In this document: piece after piece, positions 1-64,000 of the stretch | Layout: the number at the start of each line of letters is the position of its first letter | Numbering within the stretch: the stretch's first letter is position 1 | Sequence record: MN850636.1 | Reading direction: 5' to 3' (one strand) | DNA length: 64,000 nucleotides | DNA from: Escherichia phage dune | The notes under the pieces: model-generated | Seen by the model: only the letters and a program-made list of their open reading frames with translations | Databases searched by the model: none | What the model was told of the DNA's origin: nothing | Position numbers and translations under genes: made by a program

Positions 1-300
1 TTGAGCAACCTCTTTACGGTAATTTCTATATGTTGAGTAAGACTCATAAATCTCGTGATTGACTTCTGCCAAAGCACCCTCAACAATACTGTGAATATCA
101 TTTACTGAAATGAGTAAATTATTCTGCTTAGTGGACTTTACCAGAATCCTCATAAATGCTGACTCAAGAGCTTGGGTAACATCTGGTGGGAGTTCTTTAT
201 ACCCAACCCTATTAGCTGACTTTGTGACTGCTGCTAAAACTTTTTTGATATCAGGTTCTTCGAGTGAGCCATTCTTTTTAATAATCTGTACTTTGTTCAT
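1..300 (-). CDS. Partial CDS (5' end in window, runs off left edge); N-terminus MNKVQIIKKNGSLEEPDIKKVLAAV looks like an ATP-cone; possibly an RNR-family large subunit such as anaerobic NrdD
   Basis: Hand translation of minus strand gives 100 codons without stop; ATG at 298-300 with GGGG RBS 5 nt upstream; ATP-cone-like motif; adjacent to nrd genes. Confidence 0.4.
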   Translation of the reverse strand, partial: MNKVQIIKKNGSLEEPDIKKVLAAVTKSANRVGYKELPPDVTQALESAFMRILVKSTKQNNLLISVNDIHSIVEGALAEVNHEIYESYSTYRNYRKEVAQ

Positions 301-318
301 TATTGCCCCTTTACATGC

Positions 319-340
319 TAAAAAGGTCTCCGAAGAGACC
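319..340 (-). terminator. Rho-independent terminator (GGTCTC-TTCG-GAGACC hairpin followed by U-run on minus strand)
   Basis: Perfect 6-bp stem with tetraloop and flanking A-run on plus strand (T-run on minus). Confidence 0.5.
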
Positions 341-348
341 CTTTCATT

Positions 349-555
349 TTAAATCTTTTTAGAAAACTTCGAAAAGAGTTCTCTTAGTTTTTCAGTTATA
401 CCTAACTGTATCTCTAATATTTCAAAGATAACCCATAGTAACATAGCTCCAAACAATGAACCTTGTTCAAAGTCAGTAAATAGGTTAACAATAAGCATAC
501 CAATCACAATAGCTGGTGCATCAACAACCAAACCTTCCCAAAGGCGTTTAAGCAT
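349..555 (-). CDS. Small hydrophobic protein (68 aa), predicted membrane protein
   Basis: ORF track; hydrophobic segments AIVIGMLIVNLF and LFGAMLLWVIF. Confidence 0.4.
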   Translation of the reverse strand: MLKRLWEGLVVDAPAIVIGMLIVNLFTDFEQGSLFGAMLLWVIFEILEIQLGITEKLRELFSKFSKKI

Positions 556-790
556 TGTTCACCTCTGCCATAAAATTCTGTAGCGTCCCAACAGGCTTTA
601 GGTTTTGTCCATCAGTTTTCATGATGAATGGCATCTGACGAACTGGCATCTGTGCAATATCCATCAGGTCTGATAGCTCATAGTCCTGCCCTAACATTCT
701 CACAACATGGTCAATACCACGAGCTTTTGCAAAATTCTTTGCAGTCTCACACTGAGGGCATCCAGTTTTGGAGTAAATTACATAAGTCAT
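548..790 (-). CDS. Glutaredoxin/thioredoxin-like redox protein (NrdC/NrdH-like)
   Basis: 80 aa with CPQC active-site motif near N-terminus; immediately downstream of nrdB. Confidence 0.65.
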   Translation of the reverse strand: MTYVIYSKTGCPQCETAKNFAKARGIDHVVRMLGQDYELSDLMDIAQMPVRQMPFIMKTDGQNLKPVGTLQNFMAEVNNA

Positions 791-1923
791 TAAGGAACCT
801 CTAAAAATCCACTATTCAAATCATCTACAACAGTATTCAACAGGTACGCACCGTTCTGTTGCTCCTGATTAGCATTCTGCTCTTTATCAATTTCCATCTT
901 CTTAATCATATACTTTAAAGGTGGTTCTTTAGGAGCTACAAAATCTCTTGGAATGCCAAACATATCATACAGTGGGGCAGCATTATAGTAAACCCACTCA
1001 TGAAGAAGCTTTGTATTTAGGCCAACTACAGCACGTCCTTCGGAGAAGATATAATACGACCATTTCTCTTCACTTTCAACTACTTCATCTAAGATTACTT
1101 TAATCTCTGGAAGAATTTGTTGAAAAGCTTTCTGCCACTCATCATCTCTTAAAGTTTCTTTTAAAACTTCAATATCAATTTTAGTGTGAAGGATTTCATC
1201 AAGCATAATCTTCTGGACAGCTTGAGCAATACCCTGAAATTTATCTTGAGCATCAAGTGCAAAAGTACATGCAAAGGATGCCATAAAAGATATACCTTCC
1301 AGTGCAGTCACTGCAAATAGACCTTTCAGAATCACTTTATGGAAGTGTAAAGGGTCTTTGTCCAGAAGTGAATCACGAACATAATTCAGACGATAGTTTA
1401 TACCTTCATCCAGTAATTCTTCAAGAACACGATTCACAGTTTTTAATCGGTCTTGCACAGCAACATTCTGGTTAATCTCATCTAAGATTGTTTCAGGATT
1501 TTTAATACATTGCCTTACAATCTCTGAGTAAGTAAGAGCATGTAGGTTTTCAATCTCAGACTGCTTCATAATTGCAGTTGCATAAATATCATCAGAGATG
1601 AATGGTGCAAAGGCAAATGCTAAACTCTTAGCAACTTGGGTATCTGCTTCCCATTGCCACTTAAGAATCTCAAGCATTACACCTGACATTGATGCTGGTA
1701 CACTCTCAAAATCAAGACGTGATTGTTCAAAAGGGAACTCATCTTCTGACCAGTCTTGTGCTTTTTGTTGTTTATATAGCTCAAAGATTTTTGGGTAGTG
1801 CTTATTAAGTGAGTCAAATGTTTTTCTCTCACCACCTAAAAAGATTGGGTGTTGGTTAATCATAGTGTGATTTCTCCTTTCTTTATCATCTCTAAGGCTT
1901 GTTTTCTGTCTAAAACTTCCCAA
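790..1923 (-). CDS. nrdB: Ribonucleotide reductase class I small (beta) subunit
   Basis: 377 aa; ferritin-like R2 signature region (EGISFMASFACTFAL ... DEILHTKI); adjacent to nrdA. Confidence 0.88.
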   Translation of the reverse strand: MGSFRQKTSLRDDKERRNHTMINQHPIFLGGERKTFDSLNKHYPKIFELYKQQKAQDWSEDEFPFEQSRLDFESVPASMSGVMLEILKWQWEADTQVAKSLAFAFAPFISDDIYATAIMKQSEIENLHALTYSEIVRQCIKNPETILDEINQNVAVQDRLKTVNRVLEELLDEGINYRLNYVRDSLLDKDPLHFHKVILKGLFAVTALEGISFMASFACTFALDAQDKFQGIAQAVQKIMLDEILHTKIDIEVLKETLRDDEWQKAFQQILPEIKVILDEVVESEEKWSYYIFSEGRAVVGLNTKLLHEWVYYNAAPLYDMFGIPRDFVAPKEPPLKYMIKKMEIDKEQNANQEQQNGAYLLNTVVDDLNSGFLEVP

Positions 1924-2201
1924 TTTTCTTTGTTAAACATGTCATAAGGTCTTGCATAGATTTTACCATCTGCTGTAGAGATGTAAGAGACACCAGCGAC
2001 CCATGAGTCATCATTTTGTTTTATCATCATATCTGTGCTACTCACATAGTACAGCGTTTTCCGAGGTTTATGGAGCAAATATATGGGCCACTCATGATTT
2101 GCTATTAAATCTTTCATAGTTTCTCCAAAGTTAATTTTAGAGGGTCTTTTACGACCCTCGTAGTTATTAAAACTAAACACCACAACCCTCGCAATAAGCA
2201 T
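1860..2201 (-). CDS. Hypothetical protein between nrdA and nrdB
   Basis: ORF track only; overlaps nrdB start so true start may be internal. Confidence 0.35.
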   Translation of the reverse strand: MLIARVVVFSFNNYEGRKRPSKINFGETMKDLIANHEWPIYLLHKPRKTLYYVSSTDMMIKQNDDSWVAGVSYISTADGKIYARPYDMFNKENWEVLDRKQALEMIKKGEITL

Positions 2202-4407
2202 CTTGCAGTGCAGATTTACCTACACCAATGCGACTGTTAAGGTAGTACATGGTTTTCATACCTACTGAGTTGGCATAAATCATGTACTTCAAAGCTTGAG
2301 CCAATGATACCTTCTTAGACTTTGCATAGTCAACATAGAAATCTGAAGAGATAGCTTGACCAGTGAACTTTTGAACAATTGCATAACAATCAATCAGGTC
2401 AAAGGTGTCAATATCCCAAGCAATTTCATAGACATACTTCAACTCTTCGTAATCTGGAACAATAAACAGTACGTTACCAGTTGCAGACTTTTTAGTTAAA
2501 ATAAAGTCACGAATTGGATACAAGCCGTTTGTCGTATTAGTTGCCAGTGAAGAACTCTCATTAGGCATGTAAGCTTCTAATACAGAGTTACGGATTCCAC
2601 CATTTTCTTTAATACGTTGTGCTAAGTCATCCCAATCATAACGAAGTTTTGCATCATGCTTCTCATCAATCTTCCTGTTAGCTGTCTTTGGAGGAACCCA
2701 ACCTTCAGGATATTTAGTGAACTGCATATACTCAGGCACACCACGTTCTTTAGCAAGTCTTAAAGAAGCTTCGTGTAAGTAGTAAGAGTGCATTTCAGCA
2801 AGCTCATGAAGCTTCGTCTTACCTGCTCTTGAAGAGTAGTTCACGTAGTTTTTCGCAAGGTAATGAGCCACATTTGTAAGGCCAATCCCAACAGAACGAC
2901 GCTTCTGAACATGGTTACGCATCGACGGATACGGATAATCCATAAGGTCAATAACGGAGTCAACCATTGCAAGAGCATAATAAGCAACGTCAGCGTATTC
3001 ATCTTCTGAAATTCTCCCTGCAACCAAACTAGCTAGGAAGCAAAGAGCTACCTCACCATCCTCTTTCACAGCGTCATCTCTGTAAAGGTCTGTCTCTTTC
3101 TCAAAGCCATACACTGGCAACACAATTTCCATACAAAGATTTGACATCTTCAAAGGTTCTTTAAATGGTGTATGTGTGTTTGCATTATTTGTGAAGAATG
3201 GATACACACGGCCTGTTGCATAACGCTGCTGGATAAACAGTTTAGCAATTTCACGAGCCTTCACACGTCTGTGCTTGACACCTGAATGCACTGCATGACC
3301 AACTGCCATAGCAAACTCATCAGCAGATGCTGTGTAGAACATGTCATAGAGTTTTGGTGCATCTTTGTAAGAGAATAACAACCAATCTGTATCATACTGA
3401 ACACACTGCCAGAAATAATCGTTTGTGCCGAATGAGTAGTCCATCTCGTTAATACGTTTAGAAGGAACCGTTGTAGGGTGCTTCAAACGCAGTAAATCTT
3501 CAATCTGCGGGTCTAGAGCAGTGTAGAAGTTATTAGCTGAACCACCACGACTCTTCTGTTTGTTTGCCTCTACAGATGAACGTACAAGCTTGTAATAAGG
3601 TAGCTTACCCATGTGCTCAATAGTATTTTGACGGATACCATCACCAATAGTGCGAGTCTCCATCAGCATACCAATACCAGCTTGCTTTGTGGTCATATCA
3701 TAAGCAACCTTTGCAGCAATACCGAGAGACTCAGCAGTATCATTTGCCTTAATCAAACAGCATGACGCATAACCTGATTTAGTTGCTCTTAAACCATTTA
3801 AATAAGGCGTAGGAGCGTTAATCTTCAGGTCGGATAGGTAAGTGTACAGTTTGATAACATCTTGCAGTCTACGGTGCTTTGGTTGCTTCTCAAAGGCTTT
3901 CATAGCCATACCCATAAACATAAATTGTGGTGACTCAAACAGTCTTCCCGTTTTAATATCACGGATGCCGTACTTGTCTCTGAACTGTTTCAAGACTGCA
4001 TAACCGTAAGAGATATCTTTTGAGTGCACGATGTAACCTTGCAGGTATTCAAGCTCTTCCTGTGAATAATCCATCTTCTCCCAAAGTCCTGCTCTCTCCA
4101 TATTTTTAACGAAGGTAATCAGCGTAGGAACCTTAGTAAAGCCTCCAAAGGCTTCTTTGTAGATAATCCCTAGAAGTAGCCGTCCAGCCATATCTGAGTA
4201 CTCTTGAGTTTGTTTATCAACACAAACATCAATCATGGCTTGGTGCATCTCTTTTGTGGTGCATCCTTCATAAACACGTTTCATAGCTTCCATAGTGACT
4301 TCTGACCAGATAATTCCACGTTTATCTGCCCATGATGCCCACTTATTCAGTCTTTCTGGGTCAAAGCTTACTACTGTACCATTTGATTTTTTAATTGTCT
4401 TAATCAT
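2173..4407 (-). CDS. nrdA: Ribonucleotide reductase class I large (alpha) subunit
   Basis: 744 aa; N-terminal ATP-cone (TVVSFDPERLNKW), active-site NxCxE motif (SNLCMEIVLP), C-terminal Cys pair (CEGCGV). Confidence 0.92.
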   Translation of the reverse strand: MIKTIKKSNGTVVSFDPERLNKWASWADKRGIIWSEVTMEAMKRVYEGCTTKEMHQAMIDVCVDKQTQEYSDMAGRLLLGIIYKEAFGGFTKVPTLITFVKNMERAGLWEKMDYSQEELEYLQGYIVHSKDISYGYAVLKQFRDKYGIRDIKTGRLFESPQFMFMGMAMKAFEKQPKHRRLQDVIKLYTYLSDLKINAPTPYLNGLRATKSGYASCCLIKANDTAESLGIAAKVAYDMTTKQAGIGMLMETRTIGDGIRQNTIEHMGKLPYYKLVRSSVEANKQKSRGGSANNFYTALDPQIEDLLRLKHPTTVPSKRINEMDYSFGTNDYFWQCVQYDTDWLLFSYKDAPKLYDMFYTASADEFAMAVGHAVHSGVKHRRVKAREIAKLFIQQRYATGRVYPFFTNNANTHTPFKEPLKMSNLCMEIVLPVYGFEKETDLYRDDAVKEDGEVALCFLASLVAGRISEDEYADVAYYALAMVDSVIDLMDYPYPSMRNHVQKRRSVGIGLTNVAHYLAKNYVNYSSRAGKTKLHELAEMHSYYLHEASLRLAKERGVPEYMQFTKYPEGWVPPKTANRKIDEKHDAKLRYDWDDLAQRIKENGGIRNSVLEAYMPNESSSLATNTTNGLYPIRDFILTKKSATGNVLFIVPDYEELKYVYEIAWDIDTFDLIDCYAIVQKFTGQAISSDFYVDYAKSKKVSLAQALKYMIYANSVGMKTMYYLNSRIGVGKSALQDAYCEGCGV

Positions 4408-4425
4408 TTTCGAATCCTACAGATG

Positions 4426-4447
4426 AAAAGAGCCTCCGAAGAGGCTC
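4426..4447 (-). terminator. Rho-independent terminator (GAGCCTC-TTCG-GAGGCTC + U-run on minus strand)
   Basis: 7-bp perfect stem, tetraloop, A-run on plus strand upstream. Confidence 0.55.
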
Positions 4448-4453
4448 CGTAGT

Positions 4454-4786
4454 TTAAATCTTGAAAATTTGCTCATTCTGCCACATATCGTAAAACTTAT
4501 CACTTACCTTTGTGACTGAAGATGTGTGCATACAATTGACGAACCATGATATATTATTGCTCATAATAATTTCAAGCTGTTTTGTGACATCAAAATTCAT
4601 GTCTTCAACAACATAATTACCTCGCATCTTGCAAACAATTCTTCCAAACAAGATTGCACTTCTGCCTCTTCGGTCATCACAGTACATAACTGTGTCCCCG
4701 TGCTTAACATCTTGTCCGATACTATCAACACCTAATTTAGCACCTGAGATAATGTCATCATAAGATAGCTTTTTTGCTTTAGACAC
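4454..4786 (-). CDS. Hypothetical protein (110 aa)
   Basis: ORF track; tight spacing in minus-strand operon. Confidence 0.5.
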   Translation of the reverse strand: MSKAKKLSYDDIISGAKLGVDSIGQDVKHGDTVMYCDDRRGRSAILFGRIVCKMRGNYVVEDMNFDVTKQLEIIMSNNISWFVNCMHTSSVTKVSDKFYDMWQNEQIFKI

Positions 4787-5111
4787 GGTATTTCTCCAAG
4801 TTTCTTTTTAGATACAACCAACCATAGTCAGTCCTTTCTACACCCATAAAGAGTGGAGCCATCACAACTTTACCGAAAGTATTCCTGTGTTGGCAGATTT
4901 CAAAGGAATACTCTTTCTCAATATCAATCCCGTATTTGTACAGGACTGCTTTTAAAACTTGTTCATTGTCCAGAAGTGTATCTGGAGTCTCACCATATTT
5001 TTCTAGTAACGGGTCATTCATAAACACCGTCATAGAAATATTGTAGTTTGAGAAGTGGCTCTTCTGAGCCACACCCTCTTTATTAATGTTCTGTGAATCC
5101 ATTATAACCAA
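4779..5111 (-). CDS. Hypothetical protein (110 aa)
   Basis: ORF track; overlaps neighbours by few nt. Confidence 0.5.
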   Translation of the reverse strand: MVIMDSQNINKEGVAQKSHFSNYNISMTVFMNDPLLEKYGETPDTLLDNEQVLKAVLYKYGIDIEKEYSFEICQHRNTFGKVVMAPLFMGVERTDYGWLYLKRNLEKYRV

Positions 5112-5838
5112 CCCCTTTTAACCAGCACTTCAGGTTATTAGCATCATAATTCAGTTTCGGGTATGAGGTTACATGGAACTGCTCACCATCATAATAGACA
5201 ATATCTGCAATCCATAGTCCATTCTCTTTACAGAAGTCTTTATCTGCTTTAGAGGTAATTGGATTAACTTCTACAAAACCATCTACACCCAAATCCTTTA
5301 AGCTACCTACAATACCTTTGCAGATAACGCATGTCTCAGATACTACCACAAAAAGTTCTTGGCTTTCAAGCTCTACAATGTATTCACCAAGCTGTACTTT
5401 AGGGAGATTTGATTGCTTCATAATCTTCCCATCGGCTGCACGAACAATCGCATACCACTCTTTACCATCAACTACTGACATTCTGATAATACACTCTTGA
5501 CCAGTACGCTTTTCAATGTCTGCAAGACGTTTTAAAGCTTCTTCATAGTTATCTGTGTACTTCAGGTCATTATTATGGCAAACAGCTTTCATAGCACCGT
5601 TATGGTCATGTTGTGACAGATAAATCAAGCCGTCAAGAACATATTGTAAATCTGCCTGAGCATCCAGTGTCTCAATGGGGTCTTTCTCTTCAATTGCTTT
5701 TACAAGCTCTTTTGCTTCTTCAAGCATACACAGAGATTGAGATTTTAAAGATTCCCAATACTCATCACTGTAAGGTTGCTTTTGAGTGTTTCCACAACGA
5801 AGGTTCCAGTTTTTTACTGATTCTCTTGAGTTAAACAT
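5083..5838 (-). CDS. Hypothetical protein (251 aa)
   Basis: ORF track. Confidence 0.5.
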   Translation of the reverse strand: MFNSRESVKNWNLRCGNTQKQPYSDEYWESLKSQSLCMLEEAKELVKAIEEKDPIETLDAQADLQYVLDGLIYLSQHDHNGAMKAVCHNNDLKYTDNYEEALKRLADIEKRTGQECIIRMSVVDGKEWYAIVRAADGKIMKQSNLPKVQLGEYIVELESQELFVVVSETCVICKGIVGSLKDLGVDGFVEVNPITSKADKDFCKENGLWIADIVYYDGEQFHVTSYPKLNYDANNLKCWLKGVGYNGFTEH

Positions 5839-6077
5839 TCGGACTCCTTAAAATATTTGTTAACCTTTAGCTCTCGTGTTTCAATATACTCTAGATGCTC
5901 ACGTAGCTCTTGACGTTTAAGCATTAGGTGCTGCATTTGAGATTCAACAGCTTCAACTTCTTTAATTATTGACTCTCTAGCATTTGCAAGAACGCGCTCA
6001 AGTTCTTCAATCTTGCTGTCAACTTTTGCTACATGACTCACAGCTTTACTTTTGTTAAACATTTTATTCTCTCTCAA
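5814..6077 (-). CDS. Hypothetical coiled-coil protein (87 aa)
   Basis: ORF track; charged heptad-like sequence. Confidence 0.45.
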   Translation of the reverse strand: MRENKMFNKSKAVSHVAKVDSKIEELERVLANARESIIKEVEAVESQMQHLMLKRQELREHLEYIETRELKVNKYFKESECLTQENQ

Positions 6078-6083
6078 TAGTTA

Positions 6084-6584
6084 TCAAGCACAATTTGCTT
6101 TCATGACCTTATGGATTCTTTTTTCAGCATCTTCATAAGTTTCTTTAGTAATAAACTTAATTGCTGCAATATTGGCATTGTAGAAGAGTCTGAGCTTCGA
6201 GTCAATCCTTTTTGTCATTACATCGAACTTATGTTGAAGGTTTGCTTCACCATAAACTAGACCACCTTTTGTGTAGTAGGTTTGGATAATGTAAAAATCA
6301 AAAGATTCCTTTCCAAAGCTCTCAATATCTTTTTTAATATACTCAGAAGAAGTCTCGTAAGTCATCCAATCACTTTCCTTAGTAACTACCTTCTTCCGAG
6401 TCTTCCCAGCAACTTTTCTTTTGGTCACACTGTTAAGCTGTTTCTTACCCAAATAGTACTGTCCAGTCTTTTTGCAGTACACTAGGTAGACAAAACCAAA
6501 GTGCTTTGCTGGGTCAACTTCACCACATAGTGAAACCCAATGTCCATATTCAGGACAATTGCCAAAACCTTTTATTTTTCTCAT
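6084..6584 (-). CDS. Putative GIY-YIG-like homing endonuclease (weak)
   Basis: Motif FVYLVYCKKTGQYYLGKK resembles GIY-(10)-YIG; basic tail; located in a cluster with an HNH endonuclease. Confidence 0.35.
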   Translation of the reverse strand: MRKIKGFGNCPEYGHWVSLCGEVDPAKHFGFVYLVYCKKTGQYYLGKKQLNSVTKRKVAGKTRKKVVTKESDWMTYETSSEYIKKDIESFGKESFDFYIIQTYYTKGGLVYGEANLQHKFDVMTKRIDSKLRLFYNANIAAIKFITKETYEDAEKRIHKVMKANCA

Positions 6585-7081
6585 TCATAAGCTTCTCCGT
6601 GATTTGTAAACTCTTTATGGAGTTCTTCTCTTTTCTTTTTGACAACTAATTCAGCCTCAGCGATAGAGTCAAATAAACCTAGATGATAGCAAACTTTATT
6701 ATGCTTGACTTGTGCAGCCCATCTACCTCTTTGCTTATGGTAATATACACCCTTCACACCAGATTTATTATCTCTTCTTTTGGCTGCATTACAGTTATTA
6801 TCTGACCTGCTACACTCTCTCAAATTGTCGAACCAGTTGTCGTGCCTGATACCATTCTTATGGTCAACAAATTTTGGTAGGTATCCTTTCATATACAAGA
6901 ATGCCAGTCTGTGTGCTGCATATCTTTTCCCGAAGAGTTTTATGTAGATATAACCACTATGATGTTTAAGACCCGCTACTGAGCCAGCTTTGGCCTTACC
7001 TTTTCTATTAACTAACCAAGTAAAGACCCCTGTTTCGGGGTCATAGTGCAGGTATTCTTTAAGAGTTTGTTGGGTTAACAT
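6581..7081 (-). CDS. HNH homing endonuclease with C-terminal AP2-like DNA-binding domain
   Basis: HYDPETGVFTW N-motif, AHRLAFLY...VDHKNG...DN..NLRE (HNH_3-like), SGVKGVYYHKQRGRWAAQV (AP2-like); ORF track start 7105, ATG at 7081 more likely. Confidence 0.8.
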   Translation of the reverse strand: MLTQQTLKEYLHYDPETGVFTWLVNRKGKAKAGSVAGLKHHSGYIYIKLFGKRYAAHRLAFLYMKGYLPKFVDHKNGIRHDNWFDNLRECSRSDNNCNAAKRRDNKSGVKGVYYHKQRGRWAAQVKHNKVCYHLGLFDSIAEAELVVKKKREELHKEFTNHGEAYE

Positions 7082-8105
7082 TTGGTGTCCATCCATACTT
7101 ATCAAAAGTGAAATCGTCTTTCTTATTTCTTTCCTGATAAGCTAAGAAAAAGTGTTGCTGCATTAACTCTAAAGGTGTTCTGGTAATTGTTTGACCATCC
7201 CACGAGACATAAGTGTATGACTCTTTCTTAGCATAAAGCTCATAAATTGCATCAAGACACTCTTTGTAAGTGGTTTTACCTTCAAGGGCTTTCATTATAG
7301 TAACCTTACCAACACCCTTTAAACCGAAATAATTATCCGCATTATCACCAGCCACGGCTTGATAGCAAAGAAATTTAAAACCTACCCCAACTGTCTTCTT
7401 AGCTTTGGGTGTCGATTTTATTGGGCAATCCCAAATTTCACCAACGTTGTTATCAGCAATGAAAATCAAAGGTGACTTTTCATAGGTCATATCAATGCAG
7501 TAAGTCCCTTCAGCTTGGCGAAGGTCTTTATCAATACTCATCAAGGCAGCCTTTTTACCCATCTTTTCAGCTTTAGCAATAACGATAGAGTCAGCTTCGA
7601 ATCCATCAAGAATTAGCTTGAACTCTGGCCTTGACAGAAGATACTCGCGACAAGCAACTAAGTGTGTTGGTGTGACAGCATCTTTACGGTTACCTTGATA
7701 TTGGTGCTCAAGACCTTTAATGTCTTTATGTTTATGCACACCTTTCTCTGTTAAATAACCTACCCAAGTTCTTTCTTTACCAACAACCTTAAGCCATTCC
7801 TGAAGCACCTGTTGAGTAGCCATGATAGCTTCTTTTTCACTCTTAGCTTCTTTCCAAGTCTGTCTTTCCCATTCATCTTCATCAAATGTCAGGCCAAGCT
7901 CTTCCACAAGGATTCTCTGGTCTGCTAACCATCTTGCAGCATCTTTCGCATTATCAAACGAATCAGATTCTTCTGCTGTGAGTTTATTGACATATTTATA
8001 TTTTGCTTTCTCAACTACACAAGCACCTTTATAGGCAATACTGTCAGAGTCAATAAAAACATGTGTAACTGAATCGGGAAGTTTTGTTAATGTGTACTTC
8101 TCCAT
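7059..8105 (-). CDS. 5'-3' exonuclease / flap endonuclease (T7 gp6-like, RNase H-like)
   Basis: FEN-family acidic motifs: ILDGFEADSIV, SIDKDLRQ, AGDNADNYFGLKGVGK matching the gp6 pattern from memory. Confidence 0.7.
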   Translation of the reverse strand: MEKYTLTKLPDSVTHVFIDSDSIAYKGACVVEKAKYKYVNKLTAEESDSFDNAKDAARWLADQRILVEELGLTFDEDEWERQTWKEAKSEKEAIMATQQVLQEWLKVVGKERTWVGYLTEKGVHKHKDIKGLEHQYQGNRKDAVTPTHLVACREYLLSRPEFKLILDGFEADSIVIAKAEKMGKKAALMSIDKDLRQAEGTYCIDMTYEKSPLIFIADNNVGEIWDCPIKSTPKAKKTVGVGFKFLCYQAVAGDNADNYFGLKGVGKVTIMKALEGKTTYKECLDAIYELYAKKESYTYVSWDGQTITRTPLELMQQHFFLAYQERNKKDDFTFDKYGWTPNVNPTNS

Positions 8106-8121
8106 TATGGCTCTCCATATG

Positions 8122-8148
8122 AAAAAGCCCCATACTAAGTACAGGGCT
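8122..8148 (-). terminator. Putative rho-independent terminator downstream of SSB gene
   Basis: AGCCC/GGGCT stem with U-run on minus strand. Confidence 0.4.
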
Positions 8149-8167
8149 TTAAAGTAACTTTTAGAGA

Positions 8168-9025
8168 TTAGTCTTCTGTGTCGAAGTCTTCATCTTCTTC
8201 GTCATCTGGGTCTGGCAAATCTTCATCATCACCATCATCAGAAGTATTCGAAGATTTATGGTCTGTTGCGTCTTCTTCAGTGATTTCACCGTTATCTTCA
8301 ACACCATCAAGACCAAGCATAGCCAGTTCATCTTCATCCAGTTCAGGTTCACCATTAGCACCGTTACCACCAGTGTAAGGTACAAGGGTATCAATGATAA
8401 ACTGTTCCTGAATAGGTTTTGTCAGAACATTGTTCTCAAAAGTGTAGAAGTGAGTAGAAAGAATCACACTACCAAAAGAACCGTTACCAACTGCGATATC
8501 TGGATGAATTACATCATAGTTCTTGTCATCTTCATGTTTATCAGATGCTTGAGCTTTGATTTTCTTCATCGGCTGCTTAACAGCTACACGCTTACCATTT
8601 ACTTCTTCAATCAGCATTACAGGGAATGACTGTTTAGCTGTCCATACAGCACCATCTTTATAAGCTGCTGCACGACTTACTTTCAAGATGTAGTAAGTGT
8701 CTGCTTCAAAAGGTGGTTTACAACCAAACTTCTCTTCGAAGTCATCTGCATCAACTGCTTCAGTAGTAACTTTGTCCCAGCCTTCTGGGTTTTTCTTAGA
8801 CTTAGTAAACTCTTTAAACAGCTTGTTACCATCTTCTGCCAGAATTGACACACTGTAGTTACAGTCTTTGCCTGGGAATTTCTTATCAATAGACTTACCT
8901 TTCCCCGGACGTGGTGAAGTATTCAGGTAATAAAACCAGACATCTTTCAGCAGGTAACGCAGAGTTTGACGTTCAGTACCGTTGTATTTCTCTACCGGAG
9001 CTTTCATTTTAACAACTTTAGACAT
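8168..9025 (-). CDS. Putative ssDNA-binding protein with highly acidic C-terminal tail
   Basis: 285 aa; C-terminal 40 aa almost entirely D/E ending DEDFDTED; position between exonuclease and primase-helicase as in T7-like replication modules. Confidence 0.45.
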   Translation of the reverse strand: MSKVVKMKAPVEKYNGTERQTLRYLLKDVWFYYLNTSPRPGKGKSIDKKFPGKDCNYSVSILAEDGNKLFKEFTKSKKNPEGWDKVTTEAVDADDFEEKFGCKPPFEADTYYILKVSRAAAYKDGAVWTAKQSFPVMLIEEVNGKRVAVKQPMKKIKAQASDKHEDDKNYDVIHPDIAVGNGSFGSVILSTHFYTFENNVLTKPIQEQFIIDTLVPYTGGNGANGEPELDEDELAMLGLDGVEDNGEITEEDATDHKSSNTSDDGDDEDLPDPDDEEDEDFDTED

Positions 9026-9098
9026 TATTTAAACCTCTATCTCAATTTATGAAGAGTACCAATTCTAATTTGTTGATACTCTATTGTCAAATACTAAT

Positions 9099-9247
9099 TA
9101 CTGGAAGTTGTGCTTATCTTTAGAAGCTGCTTTACGTGCAGTTTTTCCAGTTCTTACACGTTTCTCTTCATAGTATTTTGCTGGTTTTCCAGCAGTGGCT
9201 TTTAAGGAATCCCCAAAAACTTTTTCAAATGCTTTAGAGTGTTTCAT
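9099..9247 (-). CDS. Small basic protein (49 aa), not in ORF track
   Basis: Hand translation MKHSKAFEKVFGDSLKATAGKPAKYYEEKRVRTGKTARKAASKDKHNFQ; GGAG RBS 6 nt upstream; ATGA stop-start overlap with upstream ORF. Confidence 0.5.
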
Positions 9248-9537
9248 GATATTCTCCGATATACTTGATATTCAAACACATTTTCTTTAATTATAAACAG
9301 CCAGCTAATATTATGCTGAGGCAGCGCAATGATGACTGTAATCATGCTCTGGTGGAAATCTTGTTTTATCTCAACTTCCCCATCGCATTTCATGTGGAGC
9401 ATTCTATAGAACCTATCAATCTTTGTCAAACACTCTTCCTGAAATTTATTTAAACTTTTTTCTTCAAAGAAGGGTGTGAACCCCTCTCTTTTATAACTAT
9501 CACTCAGTTTCAAACGGGCAGTCATCTGCATCCTCAC
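9244..9537 (-). CDS. Hypothetical protein (97 aa)
   Basis: ORF track; stop overlaps start of the 49-aa ORF (translational coupling). Confidence 0.45.
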   Translation of the reverse strand: MRMQMTARLKLSDSYKREGFTPFFEEKSLNKFQEECLTKIDRFYRMLHMKCDGEVEIKQDFHQSMITVIIALPQHNISWLFIIKENVFEYQVYRRIS

Positions 9538-11491
9538 TTAATACAGGTGGAATCGTTGAGCTTTGACGTTGTTCTTCAGTATAGACTTCACCAGTCTCAC
9601 GGTCAAACACTTCATCCTCATAATGAGGCAAAGAGTCATCATAATGGTCTTCAGCTTCACCAATACCAAACTGTTGACGAATATTTTCTGCTGCGCCATC
9701 AATGTCAACACCACATCCAGAAGCTTTAATAAGACGTCCTGTATCTGGATTATACCAAGTATGGCCAGCAATACCTGTTGACTTACCATGACGACGACAC
9801 TTAGTTAACTTGATTTTTGTCAAGTTTTTCTTAACTGGGTCTGGGTCAACCTTGTTACGCATTAACAGAATGTTATTCATAGAAATCTGAAAATACGCAC
9901 CAGAACCTTTGATATCCTCTTCAGAGATATCTCCACCTTCAGAGTTAGCTTTCTGACCACCTGCACTCTTACGAACGTGACATACGTTTACCTGCGCATA
10001 CTGGTAGCGTTTGCAACGACGCAATAGCTCAGACAAAACTTCTTCTTCATCCGTATCAGAACGTGACAGGGCTAACGTGATAGGGTCAAGAATGATAATC
10101 TTACAGTCTAAACTGTTAACAAGATAGTCAACAAACTCTAGCAGGTTATCTTGGTCAATTGCCCCTTGATGGTCAACGATATGGATACGACGGCCTTTAG
10201 ATAGTTCTGCGTGTGCTCCTTTTAATTCATCCCAATCCCGTTCATCATAAGGAATCTCAGAAATCTGCTTGCTCAGGTGGATTGCACAGAGCATCTCCAT
10301 CAACTCTTCATAGGTATCTTCTACAGGAATTACACCGATATTATAATCAGTTTCTTTCCAAGCTGAGTAAATCATCTCACGAGTGTAAGCTGACTTACCT
10401 ACTGAAGATGGTGCTGCAATAGTTGTAATCTCACCTAGACCATAACCACCATAAGTCAGCCTGTTCAAATCTCCGAAAGATTCTGGGAAAGGAATCAATG
10501 GAATCTGACCACGATTCTTCATTGCCTCAAAACCATCTGCAAAGTTCTTGATACCAGCAGGACAGTAACGAGGTGCATTGTAGATACGCTGCTTAAATCC
10601 TTCCAGAACTGTATCTTTCTCTTTATAGAACTTTGTCCACCACTCGTTAAGGTCTTTTACGCCTTCTGGATACTGGAATAAGCGAACCTTCTCAATAGGT
10701 AGGATACCAGCAGCCTCTTTGGTAGCTTTAGCACCTGCTTCATCGTTATCAAAGCACAAGTAAATCTCATCAAATGATGTGATGTACTGATAGTTGTCTT
10801 TGATAGACTTAATGTTTGCACCTGATGGAACAGATACGTGACAGTAATTCTTACGACGAGACTTGTCCTTAATCGCAAGAGAAGTCATATAGATTGCTGT
10901 CGCACATTCCATCTCACCTTCCCAGATGAATAGACGGTTACCACCTTCTGGAGCAATCCATGAACCGAACATTGCCAGTTCACCTTTAATGTCTCCAACA
11001 CCACCAGAAAAGTCTTTTAGCTTACCACGTAGGTGCTCTTTTGGATGGTCTTCTGGGTAACGGTGACGAACACGGTAACCAACATGTTCTAGCTTACCAT
11101 CTTCATTACGTTTGTAAGTTGGATAGAAATGTGCGTCAATTTCACCATCACTGTCAATGTCAACCTTGATACCTAAGCGTTCAAGGACTTTTGCAGGAAT
11201 CTTCCTGTCTTTCAAGTCCATTGCTTCTAGGTTTTCTTTTACATCGTCTAAATCCATTCCACGGAAAGTACGGTTTTTATTGTCTGAACCAGTAGAATAA
11301 GTGCTCACGATTTGTCCTTTATCAAAATCCCACTCTGGGAAACCTTTGTTACAACTAAAGCAAGTCATCGAATAAGAATCATCGTCATGATGATAGATTG
11401 AACCAGCATCTGATGAACCACAACGTGGACATGCGCAATGACCAACAAACTGACCAGCCTCTTTCAATTTACGACCTTTAGACATTAGCAC
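9500..11491 (-). CDS. Bifunctional DNA primase-helicase (T7 gp4-like)
   Basis: N-terminal Zn-ribbon CACPRCG...CFSCN, central TOPRIM-like region, C-terminal DnaB-like Walker A AAPSSVGKSAYT. Confidence 0.88.
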   Translation of the reverse strand: MLMSKGRKLKEAGQFVGHCACPRCGSSDAGSIYHHDDDSYSMTCFSCNKGFPEWDFDKGQIVSTYSTGSDNKNRTFRGMDLDDVKENLEAMDLKDRKIPAKVLERLGIKVDIDSDGEIDAHFYPTYKRNEDGKLEHVGYRVRHRYPEDHPKEHLRGKLKDFSGGVGDIKGELAMFGSWIAPEGGNRLFIWEGEMECATAIYMTSLAIKDKSRRKNYCHVSVPSGANIKSIKDNYQYITSFDEIYLCFDNDEAGAKATKEAAGILPIEKVRLFQYPEGVKDLNEWWTKFYKEKDTVLEGFKQRIYNAPRYCPAGIKNFADGFEAMKNRGQIPLIPFPESFGDLNRLTYGGYGLGEITTIAAPSSVGKSAYTREMIYSAWKETDYNIGVIPVEDTYEELMEMLCAIHLSKQISEIPYDERDWDELKGAHAELSKGRRIHIVDHQGAIDQDNLLEFVDYLVNSLDCKIIILDPITLALSRSDTDEEEVLSELLRRCKRYQYAQVNVCHVRKSAGGQKANSEGGDISEEDIKGSGAYFQISMNNILLMRNKVDPDPVKKNLTKIKLTKCRRHGKSTGIAGHTWYNPDTGRLIKASGCGVDIDGAAENIRQQFGIGEAEDHYDDSLPHYEDEVFDRETGEVYTEEQRQSSTIPPVLSEDADDCPFETE

Positions 11492-11678
11492 CTCTTCGTT
11501 GTAGTTCTGCCTTCAATCCATTTTCAATCTTGTCCAGTTCATGAATTTCATCTGCAATCTCTTTCCTTCGTGATTCAACTCTCTTAAGACGTTCAATCAT
11601 TACCTCATTGGAAAGAGATGAGAGTTCCACTAAACGGTGGTCAATAACTTTAAAATTGTCTTTTACTCTCATCTTCAT
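11478..11678 (-). CDS. Hypothetical protein (66 aa)
   Basis: ORF track. Confidence 0.4.
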   Translation of the reverse strand: MKMRVKDNFKVIDHRLVELSSLSNEVMIERLKRVESRRKEIADEIHELDKIENGLKAELQRRGANV

Positions 11679-11686
11679 TCTCTCTT

Positions 11687-12430
11687 TTAAACTTTAATGA
11701 TGGCTCTTAGCTTGTTCTCAAGGTCTGTAAGAGTACCATTATTATGAATAATGTCACGCTCATATTTGGTGGATAGCCCATTTTCTGAAACGTGTGATGA
11801 AACTTTGTCCACATTGTCTCTTTTTACTTCAATAGTCTGGTGTGCAAATCTACTCAGCCATTCAGCTTCAGAGTCAAATCTTAAATCACTGATTAAAACA
11901 AAACCATATTGATTTCTAAGTGAGCACATTTCATGGAATCTAACCATTCTTTTTTCAAGGTCTTTAGACCAGAACTTGTCGCCCATTACTTTACGGACAA
12001 CTTCAGTACCCCAAATCTGTTGAATTTGTCTTGATGAGAGTTTATACTTTTTGCTAAACCCCAGACGTGTCAATAGAGTCGGTTTAGCAACCTTCTTAAG
12101 CTCCATGATTAATCGTCCGGTTAATTCTGACATAAGCTTGAAGTCCATATGGTAACGTTCATCTCTGAAGGTGAACTCCATAGCTTCCGTAACTTTAAAC
12201 ATCAGTTCATGATATGATAAGTCAAAAACCTGTGGAGTCTCTTTAGTTTCACCGTACAGGTCATTCCAAGTCAAGTCAAATATCTTTGATGCAGATAGTT
12301 TAAGGTTGTCTGCAAAGGCCATTACTTCAACATTGTAGCCATACTCATCCTCTAAGATGTTCTTCACAATAGAACATGAGGTGTCTTTTCCAGAACGTGC
12401 CTTTCCAGTAAATGCGATAATATTACTCAT
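11687..12430 (-). CDS. Deoxynucleoside monophosphate kinase (T4 gp1-like)
   Basis: P-loop FTGKARSGKDT near N-terminus matching the dNMP kinase GxxRSGKDT pattern; 247 aa. Confidence 0.7.
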   Translation of the reverse strand: MSNIIAFTGKARSGKDTSCSIVKNILEDEYGYNVEVMAFADNLKLSASKIFDLTWNDLYGETKETPQVFDLSYHELMFKVTEAMEFTFRDERYHMDFKLMSELTGRLIMELKKVAKPTLLTRLGFSKKYKLSSRQIQQIWGTEVVRKVMGDKFWSKDLEKRMVRFHEMCSLRNQYGFVLISDLRFDSEAEWLSRFAHQTIEVKRDNVDKVSSHVSENGLSTKYERDIIHNNGTLTDLENKLRAIIKV

Positions 12431-12491
12431 TTTATCTCCATTAATTACTAAAAAGCCCCCAACTAAGGAGGCTTGTAAGATTTATAAAGAC

Positions 12492-13292
12492 TTAGTGTAG
12501 TTGCTCAGCAGACTCTTTTTCAGCCATAGCTGAGAGTTGCTTCACAAAATCATCACCGAAGTTAATGCGTAGTTTCTCTTCAATGATGGAAGCACCAATG
12601 TTCACCAAAACATCATTGATTGCTTGCATACTGACGCCACCAGTCATCTCTTCAATAAACTCAATACTCACACCCATCATCTGTGAAAGTTGGATTAGTG
12701 CAACGATATTCATCATCGTAGAGATAGCTGGAATCATCAGTGCAACTTTCACCTGAAGTGGTTCTATATCAGCTACAGAGTCATTTTCAACAGCTTCTTC
12801 CAAAGAATCTTTGGTTTGCTGGATAATTTCTTGGATTCGTGGGTTTAATTCTTCTACGCCCCAATCAAGTTTTTCATATCGTGAAAGTTTCTCTTCCATG
12901 CGCTTCTCAAGAACAGCCATAACAGCACTCGTTGATGAGATAAGCGTATCAATAATGAAATCAGTGTCCTTAGTCAGCAACAGCTCCTTATCTTCGTCTG
13001 ACATCCTGATATAGTCATTTCTCTGCATCTCATAAAAAATGAACTCTGCAAGAGCATCAACACCAACCGCAATAGATGCCAGAGCAAGTGTTTTGTCGCA
13101 AAGCATCATGTTAACCTGTTCTGCAAAAGCATCGTTATCAGACTTGTCTTTAGGCAGATTGTAGCTTGCAGGCATAAACTGTTCTGTATAGTTGTTACCA
13201 CGAAGAATCATAGCCATGCTTTCTACGGCATTGATTAAAAATGCTTCGTCAATACCTTTTTCTTCAAGCATCTTTTCTACATCGATATTCAT
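12492..13292 (-). CDS. Hypothetical protein (266 aa)
   Basis: ORF track. Confidence 0.5.
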   Translation of the reverse strand: MNIDVEKMLEEKGIDEAFLINAVESMAMILRGNNYTEQFMPASYNLPKDKSDNDAFAEQVNMMLCDKTLALASIAVGVDALAEFIFYEMQRNDYIRMSDEDKELLLTKDTDFIIDTLISSTSAVMAVLEKRMEEKLSRYEKLDWGVEELNPRIQEIIQQTKDSLEEAVENDSVADIEPLQVKVALMIPAISTMMNIVALIQLSQMMGVSIEFIEEMTGGVSMQAINDVLVNIGASIIEEKLRINFGDDFVKQLSAMAEKESAEQLH

Positions 13293-13293
13293 A

Positions 13294-13716
13294 TTATTTC
13301 TCTCTCAGTTGGTTAAGTTTCTTTCTAGAACATTTTAAGTTTTCAGATGAAGAAAAGTCAAGTGTCTTTTCAGAACGTGGATAATAGTGCCTATCCCAAG
13401 AAGTTTCAACATCGTTAATCAGTGACGCTAGATTACACAGGTCTGTACCACTTTGCAACCTCTTTTTAAGAGAATCTAGTAAAGCAACTGTGTCTTTAGC
13501 TTTACGTCTCGCTGTAGCAACATCTTTCATATGCTCAAATACAGAGCATTTTAAGTCATCTTCATAGTTTTCAGACAACTCTATTTCATGTTGTATATCA
13601 ACCATTCTCCTGTGATGGTGAGCATATTCCCGTTGAGCAGCAATGTCAAGTTCTTCCAACTTCTGCAAAGCTCTAACAAAGTCAGCTATGTCTGGGTGAA
13701 CAAACATTTTCTGCAT
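13294..13716 (-). CDS. Hypothetical protein (140 aa)
   Basis: ORF track. Confidence 0.5.
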   Translation of the reverse strand: MQKMFVHPDIADFVRALQKLEELDIAAQREYAHHHRRMVDIQHEIELSENYEDDLKCSVFEHMKDVATARRKAKDTVALLDSLKKRLQSGTDLCNLASLINDVETSWDRHYYPRSEKTLDFSSSENLKCSRKKLNQLREK

Positions 13717-13883
13717 GTAAGCCTCTTTTAAGTAACTATTAAGTTTTAATCTTTTATCTTAACGTATTCTATACGTTATACTTTAAAGCTTTTTAAAAGC
13801 TATTAAATAATCTTTTAAGAGTTTTAAAGTATCTGTATAGTTAAACTGTTAAGTAACCTTTTAAGTAAAAACCCACTTCGCAA

Positions 13884-13912
13884 AGATTAACACCTTGTCA
13901 AGTGTATTGTCA
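13884..13912 (+). promoter_or_regulatory. Conserved motif ACACCTTGTCAAGTgtaTTGTCAAC upstream of DNA polymerase operon (second copy at 56143)
   Basis: Near-identical 24-nt motif at the heads of two plus-strand gene blocks in divergent intergenic regions; TATAAT at 13923. Confidence 0.4.
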
Positions 13913-13973
13913 ACTTGCTTTTTATAATTTTTTGCAGTAATGTATGAGGTTAATGATTTTAGAGGGAGTAAAA

Positions 13974-16673
13974 ATGGAAAACGTAGATTTTAAGAACTTA
14001 CATTTAGTTGGTGATACAGAAACTGATGGTTTACTCCTTGAGTTCACTAAAGTTCACGTAATGGCTTTTGCAGACTATAAATCTGACGATGAAGAGCCAC
14101 CTGTATGGGTCTTCACAGATGAGCCTATCCTCGGTCACAAGTACACTAAGTACATTAAGGGTGGTTTACGTGAAGGTGTTGAGTTTGCGTTAAAGGCAAA
14201 ACGACTTTGTATCCATAATGGTCTCGGTTATGACTGGTGGGTTTTCAATCACATTGCACCGGATTTATGGAACTTTGATAATCCAAAATGTAAGCCGTGG
14301 AGTAATTTCTTTCAGGACTCTCTTATCCAGTCTCGTGTTCAGTGGATGGATAGACCAACTCCAAAGGGTTATAAAGGTGCTCATGGTTTGGCTGCATGGG
14401 GTGCTCGTGTTGGTGTTCGTAAGCCAGAGATTGAGCATTGGGGTGTGTGGAATGCAGAAATCTTCACTCGTGTTGTAGAAGATATTCGTATTAACGCCAA
14501 AACTAAACGGGCACTTGATAATGAGTATCTCAAGCTTAAGAAGTGTGGCATAGACACTTATGAAACCTACATGCGAGCTAAAGAAACATCTTTCTGGATG
14601 AGTCAACAAGCTATCAATGGTTGGAAAGCTGATAAAGAGCTTATGGAGTTCCATGTAAAGGAACTTGACAAGTTGACTAATGAGCTTGCTTCAGAGGTTG
14701 AACCACACCTTCCTCCAACTATTAAGACCAAAGGTAAAGTCACTGGAGAAGAGTTTGCAAAAGCTTGGAATGAGTATGTTGAAACATTTGGTCATGCAGA
14801 TGGACTGAAGAGAATTACCAAGTACCCTAAAACAAAGTATCGTCAGCAGGTACGTAACGGTGAGATGCAGACATACGAAATCAAGCCATTTGGTAAGCCA
14901 ACTACAAAGATTTTTAACATTGAAAAGAGAAATTGCTATACACCAACCAACTCTGTAACTGGTGAGGAGTACAAGGAAGGCTTTGTAGCAATGAAGGATG
15001 CTCGTGCAATTTGCAATGAGTTGAACGCAAAGATTGGTAAGAAATGCAAAGACTGGAAGCCAGTAAAAACAGTCAAAACTGTGAAGTACTATAACAGCCA
15101 CGTTGTTAACCACTTTGAGCTTGAGTCGAGTCGCTACACAGGTTTGATTGATGCACCATATACACCAATTGAGTTTGAAGTTTCCCGTATGACTCAGGTA
15201 GCAGTTGTTAAAGACTACTTGAAATCAGTTGGTTGGATTCCAGATGACTGGAACTACAAGAAAGACTCAGATGGTCGCCCTGTCAAAGTTTGTCGTTTCA
15301 AAGACAATAAAAAGATGATTACAAAACATCCTAAGTGGCAGGAAATGGTTGAGCGATGTGGTTTGAGCTATGTTGAACATGAAGGTGTACAGTACATCGA
15401 GCATAACTGGTCTGTGAAGAAATACACAGATTTGCTTGAACCTTGCTTAATCCGTACTTCACCAAAACTTACTGAATCATCTTATGATACGATTGAAGGT
15501 GAGCTTGGACAGAAGATTGCTAAGTACTATACTTTGATGCACCGACGCAGAACTATTGAGAACTCAAAGGATGATGAAAAAGGTTGGTTGAACCAGATTC
15601 GTCCTGATGGTCGCCTTAGTGCTGGTGCAATGGTATTTGGCACTTCAACTGGACGTATGACACAATATGGTATTGTAAACGTACCGTCTGGTGCTGCTGT
15701 CTATGGGGAACCAATGAGGGCAGTGTGGATTTGTGAAGAAGGTACTAATGTTGTCTCTGTAGACATGAACTCAGCCCAGCTAGTTCTCCTTTGTAACTTT
15801 ATGGGTGACAAAGACTTCACCAAAGCGGTAACGCAAGGTAAAGAAGAGATTGAGTTTATTCGTCAAGAAGATGGACGCTATTACTGCAAACATTTTGATG
15901 AGTACCTAAACCCAGAGATTGATAAGTACCTTCGCTATGACTCTGAGAATGACCTGTACGTTGTCTATTCAGGGACTGATGCACATACACTGAATAGTAT
16001 TTACTTTAGCTTGAATGATGAGCAGGATATCTTGACTTGTCGAGCTACTCAGGATGAGAATCTTCTTCATGAGATTAGCAAAGGTCGTAAGAAAGCTAAA
16101 AATGGTATCTATGCACTACTGTTCGGTGCAGGTGATGAAAAGTTTGCTAAAACTATTAAGGCAGCCACTACTCAGGAAGGTGCATTAACTAAACAGACTT
16201 ACTTTGTGCGTTTGCCAAAGATTAAGAAGCTGCTAGATGACTTGGAAGCTGACTACAAAGCAACTAAAAAGGCACTTGAAGAGGTGTTTGGTAAGACTGC
16301 TGCAATCTCTAAAGGGGGTTTTGTAAAGGTTGCTGGAGCTTGGTTGTGGTGTAAATCTCCACATAAGTTGTTGAATTATTTGCTCATGGGTTCGGAAAGT
16401 CAGATTCAGAACGAGGCAATTAACCTTGCTTGCCGTCGTATGATTGACGAAGGTTTGATGAAGTTGAACGGTCGCAAACCAGCTATAGGTGCTCGTTTAT
16501 TGTGCTCCTATCACGACGAGACGAGTTGGGAATGCCCAGAAAGTATGACGGCAGAGGTGAAGGCTGTCACTGATTGGTATTACGGGCAAGCCTCTAAGAA
16601 CTTAGGACTAAAGAGTGAAACACTGGTAACTGGTACTGGTAAGGTTGGTAAATCGTGGTTGGAAGTGCATTAA
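13974..16673 (+). CDS. DNA polymerase, family A (T7-like) with 3'-5' exonuclease domain
   Basis: Exo I motif VGDTETDGL; motif A VSVDMNSAQL; motif B KNGIYALLFGAG; motif C YHDE; ATG at 13974 with AGGGAG RBS (track start 13944 is upstream in-frame). Confidence 0.92.
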   Translation: MENVDFKNLHLVGDTETDGLLLEFTKVHVMAFADYKSDDEEPPVWVFTDEPILGHKYTKYIKGGLREGVEFALKAKRLCIHNGLGYDWWVFNHIAPDLWNFDNPKCKPWSNFFQDSLIQSRVQWMDRPTPKGYKGAHGLAAWGARVGVRKPEIEHWGVWNAEIFTRVVEDIRINAKTKRALDNEYLKLKKCGIDTYETYMRAKETSFWMSQQAINGWKADKELMEFHVKELDKLTNELASEVEPHLPPTIKTKGKVTGEEFAKAWNEYVETFGHADGLKRITKYPKTKYRQQVRNGEMQTYEIKPFGKPTTKIFNIEKRNCYTPTNSVTGEEYKEGFVAMKDARAICNELNAKIGKKCKDWKPVKTVKTVKYYNSHVVNHFELESSRYTGLIDAPYTPIEFEVSRMTQVAVVKDYLKSVGWIPDDWNYKKDSDGRPVKVCRFKDNKKMITKHPKWQEMVERCGLSYVEHEGVQYIEHNWSVKKYTDLLEPCLIRTSPKLTESSYDTIEGELGQKIAKYYTLMHRRRTIENSKDDEKGWLNQIRPDGRLSAGAMVFGTSTGRMTQYGIVNVPSGAAVYGEPMRAVWICEEGTNVVSVDMNSAQLVLLCNFMGDKDFTKAVTQGKEEIEFIRQEDGRYYCKHFDEYLNPEIDKYLRYDSENDLYVVYSGTDAHTLNSIYFSLNDEQDILTCRATQDENLLHEISKGRKKAKNGIYALLFGAGDEKFAKTIKAATTQEGALTKQTYFVRLPKIKKLLDDLEADYKATKKALEEVFGKTAAISKGGFVKVAGAWLWCKSPHKLLNYLLMGSESQIQNEAINLACRRMIDEGLMKLNGRKPAIGARLLCSYHDETSWECPESMTAEVKAVTDWYYGQASKNLGLKSETLVTGTGKVGKSWLEVH

Positions 16674-16683
16674 TGGTGACAAA

Positions 16684-17211
16684 ATGATTACACAAGAACG
16701 TTTAAAGGAGCTACTACACTATGACCCCGAAACAGGGGTCTTTACTTGGCTTCGTAGAGAGGGTGACTCAAGGGCTGTTAAAGTCTTTAATAGTAAGTAC
16801 GCAGGACAGGTAGCGGGGAGCATCCAGATTGACTCAACTGGTCATAAGCAGATTACTATCTATTTTGACAAGAAAGCACATAAAGCACATAGACTCGCAT
16901 GGCTGTACGTGTATGGTAGGCTACCGAAAGGTGTTATTGACCATATTAATGGGGACTCCCTTGATAACAGGGTTGTAAACTTAAGAGAAGCAGATGACTG
17001 CCAAAGTGCTTGGAATAAAAGCAAACTATCCACCAATAAATCAGGCTATAAGGGTGTAAGCCTGAAGAAGAAGTCTGGTAGGTGGGTTGCGCAAATAAGC
17101 TATAAAGGTAAAAAGATGTCATTAGGCTACTATGACACCCCTGAAGAAGCCCACAAAGCTTACTGTGAAGCTGCTATTAAACTCCACGGAGAGTTTGCAA
17201 AACTAAGTTGA
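16684..17211 (+). CDS. HNH homing endonuclease with AP2-like domain (paralog of 6581-7081)
   Basis: LKELLHYDPETGVFTWL, AHRLAWLY...IDHINGD..DNR..NLRE, SGYKGVS...GRWVAQI; starts 8 nt after polymerase stop. Confidence 0.82.
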   Translation: MITQERLKELLHYDPETGVFTWLRREGDSRAVKVFNSKYAGQVAGSIQIDSTGHKQITIYFDKKAHKAHRLAWLYVYGRLPKGVIDHINGDSLDNRVVNLREADDCQSAWNKSKLSTNKSGYKGVSLKKKSGRWVAQISYKGKKMSLGYYDTPEEAHKAYCEAAIKLHGEFAKLS

Positions 17212-17262
17212 CAAGGTACTCAGGGAAGAGTACCTTATACTGTATCTTGTATAGGAGGGCTT

Positions 17263-17472
17263 ATGAGCCACCGTGGAAGAACCCATGCAGCAATGATGAA
17301 AGGTGCTTCAAAGGAAACTATCAAGAACCGCAAGCAGAAGTTGTTTGAGAGAATGAACAGGTTAATTGACAATTCATCTCTTTCAGGTTCTGAGAAGGTT
17401 TTCTTGAAAGGTAATCTGAAAAGCATTGCACAAGAACTTATTGACATTGAGTATTGGAGACATCAAAAATGA
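17263..17472 (+). CDS. Hypothetical protein (69 aa)
   Basis: ORF track. Confidence 0.4.
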   Translation: MSHRGRTHAAMMKGASKETIKNRKQKLFERMNRLIDNSSLSGSEKVFLKGNLKSIAQELIDIEYWRHQK

Positions 17473-17681
17473 CACTTGCAGACGTTATCCAACAACTTCA
17501 TGATAACTGCTATACTCCAGAGTTGATTCAGGAGATGCTTATTGTAGTGATGCCTAGTAAGTTCGTAAAAGGTTTTAATAATGACTCTTTAAGGTCTGCG
17601 CATATCCTTATTGTTGATGGTAAGATTGCAAGGGACCGTACTGGAGTCCTTAAGGGCGAACGTATTAATATTAACCTCTGA
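17469..17681 (+). CDS. Hypothetical protein (~70 aa)
   Basis: ORF track; ATGA overlap with previous stop. Confidence 0.4.
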   Translation: MTLADVIQQLHDNCYTPELIQEMLIVVMPSKFVKGFNNDSLRSAHILIVDGKIARDRTGVLKGERININL

Positions 17682-17868
17682 ATATTGGAGATACCGAAAA
17701 TGAAACGCAAAGTTAAGTTTTTTAATTTATATGGAAGAGTTGGTAAAGGTTTTGACTGGCAACTGTTACGCTCAAATGTTAAAAGCAATGAATTAGCACC
17801 ACTTATCATTCATTATCGACGTACATACAGAGAAGTAGAGCATCGTGAACAGTAAACAGGGGTGTATT

Positions 17869-18105
17869 ATGTGGAAATCAGTAATTGCGCTTGGTGTTAT
17901 TTTTCTATCTGGCTGCAAACCTTCTTATGAAGATAAAAATGCTTCTTACAGCCTCCCACCAGAGATGCAAGATTGCAGAGTATACAAGTTACATGGTGAT
18001 GCTATAAGCAGAGATATTGTTGTTGTCAGATGTCCAAACTCCCAAACAACAACATCTTATAGCTATGGCAAAAATGGTCAATCACACACTACGGTTATTG
18101 AGTGA
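17869..18105 (+). CDS. Putative small lipoprotein
   Basis: N-terminus MWKSVIALGVIFLSGC: signal peptide with lipobox L-S-G-C; RBS AGGGGTG upstream. Confidence 0.5.
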   Translation: MWKSVIALGVIFLSGCKPSYEDKNASYSLPPEMQDCRVYKLHGDAISRDIVVVRCPNSQTTTSYSYGKNGQSHTTVIE

Positions 18106-18115
18106 GGGTTTCACG

Positions 18116-18322
18116 ATGGAAGTCCTAGTAAACTATATCTATTGTTATGATGTTGTTCACTCTACTACAACGGTAGCTCAACGTAACCCAATCGTCCCAC
18201 GAGAAGGTGAGTTGGTTCGCATTGATGGTTGGACTTACACTGTGGAAAGCATCATTCATAAGTTTGATGTTGCTGGTGATGTTCAAGTTATTGACGTAGA
18301 AATTGGTGGTAAGAGAAAATGA
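18116..18322 (+). CDS. Hypothetical protein (68 aa)
   Basis: ORF track with internal ATG after GAGGG RBS. Confidence 0.45.
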   Translation: MEVLVNYIYCYDVVHSTTTVAQRNPIVPREGELVRIDGWTYTVESIIHKFDVAGDVQVIDVEIGGKRK

Positions 18323-18486
18323 AATCTAAGCAAACAATGGCAGATGCAATCTTCACAGTACACAGTTTCGAAAGGTTGCGCATCAAAGATGCAAAGGATA
18401 CCCCAAAATGCGTTGTACATTTTATTAAAAGGCGTAGTAACATGTCCTATATGAAATCTGACAAAGGTGAGAGTACAAATGGATAA
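18319..18486 (+). CDS. Small hypothetical protein (55 aa), not in ORF track
   Basis: Hand translation MKSKQTMADAIFTVHSFERLRIKDAKDTPKCVVHFIKRRSNMSYMKSDKGESTNG; ATGA coupling with upstream stop. Confidence 0.4.
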   Translation: MKSKQTMADAIFTVHSFERLRIKDAKDTPKCVVHFIKRRSNMSYMKSDKGESTNG

Positions 18487-18697
18487 AGATAACAAATATA
18501 ATAACGCCGTCCTTACAGAAGATGGTGAGCTTGAAACATTCATTCTTCGTGTTGATGGTAAACTATTCCGGTGTCGTTGTGGGTCAAACTGTTTTCATAA
18601 ACCAGATAAAAATGACTTAGAGCTTTACGCATGTAATGCTTGCAATACTTGGTATCACTCAGAGGTTAAAAATGACAATTCTATACAAACAAAATAA
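18479..18697 (+). CDS. Putative zinc-ribbon protein
   Basis: CRCGSNC ... CNACNTW two Cys pairs; RBS GGTGAGAG. Confidence 0.45.
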   Translation: MDKDNKYNNAVLTEDGELETFILRVDGKLFRCRCGSNCFHKPDKNDLELYACNACNTWYHSEVKNDNSIQTK

Positions 18698-19772
18698 AGA
18701 TGGCTCTTTTAACGTCTGGTCATGCGTTGCTGTAGGTAACAAAGTTATTACAACCTACGGTAAAGAAAATGGCAAGATGATGTTTGAAGAGTATACAGCA
18801 GAACCTAAAAACATCGGTAAAAAGAATGAGCGTAACGCTGAACAGCAAGCTCTCTTTGAAGTTGCTGCTAAGTACAAAAAGCAAGTTGACCGCAAAGGTT
18901 ATGCTTACACAAAAGAGTCTGCACAGAATACTGAAAAGGCAGGTGTACAGCTTGCTCATGATGCTGCAAAGGTTAGCCACGCAAAGTATTTGAAGTTCCC
19001 TGCTGATGCTCAACCAAAACTTGATGGTGTACGTTGCAGAATTTCAAGAGATGCTGATTCAGTTAGTTTCACGGCTTATTCTCGTGAGAATACTGTTTAC
19101 AACGTTCCAGCAGAACTAATCCCAGATTTGCTTTTGCTGCTTAAATTACACCCGCAAGTTGAAGACTTTGATGGCGAGATTTATGCTCATGGTTGGGACT
19201 TAGAAGATATTGTATCTATGATTAAGAATGCTGACAATCCAGACCGTCACCTTCTTAAATTCTACTGGTATGATATCTGTGACAATTCAAAATCTTGGCC
19301 TGAGCGTCGTGAAGTTATTGATAACTCACCTATTGTTGAGCTTGGGGATGCCTGTAGAGTTGTTCCTGTACAGACTATCCGTGTAAATTCTTGGGAAGAG
19401 TTTGATGAAGCTCATGATAAGTGGGTTGAAGCTAAGTTTGAAGGTGCAATGTACCGTTCAATCTCTGAAGACTCATTCTATGAGTGTTGTCACCGTTCAT
19501 ACTTCTTGATTAAGCACAAGAAGATGCACACTGAAGAGTTTAAAGTGACTGGTGTAAAGACTGATAAACGTGGTCATGGTAAGTTCGTTGTAGAGACTCT
19601 TCCTAACGTCTTTGTAGATGTCTCATGGAAGACTACTCATGAGAAGAAACAGTATCTTGCTGAGCATCCTGATGAGTTTATCGGGAAACCTTTAACGGTA
19701 CAGTTCCAGAAGATGACTCGTAAGGGGTCTTTGCAGTTCCCTGTTGGGCTAGTTATACGAGATTATGAATAA
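18672..19772 (+). CDS. ATP-dependent DNA ligase
   Basis: Adenylation motif I KLDGVRC; size typical of small phage ligases; ATG 18672 with GAGGT RBS. Confidence 0.82.
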   Translation: MTILYKQNKDGSFNVWSCVAVGNKVITTYGKENGKMMFEEYTAEPKNIGKKNERNAEQQALFEVAAKYKKQVDRKGYAYTKESAQNTEKAGVQLAHDAAKVSHAKYLKFPADAQPKLDGVRCRISRDADSVSFTAYSRENTVYNVPAELIPDLLLLLKLHPQVEDFDGEIYAHGWDLEDIVSMIKNADNPDRHLLKFYWYDICDNSKSWPERREVIDNSPIVELGDACRVVPVQTIRVNSWEEFDEAHDKWVEAKFEGAMYRSISEDSFYECCHRSYFLIKHKKMHTEEFKVTGVKTDKRGHGKFVVETLPNVFVDVSWKTTHEKKQYLAEHPDEFIGKPLTVQFQKMTRKGSLQFPVGLVIRDYE

Positions 19773-19778
19773 AAGTTG

Positions 19779-19806
19779 TTGACATAGAAAATTTGGTGAG
19801 TATACT
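19779..19806 (+). promoter_or_regulatory. Sigma70-like promoter (TTGACA-16 nt-TATACT)
   Basis: Consensus -35 at 19779-19784 and -10 at 19801-19806, immediately after ligase stop. Confidence 0.5.
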
Positions 19807-19836
19807 GAGCAGCATAAACCAACGGGTACTCACCAG

Positions 19837-19875
19837 CATCACTTAAGAGTCTTTTAAAAGGGTTTTTAAGTGATG
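19837..19875. repeat. 10-bp inverted repeat CATCACTTAA(N19)TTAAGTGATG (copy 1)
   Basis: Palindrome seen directly; near-identical copy at 21366-21404. Confidence 0.6.
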
Positions 19876-19882
19876 TGTAGCT

Positions 19883-19956
19883 CGGTCAGGTATGGTGCGG
19901 TGGTGTAAGGTGGTGTCAGGTGTAGTATGGTGCTGTGATGTGAGGTATGGGTAGTT
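19883..19956 (+). repeat. GT-rich tract of short GGT-containing repeats (region A, tract 1)
   Basis: ggtatggtgcggtggtgtaaggtggtgtcaggtgtagtatggtg... Confidence 0.6.
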
Positions 19957-19982
19957 AGTCTCAGCTACATTAAAATGAGACT
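19957..19982 (+). repeat. Hairpin family member: AGTCTCA-gctacattaaaa-TGAGACT
   Basis: 7-bp stem; loop shared with 21339-21366 copy whose stem differs by compensatory changes. Confidence 0.65.
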
Positions 19983-20019
19983 CACCTTTTTAAAAGGCCT
20001 TTTAAGAGGGTCTTTTAAT

Positions 20020-20079
20020 GAGGTGGGGTGGTGTAAGGTGGTGTAAGGTCTGGTTCGGTGTGTCGCGGTAAGGGTGGAT
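20020..20079 (+). repeat. GT-rich tract (region A, tract 2)
   Basis: ggggtggtgtaaggtggtgtaaggtctggttcggtgtgtcgcggtaagggtgg. Confidence 0.6.
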
Positions 20080-20105
20080 GGTAGTAGCCACGTTAAAAAT
20101 CTACC
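20080..20105 (+). repeat. Hairpin family member: GGTAG-tagccacgttaaaaat-CTACC
   Basis: 5-bp stem with related loop. Confidence 0.5.
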
Positions 20106-20163
20106 AAGTTTCTAAAGAGTCTTCTGTTGAGGGTTCTTTACAAACAACTTAACAATCAACTAA

Positions 20164-20769
<606 letters not shown>

Positions 20770-20771
20770 TT

Positions 20772-21212
20772 ATGAATACAAAAGCATTAGCAGCAAAGTT
20801 CAGTTACGGTGACACTGTATCACATTCTGAGATGGACACCTTCTTAGGTATTGTGAAGCCAACTTATCAAGGTGACATTGTTAAGTACGAAGATGAAATG
20901 AAGGCTTACGCACTGACACGGTTAAATCGACTTGAGAAGTTTATTGAGAAGCTTCTTAAAGAAGAGAAGATTTATCTGGTTGCTTCAATGGGTGTTGGTT
21001 ATCGTGTGGTTGAACCTAAGCATCAAGCAACTATTGCAAAACGCAAAATGTCTGGTAAAATTGGTCGTGCTTTAAAGCAAGCCACTCAAGCGATTGAGAA
21101 TGTGAACACTATGGCGCTTAGCCATCAAGAACGTTCACGACTGATTGAACAGCAAAACCACTTAGCTGCTATGAAAGCTAACATTAATAAGCAACGTAGA
21201 AAACCTTTCTAA
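20772..21212 (+). CDS. Hypothetical protein (146 aa), second gene of repeat-flanked cassette
   Basis: ORF track. Confidence 0.55.
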   Translation: MNTKALAAKFSYGDTVSHSEMDTFLGIVKPTYQGDIVKYEDEMKAYALTRLNRLEKFIEKLLKEEKIYLVASMGVGYRVVEPKHQATIAKRKMSGKIGRALKQATQAIENVNTMALSHQERSRLIEQQNHLAAMKANINKQRRKPF

Positions 21213-21223
21213 GTTGACTAGGT

Positions 21224-21246
21224 AGCCTCTTCGGAGGCTCCTTTTT
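21224..21246 (+). terminator. Rho-independent terminator (AGCCTC-TTCG-GAGGCT + TTTTT)
   Basis: Perfect stem, tetraloop, T-run; same hairpin core as 4430-4447. Confidence 0.6.
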
Positions 21247-21259
21247 AAAAGGTCTTTAA

Positions 21260-21336
21260 ACAGGGTCTTTTAATGAGGTACGGCGCGGTTAGGTAAGGTC
21301 TGGTAGGGTAGGGTGAGGTTTGGTAAAGTGCGGGTA
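21260..21336 (+). repeat. GT-rich tract (region B, tract 1)
   Basis: ggttaggtaaggtctggtagggtagggtgaggtttggtaaagtgcgggtag. Confidence 0.6.
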
Positions 21337-21338
21337 GT

Positions 21339-21366
21339 TAATCGGAGCTACATTAAAATCCGATTA
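21339..21366 (+). repeat. Hairpin family member: TAATCGGA-gctacattaaaa-TCCGATTA
   Basis: 8-bp stem; loop identical to 19957-19982. Confidence 0.65.
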
Positions 21367-21404
21367 CATCACTTAAGAGTCTTCTAAGAGGGTTTTTAAG
21401 TGAT
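21366..21404. repeat. 10-bp inverted repeat CATCACTTAA(N19)TTAAGTGATG (copy 2)
   Basis: Palindrome seen directly. Confidence 0.6.
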
Positions 21405-21406
21405 GT

Positions 21407-21470
21407 TCGGTAGGGTCTGGTAGGGTAAGGTCTGGTCTGGTAGGGTCTGGTAGGGTGAGGTATGGGTAGT
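21407..21470 (+). repeat. GT-rich tract with tandem GGTCTGGTAGGGT units (region B, tract 2)
   Basis: tagggtctggtagggtaaggtctggtctggtagggtctggtagggtgaggtatgg. Confidence 0.65.
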
Positions 21471-21471
21471 T

Positions 21472-21497
21472 AGTCTCAGCCACATTAAAATGAGACT
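21472..21497 (+). repeat. Hairpin family member: AGTCTCA-gccacattaaaa-TGAGACT
   Basis: 7-bp stem, same stem as 19957 copy. Confidence 0.65.
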
Positions 21498-21539
21498 TAC
21501 CTTTTTAAAAGGTCTTTAAACAGGGTGTTTTAATAAGGT

Positions 21540-21599
21540 GCTGTATGGTGGGGTAAGGTAGGGTTAGGCGAGGTCAGGTGAGTTTTGGTATGGAAGGAT
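21540..21599 (+). repeat. GT-rich tract (region B, tract 3)
   Basis: gctgtatggtggggtaaggtagggttaggcgaggtcaggtgagttttggtatgg. Confidence 0.55.
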
Positions 21600-21625
21600 G
21601 GCAGTAACCTTATAAAAAATCTGCC
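21600..21625 (+). repeat. Hairpin family member: GGCAG-taaccttataaaaaat-CTGCC
   Basis: 5-bp stem with A-rich loop. Confidence 0.45.
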
Positions 21626-21644
21626 AAATAAGCTATAAAGTCTG

Positions 21645-21673
21645 TTGACAAGTCAGGTGTTATAGCTTATTTT
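21645..21673 (+). promoter_or_regulatory. Possible sigma70-like promoter (TTGACA-17 nt-TATTTT)
   Basis: Consensus -35; weak -10 at correct spacing; precedes ORF 21718. Confidence 0.35.
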
Positions 21674-21717
21674 TATACTCAACGTAATACAAAATTTAAT
21701 ATAACTTTGAGGTCATT

Positions 21718-22101
21718 ATGAAAAAGATTTTATTAGCTGCTGCAATGGTTATGACAATGAATTTACCAGTCAATGCAACAGAACTTCCAAATGTGGACTT
21801 GTCAGGTGTTCCAGAAGATACTTGCCAGATTGTAAAAGGTGTTGCTCTGGCTAATGGTGAGCTACTTAAACCAATCTCTGAAGAGTCTTTGACAGAGATG
21901 ACTGATAAGGTAACTGACTACCAATATCGTGTTCTTGCAGAGTATTTCCTGCAATCTGCAAATATTAAAGAGAAGCACCATGACGATATTGATGTACAGG
22001 CTATGCTTAACCATCGTATCCAGTTTAAAGAAGATTTGATGCAAAAAGCTATGTACGGTGTTGAGTATTTCTTAGAAAACAGAAGCTGCACAGGTATTTG
22101 A
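21718..22101 (+). CDS. Predicted secreted/periplasmic protein (127 aa)
   Basis: N-terminal signal-peptide-like MKKILLAAAMVMTMNLPVNA. Confidence 0.5.
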   Translation: MKKILLAAAMVMTMNLPVNATELPNVDLSGVPEDTCQIVKGVALANGELLKPISEESLTEMTDKVTDYQYRVLAEYFLQSANIKEKHHDDIDVQAMLNHRIQFKEDLMQKAMYGVEYFLENRSCTGI

Positions 22102-22102
22102 T

Positions 22103-22315
22103 ATGGCTCTTAAAAAGTTACATCCCAGAAGCGGTTATGGTAAGATAATTGACGATACAGACGGCTTTACAGTCTTTACAGTTATCTGTCAAGATGATTC
22201 ACAGATTGAAAAGGCTCTTGATGATTATCTTAACGATGAACGTGAAAAGGTCAGAGCTACAAACATAGACTCATTAATTGATACTTCACGTAAACGGAAG
22301 AAGAAAGATGAATGA
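22103..22315 (+). CDS. Hypothetical protein (70 aa)
   Basis: ORF track. Confidence 0.45.
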   Translation: MALKKLHPRSGYGKIIDDTDGFTVFTVICQDDSQIEKALDDYLNDEREKVRATNIDSLIDTSRKRKKKDE

Positions 22316-22607
22316 GGTTTTTGACCCTTATGCCCCACAAGATGATTGGGAGGCTGATAGAGAGGCTGAAATGGAGAGTTATATTTGTCCAATGGATGTA
22401 GACGAAATGAGAGACTTCGTTGCACATCGTTTTAAGAGAGAGATTAAATCCAGAGGTCTTTCTCAAGAGCAAGTTGCTAAAATTTGTGGTATCTCTCAGG
22501 CTCGTGTATCCAACATAATCCACCTCACTGGGAATGTTTCCCTTGAGTATATGTTGGAAGTATGTGAAAAATTTGGTGTTAATTTTAATTTAAGGTTGGC
22601 AGATTAA
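22308..22607 (+). CDS. Putative helix-turn-helix DNA-binding protein
   Basis: RGLSQEQVAKICGISQARVSNIIH resembles XRE-type HTH; ATG 22308. Confidence 0.5.
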   Translation: MNEVFDPYAPQDDWEADREAEMESYICPMDVDEMRDFVAHRFKREIKSRGLSQEQVAKICGISQARVSNIIHLTGNVSLEYMLEVCEKFGVNFNLRLAD

Positions 22608-22608
22608 T

Positions 22609-22968
22609 ATGAAACGTGAAAACATTATCCACTCTGAAAACTTCGCATTAGGTTTTTATGGTGTACCTACTCACCTTGAAAAGTATTATGGTGTAAAAAT
22701 TCTTTCCAATCTCATTATGGCTTACAAAGATGGTAAGATTAAGCATACTGAGAAGAAACGTGTCATGGGCTATATGGCTGTAGGTTCAGCAATCTCGAAC
22801 ATTAAGCTGGAAACAACTAGCAGTCAGATTGTGAAAGACCACTTCATCAAAGAGCTTTACCAGAATCTTGATGGTGTAAATGTTCAGGCTGTTTGGCTGG
22901 ATGTTGACGGTCATAACTACACGAGTTTTGTTTTCAAAAACGATGACATTAAGTGTCTGTTCCCATAA
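22609..22968 (+). CDS. Hypothetical protein (119 aa)
   Basis: ORF track. Confidence 0.5.
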   Translation: MKRENIIHSENFALGFYGVPTHLEKYYGVKILSNLIMAYKDGKIKHTEKKRVMGYMAVGSAISNIKLETTSSQIVKDHFIKELYQNLDGVNVQAVWLDVDGHNYTSFVFKNDDIKCLFP

Positions 22969-22981
22969 TAGGTGATTAACT

Positions 22982-23497
22982 ATGATTGATGTCTACTTAC
23001 AAGATGCTCATGCAGATTTCCTTAAAGAGATGCTTAAAAAGTTTATGGCTTCACAGTATGAGAATGAAGCATCTTTTAAAATAGTTACATGTGGCGACGA
23101 AGCTGGTTTTGTTGAGATTGAACATGAAGGTACTGGAAAGACTGTTTGTAAGCTACCTGATAGTATGTTCTCTAGTGCATTCTTAACAAAGACTAGTATA
23201 AATGTTAAGCTTGTACCGCAGATTGAAACATACTCTGGTACAGATTATCCTAAAGGTTTTAAGTCATTGATGAAGTACTTCTTAGATGACTTTGTAGGTA
23301 ATCTTCTGAGGGAGGTAAAAGAAAGTCGTACAGTGTTAACTGTAGAGAACATGGGAGGAACTATCAAGGTCACTTCTGACTGTTTTGTTATGAGCCTCTT
23401 CGACTTCGTTCCTAAGAACTTTGATGGTATTCTGGATGAAGAAGATGACTGTGTAGACTTTATATTGGTTCTTGAGCCAGTTTTTGAGGTTAAATAA
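22982..23497 (+). CDS. Hypothetical protein (171 aa)
   Basis: ORF track. Confidence 0.5.
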   Translation: MIDVYLQDAHADFLKEMLKKFMASQYENEASFKIVTCGDEAGFVEIEHEGTGKTVCKLPDSMFSSAFLTKTSINVKLVPQIETYSGTDYPKGFKSLMKYFLDDFVGNLLREVKESRTVLTVENMGGTIKVTSDCFVMSLFDFVPKNFDGILDEEDDCVDFILVLEPVFEVK

Positions 23498-23758
23498 ATG
23501 AAAATTGAACACTGCTATGAGTCTGATGGAACACCTATCCGATGTCCACATTGTGGGTGTACAGACTTACAAGGTGAAGTAAGTGAAATAGTCAACGGTC
23601 ATATTGCTGAAGAAAGTACCCGATGCACAGGGTGTAATGAAATTATCGCTTTCTGGGCTTATGGTTCATACCAACCCTCTCCACATTTTATCTACCATCG
23701 TAGTAAAGTTGTGAAGAGTGTCATCAACTGGTTCATTAAGAGAGGGTTTACAAAATGA
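23498..23758 (+). CDS. Putative zinc-ribbon protein (86 aa)
   Basis: CPHCGC ... CTGCNE. Confidence 0.45.
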   Translation: MKIEHCYESDGTPIRCPHCGCTDLQGEVSEIVNGHIAEESTRCTGCNEIIAFWAYGSYQPSPHFIYHRSKVVKSVINWFIKRGFTK

Positions 23759-24300
23759 TTAAGCTAATATTTGCAAGTGGTGAAAACGGTGAATTTGGTA
23801 CTCCAACTGGTATGCCGTGGCCTCGACATAAACAGGACATGCAAGAGTTTAAGAGACTCACTAAAAATAACTTAGTAGTCATGGGTAATGAGACTTTTAA
23901 GACTCTGGGTAGTAAACCTTTACCAGAACGTGCAAACCTCATCTTAACAAATTCTGTACCATACTTAGGCATAGACTTTGGCAAAGATGATGTAATGTAT
24001 GCTAAAGCCAGTAAAGAGTCATTTGGAGCATTTTTGAAGTATCTTGATAGCTCTATTGATGAAGATGTCTTTGTAATTGGTGGTGCAGGTATCCTTGTCA
24101 ATGCTTTACCGTATGCTAGTGTGGTGTTCCATACTGTTTTCCATAAAGTTACTGAAGAGGCCACTGTGCATTTACCTTTTGAAAACTTCTTTGAGAAGCT
24201 GTATGATAACCGTGTGTTTACAAAGGTACAGTCAAAACCATCAGAGGATGGTAAAGCAACTTTTGAAATTTATGTTCCACAAGTAAAAGGACACTTTTGA
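23755..24300 (+). CDS. frd: Dihydrofolate reductase
   Basis: IFASGENGEFGTPTGMPWP ... VVMGNETFKTL matches the DHFR N-terminal signature; directly upstream of the thymidylate synthase homolog. Confidence 0.78.
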   Translation: MIKLIFASGENGEFGTPTGMPWPRHKQDMQEFKRLTKNNLVVMGNETFKTLGSKPLPERANLILTNSVPYLGIDFGKDDVMYAKASKESFGAFLKYLDSSIDEDVFVIGGAGILVNALPYASVVFHTVFHKVTEEATVHLPFENFFEKLYDNRVFTKVQSKPSEDGKATFEIYVPQVKGHF

Positions 24301-24301
24301 T

Positions 24302-25201
24302 ATGTCACAAGCAGATACAAGTTACAAAAATATCCTGAACCATGTTTTATCAGTCGGTGAACTGCGTACTACACGAACTGGAGATGTTATCTCTGCATTT
24401 GCTCCACCTAAGTTTCGTTTTGATATGCGAACTGGTTTCCCGCTCTTAACATCTAAACAGGTGTTTACACGGCAAGTTATTGGGGAAGCTTTATGGTTCC
24501 TGAATGGCGAGAATAAACTTGGTGAACTCCGTTACCGTACTTGGGGTGAAAATGATGGAGAACGCTGGACTATCTGGTCAGATGATTTTAAACGCTGGTT
24601 AAGTTCTAACTATTCTTCTGAACAAGACTGGTTAGAAGATGCAGGCGGGAGAATCTACGGGGTTCAGTGGAGAAACTTTGAAGGTCATAACGGTTGTGTT
24701 GTAGACCAGCTAGAGACCTTAGTAACGAAGATGAAGGGTGATATCACAGACCGTTACATGCTTGTGAATGCTTGGAATGCAGCAGATATTGCAGCAAACT
24801 CAATGGCTCTAGCACCTTGCCATGTTCTGTTTCAGATTTATATTACTAACGAGGGTGAAGTTGACTTACAGTGGTATCAGCGTTCAGTAGACACCTTTTT
24901 AGGACTTCCGTTTAATATTGCATCTTATGGTTTTATTCTGGAAGTTCTTTGTAAGATGACTGGATACACTCCACGGTACTTGATAGGTGTCTTTGGAGAT
25001 ACTCAGATTTATCAGAATCATATGAAGCAGGTTTATGAACTGATGAACAATGAAGAGTTCCATGCACCAACTTTTGAGATTGGTCTACAACTTAATACTT
25101 TAAGTGACCTGAAACATCTTACTGCAAGTGACTTTATCGGTGGAATTAGTAACTACCAACATGCAGGAAAGATTGAAGCACCTTTGTCAGTAGGTAAGTA
25201 G
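24302..25201 (+). CDS. Thymidylate synthase family protein (ThyA/Td; hydroxymethylase alternative not excluded)
   Basis: Catalytic-Cys region LAPCHVLFQIY and YQRSVDTFLGLPFNIASYGF match the ThyA signature from memory. Confidence 0.8.
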   Translation: MSQADTSYKNILNHVLSVGELRTTRTGDVISAFAPPKFRFDMRTGFPLLTSKQVFTRQVIGEALWFLNGENKLGELRYRTWGENDGERWTIWSDDFKRWLSSNYSSEQDWLEDAGGRIYGVQWRNFEGHNGCVVDQLETLVTKMKGDITDRYMLVNAWNAADIAANSMALAPCHVLFQIYITNEGEVDLQWYQRSVDTFLGLPFNIASYGFILEVLCKMTGYTPRYLIGVFGDTQIYQNHMKQVYELMNNEEFHAPTFEIGLQLNTLSDLKHLTASDFIGGISNYQHAGKIEAPLSVGK

Positions 25202-25204
25202 AAA

Positions 25205-25245
25205 CAAAAAAGGCTCCCGTAAAAAGGAGCCTTAAAATTTTATTT
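25205..25245. terminator. Bidirectional rho-independent terminator (GGCTCC-loop-GGAGCC flanked by A-run and T-run)
   Basis: Between convergent genes thyA-like (+) and 25240-25611 (-). Confidence 0.55.
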
Positions 25246-25611
25246 TTCAGTATTCTTTGTGTTCTTTTCAGTAATAGCTTGGAGGGCTGATACTGATTGA
25301 GCCAGATTGTTAACACTATCAGAGAATTTATCAAGAGTCTTAGTAAGCTTTGCATTCTCTCCCTTAACATTCTCTAACTGGACTTTCTGGTTCTCCATCC
25401 CTAGCTGAAGCAGCCTCATATCAGACTGTAAATCACGAATAGCTGAATAATTACTTTTGGAATAATTATCTAGCTGCTGTAACTTTGTTGTAATAGACAC
25501 TTCTTGCTTACCATCCGAGACTTGCATGGTGGTATACATCCCAATAACACTAAAAATACCAACTACAATTGCACCAATATTGTTTTTAAAAGCTTCCTCT
25601 AGCCACTTCAT
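25240..25611 (-). CDS. Membrane-anchored coiled-coil protein (123 aa); possible tail-associated or lysis-associated protein
   Basis: N-terminal TM helix IGAIVVGIFSVIGMY followed by heptad-rich region. Confidence 0.45.
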   Translation of the reverse strand: MKWLEEAFKNNIGAIVVGIFSVIGMYTTMQVSDGKQEVSITTKLQQLDNYSKSNYSAIRDLQSDMRLLQLGMENQKVQLENVKGENAKLTKTLDKFSDSVNNLAQSVSALQAITEKNTKNTEK

Positions 25612-25805
25612 TTATTCTCCCCCTTAAAAGCTTTTTCTAAGTTATCTACGAACTCATCATCAATAGGTGTGTCTGTTTTACTCGCAAGATATCTTGCAAG
25701 CTTAAAGAACACTTTCTCAATCATGTATTCACTTAGAAGGGATAAAATGAGTTTCCAGAAGAAGCTACCTAGATTTTTTAGAAGAATTGCTAGGATTGTA
25801 GGCAT
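25608..25805 (-). CDS. Small hypothetical protein (65 aa)
   Basis: ORF track; hydrophobic N-terminus. Confidence 0.4.
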   Translation of the reverse strand: MPTILAILLKNLGSFFWKLILSLLSEYMIEKVFFKLARYLASKTDTPIDDEFVDNLEKAFKGENK

Positions 25806-25884
25806 TTAATCACCTCATCAGCCAAGATGGTGAGAATACCCATAAAGAATATTAACACCATCTTAACAATCAGTCAACAAGGGA

Positions 25885-28236
25885 TTAAGCAGTTCTTACC
25901 CAAGCCATTAACTTGTAGAACTGGTTAGTAACACTAAATGCTGAACCAGAACCTGTACCACCAGTGTTACCACTAACTGTATGGCTGTGAGCACCAATAC
26001 CAACACTGTGAGCATGGTTACCAGCAGAAGCAGCAGTACCACTTACAGAGTGGGTGTGGTCACCACCCCCATCAGTGTAACCCGGACCTGTACCGATTCT
26101 ACCACCACCACCACCAGAATAGTGTGTAGAGTTCTGACCAATCCACGAGATAGCGTGGTTGTGGTGACCAGCAGATGAAGTAGAGCCACTTACAGAGTGA
26201 GTGTGAGCACCAGTCGTGTTAGTGTTTTTTGTTCCGTAGTCAAAAGATGAAGTGGTAGCAGAAAAACTGTGAGTGTGTGAAGGCAAGTTCCCAACAGCTA
26301 ACGTCACAGAGTCTGAACCACCAGTTGTAGCAACATCTGAACCATTTGCTGCTGCAATTCTGATAGTTCTACCAACACCATTGTTAAGGTACGTCCAAGT
26401 TAGACCAGGCAGTGCTGTATTAGGGTTAACATTACTGTTAAACCACGTTACAATACCTACTGGGTAGATTTTATTAAGGTCTGTAGAGTCACTTACTGCC
26501 TGTGCAATCTTCTGGTCAGTTTCTGCTTTAGTGTATGCACCAAGCTCTGAAGGGGTTGGCTTCTGTGCTTCTGTGTAAATCTTAGACCACTTAGCTTCAA
26601 AGCCTTTACTATCTACAGATGTTCTGTACCACATCCCACCGTTCTTATACTGGAACTTTAATTGCGCACAGGCAGTAGAAGAGTTAACCCCCTGATACAT
26701 TTGAAACACAAGTGCTGTGTAATCAGCATTTGTTGAGGTTACATTATATAAGCCTGTTTTAGCGTTCCATGCCACACCATCTGCATTCTGCTCTGTAGCT
26801 TGTCCTGTAGAACCTGCAACCATGAATCTCTGATTAGCTGCTGACTGAGTGAAGTATCTAGCATCTAAGTTAGACCAATCAGAAGGTTTTACCTGTCCAG
26901 TAATCTGTAGAGATTTAGACAGAAGAACTTCGTCAGCTAAATCGAGTCTTGCACCAGTCAAGTAGTTATGGAATGATGCCGTACCAGAACCATTAGTACC
27001 ACAACCGATAAACCACTTATTTGTGTTATCAGTATTCTTACCAACAATGTAAGAAGAATTATTCTGAGCCTTGCTGTAGATTCTTAATGCTTCACCATCA
27101 GATTGAATATTCTGCTGTAAAGTGAATGTGTTAGCTTCATTCTTCTTAGCAAGATTTGCGTATGAACCGATAAGAACATAACGAGAGTCAATGTTAGTCC
27201 AATCAGAAGGTTGAACTTGACCAGTTACAGTTAGTGTTTTATTGATATTAACACTTGTTCCTACAGTAATCTTGCCACTAGTTTTGTAGTTTTCTAGAGC
27301 TACGTTATCACCTTCGTTACTATTACCAATGTACCATCTTTTGACACCTGCGCTATCAATCGCTTTAATGTACAATGGTTGTGCAGCATTGGCATTCTGT
27401 AGCCTAATTGCTTCACCATCTTTTTTGAAAACACTCAGTTTGTTGAATGTGTTAGAGCCACTAAAAGTATTATCCGCAGCTAGCTGCGCAAACCTCTGAT
27501 TAGCAACTGTCTGAGTGAAGTATCTAGCATCTAAGTTAGACCAATCAGATGGTTGAACTTGACCAGTGATTTGAAAAGTTCTGTTGACTGACACCAAATT
27601 TTCAAGAATACCAATTGAAACACCAGTCTTTACATTCGACAATACAAGAGCATTTGAGTCTCTGTTATCATTGCCAAAATACCATCTACTAGTTCCATCT
27701 GCATCTCGACCACGAATACCTAGTGGCATACCCTGTGTGTTATTCTTAACAATAAGTGCTTCATTATCAGATAGGATGGTTTGAGTACCTCTAAAGGTGT
27801 TATTTACAGCCAGTCTTGCATATCTTGCATCATTCTCTTCATTAGTTCTCATCCCAAGTTCATTAGGACTTGGCTTATTCAGGGTATGATAAACGGTTGC
27901 AGACCTTGAAGCATCTGCAATAGTTAGTCTAAGGCCGTTTGCGTTGATTTTAAAAGTCTTTAAAACATCCCCCATAGTAATCTCAGAAGAACCTGTAGGG
28001 TCAAATACTGCCTTACCACCATAAAGTAGCTTGACAATTCCTAAGTCACCCGTCATAGTGCTACCAGCAATCTGAACAAATCTTTCTAGTTTAAAAGATG
28101 CTAAGAAGTCTTGATAGGTCATTCGACGGTCTTCATCACCCAGCATTTCAGGTCTCTTTTTAACCCTGACATGAAGAAGGTCGTCTGAACGAATTGTATC
28201 AATTGAGTTTAATTCACTCAACTTGTAATCTGCCAT
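25885..28236 (-). CDS. Long tail fiber protein with three internal ~110-aa repeats and His-rich HxH C-terminal tip
   Basis: 783 aa; repeated QITGQVQPSDWSNLDARYFTQ module x3; C-terminus HTHSVSG...HNHAIS...HSHTVSG; ends ...AWVRTA like neighbouring fiber. Confidence 0.75.
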   Translation of the reverse strand: MADYKLSELNSIDTIRSDDLLHVRVKKRPEMLGDEDRRMTYQDFLASFKLERFVQIAGSTMTGDLGIVKLLYGGKAVFDPTGSSEITMGDVLKTFKINANGLRLTIADASRSATVYHTLNKPSPNELGMRTNEENDARYARLAVNNTFRGTQTILSDNEALIVKNNTQGMPLGIRGRDADGTSRWYFGNDNRDSNALVLSNVKTGVSIGILENLVSVNRTFQITGQVQPSDWSNLDARYFTQTVANQRFAQLAADNTFSGSNTFNKLSVFKKDGEAIRLQNANAAQPLYIKAIDSAGVKRWYIGNSNEGDNVALENYKTSGKITVGTSVNINKTLTVTGQVQPSDWTNIDSRYVLIGSYANLAKKNEANTFTLQQNIQSDGEALRIYSKAQNNSSYIVGKNTDNTNKWFIGCGTNGSGTASFHNYLTGARLDLADEVLLSKSLQITGQVKPSDWSNLDARYFTQSAANQRFMVAGSTGQATEQNADGVAWNAKTGLYNVTSTNADYTALVFQMYQGVNSSTACAQLKFQYKNGGMWYRTSVDSKGFEAKWSKIYTEAQKPTPSELGAYTKAETDQKIAQAVSDSTDLNKIYPVGIVTWFNSNVNPNTALPGLTWTYLNNGVGRTIRIAAANGSDVATTGGSDSVTLAVGNLPSHTHSFSATTSSFDYGTKNTNTTGAHTHSVSGSTSSAGHHNHAISWIGQNSTHYSGGGGGRIGTGPGYTDGGGDHTHSVSGTAASAGNHAHSVGIGAHSHTVSGNTGGTGSGSAFSVTNQFYKLMAWVRTA

Positions 28237-28282
28237 TATAAATTTTCCTCTTAAAAGGGGCTATACAGCCCCTGTAAAGAAA

Positions 28283-29431
28283 TTAAGCTGTTCTCTGCCA
28301 TACATACAATACGAAGGATGGCTGTTCAACACTAAATGCTTGACCAGAACCAGTTGTGCCAGTTGTGCCAGAGTGCGAATGCTCACCTGCTCCGGTTACT
28401 GTCACTGTTGCTGAGTGGTTGTGGGAACCAATTGCAACAGAATGGCTGTGAGCACCAATCCCAACTGTGTGATTATGCGCACCAATTGCTACAGAGTGAG
28501 TGTGGTTATTAGCTGTTGTCAGTGTAGCTCTTGGGTCATAGCTTGCCCCCTCAACCGATAAACCTCTCCAACCACCATCAGCATAACCACGATTAATGAA
28601 TGTTGTTTGTGTTAAACCAGCGGCACTGGTTGTTCTGTTACCATAGTCGTAAGTAGATACAGTTTTGGTTCCATAGTCAAATGTTGTAGTCCCTTTAGTA
28701 CCATAGTCAAAAGCACTGATAGATGCCGTTGCACCATGAGTGTGACCACCACCAGTGACATACACTGAGTGAGTATGTGCAGGAATGTTGTTAACTGTCA
28801 GTGCAGTAGTCTGCGAACCAAACGTTGAACCAACTGGCCTAGAAGCACTATCATAACCTACAAGTGCTCTTCCTTTTGAAACTAACTCCCAAGTACCTCC
28901 ACAAATTAAATATGTAGAAGGGTTTGCAGGATTCATAGAGAGATGGATAGTACCTACTGGATAAGAAGCCTGAACAGCCTTGTACAAGTTATTTACTGCT
29001 CTTGCTGTAGCATACTTATCTGCATCCTCATTATAAAGGTTAGATGTCACCCAGTTCTGAACATTACTTAACCCAACCTGTGCCTTAGTGGTGTTGTGTG
29101 GGTTGCTCTTATCATCAATATGTTGTTGAATAAGATTATTAACCTCTTCTGAAGACATAATCTGTAGATTTGCTCTTGCCTCAGCTACATTAACAATGTC
29201 TGATAAGTTATTTTCAGCAACTAACTGTAGAGCATTAATAACGTTATCTAAACCAATTTGTGTCTTAGTAACACCATGAGGATTATTTCTTAGGCTTGAG
29301 TGTGGGGCAAGTAATTGCTCAAGAGTACATCTCTTATCCTCGATACCCTGTTTAAGATGGAAGATATCACTAAGGTCAATTGGTAAGGCTGCTTGAGGCA
29401 AGGCACTAATTTGAATTTCACCTACTGCCAT
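28283..29431 (-). CDS. Tail fiber protein with phage-fiber repeats and His-rich HxH C-terminal region
   Basis: 382 aa; NPHGVTKTQIGLDNV / NPHNTTKAQVGLSNV repeats; HTHSVAIGAHNHTVGIGAHSHSVAIGSHNHS; ends ...VWQRTA. Confidence 0.75.
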   Translation of the reverse strand: MAVGEIQISALPQAALPIDLSDIFHLKQGIEDKRCTLEQLLAPHSSLRNNPHGVTKTQIGLDNVINALQLVAENNLSDIVNVAEARANLQIMSSEEVNNLIQQHIDDKSNPHNTTKAQVGLSNVQNWVTSNLYNEDADKYATARAVNNLYKAVQASYPVGTIHLSMNPANPSTYLICGGTWELVSKGRALVGYDSASRPVGSTFGSQTTALTVNNIPAHTHSVYVTGGGHTHGATASISAFDYGTKGTTTFDYGTKTVSTYDYGNRTTSAAGLTQTTFINRGYADGGWRGLSVEGASYDPRATLTTANNHTHSVAIGAHNHTVGIGAHSHSVAIGSHNHSATVTVTGAGEHSHSGTTGTTGSGQAFSVEQPSFVLYVWQRTA

Positions 29432-29433
29432 TA

Positions 29434-37452
<8,019 letters not shown>

Positions 37453-37453
<1 letters not shown>

Positions 37454-37692
37454 TACATTTTTCCTGCTCTTCTAAGTTCGTTGTAAGCAATTTCCTCTTT
37501 ATACGACCTCTGAATTTCAAGAAATTGTCTCAATGATAATAAATCAGAGAATGTCATAGCAAAGAGTTGGTCAAGTGTTTCTTTACACCCTTCCATACCA
37601 TAAATAGCAAGCACAAATTTCATCTCGTCTGCTTCTTCATAGGTTGCCTCTACAGCAGCATCAGTTAGTGGTGTCTGTAGAGTGTTACCCAT
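37453..37692 (-). CDS. Tail assembly chaperone frameshift extension (T-like part of G/GT)
   Basis: In -1 frame relative to upstream chaperone ORF; reachable by slip at TTTTTTC. Confidence 0.55.
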
Positions 37693-37694
37693 GT

Positions 37695-38093
37695 TTACTG
37701 AGAAGTTAGGCTTTTGAAAATGCTTGCTTCGAAAAAACTTCCGAAGTTTGCCTCCAGCGCAAATGCTAAGTAATCAATAAATTCACCGTAGTTTGCTTGG
37801 AAGTACGTATCAATATTAAGTGGGAAGTCATCAACAGTTGCCCCTTGAAATAACAGGGTTGCCATCTCTTCAAGGTTAATTTCTTCAATTCTGTCAAAAC
37901 AAGCTTCAACAAGTTCTTTAAATGGAACCATTGGAGCTTCTTTCTTACCCTTGTCAGTCAGACTTGATAGCATCTGTGCAAAGGTTGGAACAACAATTTT
38001 ACCCAACTTCATAGACATCTTAATACCATCTCTTGCCCCAAGCAGAACGATATTTACTTTCTTACCATTAATTACTCTAGATTCTGTTTTCAT
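37695..38093 (-). CDS. Tail assembly chaperone (G-like)
   Basis: 132 aa between tube and tape measure; slippery heptamer near 3' end. Confidence 0.6.
   Translation of the reverse strand: MKTESRVINGKKVNIVLLGARDGIKMSMKLGKIVVPTFAQMLSSLTDKGKKEAPMVPFKELVEACFDRIEEINLEEMATLLFQGATVDDFPLNIDTYFQANYGEFIDYLAFALEANFGSFFEASIFKSLTSQ
37736..37742 (-). other. Programmed -1 ribosomal frameshift slippery site T_TTT_TTC
   Basis: Minus-strand AGT TTT TTC in frame of chaperone ORF; -1 shift reads ...RSKHFQKPNFSVNMGNTLQ... into downstream ORF. Confidence 0.6.
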
Positions 38094-38122
38094 TGTGATT
38101 CCTTAATACTTTTAAAAGAAAC

Positions 38123-38153
38123 AAAAAAGGGGAAGACCTTTTAAAGTCTCCCC
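38123..38153 (-). terminator. Rho-independent terminator after tail tube gene
   Basis: GGGGA...TCCCC stem followed by U6 on minus strand. Confidence 0.5.
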
Positions 38154-38166
38154 CTTATAGGATTTA

Positions 38167-38613
38167 TTAAACACTTGACGCTGGAATTGTAGAAGTGTAA
38201 TCTAACTTCTCACAACCAAAAATCCAAGTTTTAGAGTTCTGGTCACGACCAAGTTCAATCTGTGGTAACTCCTGCAACCAAGCGTTAATACCAGTTGCCA
38301 GAACAGAGCCTGATGGGTCGTAGATTACGAAGTTAGAAGAGATATCTTCTTCAAGTTCCATATTGTCTTGTTTAGCTTGAATTGCAGAAAGCATCTGGTT
38401 AGAGAGAGAAGTCTGCATTAACTCAATCTCAATAGTACCTGTCTTGTCTGCATTTCGTGTCAGAGCAACCTGACCACCTGCACCAACAACTGGTGTCACA
38501 AGTGGTGATGTTCTCTGTAGACGCAAGAATGAGTCTGGAGCAAAGCCTTCAATAGCAATGCCGTTCCAGCTACATACAACGTCTTTAGGGGAATATTGCT
38601 GATACATAGCCAT
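38167..38613 (-). CDS. Putative tail tube protein
   Basis: 148 aa directly downstream of sheath candidate and upstream of chaperone pair. Confidence 0.55.
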   Translation of the reverse strand: MAMYQQYSPKDVVCSWNGIAIEGFAPDSFLRLQRTSPLVTPVVGAGGQVALTRNADKTGTIEIELMQTSLSNQMLSAIQAKQDNMELEEDISSNFVIYDPSGSVLATGINAWLQELPQIELGRDQNSKTWIFGCEKLDYTSTIPASSV

Positions 38614-38628
38614 TCCAATTTACCTCTA

Positions 38629-39981
38629 TTATTCGTAAGCCACTGTACCTTTCAAGTCAACATCCAAGATAGCCCCTGCTAAGATACCTGCGAAGGTAAC
38701 GTCTTTCAGGATACGAGCTTTCTTGTCTGCTAAAGCAACTTGAGAGGCTTTAGGAACATTAACTGTGTAAGATGACAGGAAGTTTCTGTTGACTGCTCTT
38801 TGCAGAGAGGTTTCAATGACTTGACGAATACGGGTAATACCAGTATCATCATAAGTAATCTTACCACCCTTCTGGTTAATTAGCAAGTCTCTCAGAGAAG
38901 TTTTCAGGTCTGATTCCAACCAGTCAACACCACGGACGATATCAATCCATTCCCCACCAGAAGTAATCCCTCTACGAACCACTGGAACACCACCATCAAG
39001 GTCAATAAAGTTACAGTGACGTACATCTAAAGCAGACTTCTGAATACTTGTCAGAGGTCTCTGATTAGATGGTTGTAGAGAAGCTGCTACGCCAGTTAGC
39101 TGAGCATTACCCCAAGCAATTGAGCCTGCATCATATGGAGCACCATAAGCAATGTATGCCATCTCTGGATAATCCTCTGCTGCTGCGTGATGCCACAAGC
39201 AAACTGTACGAGTGTACATATTCTTAGCAAGCTGTGCTGGAACATCATTTGCACTGGCTAATTCTGTACCTTGCAGGGCTGTTACATCGGAGTTAGCTGT
39301 AAAGAAGATTTTCTTACGAGCCTGAATCTCAGAAGCCATTGCTAAGACAAACTGTTGAGTTCTGTCTTCTGCTGCAATGAAATACCAGTCAGTAGAGTAA
39401 GCTTCGATAGCTGCCAGAGCAGTTGCTGCTGTATCGGCAGTTGTACTTGCAATATATACAGTCTGTGCTGTGGTTGTTACTTTCACAAAGTCATTATCAC
39501 CAGCTTTGGTAATAATCATTGTGGCAGAGCCATTGCTACCAGTTACATTCACAGAAACCTTATCTTTGATTGTTGGGTCAGCTTCAATCTGTGTTTTAAA
39601 CTGTTGCAACACGTTTTCAGCAGTGTCTGAATCTTGTGCTGTGTACTGGTATGGTTGAGAAATTCCACCACCAACAGCTACAGTAATTGAGTAGTCTGTA
39701 CTTTCGGTAACGGCATCAGGAATTGATACAGTGTACTGCATAGCGCGTCTACCGATATAAAGCTGAGTTACTTTAGGAGTCTGACTCCAAAGTTGTTTAG
39801 CAGCCTTATATGCAGCAGTATTCTCATCGAAATCTTCAGCAACTTCAGTTAAGGAAGTGTAACCACGTACTCTTTCTTCAAAGTTATCTGTTGAAGCTAA
39901 GAATAGTGGCAAACCAAAACCTTCTCTTGTAGTTCCTGCGGTGTTCAATGTAATATCTACATTAACAATTGGATTCCACAT
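38629..39981 (-). CDS. Putative tail sheath protein
   Basis: 450 aa; position before tube gene; contractile-tail gene order. Confidence 0.55.
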   Translation of the reverse strand: MWNPIVNVDITLNTAGTTREGFGLPLFLASTDNFEERVRGYTSLTEVAEDFDENTAAYKAAKQLWSQTPKVTQLYIGRRAMQYTVSIPDAVTESTDYSITVAVGGGISQPYQYTAQDSDTAENVLQQFKTQIEADPTIKDKVSVNVTGSNGSATMIITKAGDNDFVKVTTTAQTVYIASTTADTAATALAAIEAYSTDWYFIAAEDRTQQFVLAMASEIQARKKIFFTANSDVTALQGTELASANDVPAQLAKNMYTRTVCLWHHAAAEDYPEMAYIAYGAPYDAGSIAWGNAQLTGVAASLQPSNQRPLTSIQKSALDVRHCNFIDLDGGVPVVRRGITSGGEWIDIVRGVDWLESDLKTSLRDLLINQKGGKITYDDTGITRIRQVIETSLQRAVNRNFLSSYTVNVPKASQVALADKKARILKDVTFAGILAGAILDVDLKGTVAYE

Positions 39982-40581
39982 TTATTTTACCCCTTTGGAG
40001 TCTACATCTAGATGGATAGTATATTCTGGTGGCTCTTGTCCTTCTTCATAAACCAACTCACCATCAACAATGACACGCTCAATAATACTTCCACGTTCAT
40101 CCTTCAGGACTGAGTTTTTTACAAGAGTTACAACAAGAGGTGCAGAATTTTCGAAATCTGTATTGAGATAAGTATAATCATTTGGGATTGCTCCAGTATC
40201 TAGTACTGTAGCTCCTGTCTCTTCAAGGATTAAATCTCTGACTGAACTCATCTCTAATCGTTGTTTAAGCTCAAGCATAATACTGTGAGCACCTTTACCA
40301 TTCACCGTAATTAATACTGGAATCTGAAAAGCAATTCTGTAGCAAACTACATCATCCTCAACAAACTTATCAAGAACCCAACCATAAGGTGTTGCAGCAT
40401 CTTGACAATATACAGTGATAAATGGCTGGTCAGGTTTTAAACCTTTGTCATTTGAGTTATCAGAAGGGTAAGCTCTAATTACGTTTGGTCTATTATTTTT
40501 ATCACGAGATAATCTGTGACCAATAACATCCACTAAGGTTCTAACTAGACCTTTTTCAAGTTCTGCTGTTTCTAACTGCAT
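39982..40581 (-). CDS. Putative head-tail connector/tail completion protein
   Basis: Synteny between capsid and sheath genes. Confidence 0.4.
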   Translation of the reverse strand: MQLETAELEKGLVRTLVDVIGHRLSRDKNNRPNVIRAYPSDNSNDKGLKPDQPFITVYCQDAATPYGWVLDKFVEDDVVCYRIAFQIPVLITVNGKGAHSIMLELKQRLEMSSVRDLILEETGATVLDTGAIPNDYTYLNTDFENSAPLVVTLVKNSVLKDERGSIIERVIVDGELVYEEGQEPPEYTIHLDVDSKGVK

Positions 40582-40957
40582 TCATTTTATCCCTTCTAAT
40601 AATGATATATTCATAATGGGACGTATGGGCTAATTGCTGTGACCAATCCATAGTCATAAATACTTCATACTCATGACCATCAATCATAACAATATCAGAC
40701 TCATTCCACTCTACATCATCTGAAGTTCTAAGTTTATATGTGGTATACAGGATTCTTGTATCGGTAAGTCTGATACCTTCCGGTAAAGCAATCTGTGTAC
40801 CATTCTTTACAGAACCTTTGATATATGGCTGGATATTACCTTTACAGTTAACCTCTACAATATCTTGTGAAGCTACCCAATCACCATCATCATTGTAATA
40901 ACCGTCTTCAGAGACTTTACGCTTTACTACAAAGCTGTGTCTGTTTAAGAGTCTCAT
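40556..40957 (-). CDS. Putative head-tail joining protein
   Basis: Synteny. Confidence 0.4.
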   Translation of the reverse strand: MRLLNRHSFVVKRKVSEDGYYNDDGDWVASQDIVEVNCKGNIQPYIKGSVKNGTQIALPEGIRLTDTRILYTTYKLRTSDDVEWNESDIVMIDGHEYEVFMTMDWSQQLAHTSHYEYIIIRRDKMNAVRNSRT

Positions 40958-41436
40958 TTCTTAATACCCTTCTTAGTAGAAATTTTATAAGCAAGGTTAT
41001 CTCTTAAGTCACCTGTCTCAACAAGAGGTGCGTTAAAGCCTTTTTTCTTGACTGTGGAAGGTGCGTTAGGAGGGAGGATAGCAGAATTACCAAAGCCCCT
41101 TTTAATTGCCTTTTGAGCATTCTTTGCAAATGCTTCTAAGGTATCTGAAGGGTCTGTGTTGAGACTGCTAAGTTGCTTATATAGATTCTTCTTAGTCTGC
41201 TCTAACAAGGTCTGTTTGGTTAGCATCATAGTGATTTCAAACAACCTACGATATACTTTACCAGAAGCTGAAGGAACACCAATAACTTCTTGTAAATACA
41301 TTAAAGCAGGATAAGAAAAACCAGAGCTATGTTGACCTTGTTCTTGAAAATACCCAACTTGAGCATTAGCCGTTTGCAAGTTCTTCATAGCCCCGACTAA
41401 TTTTGCTCTAGCGGGGTGAATAACCCTTTTAACCAT
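40954..41436 (-). CDS. Putative head-tail joining protein
   Basis: Synteny. Confidence 0.4.
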   Translation of the reverse strand: MVKRVIHPARAKLVGAMKNLQTANAQVGYFQEQGQHSSGFSYPALMYLQEVIGVPSASGKVYRRLFEITMMLTKQTLLEQTKKNLYKQLSSLNTDPSDTLEAFAKNAQKAIKRGFGNSAILPPNAPSTVKKKGFNAPLVETGDLRDNLAYKISTKKGIKK

Positions 41437-41885
41437 TATTCATCTCGCTCGATAATAAATACGCCATTAACACGGTTGCAGTAATCTCTGCCTTCGTATC
41501 TGGCAGCATCACCATATTCTGTGTATTTCTTGACAGAGCAAGGATTCTGACGACGCATGTCAATATCACACTGATTAATACCACCTGCATAGGGTAGTCC
41601 TGAAACAGAGCTTTTAACAAGGTCATCATAAACAGCTTTCAGAGATTTGAATCTGGAAGAGTTACGTAAATAAACACCACCAACCTTCTCATCTCCCATC
41701 TTGGCTACTTGAAAGAGTAAATATTTAAGAGCTTTGATGGCTGCTTTCTTTTCATCCTTTCCAGATTCTAGATAGAACCACTCTAGCACAGACTGCTCAA
41801 TAAGAATTTCATCATTATTAGTGTCTGTGCAGAGGATTCTTACTCTATCAAGAGGGTTATTGGCTGGGTCGCCTGTATAACACAT
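41436..41885 (-). CDS. Putative head completion protein
   Basis: Synteny. Confidence 0.4.
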   Translation of the reverse strand: MCYTGDPANNPLDRVRILCTDTNNDEILIEQSVLEWFYLESGKDEKKAAIKALKYLLFQVAKMGDEKVGGVYLRNSSRFKSLKAVYDDLVKSSVSGLPYAGGINQCDIDMRRQNPCSVKKYTEYGDAARYEGRDYCNRVNGVFIIERDE

Positions 41886-41906
41886 TCATAACCCTCCTTA
41901 AGAATA

Positions 41907-43013
41907 TTATTCGCCTTTAGCGTCAGCGCGAACATCTACCAGCAACTGAGGACGAGTACAGTATGGCAGCATGTAAGAGTGAGCTTCGAAGTCAATACCT
42001 TCGTCACGGTCTTTTTCGTATTCGAATACGTACAGTTCCTGACCAAGTGTATTTGCGTAACCCATCTTAGGACATGGACCATATGCAACTTCGAAGATGT
42101 TGTTAGCTTCACCAAGCATAGATACGTTAGGGAAAGCATGACCCACACCAACAGTGTCTGCTACGCTGTCAATGCTCACCAGAGTGTGAACCTTACCACG
42201 CTTGTCTTTGAACTTACCGTTGTACTGGACAAACTTAACACCACCGTAGTAGAAAGTGTTCATATGAGCCTGAACGCCGTCAGCACCACCAGTTCTCAGA
42301 GAACCAGTAATCTGTTGCCAAGCCAGTGGAGTCTGCTGTGCAAGATAAGCGTCACGAATCTTAGGATGCTTAACCAGTTTGCTGAAGAATACACGGTCAA
42401 CAACTACGTGAATTTCTTCACCGTTGATTACAGTGCCAGTCTTAGCTTCGTCTTCCATGTGCATACGCAGTTCTTCAATAGAAGCGTCGATGTCAGCATT
42501 AGGATTGTCAAGGTCGAAGTGAATAGTCTTCTTCTCAACGTCGAACTGCTTGTACAGGTCAGCATACAGAGTACCACGAGCATCGACAACTTTACCCTTC
42601 AGAGCTTGCATAAACAGGAACTCACGAGTAATATCGAACTTGGTACGAATCTTCATCAGCTTCTTAGCACGTACTACAGCTTCAGTAGTCAGTTCGTTTG
42701 CAGTGCCTGGCTGACGTACACCCTGAATCTCATCAGGAGTAATGCTTTCAACTTCTTTGAAGTACATCATTGGGAAGCTGATTTGACGAACACGCTCAGG
42801 TGCGCTAGTCTCTGCTTTACGGCTATCACGGTCTACCGCATCAAGCAAGCTAACATCCCAATCAGTCAAGTCCATAAGGAAAGTAGTTTGGGTGATTGGT
42901 GCTGAACGGAACAGACCTAAGTTGGAAATATACCCATAAGTATTTGGGATAGACTGGACTTCACCAGTCAGGTCAGCAAGGAAAAATCTGCTTTTTTCAG
43001 AATTAGTCAACAT
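41907..43013 (-). CDS. Major capsid protein (lambda gpE-like family)
   Basis: 368 aa; C-terminal region resembles Phage_cap_E family; order decoration-capsid after protease/scaffold. Confidence 0.7.
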   Translation of the reverse strand: MLTNSEKSRFFLADLTGEVQSIPNTYGYISNLGLFRSAPITQTTFLMDLTDWDVSLLDAVDRDSRKAETSAPERVRQISFPMMYFKEVESITPDEIQGVRQPGTANELTTEAVVRAKKLMKIRTKFDITREFLFMQALKGKVVDARGTLYADLYKQFDVEKKTIHFDLDNPNADIDASIEELRMHMEDEAKTGTVINGEEIHVVVDRVFFSKLVKHPKIRDAYLAQQTPLAWQQITGSLRTGGADGVQAHMNTFYYGGVKFVQYNGKFKDKRGKVHTLVSIDSVADTVGVGHAFPNVSMLGEANNIFEVAYGPCPKMGYANTLGQELYVFEYEKDRDEGIDFEAHSYMLPYCTRPQLLVDVRADAKGE

Positions 43014-43046
43014 TGTAAAATTCTCCAGAATGTCTTATTATTGTTA

Positions 43047-43424
43047 TTACAGGCCAGTTGGTACGAAATCAATACCTTTAGCAGCCAGAGCTGCCTTAAC
43101 ACTATCAGCATTAACACTTGCTTCAAGAGTAAGCATGTCTTTCAGTTCTGCATCGCGGTAGATACCTACCACTTTCAACTGACCATGATAAGACAGTTGT
43201 GAGTCTGCGTAGAAGTTAACGATACATACAGAGTCAGCCTGAGCTTCTTCCCCTGCTGCAACTTTAGTACCGTCTGCTTTCAGAACTTCACCTACACGGT
43301 ATTCTGTTGAAGCAACTGGAGTGTACTCTTTACGAGAGTGACCTGTTGGGGTAATCTGTTCCCAAAGAATGATATCATTCAGAGGTTCTCTTTTACCTAA
43401 CTTAGTAAAACCTTGATATGCCAT
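43047..43424 (-). CDS. Putative head decoration protein
   Basis: 125 aa immediately upstream of capsid gene (lambda D-E arrangement). Confidence 0.45.
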   Translation of the reverse strand: MAYQGFTKLGKREPLNDIILWEQITPTGHSRKEYTPVASTEYRVGEVLKADGTKVAAGEEAQADSVCIVNFYADSQLSYHGQLKVVGIYRDAELKDMLTLEASVNADSVKAALAAKGIDFVPTGL

Positions 43425-43435
43425 TATTGTGTTCC

Positions 43436-44782
43436 TTATTTGATAAGAGATTTTAGAGCATTCTGGAGAGCCAGTTTGCGTTGTTCAGCGGTGTCTTCGG
43501 AAGCATTCTTAGCTGGTTCTTTTTCTTCTTCAACCAAATCAGCTTCGCCGTCATTACCCACTTCTTCCATAGCATTGGAATGTTCAAGAACAGCACCAGC
43601 GGTTTCTTTCAGCTTGGTGATTTCTGATTCTTTTTCTTCCATTGCAGAAGCATGGGACGCGATAGTTTCATTAAGTTTCTGGTTAGCACCTTCCATAGCA
43701 TTCATAAACAGAACACTCAGAGGGTTATCAAGACCAGCACCTAAAATAGTCGTTGCAGCTTCTTTTGCATCAAATCCAAAAGCTTCAGCAGAAGCAGAAA
43801 TCTTATTAGTCAAATCTGACAAAGCAGCTTCCTGTTCTTTAGCTTTCATTTGAGCAACCTGAAGACGCAAAGCTTCTAGTTCTTGCTTTTCTTGTTCAGT
43901 CATTTCTTCACCTGAATTGTTAACGTTTAAACTTACAGGAGCCTCTTCAGAACCTTGTAAGTAATTTAAGAAATCATCTTGAGACATGATTGAGTTAATT
44001 AAACCAAGTTCAAGAGCTTCCTGAGCAGAATAAACATTCGCCTCAGTATTCTTTACAGCTTCTTCAGAGAGATTACGAGATTCGGCTACAAAACCTGTAA
44101 AGGTTGCGTAGGTATCATTAATTCTCTTTTGAAGTCTTTCTTTGCTTTCTTCTGAAAGTGCTTGGAATGGTGAACCCATACCTTTAAACTCACCAGCTTT
44201 GATGACGTTAATTGTTACGCCATTCTTTTCAAATGCTTTAGTTAATTCCTGATGAACCATAATTACACCAATAGAACCAACATCTGCATCTGGTGATGCA
44301 ATAATTTCTTCAGCAGAAGATGCAAGAGCGTATGCAGCGGAACAAGCGAACTCATCTACATAAGCAATAATTTTCTTTTGGCCTCTTGAAGCCATAATGT
44401 GACGTGCTAATTCAAAGCAACCTGAAGCTTCACCACCACCAGAATCAATGTGCAGAACAATAGTCTTGATTGACTCATCTGCCAAAGCTTCGTCAAAGCC
44501 TCTACGCAAACCTTCATAAGAGCTTAATCCACCTGTACACATTGCATCAATGAATGTCATACGATGGGTTAAACCACCCATAATAGGGATAATAGCAATA
44601 TCATCTTTCACTTTTAAAAGACTTCTTGCTTCACCTTTGGGTTTATCAAAGTTTACTGCTGCTTGGACATCACCCAGCAATCTGTTATTCACATAAGTTG
44701 CTGCTGAGTGAGCTAATGATTCAGTGGCTAGTAAAGGTTGGTTGAATAATCTATCAGCAAGTCTGAAGATATTCGAACTCAT
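43436..44782 (-). CDS. Prohead protease (S49/ClpP-like) fused to scaffold-like C-terminal coiled coil
   Basis: SppA-like region IVLHIDSGGGEASGC...SAAYALASSA; Glu/Lys/Ala-rich helical C-terminus. Confidence 0.7.
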   Translation of the reverse strand: MSSNIFRLADRLFNQPLLATESLAHSAATYVNNRLLGDVQAAVNFDKPKGEARSLLKVKDDIAIIPIMGGLTHRMTFIDAMCTGGLSSYEGLRRGFDEALADESIKTIVLHIDSGGGEASGCFELARHIMASRGQKKIIAYVDEFACSAAYALASSAEEIIASPDADVGSIGVIMVHQELTKAFEKNGVTINVIKAGEFKGMGSPFQALSEESKERLQKRINDTYATFTGFVAESRNLSEEAVKNTEANVYSAQEALELGLINSIMSQDDFLNYLQGSEEAPVSLNVNNSGEEMTEQEKQELEALRLQVAQMKAKEQEAALSDLTNKISASAEAFGFDAKEAATTILGAGLDNPLSVLFMNAMEGANQKLNETIASHASAMEEKESEITKLKETAGAVLEHSNAMEEVGNDGEADLVEEEKEPAKNASEDTAEQRKLALQNALKSLIK

Positions 44783-44793
44783 TTTTACTCACC

Positions 44794-45126
44794 CTATTTG
44801 TTTAAATCTACAGAGACTGAAGAGATAACATAGATACCTTCTTCAGCAAAGAATTGAGGTTTGCTAAGAGCACCAGTTGCCACGCATTTATCGTTAGCAT
44901 CCCACAAGCTATAGTGTGAGACCGTTGCAGAAGCTGGAACAGTAATGTTAACTGTGTCTTCTGAGGCAATTAAGCCATTATCCGGTTCAGAAAAATAAAT
45001 AGCCACTGGCTGAGTAACCTTATTTGCTGTAGGGTCTGCCGTTGGGTCTACATTGTGTAAAATAATAGTCGTTGGGGTTAGCGTGGCGAGGATTTTATTC
45101 TTACCATCAATAGTTAATGTTCCCAT
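44794..45126 (-). CDS. Hypothetical protein (110 aa)
   Basis: ORF track. Confidence 0.4.
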   Translation of the reverse strand: MGTLTIDGKNKILATLTPTTIILHNVDPTADPTANKVTQPVAIYFSEPDNGLIASEDTVNITVPASATVSHYSLWDANDKCVATGALSKPQFFAEEGIYVISSVSVDLNK

Positions 45127-45626
45127 TAATTAAACCTTACTTTTTGTTTAAGGACTGTTGAATGGTTACCAGATTCATCTACCACATTTACAATCATATC
45201 ATAAACTTTACCTTTGACAAGTACTTTGTAATCATTTTGTGAAAAAATGTACTCAAGTCTGTTTGTTTCTTTATTAACTGTCATTGGAGATTGAAATGCA
45301 GTGTTAAGGGTAATGAAAGCGGCTTCAATGCTATTAACATTGATACGTTTATTCTCGCAGTTATATAACTTTACACCCAAAAGGCATGAACTGTCAAATG
45401 GAATTTTAACAATTTCACTACAATTTCCTGAAATAAACGGTTTTCCACTCATTGGAGCATCAAGTAACCTGCAAATAGTGAAAACGTCAGAGGTTCCACC
45501 ATCACTTACATAACCTGAAAGGCTGACCCTTGAGCCAGCCTCTACAGATAATTTGTCAGTGATAATAAGAACACCTCTATACGAATGCACTCGTGTAGCA
45601 TTTGAAATAGAGATAACTTCAGCCAT
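45126..45626 (-). CDS. Hypothetical protein (166 aa)
   Basis: ORF track. Confidence 0.45.
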   Translation of the reverse strand: MAEVISISNATRVHSYRGVLIITDKLSVEAGSRVSLSGYVSDGGTSDVFTICRLLDAPMSGKPFISGNCSEIVKIPFDSSCLLGVKLYNCENKRINVNSIEAAFITLNTAFQSPMTVNKETNRLEYIFSQNDYKVLVKGKVYDMIVNVVDESGNHSTVLKQKVRFN

Positions 45627-47101
45627 TATTTATTTGCCTTATTTGCTGTGCTTGGGTCTTTTGCTGAAGGTGTCTTTGCAGTGCCTTCTCCAGCAGTCTT
45701 ATAACCATCTCCTGAACGGCTTTGGCTATTTGGAGAAAGCTTTTCAGATACTGGCTGAGACTCATCAGCAGGAGGAAGACCAATATGCTCTCTAAGCTTG
45801 TTAGATAGCTCTTTGTCAACTTCCAAAGCACCTACTGCAACAGTCTTCTGAATATAAGAACCAATTGCTTCAAGGTCTGGAGTTTCGATATCATCATATG
45901 TGATTTGTACATGTTCTTCATCATCCCACATATTAAGAGCATAAGTCTGTGCAACTAAATCACGGTTAATTACGTTCTTAATTTGCTTCAGCAGAATATC
46001 TACTGACATTGCTAGTAAGCTTGTCTTAGAATCTGCAAGAGAGAATGAACCATATTTTGACTGACCCATTGCAAGAACATCTGACATAAATGCCATCATA
46101 ATCTGCTTGGAATATCTGTCAATAATAGAACCTGTATCGTATGCTTTAGCACCCTGTCTAGAAACTAATGAGAACTCAAAAATATCCTCTTTAGTATCTG
46201 GGTCGATATATCTAGGCCAGATTAAACCTGCTCTATCATTAGCAATCATATCGTTCACAACAGTTTTGCAGTATTGTACGAATGCTTTCTTTTCAGGTTC
46301 TGCATTTTCATCCAGATAGTCTGGTGGTAAACCAATCTTCGGCATACCTACCAAGTCCCTTGAAACACCAACAGCTTCGTACTCTTCAATCTGAACTTTA
46401 TACTTCCACGGTACATAAGCATTAAGTAATGGTGAACGACCTTCTGGGTTTCCATATTCATCGTCATACTTAAACAGCATGAATTTAGCTCGTGGAAGTT
46501 TTCTTGTCAGTGGTCTTTCTCCGAGATTAATTGCTCCAGCAATATGTGAAACATTTCTCAGATTCTGTCTAACACCAGTAACTTTTCTAAAGTCTTCGTC
46601 AAAGTACCACTTATCAAGCGTTGACTGATTTCTGATTGGTAATTTAGCCCATCCAATTAGACCATCATCAAATTTTGACTGGTACTTTCCTTTCTTACCC
46701 TGACGTTTCTTATAAACTTTCTCGTTAACACAGAACCCATAAGTGCAGAATGACATTACAGAGTTAATAAAATCTGCCCAATCATGCTCCATGTCATCCA
46801 TTAAAGAATTAAAGAAGTCTGCTCTTTCAAGCATTTTAGGGTCTTGCTCTTTTCCCTTTGGAGGTACGAATCTCCAGTTGACTTTTCTGACAAACATCTT
46901 AATAATATTTACAGATGCTGCTACAGCAGGGTCACGCATCATTAATTGGAAAGTTTTAATACTTTCAGGGAACCTTAGTGCCTGACGAGGTTCTTCATAG
47001 ATTCTACCATTCTTAACCTTCAGACCCAAAGAACCTACTTCACCCATTCTGAATGGTGGTAAGCTTTCTTGTGTTTCTGTAATATCTGCCATTCTTCTCA
47101 C
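45626..47101 (-). CDS. Portal protein
   Basis: 491 aa directly downstream of terminase large subunit. Confidence 0.7.
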   Translation of the reverse strand: MRRMADITETQESLPPFRMGEVGSLGLKVKNGRIYEEPRQALRFPESIKTFQLMMRDPAVAASVNIIKMFVRKVNWRFVPPKGKEQDPKMLERADFFNSLMDDMEHDWADFINSVMSFCTYGFCVNEKVYKKRQGKKGKYQSKFDDGLIGWAKLPIRNQSTLDKWYFDEDFRKVTGVRQNLRNVSHIAGAINLGERPLTRKLPRAKFMLFKYDDEYGNPEGRSPLLNAYVPWKYKVQIEEYEAVGVSRDLVGMPKIGLPPDYLDENAEPEKKAFVQYCKTVVNDMIANDRAGLIWPRYIDPDTKEDIFEFSLVSRQGAKAYDTGSIIDRYSKQIMMAFMSDVLAMGQSKYGSFSLADSKTSLLAMSVDILLKQIKNVINRDLVAQTYALNMWDDEEHVQITYDDIETPDLEAIGSYIQKTVAVGALEVDKELSNKLREHIGLPPADESQPVSEKLSPNSQSRSGDGYKTAGEGTAKTPSAKDPSTANKANK

Positions 47102-47108
47102 CTAGCTA

Positions 47109-48710
47109 TCAACGTCTAAGCCCCTCATATGGGTTTCCTCTCACTAAGTCTGTGTGAGCACCCATTGATGGTGGCTTGAATAATTTAACTTCGTTAAGAC
47201 TGTTGAAAGCATCACTGGTAGCATCAACTTGGTCATCTTTAGTTTTGCCATCACCACAAAAGCCTTCAAGCTCTTGGAAATAAGCTTCGTTCCAACTACC
47301 TCTCAAAACTTTTACAAGTCCAGCTTCAGAAGCAGCAGAAAACCCCGCAAATCGGGTAACTTTATCTTTATTTGTTGGTTTAGCTCTTGCACGATAGCCT
47401 TTCTCGGCAAGTTTCCTGATGAGGGATGTTGCGTAGGATTTACCAGCAGCGCCTGGGTCTTGAGGGATAAAAATACCAGTTCGCTTACCGTCACTTTCAG
47501 CAGTCAAATTAATTTGTGTTTCGACTCCAGAGGGTCTATCTCTAAATCTTACTACATCAATGATATAATAGCAACCGTCTTTTTTAGATTTACCCATCTT
47601 AACACCTGCTGTCCAGTCTGGATTAGGGTTAATTTCAGATGGTAAAGTTGCTGCTAAGTCCCATGCTCTAACATCAAATACATCCTCTGGGAGTGAATCA
47701 ACAATTTCACACCATTGTCTTTGCCAATAGTTTGAACCTTCTGCACGAGCCTTCCAGTTACCGAAACGAAGTCTTGCAACGTTTACAGGGGTGTTGTTTT
47801 CCAACTTACCACGGTACTTAGGTTCTAAGAAGTCAAGAATTGGGTTATCATCAATCGTACCAGAGATGAAGGTGTATGTTTGAGGAATCTCAAGAGGGAA
47901 CATTTCAAGAATCTTGTCTCTCTCCCAATCAGAAACCATCACACCATCATTCATTACATACCAACGAATACGACCACACTTTTCAGGGTCTGGATAGCCT
48001 TCTTCGTCTAAGAATGGTTCTACCCAATCATAAATAAAGTGGTCTCTGTCTGGGTTCATGGAAATCTTCATGTATGAATCACCTTCAGCGCCAGAACGTA
48101 GACGGGTTTGTAGGTATGAAATCTGTGAAGCAGAGAAGTGTGTACCTTCGTCAAAGTAAATAGCTGAGTATTCAATACCCTGATGACCTTCAGCGTGCTT
48201 TTCAAGTTCTAGATAGGTAAACTTGATAGTCGCCCCAGAAGGGAATGTGATAGTCATTTTCTGCTCATGAGGAATCCCACCAAACTTACCAAATAGTTTC
48301 TTTGCAGCAGGCCATAAACCACCTTGTAACTGTGTTGTATTTCGACGGAAATATACAGCATTATAGTTAGGGTCTTCAATAAATCTTAAAGAGTCCATTA
48401 ACAATGCAGCAGTTTTACCAGCACCAGCAGCACCACCATAAAGAACCAAGTCAGCATTAGTGTTTAAAAAGACCTCTTGAGAACCCGGTTGAGGGGCTAC
48501 ATAGTTCTTATCAGTCATCAATTTAAAGATAAGGCGAACTTGGTCTGGTGTGTATCTTAATAAAGTCAGAATTTGAGTTGGAAGGAATTTAGAGGGGTCT
48601 TTACCGAATGATTTGATAATTTCTTTTACTTCATCAGAAAGCCCCAACTCTCCAGCTAGGACTTTCCTAACATCTTCCACTCGCTTCTGCTTAACAGCAT
48701 TTAAGTCCAT
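47109..48710 (-). CDS. Terminase large subunit
   Basis: Walker A VLYGGAAGAGKT; C-terminal nuclease-like region; ATG 48710 with GGAGGTG RBS (track start 48725 is TTG). Confidence 0.88.
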   Translation of the reverse strand: MDLNAVKQKRVEDVRKVLAGELGLSDEVKEIIKSFGKDPSKFLPTQILTLLRYTPDQVRLIFKLMTDKNYVAPQPGSQEVFLNTNADLVLYGGAAGAGKTAALLMDSLRFIEDPNYNAVYFRRNTTQLQGGLWPAAKKLFGKFGGIPHEQKMTITFPSGATIKFTYLELEKHAEGHQGIEYSAIYFDEGTHFSASQISYLQTRLRSGAEGDSYMKISMNPDRDHFIYDWVEPFLDEEGYPDPEKCGRIRWYVMNDGVMVSDWERDKILEMFPLEIPQTYTFISGTIDDNPILDFLEPKYRGKLENNTPVNVARLRFGNWKARAEGSNYWQRQWCEIVDSLPEDVFDVRAWDLAATLPSEINPNPDWTAGVKMGKSKKDGCYYIIDVVRFRDRPSGVETQINLTAESDGKRTGIFIPQDPGAAGKSYATSLIRKLAEKGYRARAKPTNKDKVTRFAGFSAASEAGLVKVLRGSWNEAYFQELEGFCGDGKTKDDQVDATSDAFNSLNEVKLFKPPSMGAHTDLVRGNPYEGLRR

Positions 48711-48731
48711 TAAGCACCTCCGCAAATAGAA

Positions 48732-48932
48732 TTATTCAGAGTCTGTAGCAGTCTCTTCTTTCTTAACTTCGAACTTTGCATCAACAGCATCAAGAAGTGC
48801 ATCCATAGAGGCTTCTTTGATATCAATACCTGTTGCTACAGATAATCTATCTGCAATTGCCATGATAGTGTTCTGCATAAATTCTAGCTTTTTGTTAGCT
48901 TCATAAAGTTCTTTATAAACGGCCTCACTCAT
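48732..48932 (-). CDS. Small hypothetical protein (66 aa) upstream of terminase
   Basis: ORF track. Confidence 0.4.
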   Translation of the reverse strand: MSEAVYKELYEANKKLEFMQNTIMAIADRLSVATGIDIKEASMDALLDAVDAKFEVKKEETATDSE

Positions 48933-49062
48933 TATGTTTTCTCCAAATAATTAACCATGTTTCTCCTTAAAAAAGACGGCACAGAGACCGTCAAGGAGAA
49001 ACCACAATGTACGTCAGAGACATACTGTATAAGCCTTCTTATAAAGTATAACTCTGTAAAAA

Positions 49063-49125
49063 AGCCCTGTCTAAAAATACTCTTCGGTAGCGAAAGGAAG
49101 AATACTTATAGCAGGGCATTATTAT
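49063..49125 (-). terminator. Candidate terminator of tRNA operon
   Basis: GCCCTG/CAGGGC outer stem enclosing TCTTC/GAAGA inner stem, followed by U6 on minus strand. Confidence 0.4.
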
Positions 49126-49154
49126 TATTTTAATTGAGAGAGAGTAAAATAACT

Positions 49155-49230
49155 TGGAGAATCCGAAGGGACTCGAACCCTTATAAACCTGTTTTGCAGA
49201 CAGGCACATATCCATTTCTGTCACGGATTC
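49155..49230 (-). tRNA. tRNA-Cys (anticodon GCA)
   Basis: Hand-folded cloverleaf: 7-bp acceptor, T-arm aaggg-TTCGAGT-ccctt, anticodon loop cuGCAaa, CCA encoded. Confidence 0.75.
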
Positions 49231-49234
49231 AAAT

Positions 49235-49327
49235 TGGAGGAAGATACCAGACTTGAACTGGTACACCGATTTCTCAGCTACTGGCAGTTTAGCAAACTGC
49301 TCCCTTACCTTTTAGGGTTAATCTTCC
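49235..49327 (-). tRNA. tRNA-Ser (anticodon GCT), long variable arm
   Basis: 93 nt, 7-bp acceptor, anticodon loop uuGCUaa. Confidence 0.7.
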
Positions 49328-49328
49328 A

Positions 49329-50063
49329 TTATTTCTGTAATGCGCTCTTCATTTCTGGTGTTGCAATAGTGTCAATCACACCAGTTTTACAAGCATCGTC
49401 AAACCAGTCTGGTAAGATACCTGCTAAGAACCCATTGATATTCGTTTTAAGGTACTCTGCAATAAGGGCAGCTTCTTCTTCAATCATCTGCACAACTTCA
49501 TCTGCATAAGCTGTAATCTTTGAAATACCTTCATTAATCTTACTGACAGCTTGGTTAGCTAAATCAGAAACAGTATCAAGACCCTTATCAATAGCATCTT
49601 GTAAGTCACTTAACACACCATTAACACTATCTAGTGTACTGTTCATCATGTCAATAGCTTTTTGACCATACTCTGTAGCAACACCCATGATACCACTGAA
49701 TGGTGTACAACCAACTTGTTCTCCTGCTGCACCCATAACATTGGAATACCCCTTTGCTACCTGCATACGTGATGAAAACTCATCAATAGATTTTTGACCG
49801 TAGTCTGTCAGAGTTTTAGTAGTTGCTGTAGTGCTTGTAAGGCTTGTTGTAAAGCTGTTTAGAAGGACTGTTGTAAGTCCAGCAGCAACAAGTTTCTCCT
49901 TCATTGTAGGGTCTGTTACAGAACTAATAGAGCTTACAAGTGATGTAGAAGCAGCTACGGTTCCACCGAGAACTGCTGCACCAGTAATAAGCGGGTTAGA
50001 GAACCCTTTACCAGTTTTTAAGAGATTAAAAATCTCCTTACCTTGTTCTGTCATCTCTTTCAT
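49329..50063 (-). CDS. Hypothetical protein (~244 aa) embedded in tRNA array
   Basis: ORF track; ATG 50063 after AAAGGTG RBS avoids overlap with tRNA-Phe. Confidence 0.5.
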   Translation of the reverse strand: MKEMTEQGKEIFNLLKTGKGFSNPLITGAAVLGGTVAASTSLVSSISSVTDPTMKEKLVAAGLTTVLLNSFTTSLTSTTATTKTLTDYGQKSIDEFSSRMQVAKGYSNVMGAAGEQVGCTPFSGIMGVATEYGQKAIDMMNSTLDSVNGVLSDLQDAIDKGLDTVSDLANQAVSKINEGISKITAYADEVVQMIEEEAALIAEYLKTNINGFLAGILPDWFDDACKTGVIDTIATPEMKSALQK

Positions 50064-50079
50064 TAAGCACCTTTGAAAT

Positions 50080-50156
50080 TGGTAGCCCAGTGGGATTTGA
50101 ACCCTCTTCTCATGTTTTTCAGACACGCGCTTTAACCATATAAGCTACTTGGACTA
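50080..50156 (-). tRNA. tRNA-Phe (anticodon GAA)
   Basis: Anticodon loop cuGAAaa; acceptor with one G-U. Confidence 0.6.
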
Positions 50157-50161
50157 TAAAT

Positions 50162-50237
50162 TGGGGTGACCTACGGGAGTCGAACCCGTATAGACCATGT
50201 TCACAGCATGGGTCATTACCATTTATGATAAGGCCAC
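50162..50237 (-). tRNA. tRNA-His (anticodon GTG)
   Basis: Anticodon loop cuGUGaa; perfect anticodon stem. Confidence 0.7.
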
Positions 50238-50267
50238 ATTTAAGGACTCTCGTAAGAACCCTTAGAA

Positions 50268-50344
50268 GTGGCAGCGGCATAAGGATTTGAACCTTAATCG
50301 GACAGCTTCAGAGACTGTTGCATTGCCAGTTATGCTATACCGCT
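50268..50344 (-). tRNA. tRNA-Gln (anticodon CTG)
   Basis: Anticodon loop cuCUGaa. Confidence 0.65.
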
Positions 50345-50349
50345 AAATT

Positions 50350-50429
50350 TGGTACTCCATATCGGATTCGAACCGATACATAACACAGATTTTAAGTCTG
50401 GCCTCTCTGCCAATTGGAGTAATGGAGCA
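50350..50429 (-). tRNA. tRNA with Leu anticodon TAA, short (~7 nt) variable loop
   Basis: Acceptor and T-arm good; anticodon loop cuUAAaa with 4-bp stem; 80 nt. Confidence 0.5.
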
Positions 50430-50430
50430 T

Positions 50431-50506
50431 TGGCGGGGGATGTTGGAATTGAACCAACTTCTTCGATTTCAAAGACCGAGGTTTTAACCTTGTAAACTAA
50501 TCCCCT
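50431..50506 (-). tRNA. tRNA-Gln (anticodon TTG)
   Basis: Anticodon loop cuUUGaa; D-stem guuu/aaac. Confidence 0.7.
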
Positions 50507-50514
50507 TTAAATCT

Positions 50515-51072
50515 TTACTTTCTCAGTGGATGAATAAAGAATGCCAACATAACTCTTTCCCTTGAGAATGCTCTTTCTTCTGGGACAACACTTTTAAGTT
50601 TCCATCCAACATAAATTCTCCAGTAAAACTGTTTACCAAAGACTTTAATTGACGGAATAAAAGCGAATAATCCCCAAGCATTGTTGTTCCACATTAGGAG
50701 ATAACCTGTCTGATTATCTTCAGGGTCAGAACTTACGTTGATATTACCTTTCCACTTAGTAACATCTTTTACATCTCTTCCTAATACATGGTAAGAGAAG
50801 TTATAAGCTTTGTTTCTCCAGAGCCATCCGACTCTCTGCATGTAGACACCCAGCTTACCAATCTTTCTAATCTTAGCCCATCTTTTAACGTGGCCTTCAT
50901 CACCATCAATTGGGTTGTCATAGGTCTCCATCCATCTGAATCCAAAAGGTAGATGTCCTTTCTTCTCACTGTAGAATGGAACTACGAAAGGTGCTAAGAT
51001 GACTGCTAGGGTTGCTGCAAATGGTTCTAGTAAAGCTAAGAAAATCCATGAAGCGTACTTCAAATATCTCAT
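50515..51072 (-). CDS. Hypothetical membrane protein (185 aa) embedded in tRNA array
   Basis: ORF track; N-terminal hydrophobic helix; flanked by tRNAs. Confidence 0.5.
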   Translation of the reverse strand: MRYLKYASWIFLALLEPFAATLAVILAPFVVPFYSEKKGHLPFGFRWMETYDNPIDGDEGHVKRWAKIRKIGKLGVYMQRVGWLWRNKAYNFSYHVLGRDVKDVTKWKGNINVSSDPEDNQTGYLLMWNNNAWGLFAFIPSIKVFGKQFYWRIYVGWKLKSVVPEERAFSRERVMLAFFIHPLRK

Positions 51073-51081
51073 TAAATAGCC

Positions 51082-51159
51082 TCTTTAAATTGGTGTTCCA
51101 AGACGGATTCGAACCGTCACTAATACAAGGTTTGAGCTTGCATCCTCTGCCAATTGGGA
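51082..51159 (-). tRNA. tRNA with Leu anticodon CAA, short variable loop
   Basis: Perfect acceptor, T-arm gacgg-TTCGAAT-ccgtc, anticodon loop cuCAAac, A73; 78 nt. Confidence 0.55.
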
Positions 51160-51161
51160 TA

Positions 51162-51235
51162 CTGGAACATGGTACTCACTAAAGGACTTGAACCTTTTTC
51201 TTCATCTTGTAAGGGTGGTGTTTTACCATATAAAC
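51162..51235 (-). tRNA. tRNA, probably Val (anticodon TAC); weak anticodon stem
   Basis: Acceptor, D- and T-arms fold; loop cuUACaa. Confidence 0.45.
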
Positions 51236-51244
51236 TAAGCGAGT

Positions 51245-51300
51245 GTGAAAGAGGTCTGAAGTTGTGCCGCTAACTCAACTCCGTGGAATTTGTTACGGTC
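51245..51300 (-). repeat. Member of GGTCTTC-motif structured repeat family (CTGAAG...CTTCAG stem)
   Basis: Shares ACGGTCTTCAG 3' motif with 53148-53812 copies. Confidence 0.4.
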
Positions 51301-51339
51301 TTCAGTTGACACCAGCGGTCTTTCACTTGACCTCTGAAT

Positions 51340-51415
51340 TGGTGCTCCCACAAGGATTCGAACCCTGATAAGTTGCTTACAAGGCAACCGTAATAGCCAA
51401 TTATACGATAGGAGC
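51340..51415 (-). tRNA. tRNA-Thr (anticodon TGT)
   Basis: Anticodon loop cuUGUaa, perfect anticodon stem. Confidence 0.7.
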
Positions 51416-51422
51416 ATTAATT

Positions 51423-51497
51423 TGGAGCATCCAGAGGGAATCGAACCCTCAACCTCAGTTTGGAAGACTGTAATTTTCCCGTTTAAACTATGGATGC
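51423..51497 (-). tRNA. tRNA-Gly (anticodon TCC)
   Basis: Anticodon loop cuUCCaa; perfect acceptor and T-arm. Confidence 0.7.
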
Positions 51498-51503
51498 ACT
51501 AAT

Positions 51504-51578
51504 TGGTGGAGTCACTGAGAATTGAACTCAGTTCCCAAGTTTGCAAAACTCGAATTTTAACCATATAAACTATGACCC
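51504..51578 (-). tRNA. tRNA-Ala (anticodon TGC)
   Basis: Anticodon loop uuUGCaa; G3:U70 pair in acceptor stem (alanine identity element). Confidence 0.8.
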
Positions 51579-51584
51579 CATTTT

Positions 51585-51660
51585 TGGTACAGGTGGAGGG
51601 AATTGAACCCATCGTCTTACTGATTAAGAGTCAGCCGCATAACCATTTTGCTACACCTGC
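51585..51660 (-). tRNA. tRNA-Lys (anticodon CTT)
   Basis: Anticodon loop cuCUUaa; paralog of 52809-52884. Confidence 0.6.
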
Positions 51661-51667
51661 ATTAATT

Positions 51668-51745
51668 TGGTAGGAGACAAGGGATTCGAACCCTCAAACA
51701 CCAACTTCTAAGGATGGTAGGTTTACCAATTACCGTCAATCTCCC
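51668..51745 (-). tRNA. tRNA with Leu anticodon TAG, short variable loop
   Basis: Anticodon loop cuUAGaa; acceptor 7 bp incl. 2 G-U; A73. Confidence 0.5.
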
Positions 51746-52001
51746 ATTAAATCTTTTTAGAGAACTTCTAAGAACCTGAGCAACAAGGTTCCACAACAAG
51801 CGACTAATAACCTTAGAAGCCCTCTAAAAAGACCTAAATAGGTCTTTGCATAGTCTTGTTTAATCCGGTGACTAGAACCTTTGGAGAGCTTGATATTATC
51901 TCTTCTCCGTGACACCTACTAGGTGCTTTGACAGTGTACGACAATACACGAGGGATAAACCGACAATGCGAACAAGCATGGACGGAGTAAATCTTATTAG
52001 G

Positions 52002-52089
52002 CGGTAAGTAAAGGAGTCGAACCCTCACCGTATCTCTACAGTGGCAACAGTTTTCAAGACTGTTTGGCTGCCATTAGCCGCTACCTACC
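52002..52089 (-). tRNA. tRNA-Ser (anticodon TGA), long variable arm
   Basis: 88 nt; perfect anticodon stem acagu/acugu, loop cuUGAaa. Confidence 0.7.
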
Positions 52090-52102
52090 CCTAATAAGAC
52101 TT

Positions 52103-52185
52103 TGGCATGGGACGGAGGAGTTGAACCCCTTTGAAACGGTTTTGGAGGCCGTTGCTCATGCCTTAGAGTCTTAACATCGTCCCAT
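52103..52185 (-). tRNA. tRNA-like, possibly Trp (anticodon CCA), enlarged D region
   Basis: Perfect 7-bp acceptor, T-arm, loop cuCCAaa; atypical 83 nt. Confidence 0.45.
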
Positions 52186-52327
52186 ATTATAATTCGAAGC
52201 TTACCCTGTTATCTCAACACTGTCAAGCTTCTTCTCAGATTATTTACATGTTCTGGAAAACATGAGATACAGACCACCTCCCTACAGGAAGACCCGCTAA
52301 GGCCGTCTAAGTAATCTGCTAACTATT

Positions 52328-52403
52328 TGGTACACCCTACAGGATTCGAACCTGTAACTAACGATTTAGAAGACCGTTGCTCTATCCAATTGAACTAAGG
52401 GTG
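52328..52403 (-). tRNA. tRNA-Arg (anticodon TCT)
   Basis: Anticodon loop cuUCUaa; perfect T-arm. Confidence 0.7.
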
Positions 52404-52650
52404 CATTATCTTTAAAGACTCTCTTAGAAAGCCCTTAAAGATGCCCACCTTATTAATCATACCGTGGGCGAGTACGCCAAATTCTTTGATGAGGGATTGG
52501 AAGACCTCACTGGTGTTTAGCCTATCAAGCTACTGCCAGAAAAACATTGTCGTTTGCATTTATTTTAAATTTGCAAAATAGACGCTACGCAACGAAAACT
52601 AAGGTTACTATAAAGTAGTCACATCTCAATGTCAACAACTTTATTGAAAT

Positions 52651-52726
52651 TGGTACTGGTAGGTGGAATCGAACCACCGATGTTCCCTTATCAGGGGAGT
52701 GTTATAACCTTCTTAACTATACCAGC
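52651..52726 (-). tRNA. tRNA-Ile (anticodon GAT)
   Basis: Anticodon loop cuGAUaa. Confidence 0.65.
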
Positions 52727-52727
52727 T

Positions 52728-52804
52728 TGGAGGTTCAGATGGGAATCGAACCCACATTCATAGGGCTTATGAGACCCTTGCATTACCTTATCTGCGACTG
52801 AACC
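52728..52804 (-). tRNA. tRNA-Met (anticodon CAT)
   Basis: Anticodon loop cuCAUaa; perfect acceptor. Confidence 0.65.
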
Positions 52805-52808
52805 ATAT

Positions 52809-52884
52809 TGGTAGAAGTGGAGGGATTCGAACCCATCGCCTGTCAGATTAAAAGTCTGCCGCATCACCATTCTGCTACACTTCC
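52809..52884 (-). tRNA. tRNA-Lys (anticodon TTT)
   Basis: Anticodon loop cuUUUaa. Confidence 0.6.
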
Positions 52885-52892
52885 ATTAAATT

Positions 52893-53020
52893 ATCTTTGT
52901 AGATAAGCTACCCAGACTTGCTTAAGGTCTGTAGCGATGTGCCTTTTTTGGGTTTAAATCTAGAATTTACCCATTCACCCTTTGTGGTCGCATACTCACA
53001 AGTAAGCTTAATAACTTATC
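52893..53020. repeat. Structured tRNA-free element bounded by perfect 13-bp inverted repeat CTTTGTAGATAAG / CTTATCTACAAAG
   Basis: Inverted repeat at 52895-52907 and 53006-53018 enclosing CAGAC/GTCTG hairpin. Confidence 0.5.
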
Positions 53021-53085
53021 TACAAAGGTAATTACCAGACCGTTGTTTATCATCTTAAGTGCTACCATTACACCAACTCGACATC

Positions 53086-53160
53086 TGCCGAGTGAAGGAA
53101 TCGAACCTTCGCCTTTTCTTTACCAGAGAAATAGATTGTTTAAGTTTTGCTGTAAACGGC
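53086..53160 (-). pseudogene. Degenerate tRNA-like gene (Thr-like, anticodon GGT) with weak acceptor stem
   Basis: Perfect T-arm (gaagg-TTCGATT-ccttc) and anticodon arm (uuucu-cuGGUaa-agaaa) but only 5/7 acceptor pairs and poor D-arm. Confidence 0.4.
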
Positions 53161-53169
53161 CTTCTGTAA

Positions 53170-53250
53170 ATTTGTTGAGCCAGACCAAGTTTTAAATTTT
53201 CAAAATTAAATTGGCTTGAAAATATCATACGTTCTTGCTGAATTTGGTCT
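53170..53250 (-). ncRNA. Structured repeat element copy 1 (AGACCAA...TTGGTCT stem; conserved TTGCTGAAtttGGTCTTCTG)
   Basis: 7-bp terminal stem; shared 30-nt motif with copies at 53584 and 53738. Confidence 0.45.
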
Positions 53251-53321
53251 TCTGCTCCTTTAAAGAATACTCGTAAGAACTCTTTAAGGGAGGGGCTAAA
53301 TAGCCCTCTCAAAATTGGCGG

Positions 53322-53398
53322 CTACGATGAGACTTGAACTCACATCATCTCCCGTGACAGGGGAGTATTTTCTCCAGTTAAACTACATAGCCTTTATT
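53322..53398 (-). tRNA. tRNA-Asp (anticodon GTC)
   Basis: Perfect anticodon stem cuccc/gggag, loop cuGUCac. Confidence 0.7.
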
Positions 53399-53403
53399 GG
53401 TGT

Positions 53404-53491
53404 GCCGTGTAGGAGTCGAACCTACCGAGTCTCAATGACAAGGGATTTACAGTCCCCACCGCTACCATCTACGGGATAACGACACATTTAA
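53404..53491 (-). tRNA. tRNA-Tyr (anticodon GTA), long variable arm
   Basis: 88 nt; loop cuGUAaa; perfect T-arm. Confidence 0.65.
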
Positions 53492-53499
53492 TTTGGCGG

Positions 53500-53576
53500 T
53501 TAGTCAGGGATTCGAACCCTGTGCCATTCGCTTAACAGGCGACCGCACATACCTTATGTGCTTCCTAACCTTAATA
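53500..53576 (-). tRNA. tRNA-Asn (anticodon GTT)
   Basis: Anticodon loop cuGUUaa; perfect T-arm caggg/ccctg. Confidence 0.65.
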
Positions 53577-53583
53577 CATTGCC

Positions 53584-53646
53584 AGACCGTGTTTTTTCTT
53601 TTATCCGCAAAAAAGTATTTTGTTGCTGAATACGGTCTTCTGCAAA
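53584..53646 (-). ncRNA. Structured repeat element copy 2 (AGACCGT...ACGGTCT stem)
   Basis: Stem carries compensatory AA/TT -> GT/AC change relative to copies 1 and 3. Confidence 0.45.
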
Positions 53647-53648
53647 AT

Positions 53649-53725
53649 TGGAGGCGGGTGCAGGAGTCGAACCTGCCGATACCATGCTAATGAGACATGT
53701 GAGACGCCCTTTCTCTATACCCGCA
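53649..53725 (-). tRNA. tRNA with anticodon CAT (second Met-type; initiator or Ile2 possible)
   Basis: Loop cuCAUua; U1:C72 mismatch at top of acceptor stem. Confidence 0.55.
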
Positions 53726-53737
53726 ATTCTTAATGAC

Positions 53738-53812
53738 CAGACCAAATCTCTTCTTTGTCCGATTTACCTTCAGATGAATAAGATTAAGTTTGCTGTAATT
53801 GGTCTTCTGTCA
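53738..53812 (-). ncRNA. Structured repeat element copy 3 (AGACCAA...TTGGTCT stem)
   Basis: 7-bp terminal stem, conserved TTGCTGTAATTGGTCTTCTG. Confidence 0.45.
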
Positions 53813-53819
53813 AAACTGG

Positions 53820-53897
53820 CGTTCCAGAAGGGATTTGAACCCTCAGATATCCACTTTGAAAGAGTGGTGACTATACCATTTTGTCTACTGGAACATT
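53820..53897 (-). tRNA. tRNA-Glu (anticodon TTC)
   Basis: Perfect acceptor and anticodon stem ccacu/agugg, loop cuUUCaa. Confidence 0.7.
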
Positions 53898-53904
53898 AAT
53901 TTGG

Positions 53905-53981
53905 TCTCTGTTGGAGGACTTGAACCTCCGGCCTTACCGCCCCAAACGGAACGCTCTACCAAGCTGAGCTAAACAGAGATA
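53905..53981 (-). tRNA. tRNA-Pro (anticodon TGG)
   Basis: Perfect acceptor, canonical D-arm GCUCAGCUUGGUAGAGC, loop uuUGGgg. Confidence 0.75.
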
Positions 53982-54142
53982 AACTTTTCAAACTCTATGT
54001 AACCACTTTAACATTATTTTTTAGTGGTTGTCAAGAACTTTTTTAAAATATTTTTCAGTATCTTAGAAAAGCTCTCATTTCGTTTCTATGTAGAACATAT
54101 TAAAGGGTATTAAACACATTGTCAATACCCTTTTAAAACTTT

Positions 54143-55558
54143 TTACCAGATGTAACGGTCAATCATTACTGCTTTGAGCATTACACTGATTGGGTCAAAC
54201 TTCTCACCACCAAGCAGAGCTTTTAAAGTAGCTGGAGAGAAACCTGATACCATTGCTACACCGTTATCCTTAACAGATACTTCGCAAGTACCATTACGGT
54301 TTGCTAAGTACCAGAATACCAGTTGTGGCATCTTATATCCAGCTTTTTTGTACTTACTACGAATTTCTTCAAAGTTTGTACGACCGTTAGCTCCATCAAC
54401 CTGATTGAACTCCATATCGGAGAAGATGATAAGCTTACTTGGCATATCTTTCTGAGTCAAGTTGTTTCTTTTACCTGTTTCAAGAATGCGGTCAAAAGCT
54501 GCTTGTAAGTTAGTTGAGCCATATTCAACGTGTCGCATCACCTGACGATGACGGTTTCGTAAATCACCGCTCAGTTCGATGAAGTGAGGGTTTGTTGAAT
54601 AAACCATTAACTCATTCTTAAAGCAACCTGTATTGCGTTCTGCTACATACAAGGCAAGTGATACACCAATATCCAGAGCAGTAATGGAGCCAAAATTCAC
54701 CCAAGACATTGAACTTGATACATCAGACATACACAAGATGTTTTCACCTTCTGCCATCCAGTTTGGTAGTGCTTTCCACTGCTCATTAGCAACATCTGCA
54801 TTACCATACTTGACAGATTTAATCACATCGTATGGGTAAACAGCACCAGCGTTAATCTTAGTCTCACCTTTTGATAAGGACTCGATGTAAGCTTTGTAAC
54901 GCTCTCCATCTTTACGGTTAAACAGTTTTTGGTAACGTGCAGCAGCAAGTGAAGGAATCTTACTGTAGTCAATCTTACCAAACTCATTAGCAGAGATTTT
55001 TTGCTCAACTGTATCAGATAGTGCAGACAACAGTGTGCGGTACTCTTTCTCACTCAAGTTGGCAAACTTGCAGAAACGTTTTACAAACTGCTTATGACGT
55101 GGTTTGACTCGTGGTAACCACTTAGCCGCCAAACCTGCTGTTGCAGGGTCTAGTAATGCTGCTTCTAAATGTTTGAAGGCATCTGTCTCGAAACGAGTAC
55201 CTACGAAGATTTTGAAGTCATCAAAACGACCAAGTTCTGCAATCTTATCCATAATGCGAAGAACCTGCATAGACTCTAAAACTTTGTCTTCAATCGCTTG
55301 AAGCAAAACAGTTCTGAAGGCTTTACGCTCACCCATACCTTCTCGTACATCTCGCATATGCAGTAAAATACGAACTGCAACATCAACATCCTCACGCAAA
55401 GCTTTGTAGAACAGGTCTGGTAAGATTTCTACATTGCTACGGCTTGAACCAGCAGCTTTGTAAAAGTCCACAAGAGCAGACATTGATGAAGTATGGTTTA
55501 CAGCACCATTTTCAGTTCGACCTGCATGAAGGTGCGCATGTTTAAATAATTCGCTCAT
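54143..55558 (-). CDS. vWA-domain protein with MIDAS motif (alpha-helical N-domain + C-terminal vWA); TROVE/Ro60-like architecture possible
   Basis: 471 aa; DxSxS MIDAS in CMSDVSSSMSW, downstream LIIFSDMEF beta-strand/Asp; heads the tRNA operon on the same strand. Confidence 0.65.
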   Translation of the reverse strand: MSELFKHAHLHAGRTENGAVNHTSSMSALVDFYKAAGSSRSNVEILPDLFYKALREDVDVAVRILLHMRDVREGMGERKAFRTVLLQAIEDKVLESMQVLRIMDKIAELGRFDDFKIFVGTRFETDAFKHLEAALLDPATAGLAAKWLPRVKPRHKQFVKRFCKFANLSEKEYRTLLSALSDTVEQKISANEFGKIDYSKIPSLAAARYQKLFNRKDGERYKAYIESLSKGETKINAGAVYPYDVIKSVKYGNADVANEQWKALPNWMAEGENILCMSDVSSSMSWVNFGSITALDIGVSLALYVAERNTGCFKNELMVYSTNPHFIELSGDLRNRHRQVMRHVEYGSTNLQAAFDRILETGKRNNLTQKDMPSKLIIFSDMEFNQVDGANGRTNFEEIRSKYKKAGYKMPQLVFWYLANRNGTCEVSVKDNGVAMVSGFSPATLKALLGGEKFDPISVMLKAVMIDRYIW

Positions 55559-55639
55559 ATTTTACTCTCTTCTCTCATTTGTTGTTTGATGTGACAGACT
55601 TTAGAGCAACTTTGTAGAGTCTGTCAACACCTTTTAAAA

Positions 55640-56011
55640 TTATTTTTTGAGAGTCGCTACAGCAGAGAACGTTGGTTTGTTATCTGTCTGTGGCTGACCA
55701 CCATTATCAGGGGTTTTCTTAGTGTCTGCTGCAAGTGCTTTCATCTCACCTGCTGAGTGAGTAAAGATGGTTTTACCGACCTCAATCATACTCTTGATGG
55801 TTACGTCGTCTGTGTTTAACCCGAACTCTGCAAGCTTAGCAGCGTCCCTTGTAACAATCGCCTCAAACAGTTTTGCAGCAAACTCAGCAGAATTATCAAT
55901 GGTCAGTTGAGCTTTTACAAGTGAGCTTTTGTTACGAGAGCCTTTTGGTCTTCCAGATGGGTTTCCAGATTGGCCTTTTTTAAACTGGCCTTTGTTTGTT
56001 CTGTTTTTCAT
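55640..56011 (-). CDS. Hypothetical protein with N-terminal KGQSGNPSGRPKGSRN motif
   Basis: 123 aa; conserved GNPxGRPKG-type basic N-terminus. Confidence 0.5.
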   Translation of the reverse strand: MKNRTNKGQFKKGQSGNPSGRPKGSRNKSSLVKAQLTIDNSAEFAAKLFEAIVTRDAAKLAEFGLNTDDVTIKSMIEVGKTIFTHSAGEMKALAADTKKTPDNGGQPQTDNKPTFSAVATLKK

Positions 56012-56142
56012 TGGTATGCCTCTTATAAGACCTCTTAAAAGGCTTTTAAGATAAAAGATAGATATCCAGAAAGATATCTGTTTAAATAGCCTTTTTAGAG
56101 GAACCTTTTAAGTTATCTTCTAAGTATTTATAAGCCTACACC

Positions 56143-56170
56143 TTGTCAAGTACTTTGTCAACAACTTTTT
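56143..56170 (+). promoter_or_regulatory. Conserved motif ACACCTTGTCAAGTactTTGTCAAC (second copy of 13884 motif)
   Basis: Located in divergent intergenic region upstream of plus-strand block starting 56261. Confidence 0.4.
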
Positions 56171-56260
56171 TAACTTGCAATAGTTCTTGACTTGTTGTAT
56201 GGATTACTGTACCATCTTACTTAAAGCTGTAGGTCTGCCTTGTTCTACAAAGGAGACTTA

Positions 56261-56422
56261 ATGAGAAAATCAAATAAACCGAAGAAAGGTAAGAATACCA
56301 ATCACTGTAAGGAATCAAAAAGGGTAGAATTAATCTACTATTCGTCCTCTGAAATTGGTCTGTACCTGTTCTTTCAAAATTACAGAAGACAAGAGGATTA
56401 TCTATGTGTAGTTCCCAATTAG
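56261..56422 (+). CDS. Small hypothetical protein (53 aa)
   Basis: ATG 56261 preceded by AAGGAG RBS. Confidence 0.35.
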   Translation: MRKSNKPKKGKNTNHCKESKRVELIYYSSSEIGLYLFFQNYRRQEDYLCVVPN

Positions 56423-56637
56423 AAATCGCAGATATTATAGATTTATATCAAACTGCAAAGAGTCATGGCTATATAACCTCAATTGGAAAGAATAGTCACT
56501 ATGATGCTTTGACTGGAATGTATTTCAGGGCAATGGCTCAATCTAGTGAACAACACTTAATGGTTTCTTCCAGTGAGTTTACTTCGTTTCTCTATTGCAG
56601 CAAAATTATAAATCGCAGGAGAACTGAAAAATGTTAA
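56404..56637 (+). CDS. Hypothetical protein (77 aa)
   Basis: ORF track. Confidence 0.4.
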   Translation: MCSSQLEIADIIDLYQTAKSHGYITSIGKNSHYDALTGMYFRAMAQSSEQHLMVSSSEFTSFLYCSKIINRRRTEKC

Positions 56638-57221
56638 CAGTAAGTTTTAATTACAATAGTGATGGCTCTGTATCAATTAATTCGCCATATGCAAATGACC
56701 TACTTAAAGAGCTAGTCAATCAGTGTGATAGAGGTCTTCACTATGTTCAAAATTCTTTTAAACAGAAAACTATTGCTAATAACTTGATGCGTGTAACAGT
56801 GACGGCATCGAATCCAAATTATGACTTTGATAGTGAAAGTCCGTACTCATTAGTTGCGCTTGGAGAGAGCAGCCAATTCAAACTTGTTTGCCACGACTCA
56901 GAAACATTCCTTAAGGTATTTTCAAACCTTATCCATAATAATAAGTACAGCTACGTTGATGGTAGTGTAAACTTCTATCCAGCAAATTATACATGTTTGT
57001 TGGTTGATAATATGAGAAAAAGTAAGCAAGAGCCTACGGAAATTTCATTTGATGTGAACTCTAGTCCAGACGCAGAAACAAGTAAGAACTTTGATATGAG
57101 TTACGCATTGTCACTTAGTAAGAAATCCGAGTTCATTGATTATGTCAATGGATTTGGTTTTAAGTTTGATGAGAGTATGAATCTTAAAAAACTTAAGAAC
57201 CTACTTAAGACCAAAGCTTAA
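56631..57221 (+). CDS. Hypothetical protein (196 aa)
   Basis: ORF track. Confidence 0.5.
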   Translation: MLTVSFNYNSDGSVSINSPYANDLLKELVNQCDRGLHYVQNSFKQKTIANNLMRVTVTASNPNYDFDSESPYSLVALGESSQFKLVCHDSETFLKVFSNLIHNNKYSYVDGSVNFYPANYTCLLVDNMRKSKQEPTEISFDVNSSPDAETSKNFDMSYALSLSKKSEFIDYVNGFGFKFDESMNLKKLKNLLKTKA

Positions 57222-57231
57222 GTGTGAATAG

Positions 57232-57250
57232 GGGCTGATGCCCCTTTAAC
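57232..57250 (+). terminator. Putative rho-independent terminator (GGGGC-TGAT-GCCCC + TTT)
   Basis: GC-rich 5-bp stem; short T-run. Confidence 0.4.
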
Positions 57251-57268
57251 TATTTATAAGGATATTTA

Positions 57269-57640
57269 ATGAAAGCTAAGAGTGCAAAAGACTTTTATTG
57301 CTTCCTACAATCCTATATCAATTCCGTGCAAAATGGTGAAAGGTACAACCTTAATGATGTTATCCCAACACCTTTGACATGGAGACTCAGTAAATGGCCT
57401 GAAGAAGATATTACACCAACAAGCGAACAACGCACCTACAAACCTGAAATCAATATTCCAAACTCTGAGAATCTACTATATCCAATGTTCCATATTGTTG
57501 GTCTTGGAAGATTCCTTATGGATATCCAGTATGTAATTGGTAAAGGTTATAAGGTTAAAGGTATTGTTGTTGGTGATGTATCTCCACACCACAAAGGTTA
57601 TTTTAGACTAAACGCACATTTAGAGGCTAAAAAGAAATGA
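57269..57640 (+). CDS. Hypothetical protein (123 aa), paralog of N-terminal domain of downstream Ig-like protein
   Basis: Alignable by eye with residues 1-125 of 57637-58770 product (KxKxxxDFxxFxxxxIxxVxxGxRY... MDxQYxI). Confidence 0.5.
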   Translation: MKAKSAKDFYCFLQSYINSVQNGERYNLNDVIPTPLTWRLSKWPEEDITPTSEQRTYKPEINIPNSENLLYPMFHIVGLGRFLMDIQYVIGKGYKVKGIVVGDVSPHHKGYFRLNAHLEAKKK

Positions 57641-58770
57641 TTAAAGCAAAGACTTACCCAGACTTCAAAGAGTTTGTGAAGGGCTTCATTGCAAACGTAA
57701 AGGCTGGTAAGAGATATGATTTTAGAACATATCAAGAGGCTATTTTACCGCTTACCTACAGTTCGTATTGGCCTGAAGCTGATATTGCAGAAGTCGATGA
57801 GTTTGACTACAAACCAGACTACAAAGTTCCATTTAGTGATGAGTTGCTTTACAGCATTGGTGCTCAAATGAGAACTTCTGACTTCTTCATGGACTTACAA
57901 TATGCAATTATCAATGGTAAAGACGTTGACACAATTTATTGTGAATGGCTGGCAAGAGTTAAACCATTCTCAATGTTGAATGCTAAGTTGAAGGATGCTA
58001 TCAAGCCACCAGCAATCACTCAGCAACCAACCAATCAAACAGTAAATGAAGGTGGTACGCTTACCCTAAGTGTTATTGCAACGAATGCCACTGGATATCA
58101 ATGGAAAAAGGATGGAGAGGATATTCCTAGTGCCACCTCTGCAACTTATACAAAACAGTCCGTAGTACCTTCTGATGCTGGCTCATACACTTGTGTTGTA
58201 TCTGGAGAGGCTGGAACAAGTGTTACCTCAGATGCGGCAACAGTTGCTGTTAATGCACTGCCTGTGATTACACAGCAGCCTTCTGGTCAGACTGTCAATG
58301 AGGGTGGAAGCATTAACTTGGAAGTGACTGCAACAGGTGCGACAGGTTACCAGTGGAAGAAAGATGGCTCTGACATTCCTTCAGCTACAAATGCTACCTA
58401 TAGCAAGTCTGGTGCTCTGCCAGCAGATGCAGGCTCATATACTTGCGTTGTAACAGGTGCGGGTGGTGCAGTGACATCTAATGCTGCTGTAGTAACTGTG
58501 AACGCACTTCCAGTAATTACTCAACAGCCAACCAATCAAGAAATCAATGAAGGTGAGACCTTAACGCTGAATGTTGTGGCAACAGGTGCGACAGGTTACC
58601 AGTGGAAGAAAGGTGAGGAAGACATCCTCGATGCAACTACTGCAACTTACACCAAAGAAGGTGCGACCGCTGCTGATGCAGGAAGCTACACCTGTGTAGT
58701 TACTGGTGCAGGTGGCTCTGTAACATCTAATGCAGCAACAGTTACAGTTAACCCAGCAGGGGAGGCGTAA
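57637..58770 (+). CDS. Protein with three tandem immunoglobulin-like domains
   Basis: Three ~82-aa repeats ITQQPxNQxVNEGxxLxLxVxATGATGYQWKKDGxDIPxATxATYxKxxxxxADAGSYTCVVTGAGGxVTSNAAxVTVN. Confidence 0.7.
   Translation: MIKAKTYPDFKEFVKGFIANVKAGKRYDFRTYQEAILPLTYSSYWPEADIAEVDEFDYKPDYKVPFSDELLYSIGAQMRTSDFFMDLQYAIINGKDVDTIYCEWLARVKPFSMLNAKLKDAIKPPAITQQPTNQTVNEGGTLTLSVIATNATGYQWKKDGEDIPSATSATYTKQSVVPSDAGSYTCVVSGEAGTSVTSDAATVAVNALPVITQQPSGQTVNEGGSINLEVTATGATGYQWKKDGSDIPSATNATYSKSGALPADAGSYTCVVTGAGGAVTSNAAVVTVNALPVITQQPTNQEINEGETLTLNVVATGATGYQWKKGEEDILDATTATYTKEGATAADAGSYTCVVTGAGGSVTSNAATVTVNPAGEA
58003..58745 (+). repeat. Three tandem ~246-bp repeats encoding Ig-like domains
   Basis: Direct DNA repeats beginning cagca(a/g)cc...gtcaatga(a/g)ggtg. 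Confidence 0.7.
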
Positions 58771-59234
58771 TGCAACTCTCAAGAAAAGGTTTAGATGCTA
58801 TTAAGTTCTTCGAAGGTCTGGAGTTAGAGGCTTACGAAGATTCTGCCGGAATCCCAACAATCGGGTATGGGACAATCCGTATTGACGGAAAACCTGTTAA
58901 GATGGGTATGAAGATTACCGCTGAACAAGCTGAACAGTATCTTCTCGCAGATGTTGAAAAGTTTGTTGCAGCAGTGAACAAAGCCGTCAATGTTCCAACT
59001 TCTCAGAATGAGTTTGACGCACTTGTAAGTGAAACATACAACATTGGTATCACAGCTATGCAGGATTCCACATTTATCAAGCGCCACAATGCTGGTAATA
59101 AGGTGGGTTGTGCAGAAGCTATGCAGTGGTGGAACAAGGTTACAGTCAAAGGTAAGAAGGTCACTTCAAACGGACTGAAAAACAGACGTAGAATGGAAGC
59201 TGACATTTATCTTGACAGTGTATACCCAAAGTAA
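58770..59234 (+). CDS. Endolysin, T4-lysozyme-like (GH24) muramidase
   Basis: Catalytic-region motif FEGLELEAYEDSAGIPTIGYG; 154 aa. Confidence 0.85.
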   Translation: MQLSRKGLDAIKFFEGLELEAYEDSAGIPTIGYGTIRIDGKPVKMGMKITAEQAEQYLLADVEKFVAAVNKAVNVPTSQNEFDALVSETYNIGITAMQDSTFIKRHNAGNKVGCAEAMQWWNKVTVKGKKVTSNGLKNRRRMEADIYLDSVYPK

Positions 59235-59245
59235 TATCTTCATAG

Positions 59246-59268
59246 GCTCCTTCGGGAGCCTTTTTTAT
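59246..59268 (+). terminator. Rho-independent terminator (GGCTCC-TTCG-GGAGCC + T6)
   Basis: Perfect stem, tetraloop, T-run directly after endolysin stop. Confidence 0.6.
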
Positions 59269-59285
59269 TTTCTAAGGAGAAAACT

Positions 59286-59684
59286 ATGAAACTTTGGGCT
59301 AGTGACTTTGGGACTTTTAAGTACACTCGTAATGGCTCGCTTGTACGCATTGTCGGGAACAATGTGGTTTCAAGAGGTGACAAGGTATATACACGGTTTA
59401 CTGTAGAGCTTGTTGAACTGTCACCTATTGAGTCTGTGAACAATGGCCTGTTCAAGTTTGAGACTTACAATGTCAACGAACATGGACAATTCAACCCTCT
59501 CGGTGAAAGTGGACTTGATATTATTTCAGAGCACCCATTGACAAAAGAGCAACTTGCAAGTTATTATAAAACTGTTCTGGAAAGGCAGTTAGCAACACAT
59601 GAACAAGAAGCTAACTATCATTTACAACATTGCGAAGCTTTAAGAGCAAAAATCGAACAAGCAGAGAGAGGTTTCTATGAATAA
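59286..59684 (+). CDS. Hypothetical protein (132 aa)
   Basis: ORF track; AGGAGA RBS. Confidence 0.5.
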   Translation: MKLWASDFGTFKYTRNGSLVRIVGNNVVSRGDKVYTRFTVELVELSPIESVNNGLFKFETYNVNEHGQFNPLGESGLDIISEHPLTKEQLASYYKTVLERQLATHEQEANYHLQHCEALRAKIEQAERGFYE

Positions 59685-60066
59685 AGAGATTCAAGTAAAA
59701 GTTGACACTTTTGGCCATGATGGCCGTGAAGACGCTGGTCTTGCTGATGCAGTAATTTTTGAGTGTAATGGTAATATCAGCCTTCGTTTTACAGGCTCAG
59801 GTAGCACACTACGTAGGATGCGAGATGATGCAGATGGCTGCCCTGTATTTGGTTGGTATGACATGGAGTTCCCACTTTATGCAATCCATTATCCAGATGG
59901 TGGGGAAGATTGGACAACTCAATCAATCCGTGATGAGCTTAACGGTATTCCAGTTGAGCAAGAAGAGCAAGAGCCTGTTGAACTCACCTTCACTTTTATC
60001 AAAGAAGAGAAAGTTGGTGATTTGTCTGTAACTGAAGCAATTCAAGTCTCACAGGTTATTCGTTAA
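59677..60066 (+). CDS. Hypothetical protein (129 aa)
   Basis: ORF track. Confidence 0.5.
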   Translation: MNKEIQVKVDTFGHDGREDAGLADAVIFECNGNISLRFTGSGSTLRRMRDDADGCPVFGWYDMEFPLYAIHYPDGGEDWTTQSIRDELNGIPVEQEEQEPVELTFTFIKEEKVGDLSVTEAIQVSQVIR

Positions 60067-60359
60067 TGAGTAAAGTACAGGTTGTTTTCCCTATTTGTGA
60101 CTTCTCACTAGAGCGTGAACTTGACCTGTACGAAGAAATTACTGACGAAATCATCTGGTCTGTTGTAGAAGAGGCTATCAAGAAGCTGTATGGTGGCCTC
60201 TTAAACCCATCAAGTAAAAAGCTCAACACTAAACAAGTAGCTGATACGTACACTGCATACGATGCCTACAACAAGCCTTTTGAAAATACCTGCTTTGACC
60301 TTATGGTAGGTAATAATAAAGTCAACTATTTCTTCGTCAGAGAGTTTAACGATGAGTAA
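60066..60359 (+). CDS. Hypothetical protein (97 aa)
   Basis: ORF track. Confidence 0.45.
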   Translation: MSKVQVVFPICDFSLERELDLYEEITDEIIWSVVEEAIKKLYGGLLNPSSKKLNTKQVADTYTAYDAYNKPFENTCFDLMVGNNKVNYFFVREFNDE

Positions 60360-60696
60360 GCTCCATGTCACAGTGTACAAAAACTTCTCAGATATCAAAG
60401 AGTCTTTAACAAATAAGCTTGACTTACAACGTAAAAGACTCTTTTTAATGTACGATATAGACAACTACAACCATCCTAAAGAGTTCAACTACAAAGATGG
60501 TACAAAGGTTGTTGAGTTTGAAGATTCTGTGACGGTGTATGTCAAATATGACTTACCAGCAAAGTACATAGGGATGTTAGAGTATTACATATTCAAACAT
60601 ACAGGTATGCGTGGTGAAGCTGTCAAGATATCTTCTATAGAAGTTTTTGAGAAACCTAACACACAACTTAAAAAGTATTTAATGAGGAAACTGTAA
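60352..60696 (+). CDS. Hypothetical protein (114 aa)
   Basis: ORF track. Confidence 0.45.
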   Translation: MSKLHVTVYKNFSDIKESLTNKLDLQRKRLFLMYDIDNYNHPKEFNYKDGTKVVEFEDSVTVYVKYDLPAKYIGMLEYYIFKHTGMRGEAVKISSIEVFEKPNTQLKKYLMRKL

Positions 60697-61277
60697 TGTC
60701 CGAAGAGCAACAGGATATCATTCCACAAGTAACATTAGTCCAACATTTTGGAAACATTGAAGGGTGTGTTGCACTTTTTCAACCGAGTATCAATTCCCCT
60801 GCAAAAGTTTGCAAGTTGACTATGAATGTTAATAACATTAGTGTCTGCCTTGTTGATGAAGTCCAGTACTTCAAGTTTAATGACAGAGAGGTTGATGCTG
60901 CACTATTGAAGTACCGAGCAAGCCTAGAAAAAGACATCGACCACAAAGAACTTGTAACACTGTTTGGTGACCTTCACAAGCTTCTTGAAAAGGTTATTAA
61001 GCGCACATATTACATGAACAATGGTTCAATCATCACCACTTTGATTTCACCATGTATTTCAGAGCCAATTTTAACTGATGATGGTGGATACTACGTGGTA
61101 GCATCAGCAGATTCTGATTGGTGGATGAAGAACACAGCACTTAAAACAGTGATTGATGCTATCCGTGAACACATCCCTTCATTCAGCCCGTGGAAAGGTA
61201 AAAGTGATGATTTCATTGCACTATTGAGTGAAGAGAGTAACAAGCGCAGTGCATTACTGCCTAAAAAATACTCTTGA
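60696..61277 (+). CDS. Hypothetical protein (193 aa)
   Basis: ORF track. Confidence 0.5.
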   Translation: MSEEQQDIIPQVTLVQHFGNIEGCVALFQPSINSPAKVCKLTMNVNNISVCLVDEVQYFKFNDREVDAALLKYRASLEKDIDHKELVTLFGDLHKLLEKVIKRTYYMNNGSIITTLISPCISEPILTDDGGYYVVASADSDWWMKNTALKTVIDAIREHIPSFSPWKGKSDDFIALLSEESNKRSALLPKKYS

Positions 61278-61360
61278 CCGAGTATACAAAACTGATTATG
61301 ATGGGAGCTATCGAGAGGTAGTTCCCTTTTTAGTTTCTAGAGAAGAGACATGGTAAAAGA

Positions 61361-61579
61361 ATGAAAAAGTTAACTACAGTTGAAGATTACTACAAACTTT
61401 CCCTGTTAGAACAGTATCGCAGAAGCCAGAATATCAGAAAATGCTATGGTAAGTACGCTGAAGGCGATTTTTACCATTGCTATGATGCAGATTTAAAAGG
61501 CGTAACACCTAGAGGGAAAGTTCTGCAAAGATTTGTTGACCTTGAATGGAACAAACGATTGAGAGGGGTTGGGAAATGA
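61361..61579 (+). CDS. Hypothetical protein (72 aa)
   Basis: ORF track. Confidence 0.4.
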   Translation: MKKLTTVEDYYKLSLLEQYRRSQNIRKCYGKYAEGDFYHCYDADLKGVTPRGKVLQRFVDLEWNKRLRGVGK

Positions 61580-62079
61580 TTTACGAAGAAAGATACAAAA
61601 TAGATTACCAGAAGACTGGTCATCATGTCTCCCTAAGAGTAACAAAACCAAATGGAGATACCGGTATCATAGCACATTTTGGTGGTGATTACTGGTACGG
61701 TACAGGTTGCTTTGAAGGCTACAGTCAAGAATACTTGAAAGCTTTCTACAGAGACTTTACAAACGACTACAACAGAGTTGTTGACGAAAAGAATAAGTGT
61801 ATTAAGCATGAACACCATGCCAGAGGTTGCCTAAGTATTGTTATGGTACTGGCGTTCTTCTTAGCCATGTTACTGGCAGTATCAGCAATTAGCTGCATAG
61901 CTCAAGATTTGACAATTACACAGATTACTACAAAGATACATGATATCTGGTACTTGTATGCTGTTCCTTTAGCTGGTATCATCATCTCACTAATGAGGTT
62001 CAGAGTTCATAAGAAACGACTTAAGGGTTCTGAGGTTAAACTTGAAGAGGTAAGTAAAGAATGCAACCTACAATTATAG
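61546..62079 (+). CDS. Hypothetical membrane protein with two predicted TM helices
   Basis: Hydrophobic segments LSIVMVLAFFLAMLLAVSAISCIA and YLYAVPLAGIIISLM. Confidence 0.45.
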   Translation: MEQTIERGWEMIYEERYKIDYQKTGHHVSLRVTKPNGDTGIIAHFGGDYWYGTGCFEGYSQEYLKAFYRDFTNDYNRVVDEKNKCIKHEHHARGCLSIVMVLAFFLAMLLAVSAISCIAQDLTITQITTKIHDIWYLYAVPLAGIIISLMRFRVHKKRLKGSEVKLEEVSKECNLQL

Positions 62080-62155
62080 CTGTATGTGTTCGTTTTGCAA
62101 TCGCTGAAATGATTAACAAGGTAATCTTAAAAGATGCCTATGGAGAGACTAAGTA

Positions 62156-62380
62156 ATGATTAAGACACCTGTACCAATTTTTGGATTTCCTTCTATAGAA
62201 GAGTTCAAAGTTTATCTTGACAAAAACTTCTATAATGAGCAACCTGTAACGCTTCTGAAGAGTGACTTATCAGAACTTCTTGATATGGTTATCAAGGCAA
62301 CTTCTGAGAAGGAACCTGAGCAGAAAGCTGAGAAGAAGACTAGCAAGAAATCCGATAAGAAGACTGAAAAGTCTGAGTAG
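62156..62380 (+). CDS. Hypothetical protein with Lys/Glu-rich C-terminus (74 aa)
   Basis: ORF track. Confidence 0.4.
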   Translation: MIKTPVPIFGFPSIEEFKVYLDKNFYNEQPVTLLKSDLSELLDMVIKATSEKEPEQKAEKKTSKKSDKKTEKSE

Positions 62381-62434
62381 TAACTTGAGGGGGTTACTCG
62401 ATAGCCCCTTTGTAGAAACTTAGAAGGTAGCGAA

Positions 62435-62863
62435 ATGAAAGAGCATGTAGGTAAAGAGCTTGACATTGTAGATGCAAAGACACAGAGGTATATAGCTACT
62501 GTTAAGTTTCTTGGAATTAGTGATATGAGTGATGGTTATCCTCTCAACTGCATAGTACTAGACAAATTTAAGGTTTGTGGTATTAATTTTAATGAGGATA
62601 ACTTTATAAGCTTTGATAAGGACGGTTTCTGGCGTGGTAAGAGCCACCCTCAGGCAAATGAGTTTGATATGCGTCTAGTAATACCACAAAAAGGTAACCC
62701 ACAAAACGTAAAAGATATCCTTGTAGAAGCCTATGAAGAAGGTATAATTGATATTGTGCATGATGTTGAAAAAGCTTTAAAGCTTGTTATGCCACATTTA
62801 GAATCTGGAAAGCTGACTTTAGAGATGCTTAATAGGGTTATTCGGAGAGCTTATGAAGGTTAA
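62435..62863 (+). CDS. Hypothetical protein (142 aa)
   Basis: ORF track. Confidence 0.5.
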   Translation: MKEHVGKELDIVDAKTQRYIATVKFLGISDMSDGYPLNCIVLDKFKVCGINFNEDNFISFDKDGFWRGKSHPQANEFDMRLVIPQKGNPQNVKDILVEAYEEGIIDIVHDVEKALKLVMPHLESGKLTLEMLNRVIRRAYEG

Positions 62864-63317
62864 AGAGATAGTACAAAGAGCAATGCTTGACAACTCGACT
62901 AAAGATGAGATGTACACAGAAATCTGTGATAAGTTGAACTGTTCAAGACATGCTGCTAAGATTCTTGTACATTGTTTTATTTGGGAATGTTCAGAAGCTT
63001 ATATGAAACACGTAGCTTTTGAGAGTTCTCATTTACTCGGTGATGCAAAAATAGGTGTAGCACTAAAAGAGCCTGAGATGAAAACAGTACCTAAAGTTGG
63101 TAATGTGTATAAACTAAAAAATTTTATTACAGGCGAGATTGTTGCAGAAGGTGAAGTGCAACAGGTTTATCATGATGGTAAATATCTGTTTAAGATATTC
63201 GAGTATGATAGTCGTTACAGACACTTATGTGGGATTACATTTTTAGTTTCAGAAGATGACCTCATCAAGAACAATAGTAATAAATTCGCAGTACCAGAAT
63301 ATCAAGTTTTACGATAA
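62853..63317 (+). CDS. Hypothetical protein (154 aa)
   Basis: ORF track. Confidence 0.5.
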   Translation: MKVKEIVQRAMLDNSTKDEMYTEICDKLNCSRHAAKILVHCFIWECSEAYMKHVAFESSHLLGDAKIGVALKEPEMKTVPKVGNVYKLKNFITGEIVAEGEVQQVYHDGKYLFKIFEYDSRYRHLCGITFLVSEDDLIKNNSNKFAVPEYQVLR

Positions 63318-63330
63318 TGGTGTGATAGAT

Positions 63331-63879
63331 ATGGAAAAAGATAACTTAAAAGATGTTGAAGGTAACTATCTAGTACTTGACTGGAGTGATGTTCGAGAAG
63401 CACTCTCCGAAGAAAATCTTGACTGGTTCGAACAAATTATCTTTGCAGTACGGCATAACAGAGAAGTTGAAAATGGTAAAGAGCCACTTGAAGGAATCTT
63501 TGTAGAAAGGTCTTATCCGTTCTATGAAGACACTTTACAGAAAGTTAAAATGTACTTTAAACAGAAGAACCGTAAAGTGGTCACTATGGTATCTCTTGGT
63601 GGACAGAGTATGTCTGTGATGGAAGATATCAACCCTAAGAGACCGAGCAAAGGTGTCTGTATAAAAATCACAGGGCATGAAGAGTATATCTCAGTGGACG
63701 ATTTTAGTGCATTCTGTAATGGCTCTTGTGTCTTTAATGGTTTTCACTATGATATCCGAGTGTACCCAATCAAGGGAGATGATATCATGATGCAGATATT
63801 CGATAACAACAATGGATTTACTCATTTTTATCAGACAACCAAGTCATCATTAAAAACAGTTCTGGAAACACTGATTTAA
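63331..63879 (+). CDS. Hypothetical protein (~182 aa)
   Basis: ORF track; internal ATG after previous stop. Confidence 0.45.
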   Translation: MEKDNLKDVEGNYLVLDWSDVREALSEENLDWFEQIIFAVRHNREVENGKEPLEGIFVERSYPFYEDTLQKVKMYFKQKNRKVVTMVSLGGQSMSVMEDINPKRPSKGVCIKITGHEEYISVDDFSAFCNGSCVFNGFHYDIRVYPIKGDDIMMQIFDNNNGFTHFYQTTKSSLKTVLETLI

Positions 63880-63889
63880 AATATCTTAA

Positions 63890-63917
63890 GAGCCTCCTTA
63901 ATTGGGGGCTTTTTAAT
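63890..63917 (+). terminator. Putative rho-independent terminator
   Basis: AGCCTCC...GGGGGCT imperfect stem followed by TTTTTAATTTTT. Confidence 0.4.
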
Positions 63918-64000
63918 TTTTATAAAATTTTATCGGTTGTCCCAACCTCTGGGTCACCATCATATGTGAATAAAATATCTACCCTTCTTAACAACCTTCT

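Follow-up and report, generated by a model that had tools for sequence, protein, structure and literature searches.

Two HNH–AP2 Genes in a Felix O1–Like Phage Are Probable Free-Standing Homing Endonuclease Genes beside Replication Genes

Results

Two HNH–AP2 Genes Adjoin Replication Genes

The stretch of DNA analysed here (the window; 64,000 nucleotides of Escherichia phage dune, record MN850636.1), a Felixounavirus (Felix O1–like) genome according to megablast and not the T5-like phage that composition and gene order had suggested, contains two genes that pair an HNH nuclease domain with an AP2 domain. HNH1 (6581–7081, minus strand) encodes 166 aa from an ATG at 7081, with Pfam HNH_3 at approximately 6794–6922 and AP2 at approximately 6653–6763. 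HNH2 (16684–17211, plus strand) encodes 175 aa, with HNH_3 at approximately 16882–16992 and AP2 at approximately 17041–17190. The open reading frame of HNH1 (6581–7105, minus strand) offers in-frame starts at 7105 (TTG), 7096 (ATG), and 7081 (ATG), the last of which is the counterpart of the M(I/L)TQ start of other alleles in the allele alignment; that of HNH2 spans 16645–17211 (plus strand), with its ATG at 16684.

Profile matches back the assignment of nuclease and AP2 domains to both proteins, as the initial annotation had supposed. HNH_3 was matched at 1e-12 in HNH1 and 1e-14 in HNH2 (48.0 and 54.1 bits for the two proteins, against a cut-off of 24.8). The AP2 domain of HNH2 scored 5e-14 and 52.7 bits against a cut-off of 33.3; that of HNH1 (4e-8) is a borderline assignment, because its 33.8 bits barely exceed the same threshold. 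The proteins are 42% identical (BLASTP, 1e-37) and have in common the motif LKE(Y/L)LHYDPETGVFTWL, noted at the outset, the shared stretch reading LKEYLHYDPETGVFTWL in HNH1 and LKELLHYDPETGVFTWL in HNH2. HNH1 also matches PHROG 99 (2.6e-76). A profile built from eight alleles matched the homing endonuclease I-HmuI (1U3E) across the nuclease core at 2.6e-8, and plant AP2/ERF structures were matched at 1.9e-7 with a single sequence and at 1.5e-11 with that profile. Residues D86, H87, N95, N99, L100, R101, and N111 are invariant in the eight alleles from both sites, and the DH...N...NLR positions align with the I-HmuI stretch VVDHKDGNKDNNLSTNLR. NCBIfam gave no match for HNH1, HNH2, or the neighboring GIY-YIG open reading frame, and a scan of 84 window open reading frames, covering the best 25 of 67 matched families, revealed no further HNH_3/AP2 or SegE_GIY-YIG frame.

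Near-identical genes are already annotated in GenBank, and the HNH–AP2 class is known in Felix O1–like phages, proteins of this kind having been reported for Felix O1 in 2004. HNH1 is identical at the DNA level (100%) to a "putative HNH endonuclease" of phage fjerdesal and 94% identical to its Felix O1 orthologue, ORF106. HNH2 shares 98.6% DNA identity with a "putative homing endonuclease" of JohannRWettstein; Felix O1 ORF95 occupies the same site as a different allele.

Insertion Boundaries Are Sharp

Each cassette is compact and lies in the orientation of the upstream replication gene, which it overlaps or abuts; co-expression with that gene would follow from this arrangement. At site 1, the upstream gene encodes a 5'-3' exonuclease (flap endonuclease–like; 7059–8105, minus strand; PHROG 107, 1.2e-65), and its 3' end forms the flank of the insertion. 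The exonuclease stop codon (7059–7061) lies inside HNH1, giving the expected overlap of the two genes a length of 23 nt from the 7081 start, and at the other end the TGA of HNH1 and the ATG of the GIY-YIG gene overlap as ATGA. BLAST comparison with phages Shy and mistaenkt, together with the junction sequences, places the insert at 6590–7094 (minus strand), where approximately 505 bp stand in place of approximately 14 bp in relatives lacking the homing endonuclease gene (HEG). The final 12 exonuclease codons come from the insert. The empty exonuclease/GIY-YIG junction of Shy or mistaenkt reads ...AAATATAATTGGGAGCCGTGTATGAATGAAGATTAAAGG....

At site 2, the upstream gene encodes a family A DNA polymerase (13944–16673, plus strand; Pfam DNA_pol_A, PHROG 17), which is intron-less in the window. 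Its TAA occupies 16671–16673, so that HNH2 does follow the polymerase stop directly, with a gap of 10 nt rather than the 8 nt first reported. Here, 533 bp (16675–17207, plus strand) stand in place of 5 bp in HEG-less relatives, with the polymerase stop codon on one side and the conserved TTGACAAGG...hairpin on the other. The stop codon of HNH2, TGA, comes from the flanking TTGACA. On the right flank, the junction alignment shows a conserved 9-bp inverted repeat, AAGGTACTC-N6-GAGTACCTT (17213–17236, plus strand), which in HEG-less relatives comes directly after the polymerase stop. Both insert boundaries are sharp. The polymerase end of fjerdesal or Shy, with site 2 empty, reads ...TGGCTTGARGTNCACTAATTAGTATTGACAAGGTGCTC....

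Occupancy, Alleles, and Flanks Vary among Relatives

The distribution of the genes was assessed in 51 evenly sampled Felixounavirus-type records and 9 outgroups. Of the 51 records, 19 have a HEG at site 1 (exonuclease/GIY-YIG) and 32 lack one there, as do all 9 outgroups; for site 2 (after the polymerase stop), 28 records are occupied, 19 are empty, and 4 are ambiguous. Locus-by-locus inspection (44 loci) confirmed presence/absence at both sites: HNH1 is missing from Shy, JohannRWettstein, mistaenkt, and Coenus, and HNH2 from fjerdesal, Shy, and wV8. Comparison with relatives lacking the insertions, which the initial annotation had called for, thus reveals polymorphism of presence and of allele at exactly the two HNH–AP2 loci. 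Three allele families occur at site 1 (56%–58% amino acid identity) and at least five at site 2 (40%–55%), with the alleles alike only in the first ~75–90 nt and the last ~60–80 nt of the reading frame. In the window, site 1 holds an allele of the fjerdesal/Felix type and site 2 one of the JohannRWettstein/SUSP type. Ratios of dN/dS are 0.11–0.14 for HNH1 and 0.10–0.16 for HNH2.

The flanks follow the alleles. The 3' 500–700 nt of the exonuclease gene are 74%–80% identical to genomes without the window's HNH1 allele, compared with approximately 95% elsewhere, and the exonuclease tail differs systematically between occupied and empty genomes. Likewise, the 3' end of the polymerase gene is 82% identical to HEG-less fjerdesal versus 99.6% to JohannRWettstein, which carries the same allele. 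In all HEG-less Felixounavirus-like loci, the polymerase gene ends in CAC plus the stop codon, followed by (T)TAGTRTTGACA, and in most of them CTT GAR GTN precedes the CAC; the last four polymerase codons differ, mostly synonymously, in genomes with site 2 occupied. Linkage between flank haplotype and HEG allele, as seen here, is the signature expected of co-conversion; ordinary recombination between co-infecting phages could also give mosaic flanks.

An Invariant Hairpin Lies Early in Both Genes

Both genes contain a 33-nt box encoding HYDPETGVFTW, at 7016–7048 (minus strand) in HNH1 and 16717–16749 (plus strand) in HNH2, and the two copies are identical at all 33 positions. The box holds a hairpin, GACCCC-GAAACA-GGGGTC (7025–7042 and 16723–16740), located 40–57 nt into the reading frame, at the 5' boundary of the variable cassette. 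Across 17 box variants among Ounavirinae alleles of both sites, the GACCCC-N6-GGGGTC arms are invariant with one exception (GGT). Palindromes number zero to two per locus, as do the HEGs at sites 1 and 2. A terminator scan flagged the hairpin on the sense strand of both genes as a GC-rich stem-loop with a U-rich tail, the U-tract being short and variable between alleles. The box was not found in two other HNH–AP2 paralogues, Felix O1 ORF128 and the Coenus gene upstream of the polymerase gene.

Two other explanations of the box were rejected. The protein motif is family-wide, yet the arms occur in none of 59 non-Ounavirinae homologues with the same peptide motif, and the arm codons are among the rarest in the window genome (P ~5.6e-5 per allele), which speaks against a mere effect of protein motif or codon bias. 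The comparison relied on a degenerate-peptide scan, an exact-pattern scan of IMG/VR being biased by construction. Neither is the palindrome a general genome motif, since the window has 2 copies against 0.01 expected.

By analogy with T4 mobE and segF, the hairpin would most likely attenuate HEG expression. More tentatively, at somewhat less than even odds, GACCCC-N6-GGGGTC may have a cis-acting function peculiar to the Ounavirinae lineage, as an expression-capping attenuator or as a shared operator or recombination signal. In the latter role, the palindrome could perhaps be bound by the AP2 domain, presumed to prefer G/C, and let divergent HEG cassettes swap at fixed sites with no change to the ends of the gene. 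A cyanobacterial AP2 domain with affinity for poly(dG)/poly(dC) was reportedly described by Magnani and colleagues in 2004.

The Polymerase Gene of Relatives May Carry an Intron

In relatives of the phage, the polymerase gene is interrupted by a group I intron (Rfam RF00028, 62.3 bits), inserted at 16115/16116 in window numbering, in the motif KNGIYA|LLFGAG. No such intron was found in the window, where the gene is uninterrupted. In many relatives, the intron carries its own Endonuclease VII–type open reading frame, and it occurs in three states among them. A HEG is present at site 2 in 5 of 5 loci with the ORF-less intron, in 1–2 of 5 with the Endonuclease VII–type intron, and in 21 of 33 intron-less loci.

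Collaborative or trans homing is known for F-CphI and the psbA intron, a T3-type gene 5.3 HEG and the phiI polymerase intron, and mobE and I-TevIII (PMC3984707, PMC2790892). The constant company of the ORF-less intron and the site-2 HEG in this sample resembles these systems. In contrast to them, the window lacks the intron, so that a role for HNH2 in mobilizing it is inapplicable here, and collaborative homing by HNH2 is further weakened because the introns of many relatives have their own endonuclease frame.

The Neighboring GIY-YIG Gene Is Near-Universal

Between the mazG-like gene/open reading frame 5814–6077 and the exonuclease gene stands a gene of 166 aa (6084–6584, minus strand). Its suspected GIY-YIG character is borne out by a Pfam SegE_GIY-YIG match (4.7e-27, 95 bits): the catalytic domain spans residues 22–139, with the GIY, YIG, Glu, and Asn positions conserved. 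Relatives' records label it "NAD synthetase" or "GIY-YIG homing endonuclease." All 60 sampled records have it at this locus, with distant phages of Erwinia and Pectobacterium among them, and none showed an empty site. At least 80% of the gene is covered in 261 of 297 records, the remainder being more distant orthologues, and every retrieved locus that yielded this region contains it (the window and 43 relatives). No separate DNA-binding domain was found with Pfam or NCBIfam; a relative of 270 aa has a C-terminal extension. The dN/dS ratio is 0.04–0.19, with dS saturated.

That the gene is an active free-standing homing endonuclease gene of the T4 Seg type, as some GenBank annotations have it, would fit the SegE_GIY-YIG domain, the conserved active-site positions, and the position beside a replication gene. 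This is nonetheless improbable, given its presence at one locus in 60 of 60 records with no empty site, a product consisting of the catalytic domain alone where the 270-aa relative has an extension, and low dN/dS over saturated dS. Near-universal and single-domain, the gene therefore appears not to be currently mobile, fixed as it seems to be in the subfamily under strong purifying selection; it may once have been a HEG, or it may be a nuclease that serves the phage. The free-standing homing pattern first suggested for this region is thus retained for the two HNH–AP2 genes, with their polymorphism and sharp boundaries, and abandoned for the GIY-YIG gene, since the initial annotation had itself named universal presence at the locus as grounds for refutation.

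Discussion

The favored reading is that HNH1 and HNH2 are two free-standing HEGs of the class combining an I-HmuI–like HNH ("HNN") domain with AP2, one at the exonuclease/GIY-YIG junction and one directly after the polymerase stop, that home as proposed below; a probability of roughly 85% is assigned to it. Presence/absence polymorphism, sharp boundaries, divergent alleles, flank divergence, and dN/dS of 0.10–0.16 are all compatible with active homing endonuclease genes.

From these features we infer the following pathway. On co-infection with a relative that lacks the gene or carries another allele, the enzyme would bind via its AP2 domain, and the HNH domain would nick or cut near the cognate site. 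For HNH1, the candidate site is the ...KYNWEP.MNED*/GIY start junction; for HNH2, it would comprise the last polymerase codons plus TTAGTATTGACAAGG. Recombinational repair would then copy the HEG and its flanks into the recipient. The carrier genome would itself be spared, since its site is split by the insertion and its neighboring codons are different.

Purifying selection across the deep allele families exceeds what a purely selfish, cyclically decaying element would need, and a benefit to the phage is therefore possible. If that benefit were the main role of the HNH–AP2 proteins, they would be weapons against related phages (marker exclusion) or DNA-processing factors, and their patchiness would reflect accessory-gene flux. 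Long-term functional constraint (dN/dS of 0.10–0.16 within alleles and approximately 0.18–0.25 between allele families) and the persistence of several alleles at the same site agree with such a role, as does the documented marker exclusion by T4 HEGs (PMC2988022). These points are compatible with homing anyway, however, exclusion in T4 itself being a homing outcome. Precise cassette insertion between conserved genes with linked flank divergence is a homing signature, and one or both genes are missing from many healthy isolates, which makes a mainly phage-beneficial role unlikely. The same dispensability, together with the location in the replication module, argues against a packaging-associated HNH role, and it weighs on the idea that the proteins regulate the adjacent replication genes by AP2-type DNA binding, their nuclease domain being vestigial. 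AP2 is a transcription-factor domain in plants, the invariant G/C-rich palindrome within each gene might be an operator, and autorepression by I-TevI is known (PMC2988022); the catalytic DH...N...NLR residues are, on the other hand, invariant across alleles down to 34% identity and align with active I-HmuI, leaving regulation by such proteins highly improbable.

Homing by free-standing endonucleases, the preferred reading, places the two genes among well-known systems. In PMC5318435, which cites Magnani et al. 2004, Felix O1 appears among the first named HNH–AP2 endonucleases, and the HNN–AP2 class has the same HRLAWL/DNR/NLRE boxes (Lee et al. 2007, PMC2248197). The HNH–AP2 proteins of Felix O1, RB49, and the Xanthomonas phages Xp10, OP1, and Xop411 show the same architecture with boxes AHRLAW, DH, DNR, and NLRE, and their genes are also free-standing between other genes, with several paralogues per genome; no essential difference separates them from the window genes. 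I-HmuI, the HNH nicking endonuclease of the SPO1 polymerase intron, has a homologous nuclease core and is likewise tied to a phage family A polymerase gene. It is intron-encoded and has another C-terminal DNA-binding region, whereas the window genes are free-standing and carry AP2.

Intronless homing, co-conversion, and the 5' internal terminators of mobE and segF have been reviewed (PMC2988022, PMC3984707). These T4 genes are likewise free-standing, lie between or beside genes for nucleotide metabolism or replication, rely on promoters further upstream, and have an intrinsic terminator in the 5' coding end (PMC2988022); the window genes have a predicted GC-rich hairpin with a U-rich tail early in the frame. 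In the window group, many divergent alleles at the two loci keep the hairpin unchanged, a feature not known to have been described for T4.

The finding mainly confirms existing annotation. Mosaicism in Felix O1–like phages, which serve in typing and biocontrol of Salmonella and E. coli, is known to stem in part from HNH–AP2 HEGs, and these genes should be masked in phylogenies. The inferred empty-site sequences would provide direct enzyme substrates. With two fixed sites, cassette-like alleles with conserved ends, an invariant hairpin, and a three-state intron, these phages offer a compact natural system suited to the study of competition between HEG alleles and of restraint on their expression.

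Genomic Setting and Domain Composition

The region from 5000 to 18500 of the window matched 273 phage records, almost all of them Felix O1-like (Felixounavirus and allied Ounavirinae), with Escherichia phages fjerdesal (97% identity) and KEP1 (99% coverage) as top matches. The minus strand carries, in order, nrd genes, a mazG-like gene, a small ORF, a GIY-YIG ORF (6084–6584), an HNH ORF (HNH1, 6581–7081), and the 5'-3' exonuclease, primase/helicase, and dNMP kinase genes. Divergent from this block, the plus strand encodes the DNA polymerase, a second HNH ORF (HNH2, 16684–17211), small ORFs, and ligase.

The initial annotation had placed these ORFs correctly and had proposed that HNH1 and HNH2 are paralogous HNH-AP2 endonucleases. 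Both indeed contain HNH_3 and AP2 domains above the Pfam gathering thresholds, with concordant PHROGs assignments, and the proteins are 42% identical (1e-37) and have the quoted N-terminal motif in common. A profile of eight alleles matched the I-HmuI nuclease core (1U3E) at 2.6e-8 and plant AP2/ERF structures at 1.5e-11, and the DH...N...NLR residues are invariant among these alleles. HNH1 overlaps the exonuclease gene, as had been noted, by 23 nt counting from the ATG at 7081, and is coupled to the start of the GIY-YIG ORF via ATGA. The gap between the polymerase stop and HNH2 is 10 nt rather than the 8 nt first reported.

HNH1 and HNH2 Occupy Polymorphic Sites

Occupancy was assessed in 60 evenly spaced matching records, comprising 51 Felixounavirus-type genomes and nine outgroups. 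At site 1, the exonuclease/GIY-YIG junction that holds HNH1, an insert of ~490–505 bp is present in 19 of the 51 genomes and absent from 32, and the site is empty in all nine outgroups. Site 2, directly after the polymerase stop, is occupied by a homing endonuclease gene (HEG) in 28 of the 51, empty in 19, and ambiguous in four. Both patterns were borne out by reading 44 loci individually. The predicted presence/absence polymorphism therefore holds for the two HNH genes; it fails for the GIY-YIG ORF, for which no empty site was seen in the 60-record sample.

Comparison with empty genomes defined the insertion boundaries. At site 2, positions 16675–17207 stand in place of 5 nt: the polymerase TAA lies to the left and a conserved TTGACAAGG...hairpin to the right, and the TGA stop of the HEG is supplied by the flanking TTGACA. 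At site 1, positions ~6590–7094 replace ~14 nt, and the C-terminal tail of the exonuclease reads ...KYNWEP(C/V)MNED in empty genomes but ...KYGWTPNVNPTNS with the insert, each followed by a stop. Hybrid tails, in which the occupied-type ERNKKDDFTF is followed by the empty-type KKYNWEPCMNED and a stop, occur at the HEG-less site 1 of NBSal004 and BPS17W1 (L011 and L042); they are consistent with recombination having broken exactly at the insertion site, or with a HEG having been lost precisely there.

Sequence identity around both genes follows allele content, a signature expected of homing. Between 6500 and 10750, HNH1 included, no difference separates the window from fjerdesal (100% identity), and identity across the last ~500–700 nt of the exonuclease gene drops to 74–80% in genomes without the HNH1 allele. 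Over the last 670 nt of the polymerase gene, the window is 82–92% identical to fjerdesal and 99.6% identical to JohannRWettstein, which bears the same HNH2 allele. In HEG-less Felixounavirus-like loci the polymerase gene ends with CAC and a stop, then (T)TAGTRTTGACA, with CTT GAR GTN before CAC in most; in occupied genomes the last four codons differ, mostly synonymously, the window reading TCG TGG TTG GAA GTG CAT TAA. Such a pattern would be expected of a recognition site extending across the polymerase end and the insertion point, as we infer here.

Values of dN/dS are low for HNH1 (0.11–0.14), HNH2 (0.10–0.16), and the GIY-YIG gene (0.04–0.19), indicating that all three code for constrained proteins. 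The site-1 HEG of Salmonella phage Si3 (L038) is frameshifted by a 1-nt deletion: its version of the hairpin-containing box described below reads GACCCGAA, one C short in the C-run. Either this copy is decaying or the homopolymer was misread in sequencing.

Other variation was seen nearby. An additional small ORF of ~219 bp is inserted at window ~17262–17266, downstream of site 2, in Shy, wV8, JH2, and some other relatives, a second indel polymorphism that is not a HEG. Small ORFs at 17263–18500 vary in order and content, with identity down to 74–89% over 17500–18000. A dip to 81–91% at 12750–13250, against relatives otherwise 95–99% identical, lies within ORF 12492–13292 (minus strand; labelled "minor tail protein" in relatives) and suggests a further recombination patch.

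The GIY-YIG ORF Shows No Sign of Current Mobility

The suspected GIY-YIG-like ORF was confirmed by a SegE_GIY-YIG domain (Pfam, 95 bits). It consists of the catalytic domain alone, with the GIY, YIG, Glu, and Asn positions conserved; fold support is weak. It is present at ≥80% coverage in 261 of 297 matching records, with a diverged form in Erwinia phages, and, judged by the presence/absence criterion set out in the initial annotation, is not at present a mobile HEG. The widespread label "NAD synthetase" in relatives, also the name of PHROG 447, is unsupported in Pfam, where SegE_GIY-YIG is the sole match, and has probably spread between records as an annotation error. The ORF of phage EC6 is apparently split ("NAD synthetase (x2)"), tblastn reaching residues 1–85 only, because of a frameshift or else an error in sequencing.

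Alleles Behave as Cassettes and Carry an Invariant Hairpin

Three allele families exist at site 1 (56–58% amino acid identity between, ≥90% within each) and at least five at site 2 (40–55% between), and site-1 alleles are nearer one another than to site-2 alleles. At the DNA level, same-site alleles have in common only the flanks, the first ~75–90 nt, and the last ~60–80 nt of the ORF; the centre, containing the linker, HNH domain, and AP2 beta-sheet, is 43–66% identical. With a variable centre and common ends, the alleles thus behave as exchangeable cassettes. The common 3' end codes for the AP2 helix and reads ...KKREELHKEF.NHGEAYE at site 1 and TPEEAHKAYCEAAIKLHGEFAKLS in five of six aligned site-2 alleles, Erwinia phage Coenus deviating at several positions.

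Within the common 5' end lies a 33-nt box, CACTATGACCCCGAAACAGGGGTCTTTACTTGG, forming codons 12–22 of HNH1 (7016–7048, minus strand) and of HNH2 (16717–16749, plus strand). All 33 nt are the same in these otherwise 42% identical genes, while adjoining codons differ. The box contains a GACCCC-N6-GGGGTC hairpin whose arms are invariant, bar one GGT exception, over 17 distinct versions drawn from all allele families, both sites, and one Erwinia phage included; the 6-nt spacer and flanking codons vary. The encoded peptide motif, YDPxxGVFTW, is family-wide, and the arm codons are rare in this genome (CCC, 2.2% of Pro; GGG, 6.8% of Gly; GTC, 9.5% of Val), with a joint probability of ~5.6e-5 per allele. 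The arms were found in 18/18 Ounavirinae loci versus 0/59 in an unbiased sample of homologues from other phages. Within the window the palindrome is confined to HNH1 and HNH2 (0.01 expected).

The palindrome is included in the predicted RNA minimum-energy fold and scored terminator-like on the sense strand, and we prefer to read it as a putative attenuator of HEG expression. Its position is exactly where homology between alleles stops, and a recombination boundary, or an operator, would be the alternative.

Further HNH-AP2 paralogues occur elsewhere in relatives, namely Felix O1 ORF128, between nadV and prs (L002 157–648), and an additional copy upstream of the polymerase gene in Coenus (L006 20062–20538). 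The box was absent from the other HNH-AP2 paralogues of the subfamily; ORF128 and the Coenus paralogue have YEPETGLLIW and YRKSTGEFIW in its place, without the hairpin arms.

ORF-less Polymerase Introns in Relatives Co-occur with a Site-2 HEG

The window polymerase gene has no intron; in relatives, a group I intron (Rfam RF00028, 62.3 bits; L007 11416–11728, L038 10670–11487) interrupts it at the equivalent of window 16115/16116, inside the motif KNGIYA/LLFGAG. About 97 GenBank records have it; many of the annotations present the interrupted gene as "DNA polymerase (x2)", split in two, with no intron marked. Three forms exist: 313-nt and ~270-nt ORF-less introns, and one of ~805 nt coding for a 160-aa Endonuclease VII-type protein (F-CphI-like motif). 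The site-2 HEG is present at 5/5 loci with ORF-less introns, 1–2/5 with ORF-containing introns, and 21/33 without introns, in a small sample uncorrected for phylogeny. This association, seen in relatives only, resembles collaborative or trans homing (PMC3984707); simple hitch-hiking by co-conversion may instead underlie it.

Relation to Published Work

Felix O1 provided some of the first HNH-AP2 endonucleases to be described outside plants (PMC5318435), and the HNN-AP2 class of Xanthomonas phages has the same conserved boxes (PMC2248197). HNH-gene variation across Felixounavirus genomes was noted earlier (PMC9951933), the work on the BASEL phages recognises HEG "infestation" (PMC8594841), and GenBank already annotates as homing endonucleases genes 98.6–100% identical to HNH1 and HNH2 at the DNA level. 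Given the published class and these annotations, the identification stands but is nothing out of the ordinary; hairpin conservation, the cassette-like build of the alleles, and the association of intron with HEG add modestly to it and deserve a note.

Follow-up and report, generated by a model that had tools for sequence, protein, structure and literature searches.

The window analysed here (the whole stretch of DNA, 64,000 nucleotides) very likely encodes a fibre pair with tips of the T4 gp37 type, in which the longer fibre has a repeated shaft and its alleles are reassorted among related phages. By homology and gene order, the open reading frames at 28283-29431 and 25885-28236 (both on the minus strand, as are all features given below) encode the baseplate fibre pair of a Felixounavirus (Ounavirinae), namely a short tail fibre (STF) of 382 aa and a long tail fibre (LTF) of 783 aa. 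An earlier note on this DNA had placed tail fibres at 25885-29431, exactly the span of these two reading frames, and the assignment holds. The STF is the syntenic orthologue of Bas63 gp26 (98.2% identity; PHROG 2097, tail fibre, E 1e-127) and the LTF that of gp27 (69.3% identity; full-length match to PHROG 4277). These are the short and long fibres of Bas63 (Escherichia phage JohannRWettstein), which was studied by cryo-EM (Sci Adv 2025; PMC12609058) and for which HxH tips and repeated shaft domains are already published. New here are the constancy of three shaft modules in 120 close relatives, the divergent allele classes shuffled at the linkers between them, and the distant relatives with four or five modules. 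The main value of the analysis lies in the correct annotation of the window.

The fibre genes and their neighbourhood

The window is 95% identical at the nucleotide level to deposited phages, and the structural genes nearby (window 30000-54000) are ~97% identical to many Felixounavirus genomes. Gene order is that of Bas63 gp17-gp31 throughout, which places the two genes among the STF/LTF pairs of Felixounavirus, and the genes flanking the fibres, within the equivalents of Bas63 gp23-gp29, are 98-100% identical to their Bas63 counterparts. The two fibre genes are adjacent, with wedge-2, wedge-1 and the LTF platform upstream of them. A 100-aa protein at 29434-29736 is 98% identical to Bas63 gp25, the platform of the long fibre on the baseplate (PMC12609058). 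Downstream of the fibres are two small membrane protein genes, encoding 65 and 123 aa and either of unassigned function or annotated as holins, and a convergent thyA/DHFR pair. No gp38-like gene adjoining the fibres was evident in the PHROG-type annotation of their neighbours. In T4, the gp37-type tip depends on the dedicated chaperones gp38 and gp57A.

[quoted passage not shown] For the Bas63 fibres, PMC12609058 reports, from cryo-EM and AF3, five beta-helix domains as well as tips divided into collar, needle and head, with di-histidine motifs numbering 7 and 6(+1). The two phages differ in the LTF, where modules 1-3 and the following domain, D4, belong to other allele classes with 40-60% nucleotide identity; residue numbering is shifted by one. 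The PhageMaP essentiality paper on Bas63 contains nothing on fibres.

Tips of the two fibres

The STF starts with a baseplate-binding region and shaft (aa 1-140, 29012-29431), in which a motif scan identified the unit 'NPH..TK.Q.GL.NV.N' twice, at aa 50 and aa 110; this region is 85-98% conserved in alignments with most Felixounavirus-type relatives. Next comes a collar of the gp10/gp37-collar type (aa ~141-216, 28784-29011), which scores 65.2 bits with Pfam Gp10_C (cut-off 27) over residues 154-260 and also matches the gp10 structures 2FKK and 5HX2. The LTF collar (aa ~586-650, 26287-26481) scores 23.4 bits with Gp10_C, below the cut-off of 27, and is assigned through its paralogy to the STF collar; it forms a single conserved class with 97-98% identity among relatives. 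The phage tail collar family PF07484 had no match at E <= 0.1 in either fibre, where Gp10_C matches instead, and appears solely in distant STF homologues. LTF residues 591-783 and STF residues 157-382 are paralogous (32% identity, E 6.6e-16), which bears out the claim that the two proteins have similar C-terminal ends (...VWQRTA in the STF, ...AWVRTA in the LTF). T4 gp37 presumably ends in a similar hydrophobic-x-x-R-x-A pattern.

The remainder of each protein comprises needle and head (STF aa 217-382, 28286-28783; LTF aa 651-783, 25888-26286). The T4 gp37 tip (PDB 2XGF), the work of Bartual et al. in 2010, reportedly consists of a collar, an iron-stapled needle and a head. It is matched by both fibres, with E-values of 3e-14 (STF) and 2.7e-13 (LTF) for single sequences and of 5.3e-25 and 2.9e-21 for family profiles; HMMER reports high compositional bias for these matches, and the profile E-values remain strong. 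Homology takes in the collar, the two halves of the needle and the FDYGTK segment, which is repeated in the STF. Of the HxH motifs in the STF needle, 2 are ascending and 5 descending; the LTF needle has 3 of each around a head at ~696-724, and T4 has 7, which read from the alignment as 3+4; five of the six LTF motifs align to T4 HxH motifs. The HxH series on both outgoing and returning strands can thus be aligned with 2XGF, as expected of a gp37-type tip, and this comparison identifies the STF and LTF tips as homologues of the T4 gp37 receptor-binding tip. Their placement differs from that in T4, where the tip ends a jointed fibre of four proteins; in this phage it is mounted directly on short baseplate fibres, each encoded by one gene, and both fibre types carry it.

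Both halves of each tip align to 2XGF around a variable insert, implying a chain reversal at the head; the reversal is not visible in the monomer models and has been described for the Bas63 tip (PMC12609058). In the alignment to 2XGF, the STF head (aa ~273-305, 28517-28615) separates the ascending half from the descending one. Its putative receptor-contact loops are hypervariable: they are 0-18% identical in relatives that match at 85-98% in the N-terminal region. AlphaFold2 monomer models of the full-length fibres have a mean pLDDT of 59 (STF) and 52 (LTF). The collar is the sole confident part of the STF model, and the tips have values below 55 (below 40 in the LTF), a confidence too low to judge a trimeric metal-binding tip. 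Foldseek with the STF model returned only weak, non-significant gp10 matches (E 0.07).

Seven HxH motifs occur in the STF (at 219, 230, 310, 319, 328, 337 and 351; the peptide HTHSVAIGAHNHTVGIGAHSHSVAIGSHNHS begins at residue 310 of the 382) and six in the LTF (at 654, 678, 692, 727, 741 and 750), so that the dense C-terminal repeats of the earlier note are present and far above chance. Composition-preserving shuffles, 20,000 per protein, gave an expectation of about 1.0 and 0.35 motifs, and none of the 20,000 equalled the observed count in either fibre; when the tip segments were shuffled separately, a fraction of 1e-4 did so for the LTF and 0 for the STF. In the window's other reading frames of 100 aa or longer, the count never exceeds 2. 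The compositional bias flagged by HMMER would suit an origin of the motifs by chance, as a low-complexity feature of a Gly/Ser/Thr/His-rich tail, but such an origin is extremely improbable, being effectively refuted by the shuffles together with the family-profile matches to 2XGF; moreover, the spacing of the motifs is regular and conserved across genera. Descending-strand motifs of the STF form a 27-nt (9-aa) tandem repeat, with 3.4 copies at 28413-28504 (TRF period 27; repeat family D2), which appears in the protein as HxHxVxIGx at aa 310-345 (28397-28504).

By homology with T4 gp37, the HxH ladders of these fibres would bind metal. Both fibres are presumably homotrimers in which the chain, after a collar of the gp10/gp12/gp37-collar type, would run out along the needle to a small head and fold back, with the HxH motifs of outgoing and returning strands facing the needle core. 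Three motifs, one from each chain, would hold one metal ion, giving up to 7 predicted sites in the STF and 6 in the LTF, and the distal head loops may touch the receptor. The earlier suggestion of metal-coordinating tips is strengthened in so far as the tips are homologous to 2XGF, and the metal itself would follow from that homology. It is improbable that the ladders hold a metal other than iron, such as Zn or Ni, or that they hold no metal and serve just for packing or as a hydrogen-bond ladder. Such a role would accord with the varying number of motifs among related short fibres (6 to 11) and with the loss of single motifs in some relatives; since non-His residues occupy these places (the Erwinia-phage type, for instance, has 'GNLSMSG'), single sites seem dispensable. 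However, the motifs align position for position with the iron-binding motifs of 2XGF, and their histidines are the most conserved residues of an otherwise variable needle in both fibres: those at 219/221, 230/232 and 337/339 do not vary among the short fibres of Ounavirinae, and all six LTF motifs are invariant among aligned relatives. The baseplate spike of the same phage type also has conserved HxH, for which the Bas63 authors considered iron coordination likely; fibre density in Bas63 was too poor for side-chain modelling, and metal sites were not visible (PMC12609058).

Shaft modules of the long fibre

The LTF begins with a baseplate-binding region and a first beta domain (aa 1-130, 27847-28236), delimited by conservation; aa 1-140 have 91-99% mean identity and form a single allele class in 120 relatives. 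The predicted shaft consists of three related beta modules of ~110 aa and a Mu-S/gp37_C-like domain, with conserved linkers between them. The modules, found with a module HMM and Pfam gp37_trimer, occupy aa 131-239 (27520-27846), aa 240-353 (27178-27519) and aa 354/355-461 (26854-27177), and thus the three ~110-aa modules claimed for the 783-aa fibre are present. They match PF20744 (gp37_trimer) in three stretches with 199.7 bits against a cut-off of 21.7 (E 6e-60). D4 (aa 462-585, 26482-26853) matches PF12604 (gp37_C) over residues 481-585 with 67 bits against a cut-off of 22.5, and the Mu tail fibre S structure 8JU3 with E 3.6e-17 as a single sequence and 1.3e-22 as a family profile.

Module 3 also matches T7 gp17 by sequence (4A0T/4A0U, chain residues 45-113). 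Foldseek with the LTF model identified T4 gp34 (5NXF/4UXG; E ~1e-7), the Mu fibre 8JU3 (6.8e-8) and, locally at 1.5-3 A, T7 gp17 (4A0T); the gp34 repeats were matched over about 420 columns. Identity to these solved structures of T4 gp34, T7 gp17 and Mu S (5NXF, 4UXG, 4A0T, 8JU3) is 12-25%. The Ounavirinae arrangement differs from theirs in that three modules, D4 and a gp37 tip are joined in one 783-aa chain.

The DNA repeats of the modules are 324 and 342 nt apart, in agreement with the ~335 bp noted earlier. Modules 1-3 are 35-44% identical pairwise, which rules out a recent tandem duplication as their origin; they were recovered by motif-anchored alignment and HMM, and self-BLASTP did not list them. 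The linkers between the modules and D4 share the sequence ITGQVQPSDWSNLDARYFTQxxANQRF. At the DNA level, linkers 1 and 3 have a 39-nt exact run in common, an in-frame direct repeat 666 nt apart, and linkers 1 and 2 one of 17 nt.

Such in-frame direct repeats could drive unequal or intragenic recombination between tandem modules, so that module number would vary among relatives and alter host range. Syntenic LTF orthologues with four and five modules do exist in distant uncultured Ounavirinae-like contigs, and a passage in PMC3157838, citing Tetart 1996, states that gp37 duplications can widen the host range of T4. Nevertheless, copy-number change of this kind is very unlikely. Exactly three modules are present in 120 of 120 relatives (68-97% identity), with LTF lengths of 753-796 aa, and repeat number is likewise constant in 18 felixounaviruses (PMC12609058). 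In the longer fibres, identity between an extra module and those next to it is only 24-59%, which argues against recent duplication. A search of the phage collection for sequenced phages with these four- and five-module fibres gave nothing closer than 44-49% identity. A comparison of repeat number among relatives had been proposed as a check on the idea that the triplicated module mediates recombination; it speaks against variation in copy number, and what stands of the idea is an exchange of cassettes at the conserved repeated linkers.

Exchange of cassettes and the role of the shaft

Allele classes were compared in 121 LTF sequences, including 120 relatives that are the best hits to the window, a choice that biases allele frequencies and linkage. 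Identity per module is bimodal, at either ~96-100% or ~30-48%, and at the DNA level identity of at least 97% switches to 40-60% across single modules. Modules 1, 2 and 3 have 10, 12 and 13 allele classes, D4 has 13 and the head 8; the 121 sequences represent 70 haplotypes, and all four combinations are seen for many pairs. Some module types are found at position 1 and also at position 3. Breakpoints cluster at aa 141-150, 221-230, 251-270, 331-340, 351-360, 441-450 and 541-550, and in the head at aa 681-690 and 721-730, where the HxH-box DNA CACTCTGTAAGTGG is repeated on either side of it (aa 680 and 729).

Across the genus, the N-terminus, collar and C-terminus of the LTF are thus fixed, and the modules, D4 and heads occur in many deeply divergent alleles, reassorted by homologous recombination inside the conserved linkers and HxH-box sequences. 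Given the invariant module number and the shuffled allele classes, recombination, which the alignments indicate to be real, works within the genus by cassette exchange and not by copy-number change. A comparable process is known from T-even fibre and adhesin genes, in which, according to Trojet et al. 2011 (PMC3157838; see also Tetart et al. 1996 and 1998), short conserved motifs bound variable segments and crossovers there yield chimeric fibres. The LTF head, bounded by repeated HxH-box DNA where breakpoints fall, resembles that system; the difference is that the units shuffled here, as known from sequences alone, are mostly whole shaft modules and not the adhesin tip.

Module shuffling may affect host range and so be of adaptive value. 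In its strongest form, which is unlikely, the modules and D4 would be independently exchangeable ligand-binding cassettes, making for instance lateral glycan or LPS contacts or contacts controlling fibre retraction on the sheath, with the conserved, repeated linker DNA as built-in recombination joints that let a Felixounavirus population generate combinatorial fibres. If true, each of the four positions would draw on 10-13 alleles, and module types would also move from position 1 to position 3 or back. The fixed module number within the genus, the extensive cassette shuffling at conserved linkers and the four- and five-module fibres of distant relatives could aid the engineering or prediction of host range in Felix-O1-like phages, a group that serves in the diagnostics and biocontrol of Salmonella and E. 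coli; this matters only if shaft modules affect adsorption. The receptor of Bas63-type phages is LPS-core dependent; a 2026 receptor-prediction preprint gives Felixounavirus no receptor assignment and lists it among clades recognising LPS or O-polysaccharide.

There is a substantial chance, if somewhat less than an even one, that the shaft modules are inert spacers, their diversity and shuffling being a neutral by-product of phage mosaicism or of hitch-hiking with the tip, and that the head loops alone set specificity. The homologous rod domains of T4 gp34 are structural, and receptor contact in T4 is at the gp37 head. The strict conservation of LTF length and linkers agrees with a spacer role, and the partial linkage between the allele classes of module and head, seen for instance when the head is paired with M2 or M3, would be expected from lineage structure. 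However, drift alone would hardly produce a module identity of 30-48% against flanks of at least 95% in the same gene, a pattern that resembles receptor-binding regions, and the modules, with 10-13 allele classes, are more diverse than the head, with 8. In a Salmonella challenge, LTF variants at aa 497 and 534 rose to 100% (PMC6669636); by the numbering of this window both positions fall in D4, not in the tip.

The fibre locus and its relatives

Two tail fibre genes lie on the minus strand where the earlier note placed them, encoding a short tail fibre (STF; 28283-29431, 382 aa) and a long tail fibre (LTF; 25885-28236, 783 aa). They are found downstream of two baseplate wedge genes, one encoding 489 aa (30596-32065) and one 285 aa (29736-30593), and of a 100-aa ORF (29434-29736). 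The gene order of the region is that of gp17-gp31 in Bas63 (Escherichia phage JohannRWettstein), and protein identities to Bas63 are 98.2% for the STF (gp26), 69.3% for the LTF (gp27), 98% for the 100-aa ORF (gp25, the LTF platform) and 99-99.6% for the wedge proteins (gp24 and gp23). This orthology and the shared order establish that both genes encode tail fibres. The 3.5-kb fibre region matches 242 phage records, nearly all Felixounavirus, with 95% nucleotide identity along its whole length to Escherichia phage vB_EcoM_LNA1; the adjoining structural genes (30000-54000) are ~97% identical to many Felixounavirus genomes. The note's observation is correct and its main interpretation right, and the fibre features are already published for the near-identical Bas63, for which a cryo-EM study describes a 430-Å STF and a 630-Å LTF; in the latter, helical turns set apart five beta-helix domains, which are likened to T4 gp34 (PMC12609058).

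The LTF gene is followed by two small membrane-protein ORFs (minus strand; 25608-25805, 65 aa; 25240-25611, 123 aa), both with N-terminal hydrophobic helices and 98-100% identical to Bas63 gp28 and gp29. Their PHROGs are of unknown function; relatives of the 65-aa protein match PF26925 (Phage_PM2_Gpl), and the 123-aa ORF is labelled 'holin' in phage warpig. No gp38-like chaperone or adhesin gene lies directly downstream of the LTF. Genes for DHFR (181 aa) and thymidylate synthase (299 aa) come next on the plus strand (23755-25201), convergent with the fibre and lysis-like genes, and a change in GC skew coincides with the strand switch near 25.2 kb.

Fibre tips and the short fibre

The dense His-x-His (HxH) repeats reported earlier for both tips are well beyond chance. 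The STF has seven motifs (219, 230, 310, 319, 328, 337 and 351) and the LTF six (654, 678, 692, 727, 741 and 750), against ~1.0 and 0.35 expected from composition-keeping shuffles. Neither whole protein reached its count in 20,000 shuffles, and when only the tip segment was shuffled the fraction that did so was 1e-4 (LTF) or 0 (STF). Every other reading frame of 100 aa or more in the window has two motifs at most. The quoted HxH peptide and both C-termini (...VWQRTA / ...AWVRTA) are present, and the similar ends belong to paralogous tips (32% identity over 230 aa, E 6.6e-16).

Both tips are homologous to the receptor-binding tip of T4 gp37 (PDB 2XGF), to which they align with E-values of 3e-14 (STF) and 2.7e-13 (LTF) for single sequences and 5.3e-25 and 2.9e-21 for family profiles, and their HxH motifs line up with those of T4. 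The region before the needle is a gp10/gp37 collar in the STF (Pfam Gp10_C, 65.2 bits, and T4 gp10 structures) and scores 23.4 bits against Gp10_C, under the cut-off, in the LTF. Both fibres are probably trimeric, the HxH ladders presumably coordinate metal on the needle axis, and the head loops, between the ascending and descending motifs, may contact LPS. In Bas63, fibre density was too poor for side-chain modelling and metal was deduced from T4 (PMC12609058).

A 207-aa ORF (32484-33107, minus strand) is a third HxH protein of the same tail module. Its single HTH motif, at H188/H190, occupies the HxH positions of the Bas63 baseplate puncturing-apparatus protein, where it likely coordinates iron according to the authors of that study (PMC12609058).

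Relatives that keep 85-98% identity in the N-terminal region differ so much in the STF head (aa 273-305) that it can hardly be aligned. Short fibres vary from 6 to 11 in their HxH count; in the STF itself, four descending-strand motifs form a 9-aa (27-nt) tandem repeat. The STF shaft (29012-29431, minus strand) contains two 'NPH..TK.Q.GL.NV.N' units, at aa 50 and 110, and relatives P0169 and P0170 (453 and 460 aa) have an extra ~60-aa unit, giving three copies. Thus, the STF shaft repeat does vary in copy number.

Module number in the long fibre

The triplicated ~110-aa LTF module, seen earlier as ~335-bp DNA repeats, spans residues 131-461 (M1, 131-239; M2, 240-353; M3, 355-461), with 35-44% pairwise identity and DNA repeat spacings of 324 and 342 nt. 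Pfam gp37_trimer matches the three modules in three stretches (E 6e-60); beyond them, D4 (aa 462-585) is a domain matched by gp37_C and by the structure of Mu tail fibre S (8JU3). The modules are homologues of gp34-type domains. AlphaFold2 models, made of monomers only, are unreliable at the tips and confident solely in the STF collar and in four beta-rich domains of the LTF. In Foldseek searches the LTF model matches T4 gp34 rod domains (E ~1e-7 over ~420 columns), Mu S (7e-8) and, locally, T7 gp17 (1.5-3 Å); the STF model has only weak gp10 matches.

Comparison among relatives, as the note proposed, finds repeat number invariant: exactly three modules occur in every one of the 120 top-ranking LTF homologues (68-97% identity, 753-796 aa), 119 of which share six HxH motifs and the AWVRTA end. 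Likewise, among 18 felixounaviruses tips and beta-helix domains vary and repeat number is unchanged (PMC12609058). A module-profile search of 1.84 billion representative proteins identified two longer orthologues, a five-module fibre (1015 aa, 45% identity; Logan SRR22802239, 77 kb, L006 6001-9048) and a four-module fibre (901 aa; ENA ERZ28599557, 87 kb, L007 4001-6706), both on fully syntenic contigs from uncultured Ounavirinae-like phages. Among sequenced phages, neither fibre has a counterpart above 44-49% identity. Module number is thus constant within the genus and differs only at deep divergence. Recent duplication was ruled out as the source of the extra modules.

NCBI lists one full-length Felixounavirus LTF (P0106; 779 aa, 70% identity), encoded on an 88-kb contig, under the name 'tail fiber protein [Methanobrevibacter gottschalkii]'; this is almost certainly a phage contig that contaminates an archaeal assembly.

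Mosaicism of the long fibre

The recombinational variation proposed earlier for the module holds as cassette exchange and not as copy-number change within the genus. Per-module identity to the window LTF falls into two modes (~96-100% or ~30-48%) that combine independently, and two-state segmentation places breakpoints in conserved linkers (aa 141-150, 221-230, 251-270, 331-340, 351-360, 441-450 and 541-550) and at HxH boxes on either side of the head (aa 681-690 and 721-730). M1, M2, M3 and D4 have 10-13 allele classes each and the head eight, while the N-terminus and collar have one each. The 121 sequences contain 70 distinct M1-M2-M3-D4 combinations, and for many pairs all four combinations occur. 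DNA identity of at least 97% drops to 40-60% across single modules (M1 and M2 in warpig, M2 and M3 in ESCO49, D4 only in JK55), and linkers keep islands of 80-90%. The LTF is thus mosaic at the population level, and its shuffling may be adaptive. This mosaicism follows the T-even principle, in which crossovers within conserved motifs generate chimeric fibres (Tetart 1996, 1998, cited in PMC3157838). Constant module number, cassette shuffling and distant four- and five-module relatives add detail, a modest extension of that principle.

An exact direct repeat of 39 nt occurs in linkers 1 and 3 (~27522-27560 and ~26856-26894; LTF aa 230-242 and 452-464). It encodes SDWSNLDARYFTQ, and its two copies are in frame at a distance of 666 nt. 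The corresponding repeat is shorter (19-23 nt) in five further Felixounavirus genes that were compared, which suggests recent gene conversion here; a crossover at this repeat would remove two modules. In other phages, some position-3 modules reach 80% identity to position-1 modules; together with the 39-nt run, this likeness points to exchange or conversion between module positions.

In a Salmonella challenge experiment with one Felixounavirus, LTF variants rose to 100% at aa 497 and 534 (PMC6669636). In the window LTF numbering these positions fall within D4, a weak hint that non-tip LTF domains matter.

What the first reader, a model, noticed from the sequence alone, without database searches (positions are those of the whole stretch)
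37453..38093. Programmed -1 frameshift in the tail assembly chaperone pair
The minus-strand slippery heptamer T_TTT_TTC (37736-37742) lies ~40 nt before the stop of the 132-aa chaperone ORF. A -1 shift there reads through into the downstream 79-aa ORF, giving a G/GT-type fusion, as is conserved in long-tailed phages.
Basis: partly seen in the sequence, partly recalled or inferred. Interest (0 to 1): 0.45.

Follow-up and report, generated by a model that had tools for sequence, protein, structure and literature searches.

The report
Known tail-chaperone frameshift, Felix O1-like phage
This is the standard programmed -1 frameshift that lets a Felix O1-type phage make a short and a long tail-assembly chaperone from one start codon; it looks real and is deeply conserved, but it is already annotated in close relatives, so it is ordinary.

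Summary
The window is a Felix O1-like myovirus, 98.5% identical to Escherichia phage warpig. On the minus strand, a 132-aa tail assembly chaperone ORF (37695-38093, Pfam Phage_TAC_15) and a 79-aa ORF (37453-37692) lie between the tail tube gene and the tape measure gene. A -1 shift there reads without a stop into the 79-aa ORF and gives a 213-aa fusion. The motif NNT-TTT-TTC sits at the same protein position in the 16 lineage representatives I compared (one has T7), spanning 26-100% identity and 37-64% GC. In many relatives the downstream frame has no usable start codon. The same frameshift is already annotated for Salmonella phage Mushroom and Citrobacter phages Moogle and Michonne; my predicted Mushroom and Moogle fusions match the deposited proteins exactly. 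It is also mentioned in two genome announcements. No downstream stem-loop is predicted here or in other Ounavirinae, although GC-rich distant relatives have strong hairpins 4-5 nt downstream. No experimental evidence of the fusion protein turned up.

The parts
37695..38093 (-). Tail assembly chaperone ORF, 132 aa (the short 'G-like' product, made by standard decoding).
   Evidence: ORF list. Pfam PF21822 Phage_TAC_15, E 1.7e-19, 71 bits against a cut-off of 22. PHROG 1613 tail assembly chaperone, 2.9e-48. An AAGGA Shine-Dalgarno-like motif lies 6 nt before the ATG.
37731..37737 (-). Slippery heptamer T_TTT_TTC, zero frame (AG)T TTT TTC = S F F; proposed site of the -1 shift.
   Evidence: NNT TTT TTC is present in 15 of 16 lineage representatives (one has T7) and T6Y in every locus checked individually.
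37453..37731 (-). -1 frame extension (the 'T-like' part), 92 codons plus stop, starting by re-reading C37731. It contains the listed 79-aa ORF 37453-37692.
   Evidence: Translation. PHROG 4963 tail assembly chaperone, 2.8e-55. The extension aligns across relatives, many of which have no ATG near its start. No Shine-Dalgarno-like motif precedes ATG 37692.
37453..38093 (-). Whole frameshifted gene: predicted 213-aa fusion chaperone (junction ...ANFGSFF|RSKHFQ...).
   Evidence: It is 2 residues different from the deposited Mushroom fusion protein YP_009600435.1, which my prediction from the Mushroom DNA reproduces exactly.
37708..37748 (-). A 41-nt island around and 23 nt downstream of the heptamer. 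It is the only DNA-level match to Kolesnikvirus phages (92.7% identity), whose chaperone is about 40% identical in protein. It lies within the overlap of the two reading frames (37695-37737). Its role is unproven.
   Evidence: blastn hits H83-H90 match only query 363-403. Alignment A3. No structure is predicted in it.
37751..37755 (-). GGAGG inside the chaperone ORF, 13 nt upstream of the heptamer. A candidate Shine-Dalgarno-like stimulator with dnaX-type geometry; weakly supported.
   Evidence: Sequence. GAGG is present at this position in 11 of 16 lineage representatives but replaced by GAA codons in the others. GAG is 36% of Glu codons in the window, so its use here is not unusual.
35225..37453 (-). 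Tape measure protein gene, 742 aa. Its ATG overlaps the stop of the -1 frame (ATGTAATG).
   Evidence: Pfam TMP_3, 2.2e-17. PHROG 4036, E = 0. Start context.
38167..38613 (-). Tail tube gene, 148 aa, immediately upstream of the chaperone.
   Evidence: Pfam KPP10_Orf10. PHROG 280. Annotated 'tail tube protein' in Erwinia phage Harbringer.
38629..39981 (-). Tail sheath gene, 450 aa. It shows that this is a contractile-tail phage.
   Evidence: PHROG 205 tail sheath, 6e-123. Annotated tail sheath in the Felix O1 RefSeq record.

Best explanation
This is a programmed -1 ribosomal frameshift in the tail assembly chaperone gene of a Felix O1-like myovirus.

Proposed mechanism:
- Most ribosomes that start at ATG 38093 stop at TAA 37697-37695 and make the 132-aa chaperone.
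- A minority, with tRNA-Phe on UUU in the P site and on UUC in the A site, slip back one base on U_UUU_UUC (37737-37731).
- These ribosomes then read CGA AGC AAG... in the -1 frame and stop at 37453, making a 213-aa fusion.
- By analogy with lambda G/GT and P2 E/E+E', the shared N-terminal domain would bind the tape measure protein, and the extension would recruit tube subunits so the tail polymerises around the tape measure. Neither product would remain in the virion.

Shown here: the sequence anatomy, the homology of the upstream ORF, the deep conservation of the slip site, and the lack of independent start signals for the downstream frame. Inferred: that the shift occurs, its efficiency, that it is ribosomal, and the role of each product.

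In this lineage no downstream RNA structure is predicted. The shift may therefore run at low efficiency on the heptamer alone, or with a stimulator that has not been identified.
For: - Gene order is sheath, tube, chaperone, -1 ORF, tape measure.
- The heptamer is in phase and the -1 frame is open to the stop that overlaps the tape measure ATG.
- All 15 GenBank loci, from six genera or groups, have an in-phase T6Y heptamer whose -1 extension of 92-123 aa ends at or just before the tape measure start where one is annotated. The exception is phage CL1, where an extra T already fuses the two ORFs.
- The same holds in 20 of the 21 IMG/VR loci checked individually; the other is cut by the end of its contig. 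The octamer TTTTTTCG occurs at the matching position in 59 of 61 loci; the other two have T7 or T6C followed by A.
- Across 16 lineage representatives with 37-64% GC, the codon triplet is always NNT TTT TTC (one case TTT TTT). The preceding codon is AGT, TGT, TCT or GAT, so it always ends in T even when the amino acid changes. Codon usage gives 0.03-0.10 for this triplet per lineage, given x-F-F.
- The -1 extension is conserved as protein, but has no ATG at all in 5 of the 16 representatives (Yersinia phage P778 and IMG/VR representatives 52, 55, 56, 57) and none before codon 57 in Kolesnikvirus.
- ORF2 is the only gene of the block without a Shine-Dalgarno-like motif.
- The GC-rich relatives IMGVR52, 55, 56 and 57 have hairpins of -18 to -30 kcal/mol starting 4-5 nt after the heptamer. 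This is the classic geometry of a ribosomal frameshift stimulator.
- U_UUU_UUC is a measured -1 shifter in E. coli: 0.12% alone, 0.89% with the IS911 stimulators, 7.6% with the IS3 pseudoknot (PMC4066793 supplement).
- Joined CDSs for this event are deposited for phages Mushroom and Moogle, and a 212-aa fusion-length chaperone for Michonne. My predicted Mushroom and Moogle fusions match the deposited proteins exactly.
- The frameshift is stated in the Moogle and Mijalis genome announcements (PMC4319497, PMC5543628).
Against: - I found no experimental evidence of the fusion protein for any Ounavirinae phage.
- No downstream stimulatory structure is predicted in the window: -3.2 kcal/mol for nt +4 to +53, and 90% of windows in the locus are at least as stable. 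The RNAalifold consensus for Ounavirinae is -1.96 kcal/mol.
- The heptamer alone gives only about 0.12% in a reporter. That is roughly 30 times below the few percent reported for lambda (from memory).
- An ATG lies 2 nt after the ORF1 stop in Felixounavirus, so some independent or coupled translation of the 79-aa ORF cannot be excluded.
- Most GenBank records, including the Felix O1 RefSeq record, annotate two separate CDSs.
Confidence: 0.88

Rival explanations
1. The mechanism is transcriptional slippage rather than ribosomal slippage. RNA polymerase occasionally adds one extra U on the U6 run. The resulting U7 mRNA is read in frame and gives exactly the same 213-aa protein (...SFF RSK...).
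For: - A one-base insertion in the run fuses the ORFs in frame, as the deposited CL1 sequence with T7 shows.
- The terminator scan flags a weak hairpin (37757-37741, 6 pairs of which 2 are G-U) just 5' of the U run. This geometry recalls hairpin-stimulated slippage (Penno et al. 2015, from memory).
- The protein product cannot distinguish the two mechanisms.
Against: - The run is exactly six T in 15 of 16 lineage representatives rather than drifting longer. Efficient slippage by E. coli RNA polymerase generally needs runs of about 8-9 or more (established knowledge, from memory).
- The upstream hairpin is not more stable than shuffles (z from -1.9 to +0.9) and is not conserved in shape across 16 lineages.
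- GC-rich relatives place strong hairpins downstream of the run, which helps ribosomal but not transcriptional slippage.
Confidence: 0.05
2. There is no recoding. The 79-aa ORF is translated separately from its own ATG at 37692, by re-initiation after the ORF1 stop 2 nt upstream. The T6C run merely encodes a conserved Phe-Phe.
For: - An ATG follows the stop closely (TAAACATG) in Felixounavirus, and an ATG is also nearby in Suspvirus and Mooglevirus.
- Most database records annotate two separate genes.
Against: - No Shine-Dalgarno-like motif precedes this ATG, unlike every neighbouring gene.
- In Kolesnikvirus, Yersinia phage P778, the Hafnia phage and the GC-rich relatives, the conserved -1 frame has no ATG near its beginning, or none at all, yet stays open and conserved for 83-123 codons.
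- The synonymous positions of NNT TTT TTC are invariant even at 57-64% GC, where TTC TTC and C/G-ending codons would be expected.
Confidence: 0.05
3. The heptamer is a chance occurrence in an AT-rich genome, next to two unrelated small ORFs.
For: The window region is about 37-41% GC, so T runs are not rare a priori.
Against: - T6C is in fact depleted in the window: 8 observed against 26.7 expected.
- About 0.06 in-phase heptamers of any X_XXW_WWN type are expected in the 27-codon overlap, and this is the only in-phase T_TTT_TTC in about 17,300 codons.
- The site is conserved across about 12 deep lineages.
Confidence: 0.02

Closest known systems
The annotated tape measure chaperone frameshift of Felix O1-like phages: Salmonella phage Mushroom (YP_009600435.1), Citrobacter phages Moogle (YP_009145710.1), Michonne and Mijalis
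   Same: It is the same gene, the same heptamer and the same junction. The fusions I predicted from the Mushroom and Moogle DNA at T_TTT_TTC are letter-for-letter the deposited proteins. The window's own fusion differs from Mushroom's at 2 of 213 residues. The frameshift is stated in PMC4319497 and PMC5543628.
   Different: Nothing of substance. Most sister records, including the Felix O1 RefSeq record and warpig, still list two separate CDSs. None of the papers I read gives experimental proof.
Phage P2 E / E+E' (-1 frameshift at TTTTTTG in the FETUD tail operon; Christie et al. 2002, as summarised in PMC3091744)
   Same: It is a contractile-tail phage with a T6N slippery heptamer near the end of a small chaperone gene, located between the tail tube and tape measure genes. 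No downstream hairpin is reported. This is the nearest mechanistic analogue.
   Different: The last base is G rather than C. The products are 91 and 142 aa, against 132 and 213 aa here. No Pfam P2 gpE family appears among the hits of either ORF at E <= 0.1, so no sequence membership is claimed.
Phage lambda G / GT (-1 frameshift at G_GGA_AAG; Levin et al. 1993; Xu, Hendrix and Duda 2004)
   Same: It has the same genomic position, the same two-product logic and the same proposed function, as summarised in PMC5009743.
   Different: It is a siphovirus with a different heptamer (tRNA-Gly/Lys rather than Phe/Phe) and a different chaperone sequence family.
E. coli dnaX (-1 frameshift with an upstream Shine-Dalgarno-like stimulator)
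   Same: A GGAGG lies 13 nt upstream of the heptamer, within the 10-14 nt spacing that stimulates dnaX frameshifting (spacing from memory).
   Different: The motif is not conserved in 5 of 16 lineages and coincides with a conserved Leu-Glu-Ala peptide. There is no downstream hairpin of the dnaX type.

Membership tests
G/GT-type tail assembly chaperone with programmed -1 frameshift (Xu, Hendrix and Duda 2004) | Two overlapping ORFs located between the major tail (tube) gene and the tape measure gene. | tested here: met
   Tube 38167-38613, ORF1 37695-38093, ORF2 37453-37692, tape measure 35225-37453, all on the minus strand.
G/GT-type tail assembly chaperone with programmed -1 frameshift (Xu, Hendrix and Duda 2004) | [quoted passage not shown] | tested here: met
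   T_TTT_TTC at 37737-37731 ends 33 nt before the stop. The -1 frame is open for 92 codons to 37453.
G/GT-type tail assembly chaperone with programmed -1 frameshift (Xu, Hendrix and Duda 2004) | The slip site and the two-frame arrangement are conserved among diverged relatives. | tested here: met
   T6Y is in phase in every locus checked individually. NNT TTT TTC is found in 15 of 16 lineage representatives down to 26% identity and up to 64% GC.
G/GT-type tail assembly chaperone with programmed -1 frameshift (Xu, Hendrix and Duda 2004) | The downstream frame lacks its own translation start signals. | tested here: met
   There is no Shine-Dalgarno-like motif before ATG 37692. Many relatives have no ATG near the start of the frame. 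Caveat: in this genus an ATG does lie 2 nt after the ORF1 stop.
G/GT-type tail assembly chaperone with programmed -1 frameshift (Xu, Hendrix and Duda 2004) | Both the short and the fused protein are made in a fixed ratio, and both are needed for tail assembly. | not testable with these tools
   This needs protein detection and phage genetics. No such data turned up in the papers searched.
G/GT-type tail assembly chaperone with programmed -1 frameshift (Xu, Hendrix and Duda 2004) | A downstream stimulatory RNA structure (frequent in frameshift sites generally, but not required in this family). | tested here: not met
   No stable or conserved structure is found in the window or in Ounavirinae. 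Structures are present in GC-rich relatives. P2 also lacks one.
Pfam PF21822 Phage_TAC_15 | The score against the family profile is above the curated gathering threshold. | tested here: met
   71 bits against a cut-off of 22, E 1.7e-19, covering residues 9-124 of 132. The fusion protein scores 68.3 bits.
P2 gpE / gpE+E' family | Sequence homology to P2 gpE. | tested here: not met
   No P2 gpE family appears among the Pfam hits at E <= 0.1 (ORF1, ORF2) or at E <= 5 (the fusion and the T parts). Only the mechanism and gene position are similar.
Programmed transcriptional slippage sites | A homopolymer run long enough for efficient RNA polymerase slippage (about 8-9 or more in E. coli, from memory), or a conserved upstream hairpin stimulator. 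| tested here: not met
   The run is six T in 15 of 16 lineage representatives. The upstream fold is not better than shuffles and is not conserved.

The most novel reading that the evidence does not exclude
Felix O1-type phages keep a heptamer that shifts at only about 0.1% on its own in E. coli reporters, and no downstream structure is predicted. Yet a 41-nt island around the site, including 23 nt downstream, is 92.7% identical between genera whose chaperones are only about 40% identical. That island, or the highly conserved nascent peptide FALEANFxSFF, or the phage's own tRNA-Phe(GAA), could be a non-canonical, structure-free stimulator of -1 frameshifting.
Probability: 0.12. Interest if true: 0.4.

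Novelty: already known. Interest (0 to 1): 0.1.

Why it matters
The practical value is for annotation. Most Felixounavirus records, including the Felix O1 reference genome, list two separate chaperone genes. The comparative evidence here indicates one frameshifted gene, as already annotated for Mushroom, Moogle and Michonne.

Biologically it adds nothing beyond the established rule that long-tailed phages make a G/GT chaperone pair by a -1 shift. One open point remains. This lineage, like P2, keeps a weak T6-type heptamer without a predicted downstream structure, so it is unclear how it reaches a useful frameshift level.

Tried and rejected
- **Downstream stem-loop or pseudoknot.** Folding 40-90 nt after the heptamer gave energies no better than shuffles (z from +1.2 to -1.1). 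The RNAalifold consensus over 8 Ounavirinae was -1.96 kcal/mol.
- **Hairpin at about +48 nt.** A hairpin (CUCUACAG...CUGUAGAG, roughly 37682-37648) exists in the window. By eye it shows one compensatory change between Moogle and SUSP1. It is too far downstream to act on a ribosome at the slip site, and it did not appear in the alignment consensus fold. I dropped it as a stimulator.
- **Upstream hairpin flagged by the terminator scan.** It is not more stable than shuffles and has a different shape in each lineage. Rejected as a conserved element.
- **Upstream GGAGG as a stimulator.** It is not conserved, and it is explained by the Leu-Glu-Ala codons. Kept only as a weak candidate.
- **Family assignment of the T part.** Pfam gave no hit for the T part from five lineages. 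A PDB sequence search of the fusion gave nothing meaningful (best E 0.61).
- **Searches that failed.** The first related-loci run, with a 9-sequence alignment, failed for lack of a conserved stretch; it worked with 6 sequences. The P2 frameshift paper PMC135442 is not held.
- **Not attempted.** I did not run structure prediction or the large protein searches, because the answer did not depend on them.

Full report
**What the window is.** Megablast of 35200-39990 finds 297 phage records. The best is Escherichia phage warpig at 98.5% identity over the whole query, and Salmonella phage Felix O1 matches at 97.6%. The window is therefore a member of the genus Felixounavirus (Ounavirinae), a contractile-tail phage.

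**Gene layout.** On the minus strand the genes run in this order:

| Gene | Coordinates | Evidence |
|---|---|---|
| Tail sheath | 38629-39981 | PHROG 205 |
| Tail tube | 38167-38613 | PHROG 280 |
| 132-aa ORF | 37695-38093 | Pfam PF21822 Phage_TAC_15 (E 1.7e-19, 71 bits vs cut-off 22); PHROG 1613 'tail assembly chaperone' |
| 79-aa ORF | 37453-37692 | No Pfam hit; PHROG 4963 'tail assembly chaperone' |
| Tape measure | 35225-37453 | Pfam TMP_3; PHROG 4036 |

**Checking the observation.**
- The heptamer TTTTTTC is real but lies at 37737-37731 on the minus strand, not 37736-37742.
- Its phase is right for tandem slippage: the zero-frame codons are AGT TTT TTC (Ser-Phe-Phe).
- Re-reading C37731 in the -1 frame gives CGA AGC AAG CAT TTT CAA AAG CCT AAC TTC TCA GTA AAC ATG. 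This runs without a stop into the 79-aa ORF and ends at 37453.
- The product is a 213-aa protein with the junction ...ANFGSFF|RSKHFQKPNFSVNMGNT....
- The stop of this frame overlaps the tape measure start (ATGTAATG).

**Is it chance?**
- TTTTTTC is depleted in the window: 8 sites on both strands against 26.7 +/- 4.9 in dinucleotide-preserving shuffles.
- In a crude set of 65 long ORFs (17,305 codons) there are 40 in-phase X_XXW_WWN heptamers. That gives about 0.06 expected in the 27 codons where the -1 frame overlaps ORF1.
- This is the only in-phase T_TTT_TTC in the set.

I fetched 15 annotated GenBank loci and 46 IMG/VR loci. The GenBank loci cover:
- Felixounavirus, Suspvirus, Mooglevirus and Kolesnikvirus;
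- Hafnia and Yersinia phages;
- an Alteromonas myovirus;
- the Vequintavirinae phages phiTE and FV3.

The results are as follows.
- Every locus checked individually has T6 followed by C (T in the Alteromonas phage) in the same phase and at the same position of the protein alignment. That covers all 15 GenBank loci and 21 IMG/VR loci.
- The -1 extension is 83-123 codons long and ends at or a few bases before the tape measure start where one is annotated. There are two exceptions: one IMG/VR locus is cut by the end of its contig, and in phage CL1 an extra T already fuses the ORFs.
- The octamer TTTTTTCG is found at the matching position in 59 of the 61 loci.
- In 16 lineage representatives with 37-64% GC, the three codons are NNT TTT TTC in 15 and NNT TTT TTT in the Alteromonas phage. 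The neighbouring codons vary freely at synonymous sites.
- The preceding codon is AGT, TGT, TCT or GAT. It ends in T even when the amino acid changes, and even in genomes where only 13-21% of codons end in T.
- Given x-Phe-Phe, codon usage predicts this triplet with probability 0.03-0.10 per lineage.
- F120 and F121 are among only eight invariant columns of the chaperone alignment.

**The downstream frame cannot generally be translated on its own.**
- The -1 extension aligns as a conserved protein across lineages.
- It has no ATG at all in Yersinia phage P778 or in four of the five GC-rich IMG/VR representatives.
- It has no ATG before codon 57 in Kolesnikvirus, or before codons 60-76 in the Alteromonas phage, phiTE and FV3.
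- In the window an ATG lies 2 nt after the ORF1 stop. It is the only start in this gene block without a Shine-Dalgarno-like motif; sheath, tube, chaperone, tape measure and the next gene all have one.

**Already annotated.**
- Salmonella phage Mushroom (a Felixounavirus) and Citrobacter phage Moogle carry a two-piece joined CDS over exactly this region.
- The fusions I predicted from their DNA by a -1 shift at T_TTT_TTC are identical to the deposited proteins YP_009600435.1 and YP_009145710.1. Michonne has a deposited 212-aa chaperone as well.
[quoted passage not shown] The Mijalis announcement says the same and cites Xu, Hendrix and Duda 2004 (PMC5543628).
- Most other records, including the Felix O1 RefSeq record and warpig, show two separate CDSs.
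- The record of Escherichia phage CL1 has seven T instead of six and a single 642-nt CDS. Its product has the same junction and -1 extension as the predicted fusion.

**Mechanism and stimulators.**
- U_UUU_UUC is a measured -1 shifter in E. coli: 0.121% alone, 0.89% with the IS911 stimulators and 7.6% with the IS3 pseudoknot (supplement of PMC4066793). All-pyrimidine X and Z positions belong to the shift-prone class.
The 40-90 nt after the heptamer fold no better than shuffles. The consensus fold of eight Ounavirinae is -1.96 kcal/mol. The +4 to +53 segment of the window folds at -3.2 kcal/mol, and 90% of windows in the locus are at least as stable.
- The GC-rich distant relatives IMGVR52, 55, 56 and 57 do have hairpins of -18 to -30 kcal/mol starting 4-5 nt after the heptamer. 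IMGVR52, 55 and 56 are among the most stable 1-4% of windows in their loci, and IMGVR57 is within the top 10%. This is the classic arrangement for ribosomal frameshifting and argues that the family mechanism is ribosomal.
- P2, the best-studied myovirus case, uses TTTTTTG and also lacks a downstream hairpin (PMC3091744).
- An upstream hairpin flagged by the terminator scan (37757-37741) is neither more stable than shuffles nor conserved.
- A GGAGG lies 13 nt upstream (37755-37751). It is present as GAGG in 11 of 16 lineage representatives, but it coincides with a conserved Leu-Glu-Ala. GAG is an ordinary Glu codon here, 36% of the total.

**One unexplained detail.** Against Kolesnikvirus phages, whose chaperone is about 40% identical, the only DNA-level match is window 37748-37708 at 92.7% identity. 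That is the heptamer plus 23 nt downstream. This stretch lies inside the overlap of the two reading frames (heptamer to the ORF1 stop), and double coding may be enough to explain it. I could not show an RNA-level role.

**Rival explanations.**
- *Transcriptional slippage.* It would give an identical protein, but it is disfavoured by the fixed run length of six, the lack of a conserved upstream hairpin, and the downstream hairpins in GC-rich relatives.
- *Separate translation of the 79-aa ORF.* It is disfavoured by the missing start signals and by the relatives that have no ATG.
- *Chance.* It is excluded by the conservation.

**Verdict.**
- The feature is already known and annotated in close relatives. 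I found no experimental demonstration.
Such chaperones are not virion components in lambda (established knowledge), and the Bas63 Felixounavirus virion structure paper does not discuss a tail chaperone.
- Interest is low.

Noticed in passing
window 38127-38156 (minus strand), followed by a T tract down to about 38117: There is a strong intrinsic-terminator-like hairpin (13 pairs, 6 G-C, then TTTTGTTTCT) between the tail tube gene and the chaperone gene. It would lower transcription of the chaperone and tape measure genes relative to sheath and tube. Some relatives (KhF1, KhF2, Barry, Tribble) annotate a terminator within the matched sheath-to-tape-measure region.
   Followed up: partly
L003 (Escherichia phage CL1, OK040806.1) 674-680: The run has seven T instead of six, so the chaperone and the downstream ORF form one in-frame 642-nt CDS, annotated 'tape measure chaperone'. 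Its product has the same junction and -1 extension as the predicted -1 fusion. This is probably a homopolymer sequencing error. If real, the phage would make mainly the long form.
   Followed up: partly
window 37160-37166 (minus strand), inside the tape measure gene: There is an in-phase A_AAA_AAG, the most shift-prone heptamer in E. coli. The -1 frame stops after 5 codons (DCKRY*), so a shift would only truncate the tape measure protein. It is probably incidental.
   Followed up: partly
window 49155-53978 (minus strand): There is a cluster of 25 tRNA genes, including tRNA-Phe(GAA) at 50080-50155. This is the tRNA species that would occupy both ribosomal sites on the U_UUU_UUC heptamer. I did not examine whether the phage copy affects the shift.
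   Followed up: no
window 37708-37748 (minus strand); L004 901-941: This 41-nt island around the slip site is 92.7% identical to Kolesnikvirus phages, in which the rest of the gene has diverged beyond blastn detection. Double coding may explain it, and no structure is predicted.
   Followed up: partly
window about 37648-37682 (minus strand): A hairpin CUCUACAG...CUGUAGAG lies about 48 nt after the heptamer, inside the start of the -1 ORF. By eye, the inner stem CCCCG/CGGGG in Moogle becomes CCCCA/TGGGG in SUSP1. It is not recovered in the consensus fold.
   Followed up: partly
database records MG065664.1 (Campylobacter phage A132) and WP_252560994.1 (Staphylococcus hyicus): Sequences 98-100% identical to this Felix O1-type chaperone are filed under hosts that are implausible for this phage group. 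This suggests contamination or mislabelling in those records.
   Followed up: no
L052, L055, L056, L057 (IMG/VR contigs), 4-5 nt after their heptamers: Distant relatives with 57-63% GC carry strong hairpins (-18 to -30 kcal/mol) at canonical spacing after the same T_TTT_TTC. The same slip site therefore appears with and without a structured stimulator in different lineages.
   Followed up: partly

Follow-up and report, generated by a model that had tools for sequence, protein, structure and literature searches.

The region of Escherichia phage dune described here corresponds to a tRNA operon of the Felix O1-like phages: 26 genes, all on the minus strand, provide at least one tRNA for each amino acid. 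Very probably, this operon serves mainly to add decoding capacity, with insurance as a second role; the cassettes interleaved with its tRNA genes would, at a best guess, be Y RNA-like. The source genome belongs to Felixounavirus (98% identity with Escherichia phage fjerdesal), and the region is covered to at least 80% in 242 phage records. Arrays of Felix O1-type phages have been in the literature since 2010, and for this family of phages the array is both known and annotated; an odd tRNA-Trp and four candidate small tRNA-related RNAs within it escape routine annotation.

Run on the whole window (the full 64,000-nt stretch of DNA analysed), ARAGORN reported 25 tRNA genes, every one of them minus-strand and located within 49155-53978, and none elsewhere. 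A first-pass annotation had listed 26 minus-strand candidates covering all 20 amino acids. Its isotypes and anticodons match all 25 genes exactly, none was reassigned, and only the tRNA-Trp candidate was rejected; conservation and covariation restore the latter as the 26th member, so both count and coverage are borne out. Against the Rfam model RF00005, 23 of the 26 exceed the gathering score (31-64 bits), and ARAGORN folds as cloverleaves two that this model misses, tRNA-Tyr(GUA) and the CAU tRNA at 53649-53725. The Felix O1 paper lists the former as 'pseudo' (PMC3185647). The two protein ORFs said to interrupt the array are likewise real, matching DUF7217 and DUF7338 in Pfam. tRNA genes occupy 2039 and ORFs 1296 of the 4827 nt; the rest is not empty spacer, holding predicted promoters, hairpins, and four structured cassettes (Table 1).

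Table 1. Features of the tRNA operon and its surroundings (positions in the window).
Feature	Position	Strand	Basis
Ro60-like protein gene, 471 aa, DUF2828 + DUF7788, PHROG 850 'RNA-binding protein'	54143..55558	-	Pfam, PHROGs
Two sigma-70-like promoters, TTGACA-17-TAATAT and TTGACA-18-TAAAGT	54005..54125	-	consensus matches only
tRNA-Pro(UGG), CCA encoded	53902..53978	-	ARAGORN; Rfam 57.7 bits
tRNA-Glu(UUC)	53817..53894	-	ARAGORN; Rfam 56.8 bits
Cassette 1: helix 1 GAC/GUC, AGA/G loop, helix 2 AGACCAA/UUGGUCU, UUACAGCAA motif, variable interior	53735..53811	-	structure-aware scan, covariation
CAU tRNA, U1·C72, U73, anticodon loop CUCAUUA	53649..53725	-	ARAGORN; below Rfam threshold
Cassette 2: helix 1 UGC/GCA, AGA/G loop, helix 2 AGACCGU/ACGGUCU, AUUCAGCAA motif	53580..53644	-	scan, covariation; fold z-score -3.1
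tRNA-Asn(GUU)	53494..53570	-	ARAGORN; Rfam 48 bits
tRNA-Tyr(GUA), long variable arm	53398..53485	-	ARAGORN; below RF00005 threshold
tRNA-Asp(GUC)	53316..53392	-	ARAGORN; Rfam 60.6 bits
Cassette 3: helix 1 AGC/GCU, AGA/G loop, helix 2 AGACCAA/UUGGUCU, AUUCAGCAA motif	53178..53256	-	scan, covariation; fold z-score -2.3
Cassette 4: bounding helices as cassettes 1-3; variable hairpin, T arm, acceptor-like stem-loop, D arm	53033..53168	-	fold, alignment
Long hairpin, 22-nt arms, 101-nt interior, cassette 4/Lys(UUU) gap	52889..53033	-	fold -44.3 kcal/mol, z-score -5.3
tRNA-Lys(UUU)	52809..52884	-	ARAGORN; Rfam 54.4 bits
CAU tRNA, elongator-Met-like	52728..52804	-	ARAGORN; Rfam 55.6 bits
tRNA-Ile(GAU)	52651..52726	-	ARAGORN; Rfam 62.3 bits
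Internal sigma-70-like promoter TTGACA-17-TATAGT, 11/12, site 52635, upstream of tRNA-Arg(UCU)	52607..52635	-	consensus match
tRNA-Arg(UCU)	52328..52404	-	ARAGORN; Rfam 64.1 bits
Non-canonical tRNA-Trp(CCA)	52103..52185	-	conservation, covariation; missed by ARAGORN, RF00005
tRNA-Ser(UGA)	52000..52089	-	ARAGORN; Rfam 31.1 bits
Near-perfect long hairpin, 26-nt arms, Ser(UGA)/Leu(UAG) gap	51747..51837	-	fold -37.6 kcal/mol, z-score -7.2
tRNA-Leu(UAG), 78 nt, short variable loop	51668..51745	-	ARAGORN; Rfam 40 bits
tRNA-Lys(CUU)	51585..51660	-	ARAGORN; Rfam 56.9 bits
tRNA-Ala(UGC)	51504..51579	-	ARAGORN; Rfam 56.9 bits
tRNA-Gly(UCC)	51423..51497	-	ARAGORN; Rfam 59.6 bits
tRNA-Thr(UGU)	51340..51415	-	ARAGORN; Rfam 58.4 bits
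tRNA-Val(UAC)	51170..51244	-	ARAGORN; Rfam 55.8 bits
tRNA-Leu(CAA), 78 nt, short variable loop	51091..51168	-	ARAGORN; Rfam 44 bits
ORF 185 aa inside array, DUF7338 / PHROG 2143, function unknown	50515..51072	-	Pfam, PHROGs
tRNA-Gln(UUG)	50431..50506	-	ARAGORN; Rfam 56.6 bits
tRNA-Leu(UAA), 79 nt, 7-nt variable loop, D loop AAUUGGCAGA, A73	50350..50428	-	ARAGORN; Rfam 47.5 bits
tRNA-Gln(CUG)	50269..50344	-	ARAGORN; Rfam 59.8 bits
tRNA-His(GUG), T at -1 not G	50162..50237	-	ARAGORN; Rfam 51.4 bits
tRNA-Phe(GAA)	50080..50155	-	ARAGORN; Rfam 41.1 bits
ORF 245 aa (ATG at 50066), DUF7217 / PHROG 2114, function unknown	49329..50066	-	Pfam, PHROGs
tRNA-Ser(GCU)	49235..49327	-	ARAGORN; Rfam 46.2 bits
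tRNA-Cys(GCA), array's last gene	49155..49230	-	ARAGORN; Rfam 56 bits
Terminator-like long hairpin GCCCUG...CAGGGC then UUUUUU, past tRNA-Cys	49058..49117	-	read from sequence

The predicted promoter pair sits between the Ro60-like gene and tRNA-Pro, with sites at 54125 and 54034. From such sigma-70-like promoters, host RNA polymerase would transcribe polycistronic precursors, to be trimmed by RNase P and 3' nucleases of the host (a 3' CCA end is present in 25 of the 26 gene sequences) and charged by host aminoacyl-tRNA synthetases. Most likely, these tRNAs serve chiefly to boost the capacity for decoding the AT-rich phage genes, whose GC3 is 0.32 vs 0.59 in E. coli. In the four- and six-codon families, every phage tRNA set has a U34 member matching a codon that ends in A and is 2-20× more frequent in the phage than in E. 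coli. Relative to a host baseline of just 64 long ORFs from two 50-kb E. coli K-12 segments, AGA (19.9×), the codon of tRNA-Arg(UCU), is enriched, as are CTA (4.1×), ACA (3.7×), CCA (3.1×), TTA (2.6×), TCA (2.4×), GCA (2.2×), GTA (2.1×), GGA (1.9×), AAG (1.9×), and CAA (1.6×). Mean log2 enrichment is +0.55 for codons that have a Watson-Crick phage tRNA, compared to -0.47 for all others (one-sided Mann-Whitney p = 0.025). The Felix O1 paper came to the same codon conclusion for 7 tRNAs (PMC3185647).

Codon compensation cannot account for the whole set, given that the G34 tRNAs of two-codon boxes show no codon bias (ratios 0.66-0.99); the heavily used GGT, GCT, GTT, and ACT codons are without a Watson-Crick phage tRNA. 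Nor does the array amount to a self-sufficient decoding system: it leaves 10-26% of codon usage in the phage unread, including GGT (the top Gly codon), any CGN codon, ATA, and most NNC codons of four-codon boxes. The array reads 42-48 of the 61 sense codons, equal to 74-90% of phage codon usage, so that independence from the host is only partial and the previously claimed 'substantial independence from host tRNA pools' was overstated. On four laboratory hosts, the tRNAs of Bas63, a related phage, were largely dispensable (PMC11482910).

A second, compatible role would be insurance against missing, degraded, or cleaved host tRNAs. Judged from sequence, it is close to an even call whether the array is mainly such a counter-defence system, replacing host tRNAs that are cleaved by anticodon nucleases (PrrC, PARIS, retron-associated, or colicin-like) or lost as the phage breaks down the host genome, with codon matching being secondary. 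This would fit the coverage of all 20 amino acids, including those lacking a codon rationale (e.g. Asp, Glu, Phe, His, Tyr, Asn, Cys, Trp, and Met), as well as the anticodon loops: in 11 of 13 phage tRNAs, the 7-nt loop is unlike that of every same-anticodon E. coli tRNA compared. Passages of two papers (PMC11482910, PMC13596443) cite similar differences in phage tRNAs evading anticodon nucleases, although those observed here may be mere divergence. Rapid variation among close relatives, affecting the Leu(UAG) anticodon stem as well as the anticodon stem and loop positions 32 and 38 of Trp, points in the same direction, as do the rescue of infection by a viral tRNA-Ser(UGA) in a host without cognate tRNAs (PMC12269064, PMC13596443) and the anti-defence function of the Ro60-like gene adjoining the tRNAs of Bas63 (PMC11482910). 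However, counter-defence alone does not predict the specific pairing of U34 tRNAs with phage-enriched A-ending codons. The two models are compatible, and we favour decoding capacity as the main role.

Immediately upstream of the array, the Ro60-like gene encodes a protein with a predicted Ro60 fold: its AF2 model (pLDDT 89.9) has Ro60/TROVE structures as all of its best 12 Foldseek PDB matches, and the MIDAS DxSxS residues D279, S281, and S283 are invariant. In Bas63, gp130 is encoded just ahead of the tRNA stretch and counters Ppl (PMC11482910); the similar position and a Ro60-like fold in both lead us to infer that the two proteins are orthologous. The four cassettes lie 0.3-1 kb downstream of the Ro60-like gene of phage dune, and a structure-aware scan of the 64 kb recovered exactly these four, all within the array. 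In their shared end helices, pairing is 99.5% and 5 of 11 pairs show compensatory changes, while the AGA/G internal loop, AGACC/GGUCU core, and CAGCAA motif are invariant between covarying flanking pairs. Variants occur in relatives, and the family persists, with a re-written helix 2, in a Yersinia phage that has a Ro60-like protein of just 53% identity.

Cassette 4 corresponds to a circularly permuted tRNA and has a topology like that of YrlA, a bacterial Y RNA. ARAGORN calls no gene in the native order and tRNA-Thr(GGU) once the sequence is re-permuted, Rfam gives a partial tRNA match (53093-53143, 26.8 bits), and the annotation of phage REP7 presents the counterpart as a 131-nt tRNA-Thr. 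In alignment A3, 96.9% is paired and the acceptor-like stem carries compensatory changes; relatives have three unrelated stem versions. As in YrlA, the T and D arms are invariant, the acceptor-like stem covaries, and the upstream hairpin is variable (PMC4201824).

The four tRNA-derived or tRNA-related cassettes most likely yield small non-coding RNAs transcribed together with the tRNAs, and our best guess is that these serve the Ro60-like protein encoded alongside as Y RNA-like partners, making them concrete Y RNA candidates for an already published speculation. It is possible, if somewhat doubtful, that they are instead tRNA genes in decay or processing elements derived from tRNA (RNase P/RNase E punctuation of the polycistronic precursor), with helix 2 as an acceptor-like minihelix of 7 bp and the 3' G as discriminator. 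Helix 2 indeed spans ~7 bp followed by one unpaired purine, and cassette 4 is plainly of tRNA origin and was called a tRNA by a pipeline. Moreover, the cassettes contain neither a match to Rfam YrlA nor the published Ro60-binding motif GNCGAAN0-1G (PMC4201824), and in Vibrio phage phi-pp2 a strict scan next to the Ro60-like gene found no cassette. Yet decay leaves the invariant elements amid covarying flanks unexplained, and the persistence in the Yersinia phage, the YrlA-type conservation of cassette 4, and the short distance to the Ro60-fold gene all favour Y RNA-like partners.

The tRNA-Trp candidate was rejected by ARAGORN and RF00005, its sole match being a 23-bit tRNA-Sec, and none of the matches listed annotates it as a tRNA. 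The element is nevertheless kept in about 230-235 phage records. Across 10 distinct variants, 99.5% of alignment cells are paired and 8 of 19 pairs are altered in both partners, with covariation in all four helices, vs 31-51% pairing and no compensatory pairs in slid controls. These patterns mark it as a real structured tRNA-like gene despite its rejection by both tools. Its features include an invariant connector of 9 nt (GAUGUUAAG) instead of the usual 2 between acceptor and D stem, i.e. a 7-nt insertion, an A1-U72 pair, and the mismatches C31·A39 and A49·C65. Together with the failed predictions and a UGG codon that is not enriched (12.7 in the phage vs 14.9 per 1000 in the host), the connector and mismatches could indicate a decoy or regulatory tRNA-like RNA, or a pseudogene created by the insertion. 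We consider this unlikely: compensatory changes in all four helices are unexpected of a pseudogene, the CCA anticodon, U33, A37, G73, and the encoded 3' CCA are invariant in Felixounavirus, Mooglevirus, and Pectobacterium and Yersinia phages, and the otherwise complete set has no other tRNA-Trp. The major identity elements for TrpRS in E. coli are the anticodon and G73.

Two tRNAs carry a CAU anticodon, and U73 is common to both. The U1·C72 mismatch reported for one of them is present in its ARAGORN fold; in relatives base 1 is U, C, or A, and C72 is never paired. Of the initiator reading based on this mismatch, the acceptor stem holds up, pairs 2:71-6:67 being identical to those of E. coli tRNA-fMet (metY). 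This tRNA does look initiator-like, but the initiator's three anticodon-stem G-C pairs are absent and U73 and U37 are present, so that an initiator function is putative. Its counterpart has G1-C72 and, as in E. coli metT, U4-A69. Many phages, T4 among them, carry a CAU tRNA reading AUA, and the missing G-C pairs and U73 would suit a tRNA-Ile2 (lysidine, reads AUA) or a second elongator Met; either is improbable here, as ATA makes up 5% of phage Ile codons (2.6 per 1000, about the host level), the acceptor has G4-C69 and G5-C68 vs C4-G69 and C5-G68 in E. coli ileX and shares its 2:71-6:67 pairs with tRNA-fMet, and an elongator is not expected to hold a 1:72 mismatch while base 1 drifts.

Several array tRNAs depart from what host enzymes expect. 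tRNA-His(GUG) is without G-1, the long variable arm is absent from all three Leu tRNAs, and tRNA-Ser(UGA) ends in GCC-U with A76 not encoded; with these features, the 7-nt insertion of Trp, and the U73 of the CAU tRNAs, activity is not to be assumed and is best called putative. In Syn61Δ3, a tRNA-Ser(UGA) from a Felixounavirus works in place of the deleted host tRNAs (PMC12269064, PMC13596443), and a 77-nt tRNA-Leu of a T5-like phage inserts leucine in E. coli (PMC13596443). Leu(UAG) has compensatory anticodon-stem variants among relatives and is identical to OSYSP Leu(UAG) at 64 of 78 positions.

The tRNA array of the window belongs to a well-established phage family, the Felix O1-type phages, in which sets of about 20 tRNAs have been described since 2010; as such, it adds nothing new. 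The 5.2 kb around it are 98.3% identical to Escherichia phage fjerdesal, and the same query matched 365 phage records, 242 of which cover at least 80%. Nearly all matching records are Felix O1-like phages (Ounavirinae, mostly Felixounavirus) with Escherichia, Salmonella, Shigella, Citrobacter, or Erwinia as hosts, and DNA identity between the array and many Felixounavirus/Ounavirinae records is 96-98%. As in the Felixounavirus tRNA operon, the genes form a one-strand cluster flanked by a Ro60-like/vWFA gene and the terminase gene; at this locus, fjerdesal has 26 annotated tRNAs, with a 'vWFA protein' gene on one side and the terminase gene on the other, and order and neighbours in the window are those of fjerdesal, Moogle, Sf13, and Mordin. 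T5-like phages (e.g. OSYSP, MF402939) and T4, which belong to other phage families and have a different gene order, likewise possess extensive arrays with tRNAs for most amino acids and ORFs in between. The window's Ro60-like gene and its CAGAAGACC-type cassettes, structured elements in the gaps of the array, were not among the features noted in the OSYSP segment. Beyond the literature searched are a putative non-canonical tRNA-Trp, a 1:72 mismatch apparently under selection, and four Y RNA-like cassettes. With slightly less than even confidence, we propose that the Felix O1-like operon embeds a phage Ro60/Y RNA system, in which the Ro60-like protein would have four co-transcribed cassettes as its RNA partners, together with a functional non-canonical tRNA-Trp.

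The first-pass annotation had listed 26 minus-strand tRNAs, interrupted by two protein ORFs and covering all 20 amino acids. When run on the full 64 kb, ARAGORN returned 25 tRNA genes, all on the minus strand at 49155-53978 and none elsewhere, which match 25 of these candidates exactly without a single differing isotype; the two ORFs are also present. The 26th candidate, tRNA-Trp, is upheld by covariation, and with it the coverage of all 20 amino acids stands. All 25 ARAGORN genes fold into cloverleaves and 24 of them encode the 3' CCA. The curated (gathering) threshold of Rfam RF00005 is passed by 23 of the 26, the misses among the ARAGORN-called genes being Tyr and the CAU tRNA at 53649-53725, and every member except Trp is therefore canonical by either the RF00005 threshold or a clean ARAGORN cloverleaf. 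tRNA sequence accounts for 2039 nt of the 4827-nt span, ORFs for 1296 nt, and cassettes for 357 nt.

Features of the tRNA array and its flanks, with positions in the window
Feature	Position	Strand	Remarks
Ro60-like gene	54143-55558	-	directly upstream of the array
Sigma-70-like promoters	54125, 54034	-	upstream of tRNA-Pro; consensus matches only
Cassette 1	53735-53811	-	architecture common to cassettes 1-4
Initiator-like CAU tRNA	53649-53725	-	
Cassette 2	53580-53644	-	architecture common to cassettes 1-4
Short hairpin, copy 1	53260-53284	-	about 9 bp, beside a tRNA end
Cassette 3	53178-53256	-	architecture common to cassettes 1-4
Cassette 4	53033-53168	-	architecture common to cassettes 1-4
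Long hairpin	52889-53033	-	22-nt arms, 101-nt structured interior, z-score -5.3
Elongator-Met-like CAU tRNA	52728-52804	-	
Sigma-70-like promoter	52635	-	inside the array; 11/12 matches; consensus match only
Gap between Ile(GAU) and Arg(UCU)	52405-52650	-	246 nt
Short hairpin, copy 2	52411-52435	-	about 9 bp, beside a tRNA end; divergent
Trp element	52103-52185	-	
tRNA-Ser(UGA)	52000-52089	-	
Long hairpin	51747-51837	-	26-nt arms, z-score -7.2
tRNA-Leu(UAG)	51668-51745		
Short hairpin, copy 3	50239-50263	-	about 9 bp, beside a tRNA end
tRNA-His	50162-50237	-	
Terminator-like long hairpin and six U	49117-49058	-	after tRNA-Cys; read from sequence
Interrupting ORF 1			245 aa; DUF7217; function unassigned
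Interrupting ORF 2			185 aa; DUF7338; function unassigned

The Trp element was rejected by the tools: ARAGORN makes no call, RF00005 gives no hit, and the only match is a 23-bit tRNA-Sec. It lacks both the 2-nt acceptor-D connector and the standard-model detection of a canonical tRNA, yet it is kept in 235 phage records and backed by covariation. From GenBank relatives and IMG/VR contigs, we collected 12 distinct variants by anchoring on an invariant 15-mer outside the helices. In the ten that were aligned, 99.5% of the cloverleaf cells are paired and 8 of the 19 pairs show compensatory changes. None of 500 shuffles matched the observed pairing or covariation, and a slid-partner control yielded 31-51% pairing and no compensatory pair. 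The changes affect the acceptor stem (A1-U72/U2-A71 to G-C/C-G), the D stem (CUC/GAG to CAC/GUG), the anticodon stem (AACGG/CCGUU to GUAAG/CUUAC), and the T stem (G-C to U-A); an alternative D stem, UGUU/AGCA, is ruled out by the covarying pair, which favours CUC/GAG. Invariant are the CCA anticodon in its 7-nt loop, U33, A37, G73, the 3' CCA, and a connector of 9 nt (GAUGUUAAG) in place of the 2 nt seen in tRNAs. It is because of this 7-nt insertion that the standard models miss the element, which is present with an identical connector in a Yersinia phage. Two mismatches, C31·A39 and A49·C65, interrupt the fold. With four selected helices, a CCA/U33 loop, G73, and a 3' CCA, the element has the sequence features of a decoder tRNA-Trp, and we read it as a probably genuine tRNA-Trp gene of unusual shape.

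If this reading is true, more than 200 sequenced phages carry a functional tRNA-Trp that their annotation omits. In the 40 rows listed, the annotation under the element is 'none', 'hypothetical protein', or no annotation, and these include tRNAscan-SE-annotated genomes; published statements that isotypes are missing would therefore be annotation artefacts. The Felix O1 genome paper counted 22 tRNAs by tRNAscan-SE, with the same two genes (Met and Tyr) scored low or 'pseudo' (Whichard et al., 2010, PMC3185647), and Felix O1/Ounavirinae clusters in general share with the window the locus, the order (Pro, Glu, Met, Asn, Tyr, Asp, Lys ...), the low-scoring Met, and the 'pseudo' Tyr. A re-annotation of 23 genomes gave 17-23 tRNAs each (PMC8300805). 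These tRNAscan-SE counts of 17-23 per genome are lower than the 26 supported here because Trp was never called and low scorers were often dropped, and standard tRNA finders thus appear to under-count tRNAs systematically in Felix O1-type phages. Annotation of these tRNAs is also inconsistent between records. An 86-nt feature after Tyr, where the window has tRNA-Asp, is named 'tRNA-Thr CGT' in REP12 (L102) and 'tRNA-OTHER' in REP7 (L103), and the slot of the REP7 tRNA-Arg(TCT) is labelled 'tRNA-OTHER' in REP12. Felix O1-type tRNA-array sequence of 94-97% identity also occurs in the records of Staphylococcus phage SA1 (GU169904) and of a Campylobacter phage, which suggests that these two are mislabelled or chimeric.

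For the two CAU tRNAs, Met, fMet, and Ile2 were told apart by hand, using metY, metT, and ileX of E. coli K-12 as references. One of them had been singled out for a U1:C72 mismatch, taken as a sign of an initiator or a specialised isoacceptor, and the ARAGORN fold contains this mismatch. Relatives have U, C, or A as base 1, always opposite C72 and never paired with it; given that base 1 varies while the mismatch is kept, the mismatch itself is probably under selection. A selected 1:72 mismatch is a hallmark of bacterial initiators and, together with G2-C71, C3-G70, and G4-C69, makes up the formylation determinants, the three pairs having reportedly been identified in this role in earlier work. 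Both the mismatch and the three pairs are found here, and the acceptor stem from 2:71 to 6:67 (G-C, C-G, G-C, G-C, G-C) equals that of E. coli metY (tRNA-fMet). On the other side, the anticodon stem (CAUGU/GCAUG) has only G30-C40 of the three initiator G-C pairs (29-31/39-41), of which the Arno18 relative has two, and A73 and the CUCAUAA loop are replaced by U73 and CUCAUUA, with U37 conserved in relatives. The earlier wording is a fair one: acceptor stem and selected mismatch speak for an initiator, anticodon stem, base 73, and loop against a standard one, and we regard the tRNA as initiator-like in sequence with a putative initiator function. The other CAU tRNA, with G1-C72 and U4-A69, is elongator-Met-like. 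An AUA-reading Ile2 identity was considered for either gene and rejected. The determinants of ileX-like tRNAs are said to be C4-G69 and C5-G68, and neither gene has this combination (G4-C69/G5-C68 in the initiator-like, U4-A69/C5-G68 in the elongator-like tRNA); given also that ATA makes up 5% of the phage Ile codons, such an identity is unlikely.

Other members of the array depart from textbook rules as well. The three tRNAs with Leu anticodons measure 78-79 nt including CCA and have variable loops of 5-7 nt, and thus lack the long arm of class II tRNA-Leu, E. coli leuW, leuT, leuU, leuZ, and leuX being 85-87 nt long. Lengths of 77-79 nt hold in all relatives as far as Pectobacterium and Yersinia phages, with compensatory changes in the anticodon stem, and 77-nt Leu tRNAs also occur in the KVP40-like Vibrio phage phi-pp2 and in T5-like OSYSP (both of its Leu tRNAs), whose Leu(UAG) is identical to that of the window at 64 of 78 positions (82%). 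Leu identity reportedly depends on A73, a D loop of the type AAUUGGNAGA with a 3-bp stem, and possibly A15:U48, and the long variable arm is said to be dispensable for E. coli LeuRS. By sequence, all three phage tRNAs have A73 and a U before the T stem; the D loops of the UAA and CAA tRNAs read AAUUGGCAGA (Leu-type, 3-bp stem) and that of the UAG tRNA UAAUUGGUAA. An anticodon-swapped tRNA-Leu from OSYSP (MF402939.1) translates TCG as leucine in E. coli (PMC13596443). Given this reported decoding by a short Leu tRNA, the short phage Leu tRNAs are most probably charged by host LeuRS. Such charging fits the older work on an arm-independent E. coli LeuRS; the literature searched held nothing relevant on phage Leu tRNAs without the long variable arm. 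The tRNA-Leu(UAG) slot (in the window, L001, L002, and others) is occupied by two unrelated alleles among Felixounaviruses, a 78-nt GGGAGAU... and a 77-nt GCACCUA... form, and anticodon stems of the 78-nt allele carry multiple compensatory differences between close relatives.

The tRNA-His has T rather than G at position -1 (50238) and keeps C73; in E. coli, HisRS recognises its tRNA mainly by G-1. Position -1 is T or A in all Ounavirinae relatives and T in OSYSP, whose His gene resembles that of the window in this respect, and G in E. coli hisR and in an unrelated phage contig (L027). The tRNA-Ser(UGA) ends in GCC followed by U, so that A76 is not encoded, in nearly all relatives as in the window, whereas the other 25 genes encode CCA; this implies 3' trimming and the host CCA-adding enzyme. 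Some T4 tRNAs also lack an encoded CCA end. It is this tRNA-Ser that has been shown to work in the recoded strain Syn61Δ3: eight Felixounavirus isolates, REP5-12, infect this strain, which lacks serT and serU, owing to the expressed viral tRNA-Ser(UGA), and under selection one REP isolate evolved a triplication of a tRNA operon segment (PMC12269064, PMC13596443). Presumed requirements of host enzymes are broken by several members: the Leu tRNAs with their short variable loops, the His gene with T at -1, the Trp element with its connector insertion, and the initiator-like tRNA, whose anticodon stem is short of the initiator G-C pairs. Such genes could serve as natural test cases for tRNA identity, and they bear on the 'firewalls' of recoded genomes, which are known to be breached by tRNAs of Felixounavirus-type phages.

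What the array does for the phage was addressed by comparing codon usage between the window, represented by 17,022 codons in 64 long ORFs, and E. coli K-12, represented by 64 long ORFs from two 50-kb segments. GC3 is 0.32 in the phage and 0.59 in the host. Every four- or six-codon family has a phage tRNA with U34, and its Watson-Crick codon is enriched in the phage; phage/host ratios are 19.9× for AGA, 4.1× for CTA, 3.7× for ACA, 3.1× for CCA, 2.6× for TTA, 2.4× for TCA, 2.2× for GCA, 2.1× for GTA, and 1.9× for GGA. AAG (1.9×) and CAA (1.6×) are enriched as well. Overall, enrichment is higher for codons that have a cognate phage tRNA than for the remaining ones (one-sided Mann-Whitney, p = 0.025). 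The match between anticodon set and codon usage thus holds for U34 tRNAs and A-ending codons, but not for the G34 tRNAs of two-codon boxes, which show no bias (0.66-0.99), and codon supply therefore explains part of the set rather than all of it. The published codon-usage interpretation for Felix O1 agrees with this comparison.

Substantial independence from host tRNA pools, which the first-pass annotation had drawn from the near-complete set, does not follow. Under strict wobble, the 26 tRNAs read 42 of the 61 sense codons and 74% of phage codon usage, and when cmo5U-like reading of U-ending codons is allowed, they read 48 codons and 89.5% of usage. Left unread are GGT, which makes up 4.7% of the phage codons, the entire CGN box, ATA, and, in four-codon boxes, most codons of the NNC type. 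The tRNA-Arg(ACG) of fjerdesal and Moogle is absent from the window, whose CGN codons are therefore all without a phage tRNA, in spite of a 35% share of CGT among its Arg codons. This extra tRNA-Arg lies beside Leu(CAA) in fjerdesal (L001 3594-3668), Moogle, Sf13 (where its anticodon is ACG), and Mordin; the corresponding slot in the window, at about 51072-51091, is without the gene. The array is one tRNA per amino acid and not an independent decoding system, and the initial interpretation as a whole is partly supported. The sequence comparison speaks most strongly for a role in supplying tRNAs for A-ending codons, and insurance against host tRNA loss is compatible as a second role alongside it. 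In 11 of the 13 phage tRNAs compared, the 7-nt anticodon loop is unlike that of every E. coli tRNA fetched with the same anticodon, a difference compatible with the published idea that phage tRNAs may escape anticodon nucleases. Most tRNAs of phage Bas63 were dispensable on four laboratory strains, and the authors considered them a conditionally useful toolbox (PMC11482910).

The gaps of the array contain the four cassettes, which are built on a common plan: an outer helix of 3-4 bp, an internal loop that is asymmetric (AGA on the 5' side, G on the 3' side), a second helix of 7 bp (AGRCCNN/NNGGUCU), and a WUWCAGCAA motif followed by a variable interior. A structure-aware scan of the 64-kb window found exactly these four, compared with about 0.3 per shuffled window. 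Among 20 paralogous and orthologous copies, pairing in the helices reaches 99.5% (21-45% in slid controls), with compensatory changes at 5 of 11 pairs and no variation in the loop, the AGACC/GGUCU core, or CAGCAA. In the cassettes of one Yersinia phage, helix 2 is rewritten (GGACUGU/ACAGUCC, GGAUUC/GAAUCC, GGACUC/GAGUCC) and CAGCAA is kept. Most records have no annotation for the cassettes; the REP7 record labels cassette 4 as a 131-nt tRNA-Thr. In T4, two small stable RNAs of unassigned function are co-transcribed with the tRNAs.

Inside cassette 4, a hairpin whose loop is of the anticodon type is followed by a T arm (GAAGGUUCGAUUCCUUC), an acceptor-like stem of 7 bp with a four-nt closing loop, and a D arm, such that the tRNA 3' part (positions 27-73) precedes the 5' part (1-26). 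ARAGORN makes no call in this native order and reports a clean tRNA-Thr(GGU) once the parts are re-joined with the 5' part first: cassette 4 is a circularly permuted tRNA. Circularly permuted tRNA genes occur in Cyanidioschyzon merolae and likewise have the 3' part ahead of the 5' part. A functional permuted tRNA-Thr would require a conserved anticodon loop, however, and in relatives this loop reads CUGGUAA or CCGGUAA, has 6 nt or other sequences, or is absent, the hairpin showing 83% pairing and no conservation. By contrast, the T and D arms are invariant, and the acceptor-like stem exists in three unrelated self-complementary versions (ACUCGGC/GUCGAGU, ACACG/CGUGU, and ACCCUUC/GAAGGGU). Because the anticodon-like loop is unconserved and, unlike in C. 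merolae-type genes, neither CCA nor a processing motif is present, a decoding role of cassette 4 is unlikely, and we consider it a probable tRNA mimic.

Its layout resembles that of bacterial Y RNAs. In YrlA-type RNAs, the V stem-loop is variable, the T and D arms are near-invariant, and the AS stem between them is conserved in pairing only; bacterial Y RNAs lie within 4 kb of a Ro60 gene, with several per genome and one of them tRNA-like, and in Deinococcus a precursor of Yrn2, tRNA-Asp, and Yrn1 exemplifies co-transcription of Y RNAs with tRNAs (Chen et al., 2014, PMC4201824). Cassette 4, and it alone of the four, has the YrlA architecture, a stem formed by the ends enclosing a variable stem-loop, a T arm, a covarying acceptor-like stem, and a D arm, whereas cassettes 1-3, like YrlB-type RNAs, share only the end stem with it. 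The locus corresponds as well: there are several cassettes, one of which is tRNA-like, they lie downstream of a Ro60-fold gene at 332-1110 nt from its stop codon, and co-transcription with tRNAs would have the Deinococcus precedent. Other features set the cassettes apart from known Y RNAs. They are embedded inside a tRNA operon; the Ro60-binding motif GNCGAAN0-1G is absent from them, the nearest sequence being GGUCUGG (GGUCCGA-like) on the 3' strand; and the Rfam YrlA model (RF02553) did not match them at E up to 10, its sole hit (19.6 bits) falling on the Phe and His tRNAs and being taken as noise. Alternatively, the cassettes may be processing elements derived from tRNA.

The case for a Y RNA-like role of the cassettes rests also on the neighbouring protein. 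The product of the Ro60-like gene belongs to DUF2828 and DUF7788 only in Pfam, and not to TROVE, and is an 'RNA-binding protein' in PHROGs; phmmer against PDB sequences gave no hit, and the literature searched held nothing relevant on DUF2828. Its AlphaFold (AF2) model, built with 38 homologs, has a pLDDT of 89.9, and the top 12 PDB matches in a fold search are all Ro60 proteins (probability 1.00, TM 0.47-0.65 over the full length), from frog, human, Deinococcus (Rsr), and Thermus phage phiLo. The model predicts a HEAT-repeat ring and a vWA domain with a MIDAS, whose DxSxS motif (D279, S281, S283) is invariant. In the Felixounavirus Bas63, the tRNA stretch directly follows the gene for gp130, a protein that resembles Ro60 and acts against the Ppl defence, and the authors of that study guessed that some annotated Bas63 tRNAs might be Y RNAs (PhageMaP preprint, PMC11482910). 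Given their shared position and fold, the structural similarity to Ro60 having been found independently, we infer that gp130 and the gene in the window are orthologs. While that guess concerned annotated tRNAs, the candidates proposed here are mostly unannotated cassettes, and the 26 tRNAs look like genuine decoders. If the proposal holds, the Y RNA-like cassettes would partner a protein whose similarly placed Bas63 counterpart counters Ppl, and the published speculation on gp130 would be turned into specific, testable candidates. Phi-pp2 (L100, JN849462), a KVP40-like jumbo phage, encodes a homolog of the Ro60-like protein with 45% identity about 3.4 kb from its tRNA array, and tRNA arrays may thus accompany this protein family outside the Ounavirinae as well. 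Near this homolog, a strict cassette regex and the structure scan found no cassette, and the link between gene and cassette motif is therefore seen only within Ounavirinae-like phages.

Several further features occupy gaps of such arrays. The two long hairpins may be cut by RNase III during processing or represent additional small RNAs. In Yersinia phage vB_YenM_P778 (L099), a 691-nt array gap at 8970-9660 contains isolated T-arm motifs and a tRNA-5'-half-like GCGGGUG... about 100 nt apart from a matching 3' half, ...CACCUGC; these halves could be an interrupted or split tRNA. Matches to tmRNA and permuted-tmRNA models at 52405-52709 (15.7 and 29.2 bits) are well below threshold and were taken as probable noise. 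The strongest promoter-like site lies in the gap that separates Ile(GAU) from Arg(UCU). Of the three short hairpins beside tRNA ends, two carry a UACG loop (AAGGGUUCU-UACG-AGAGUCCUU type).
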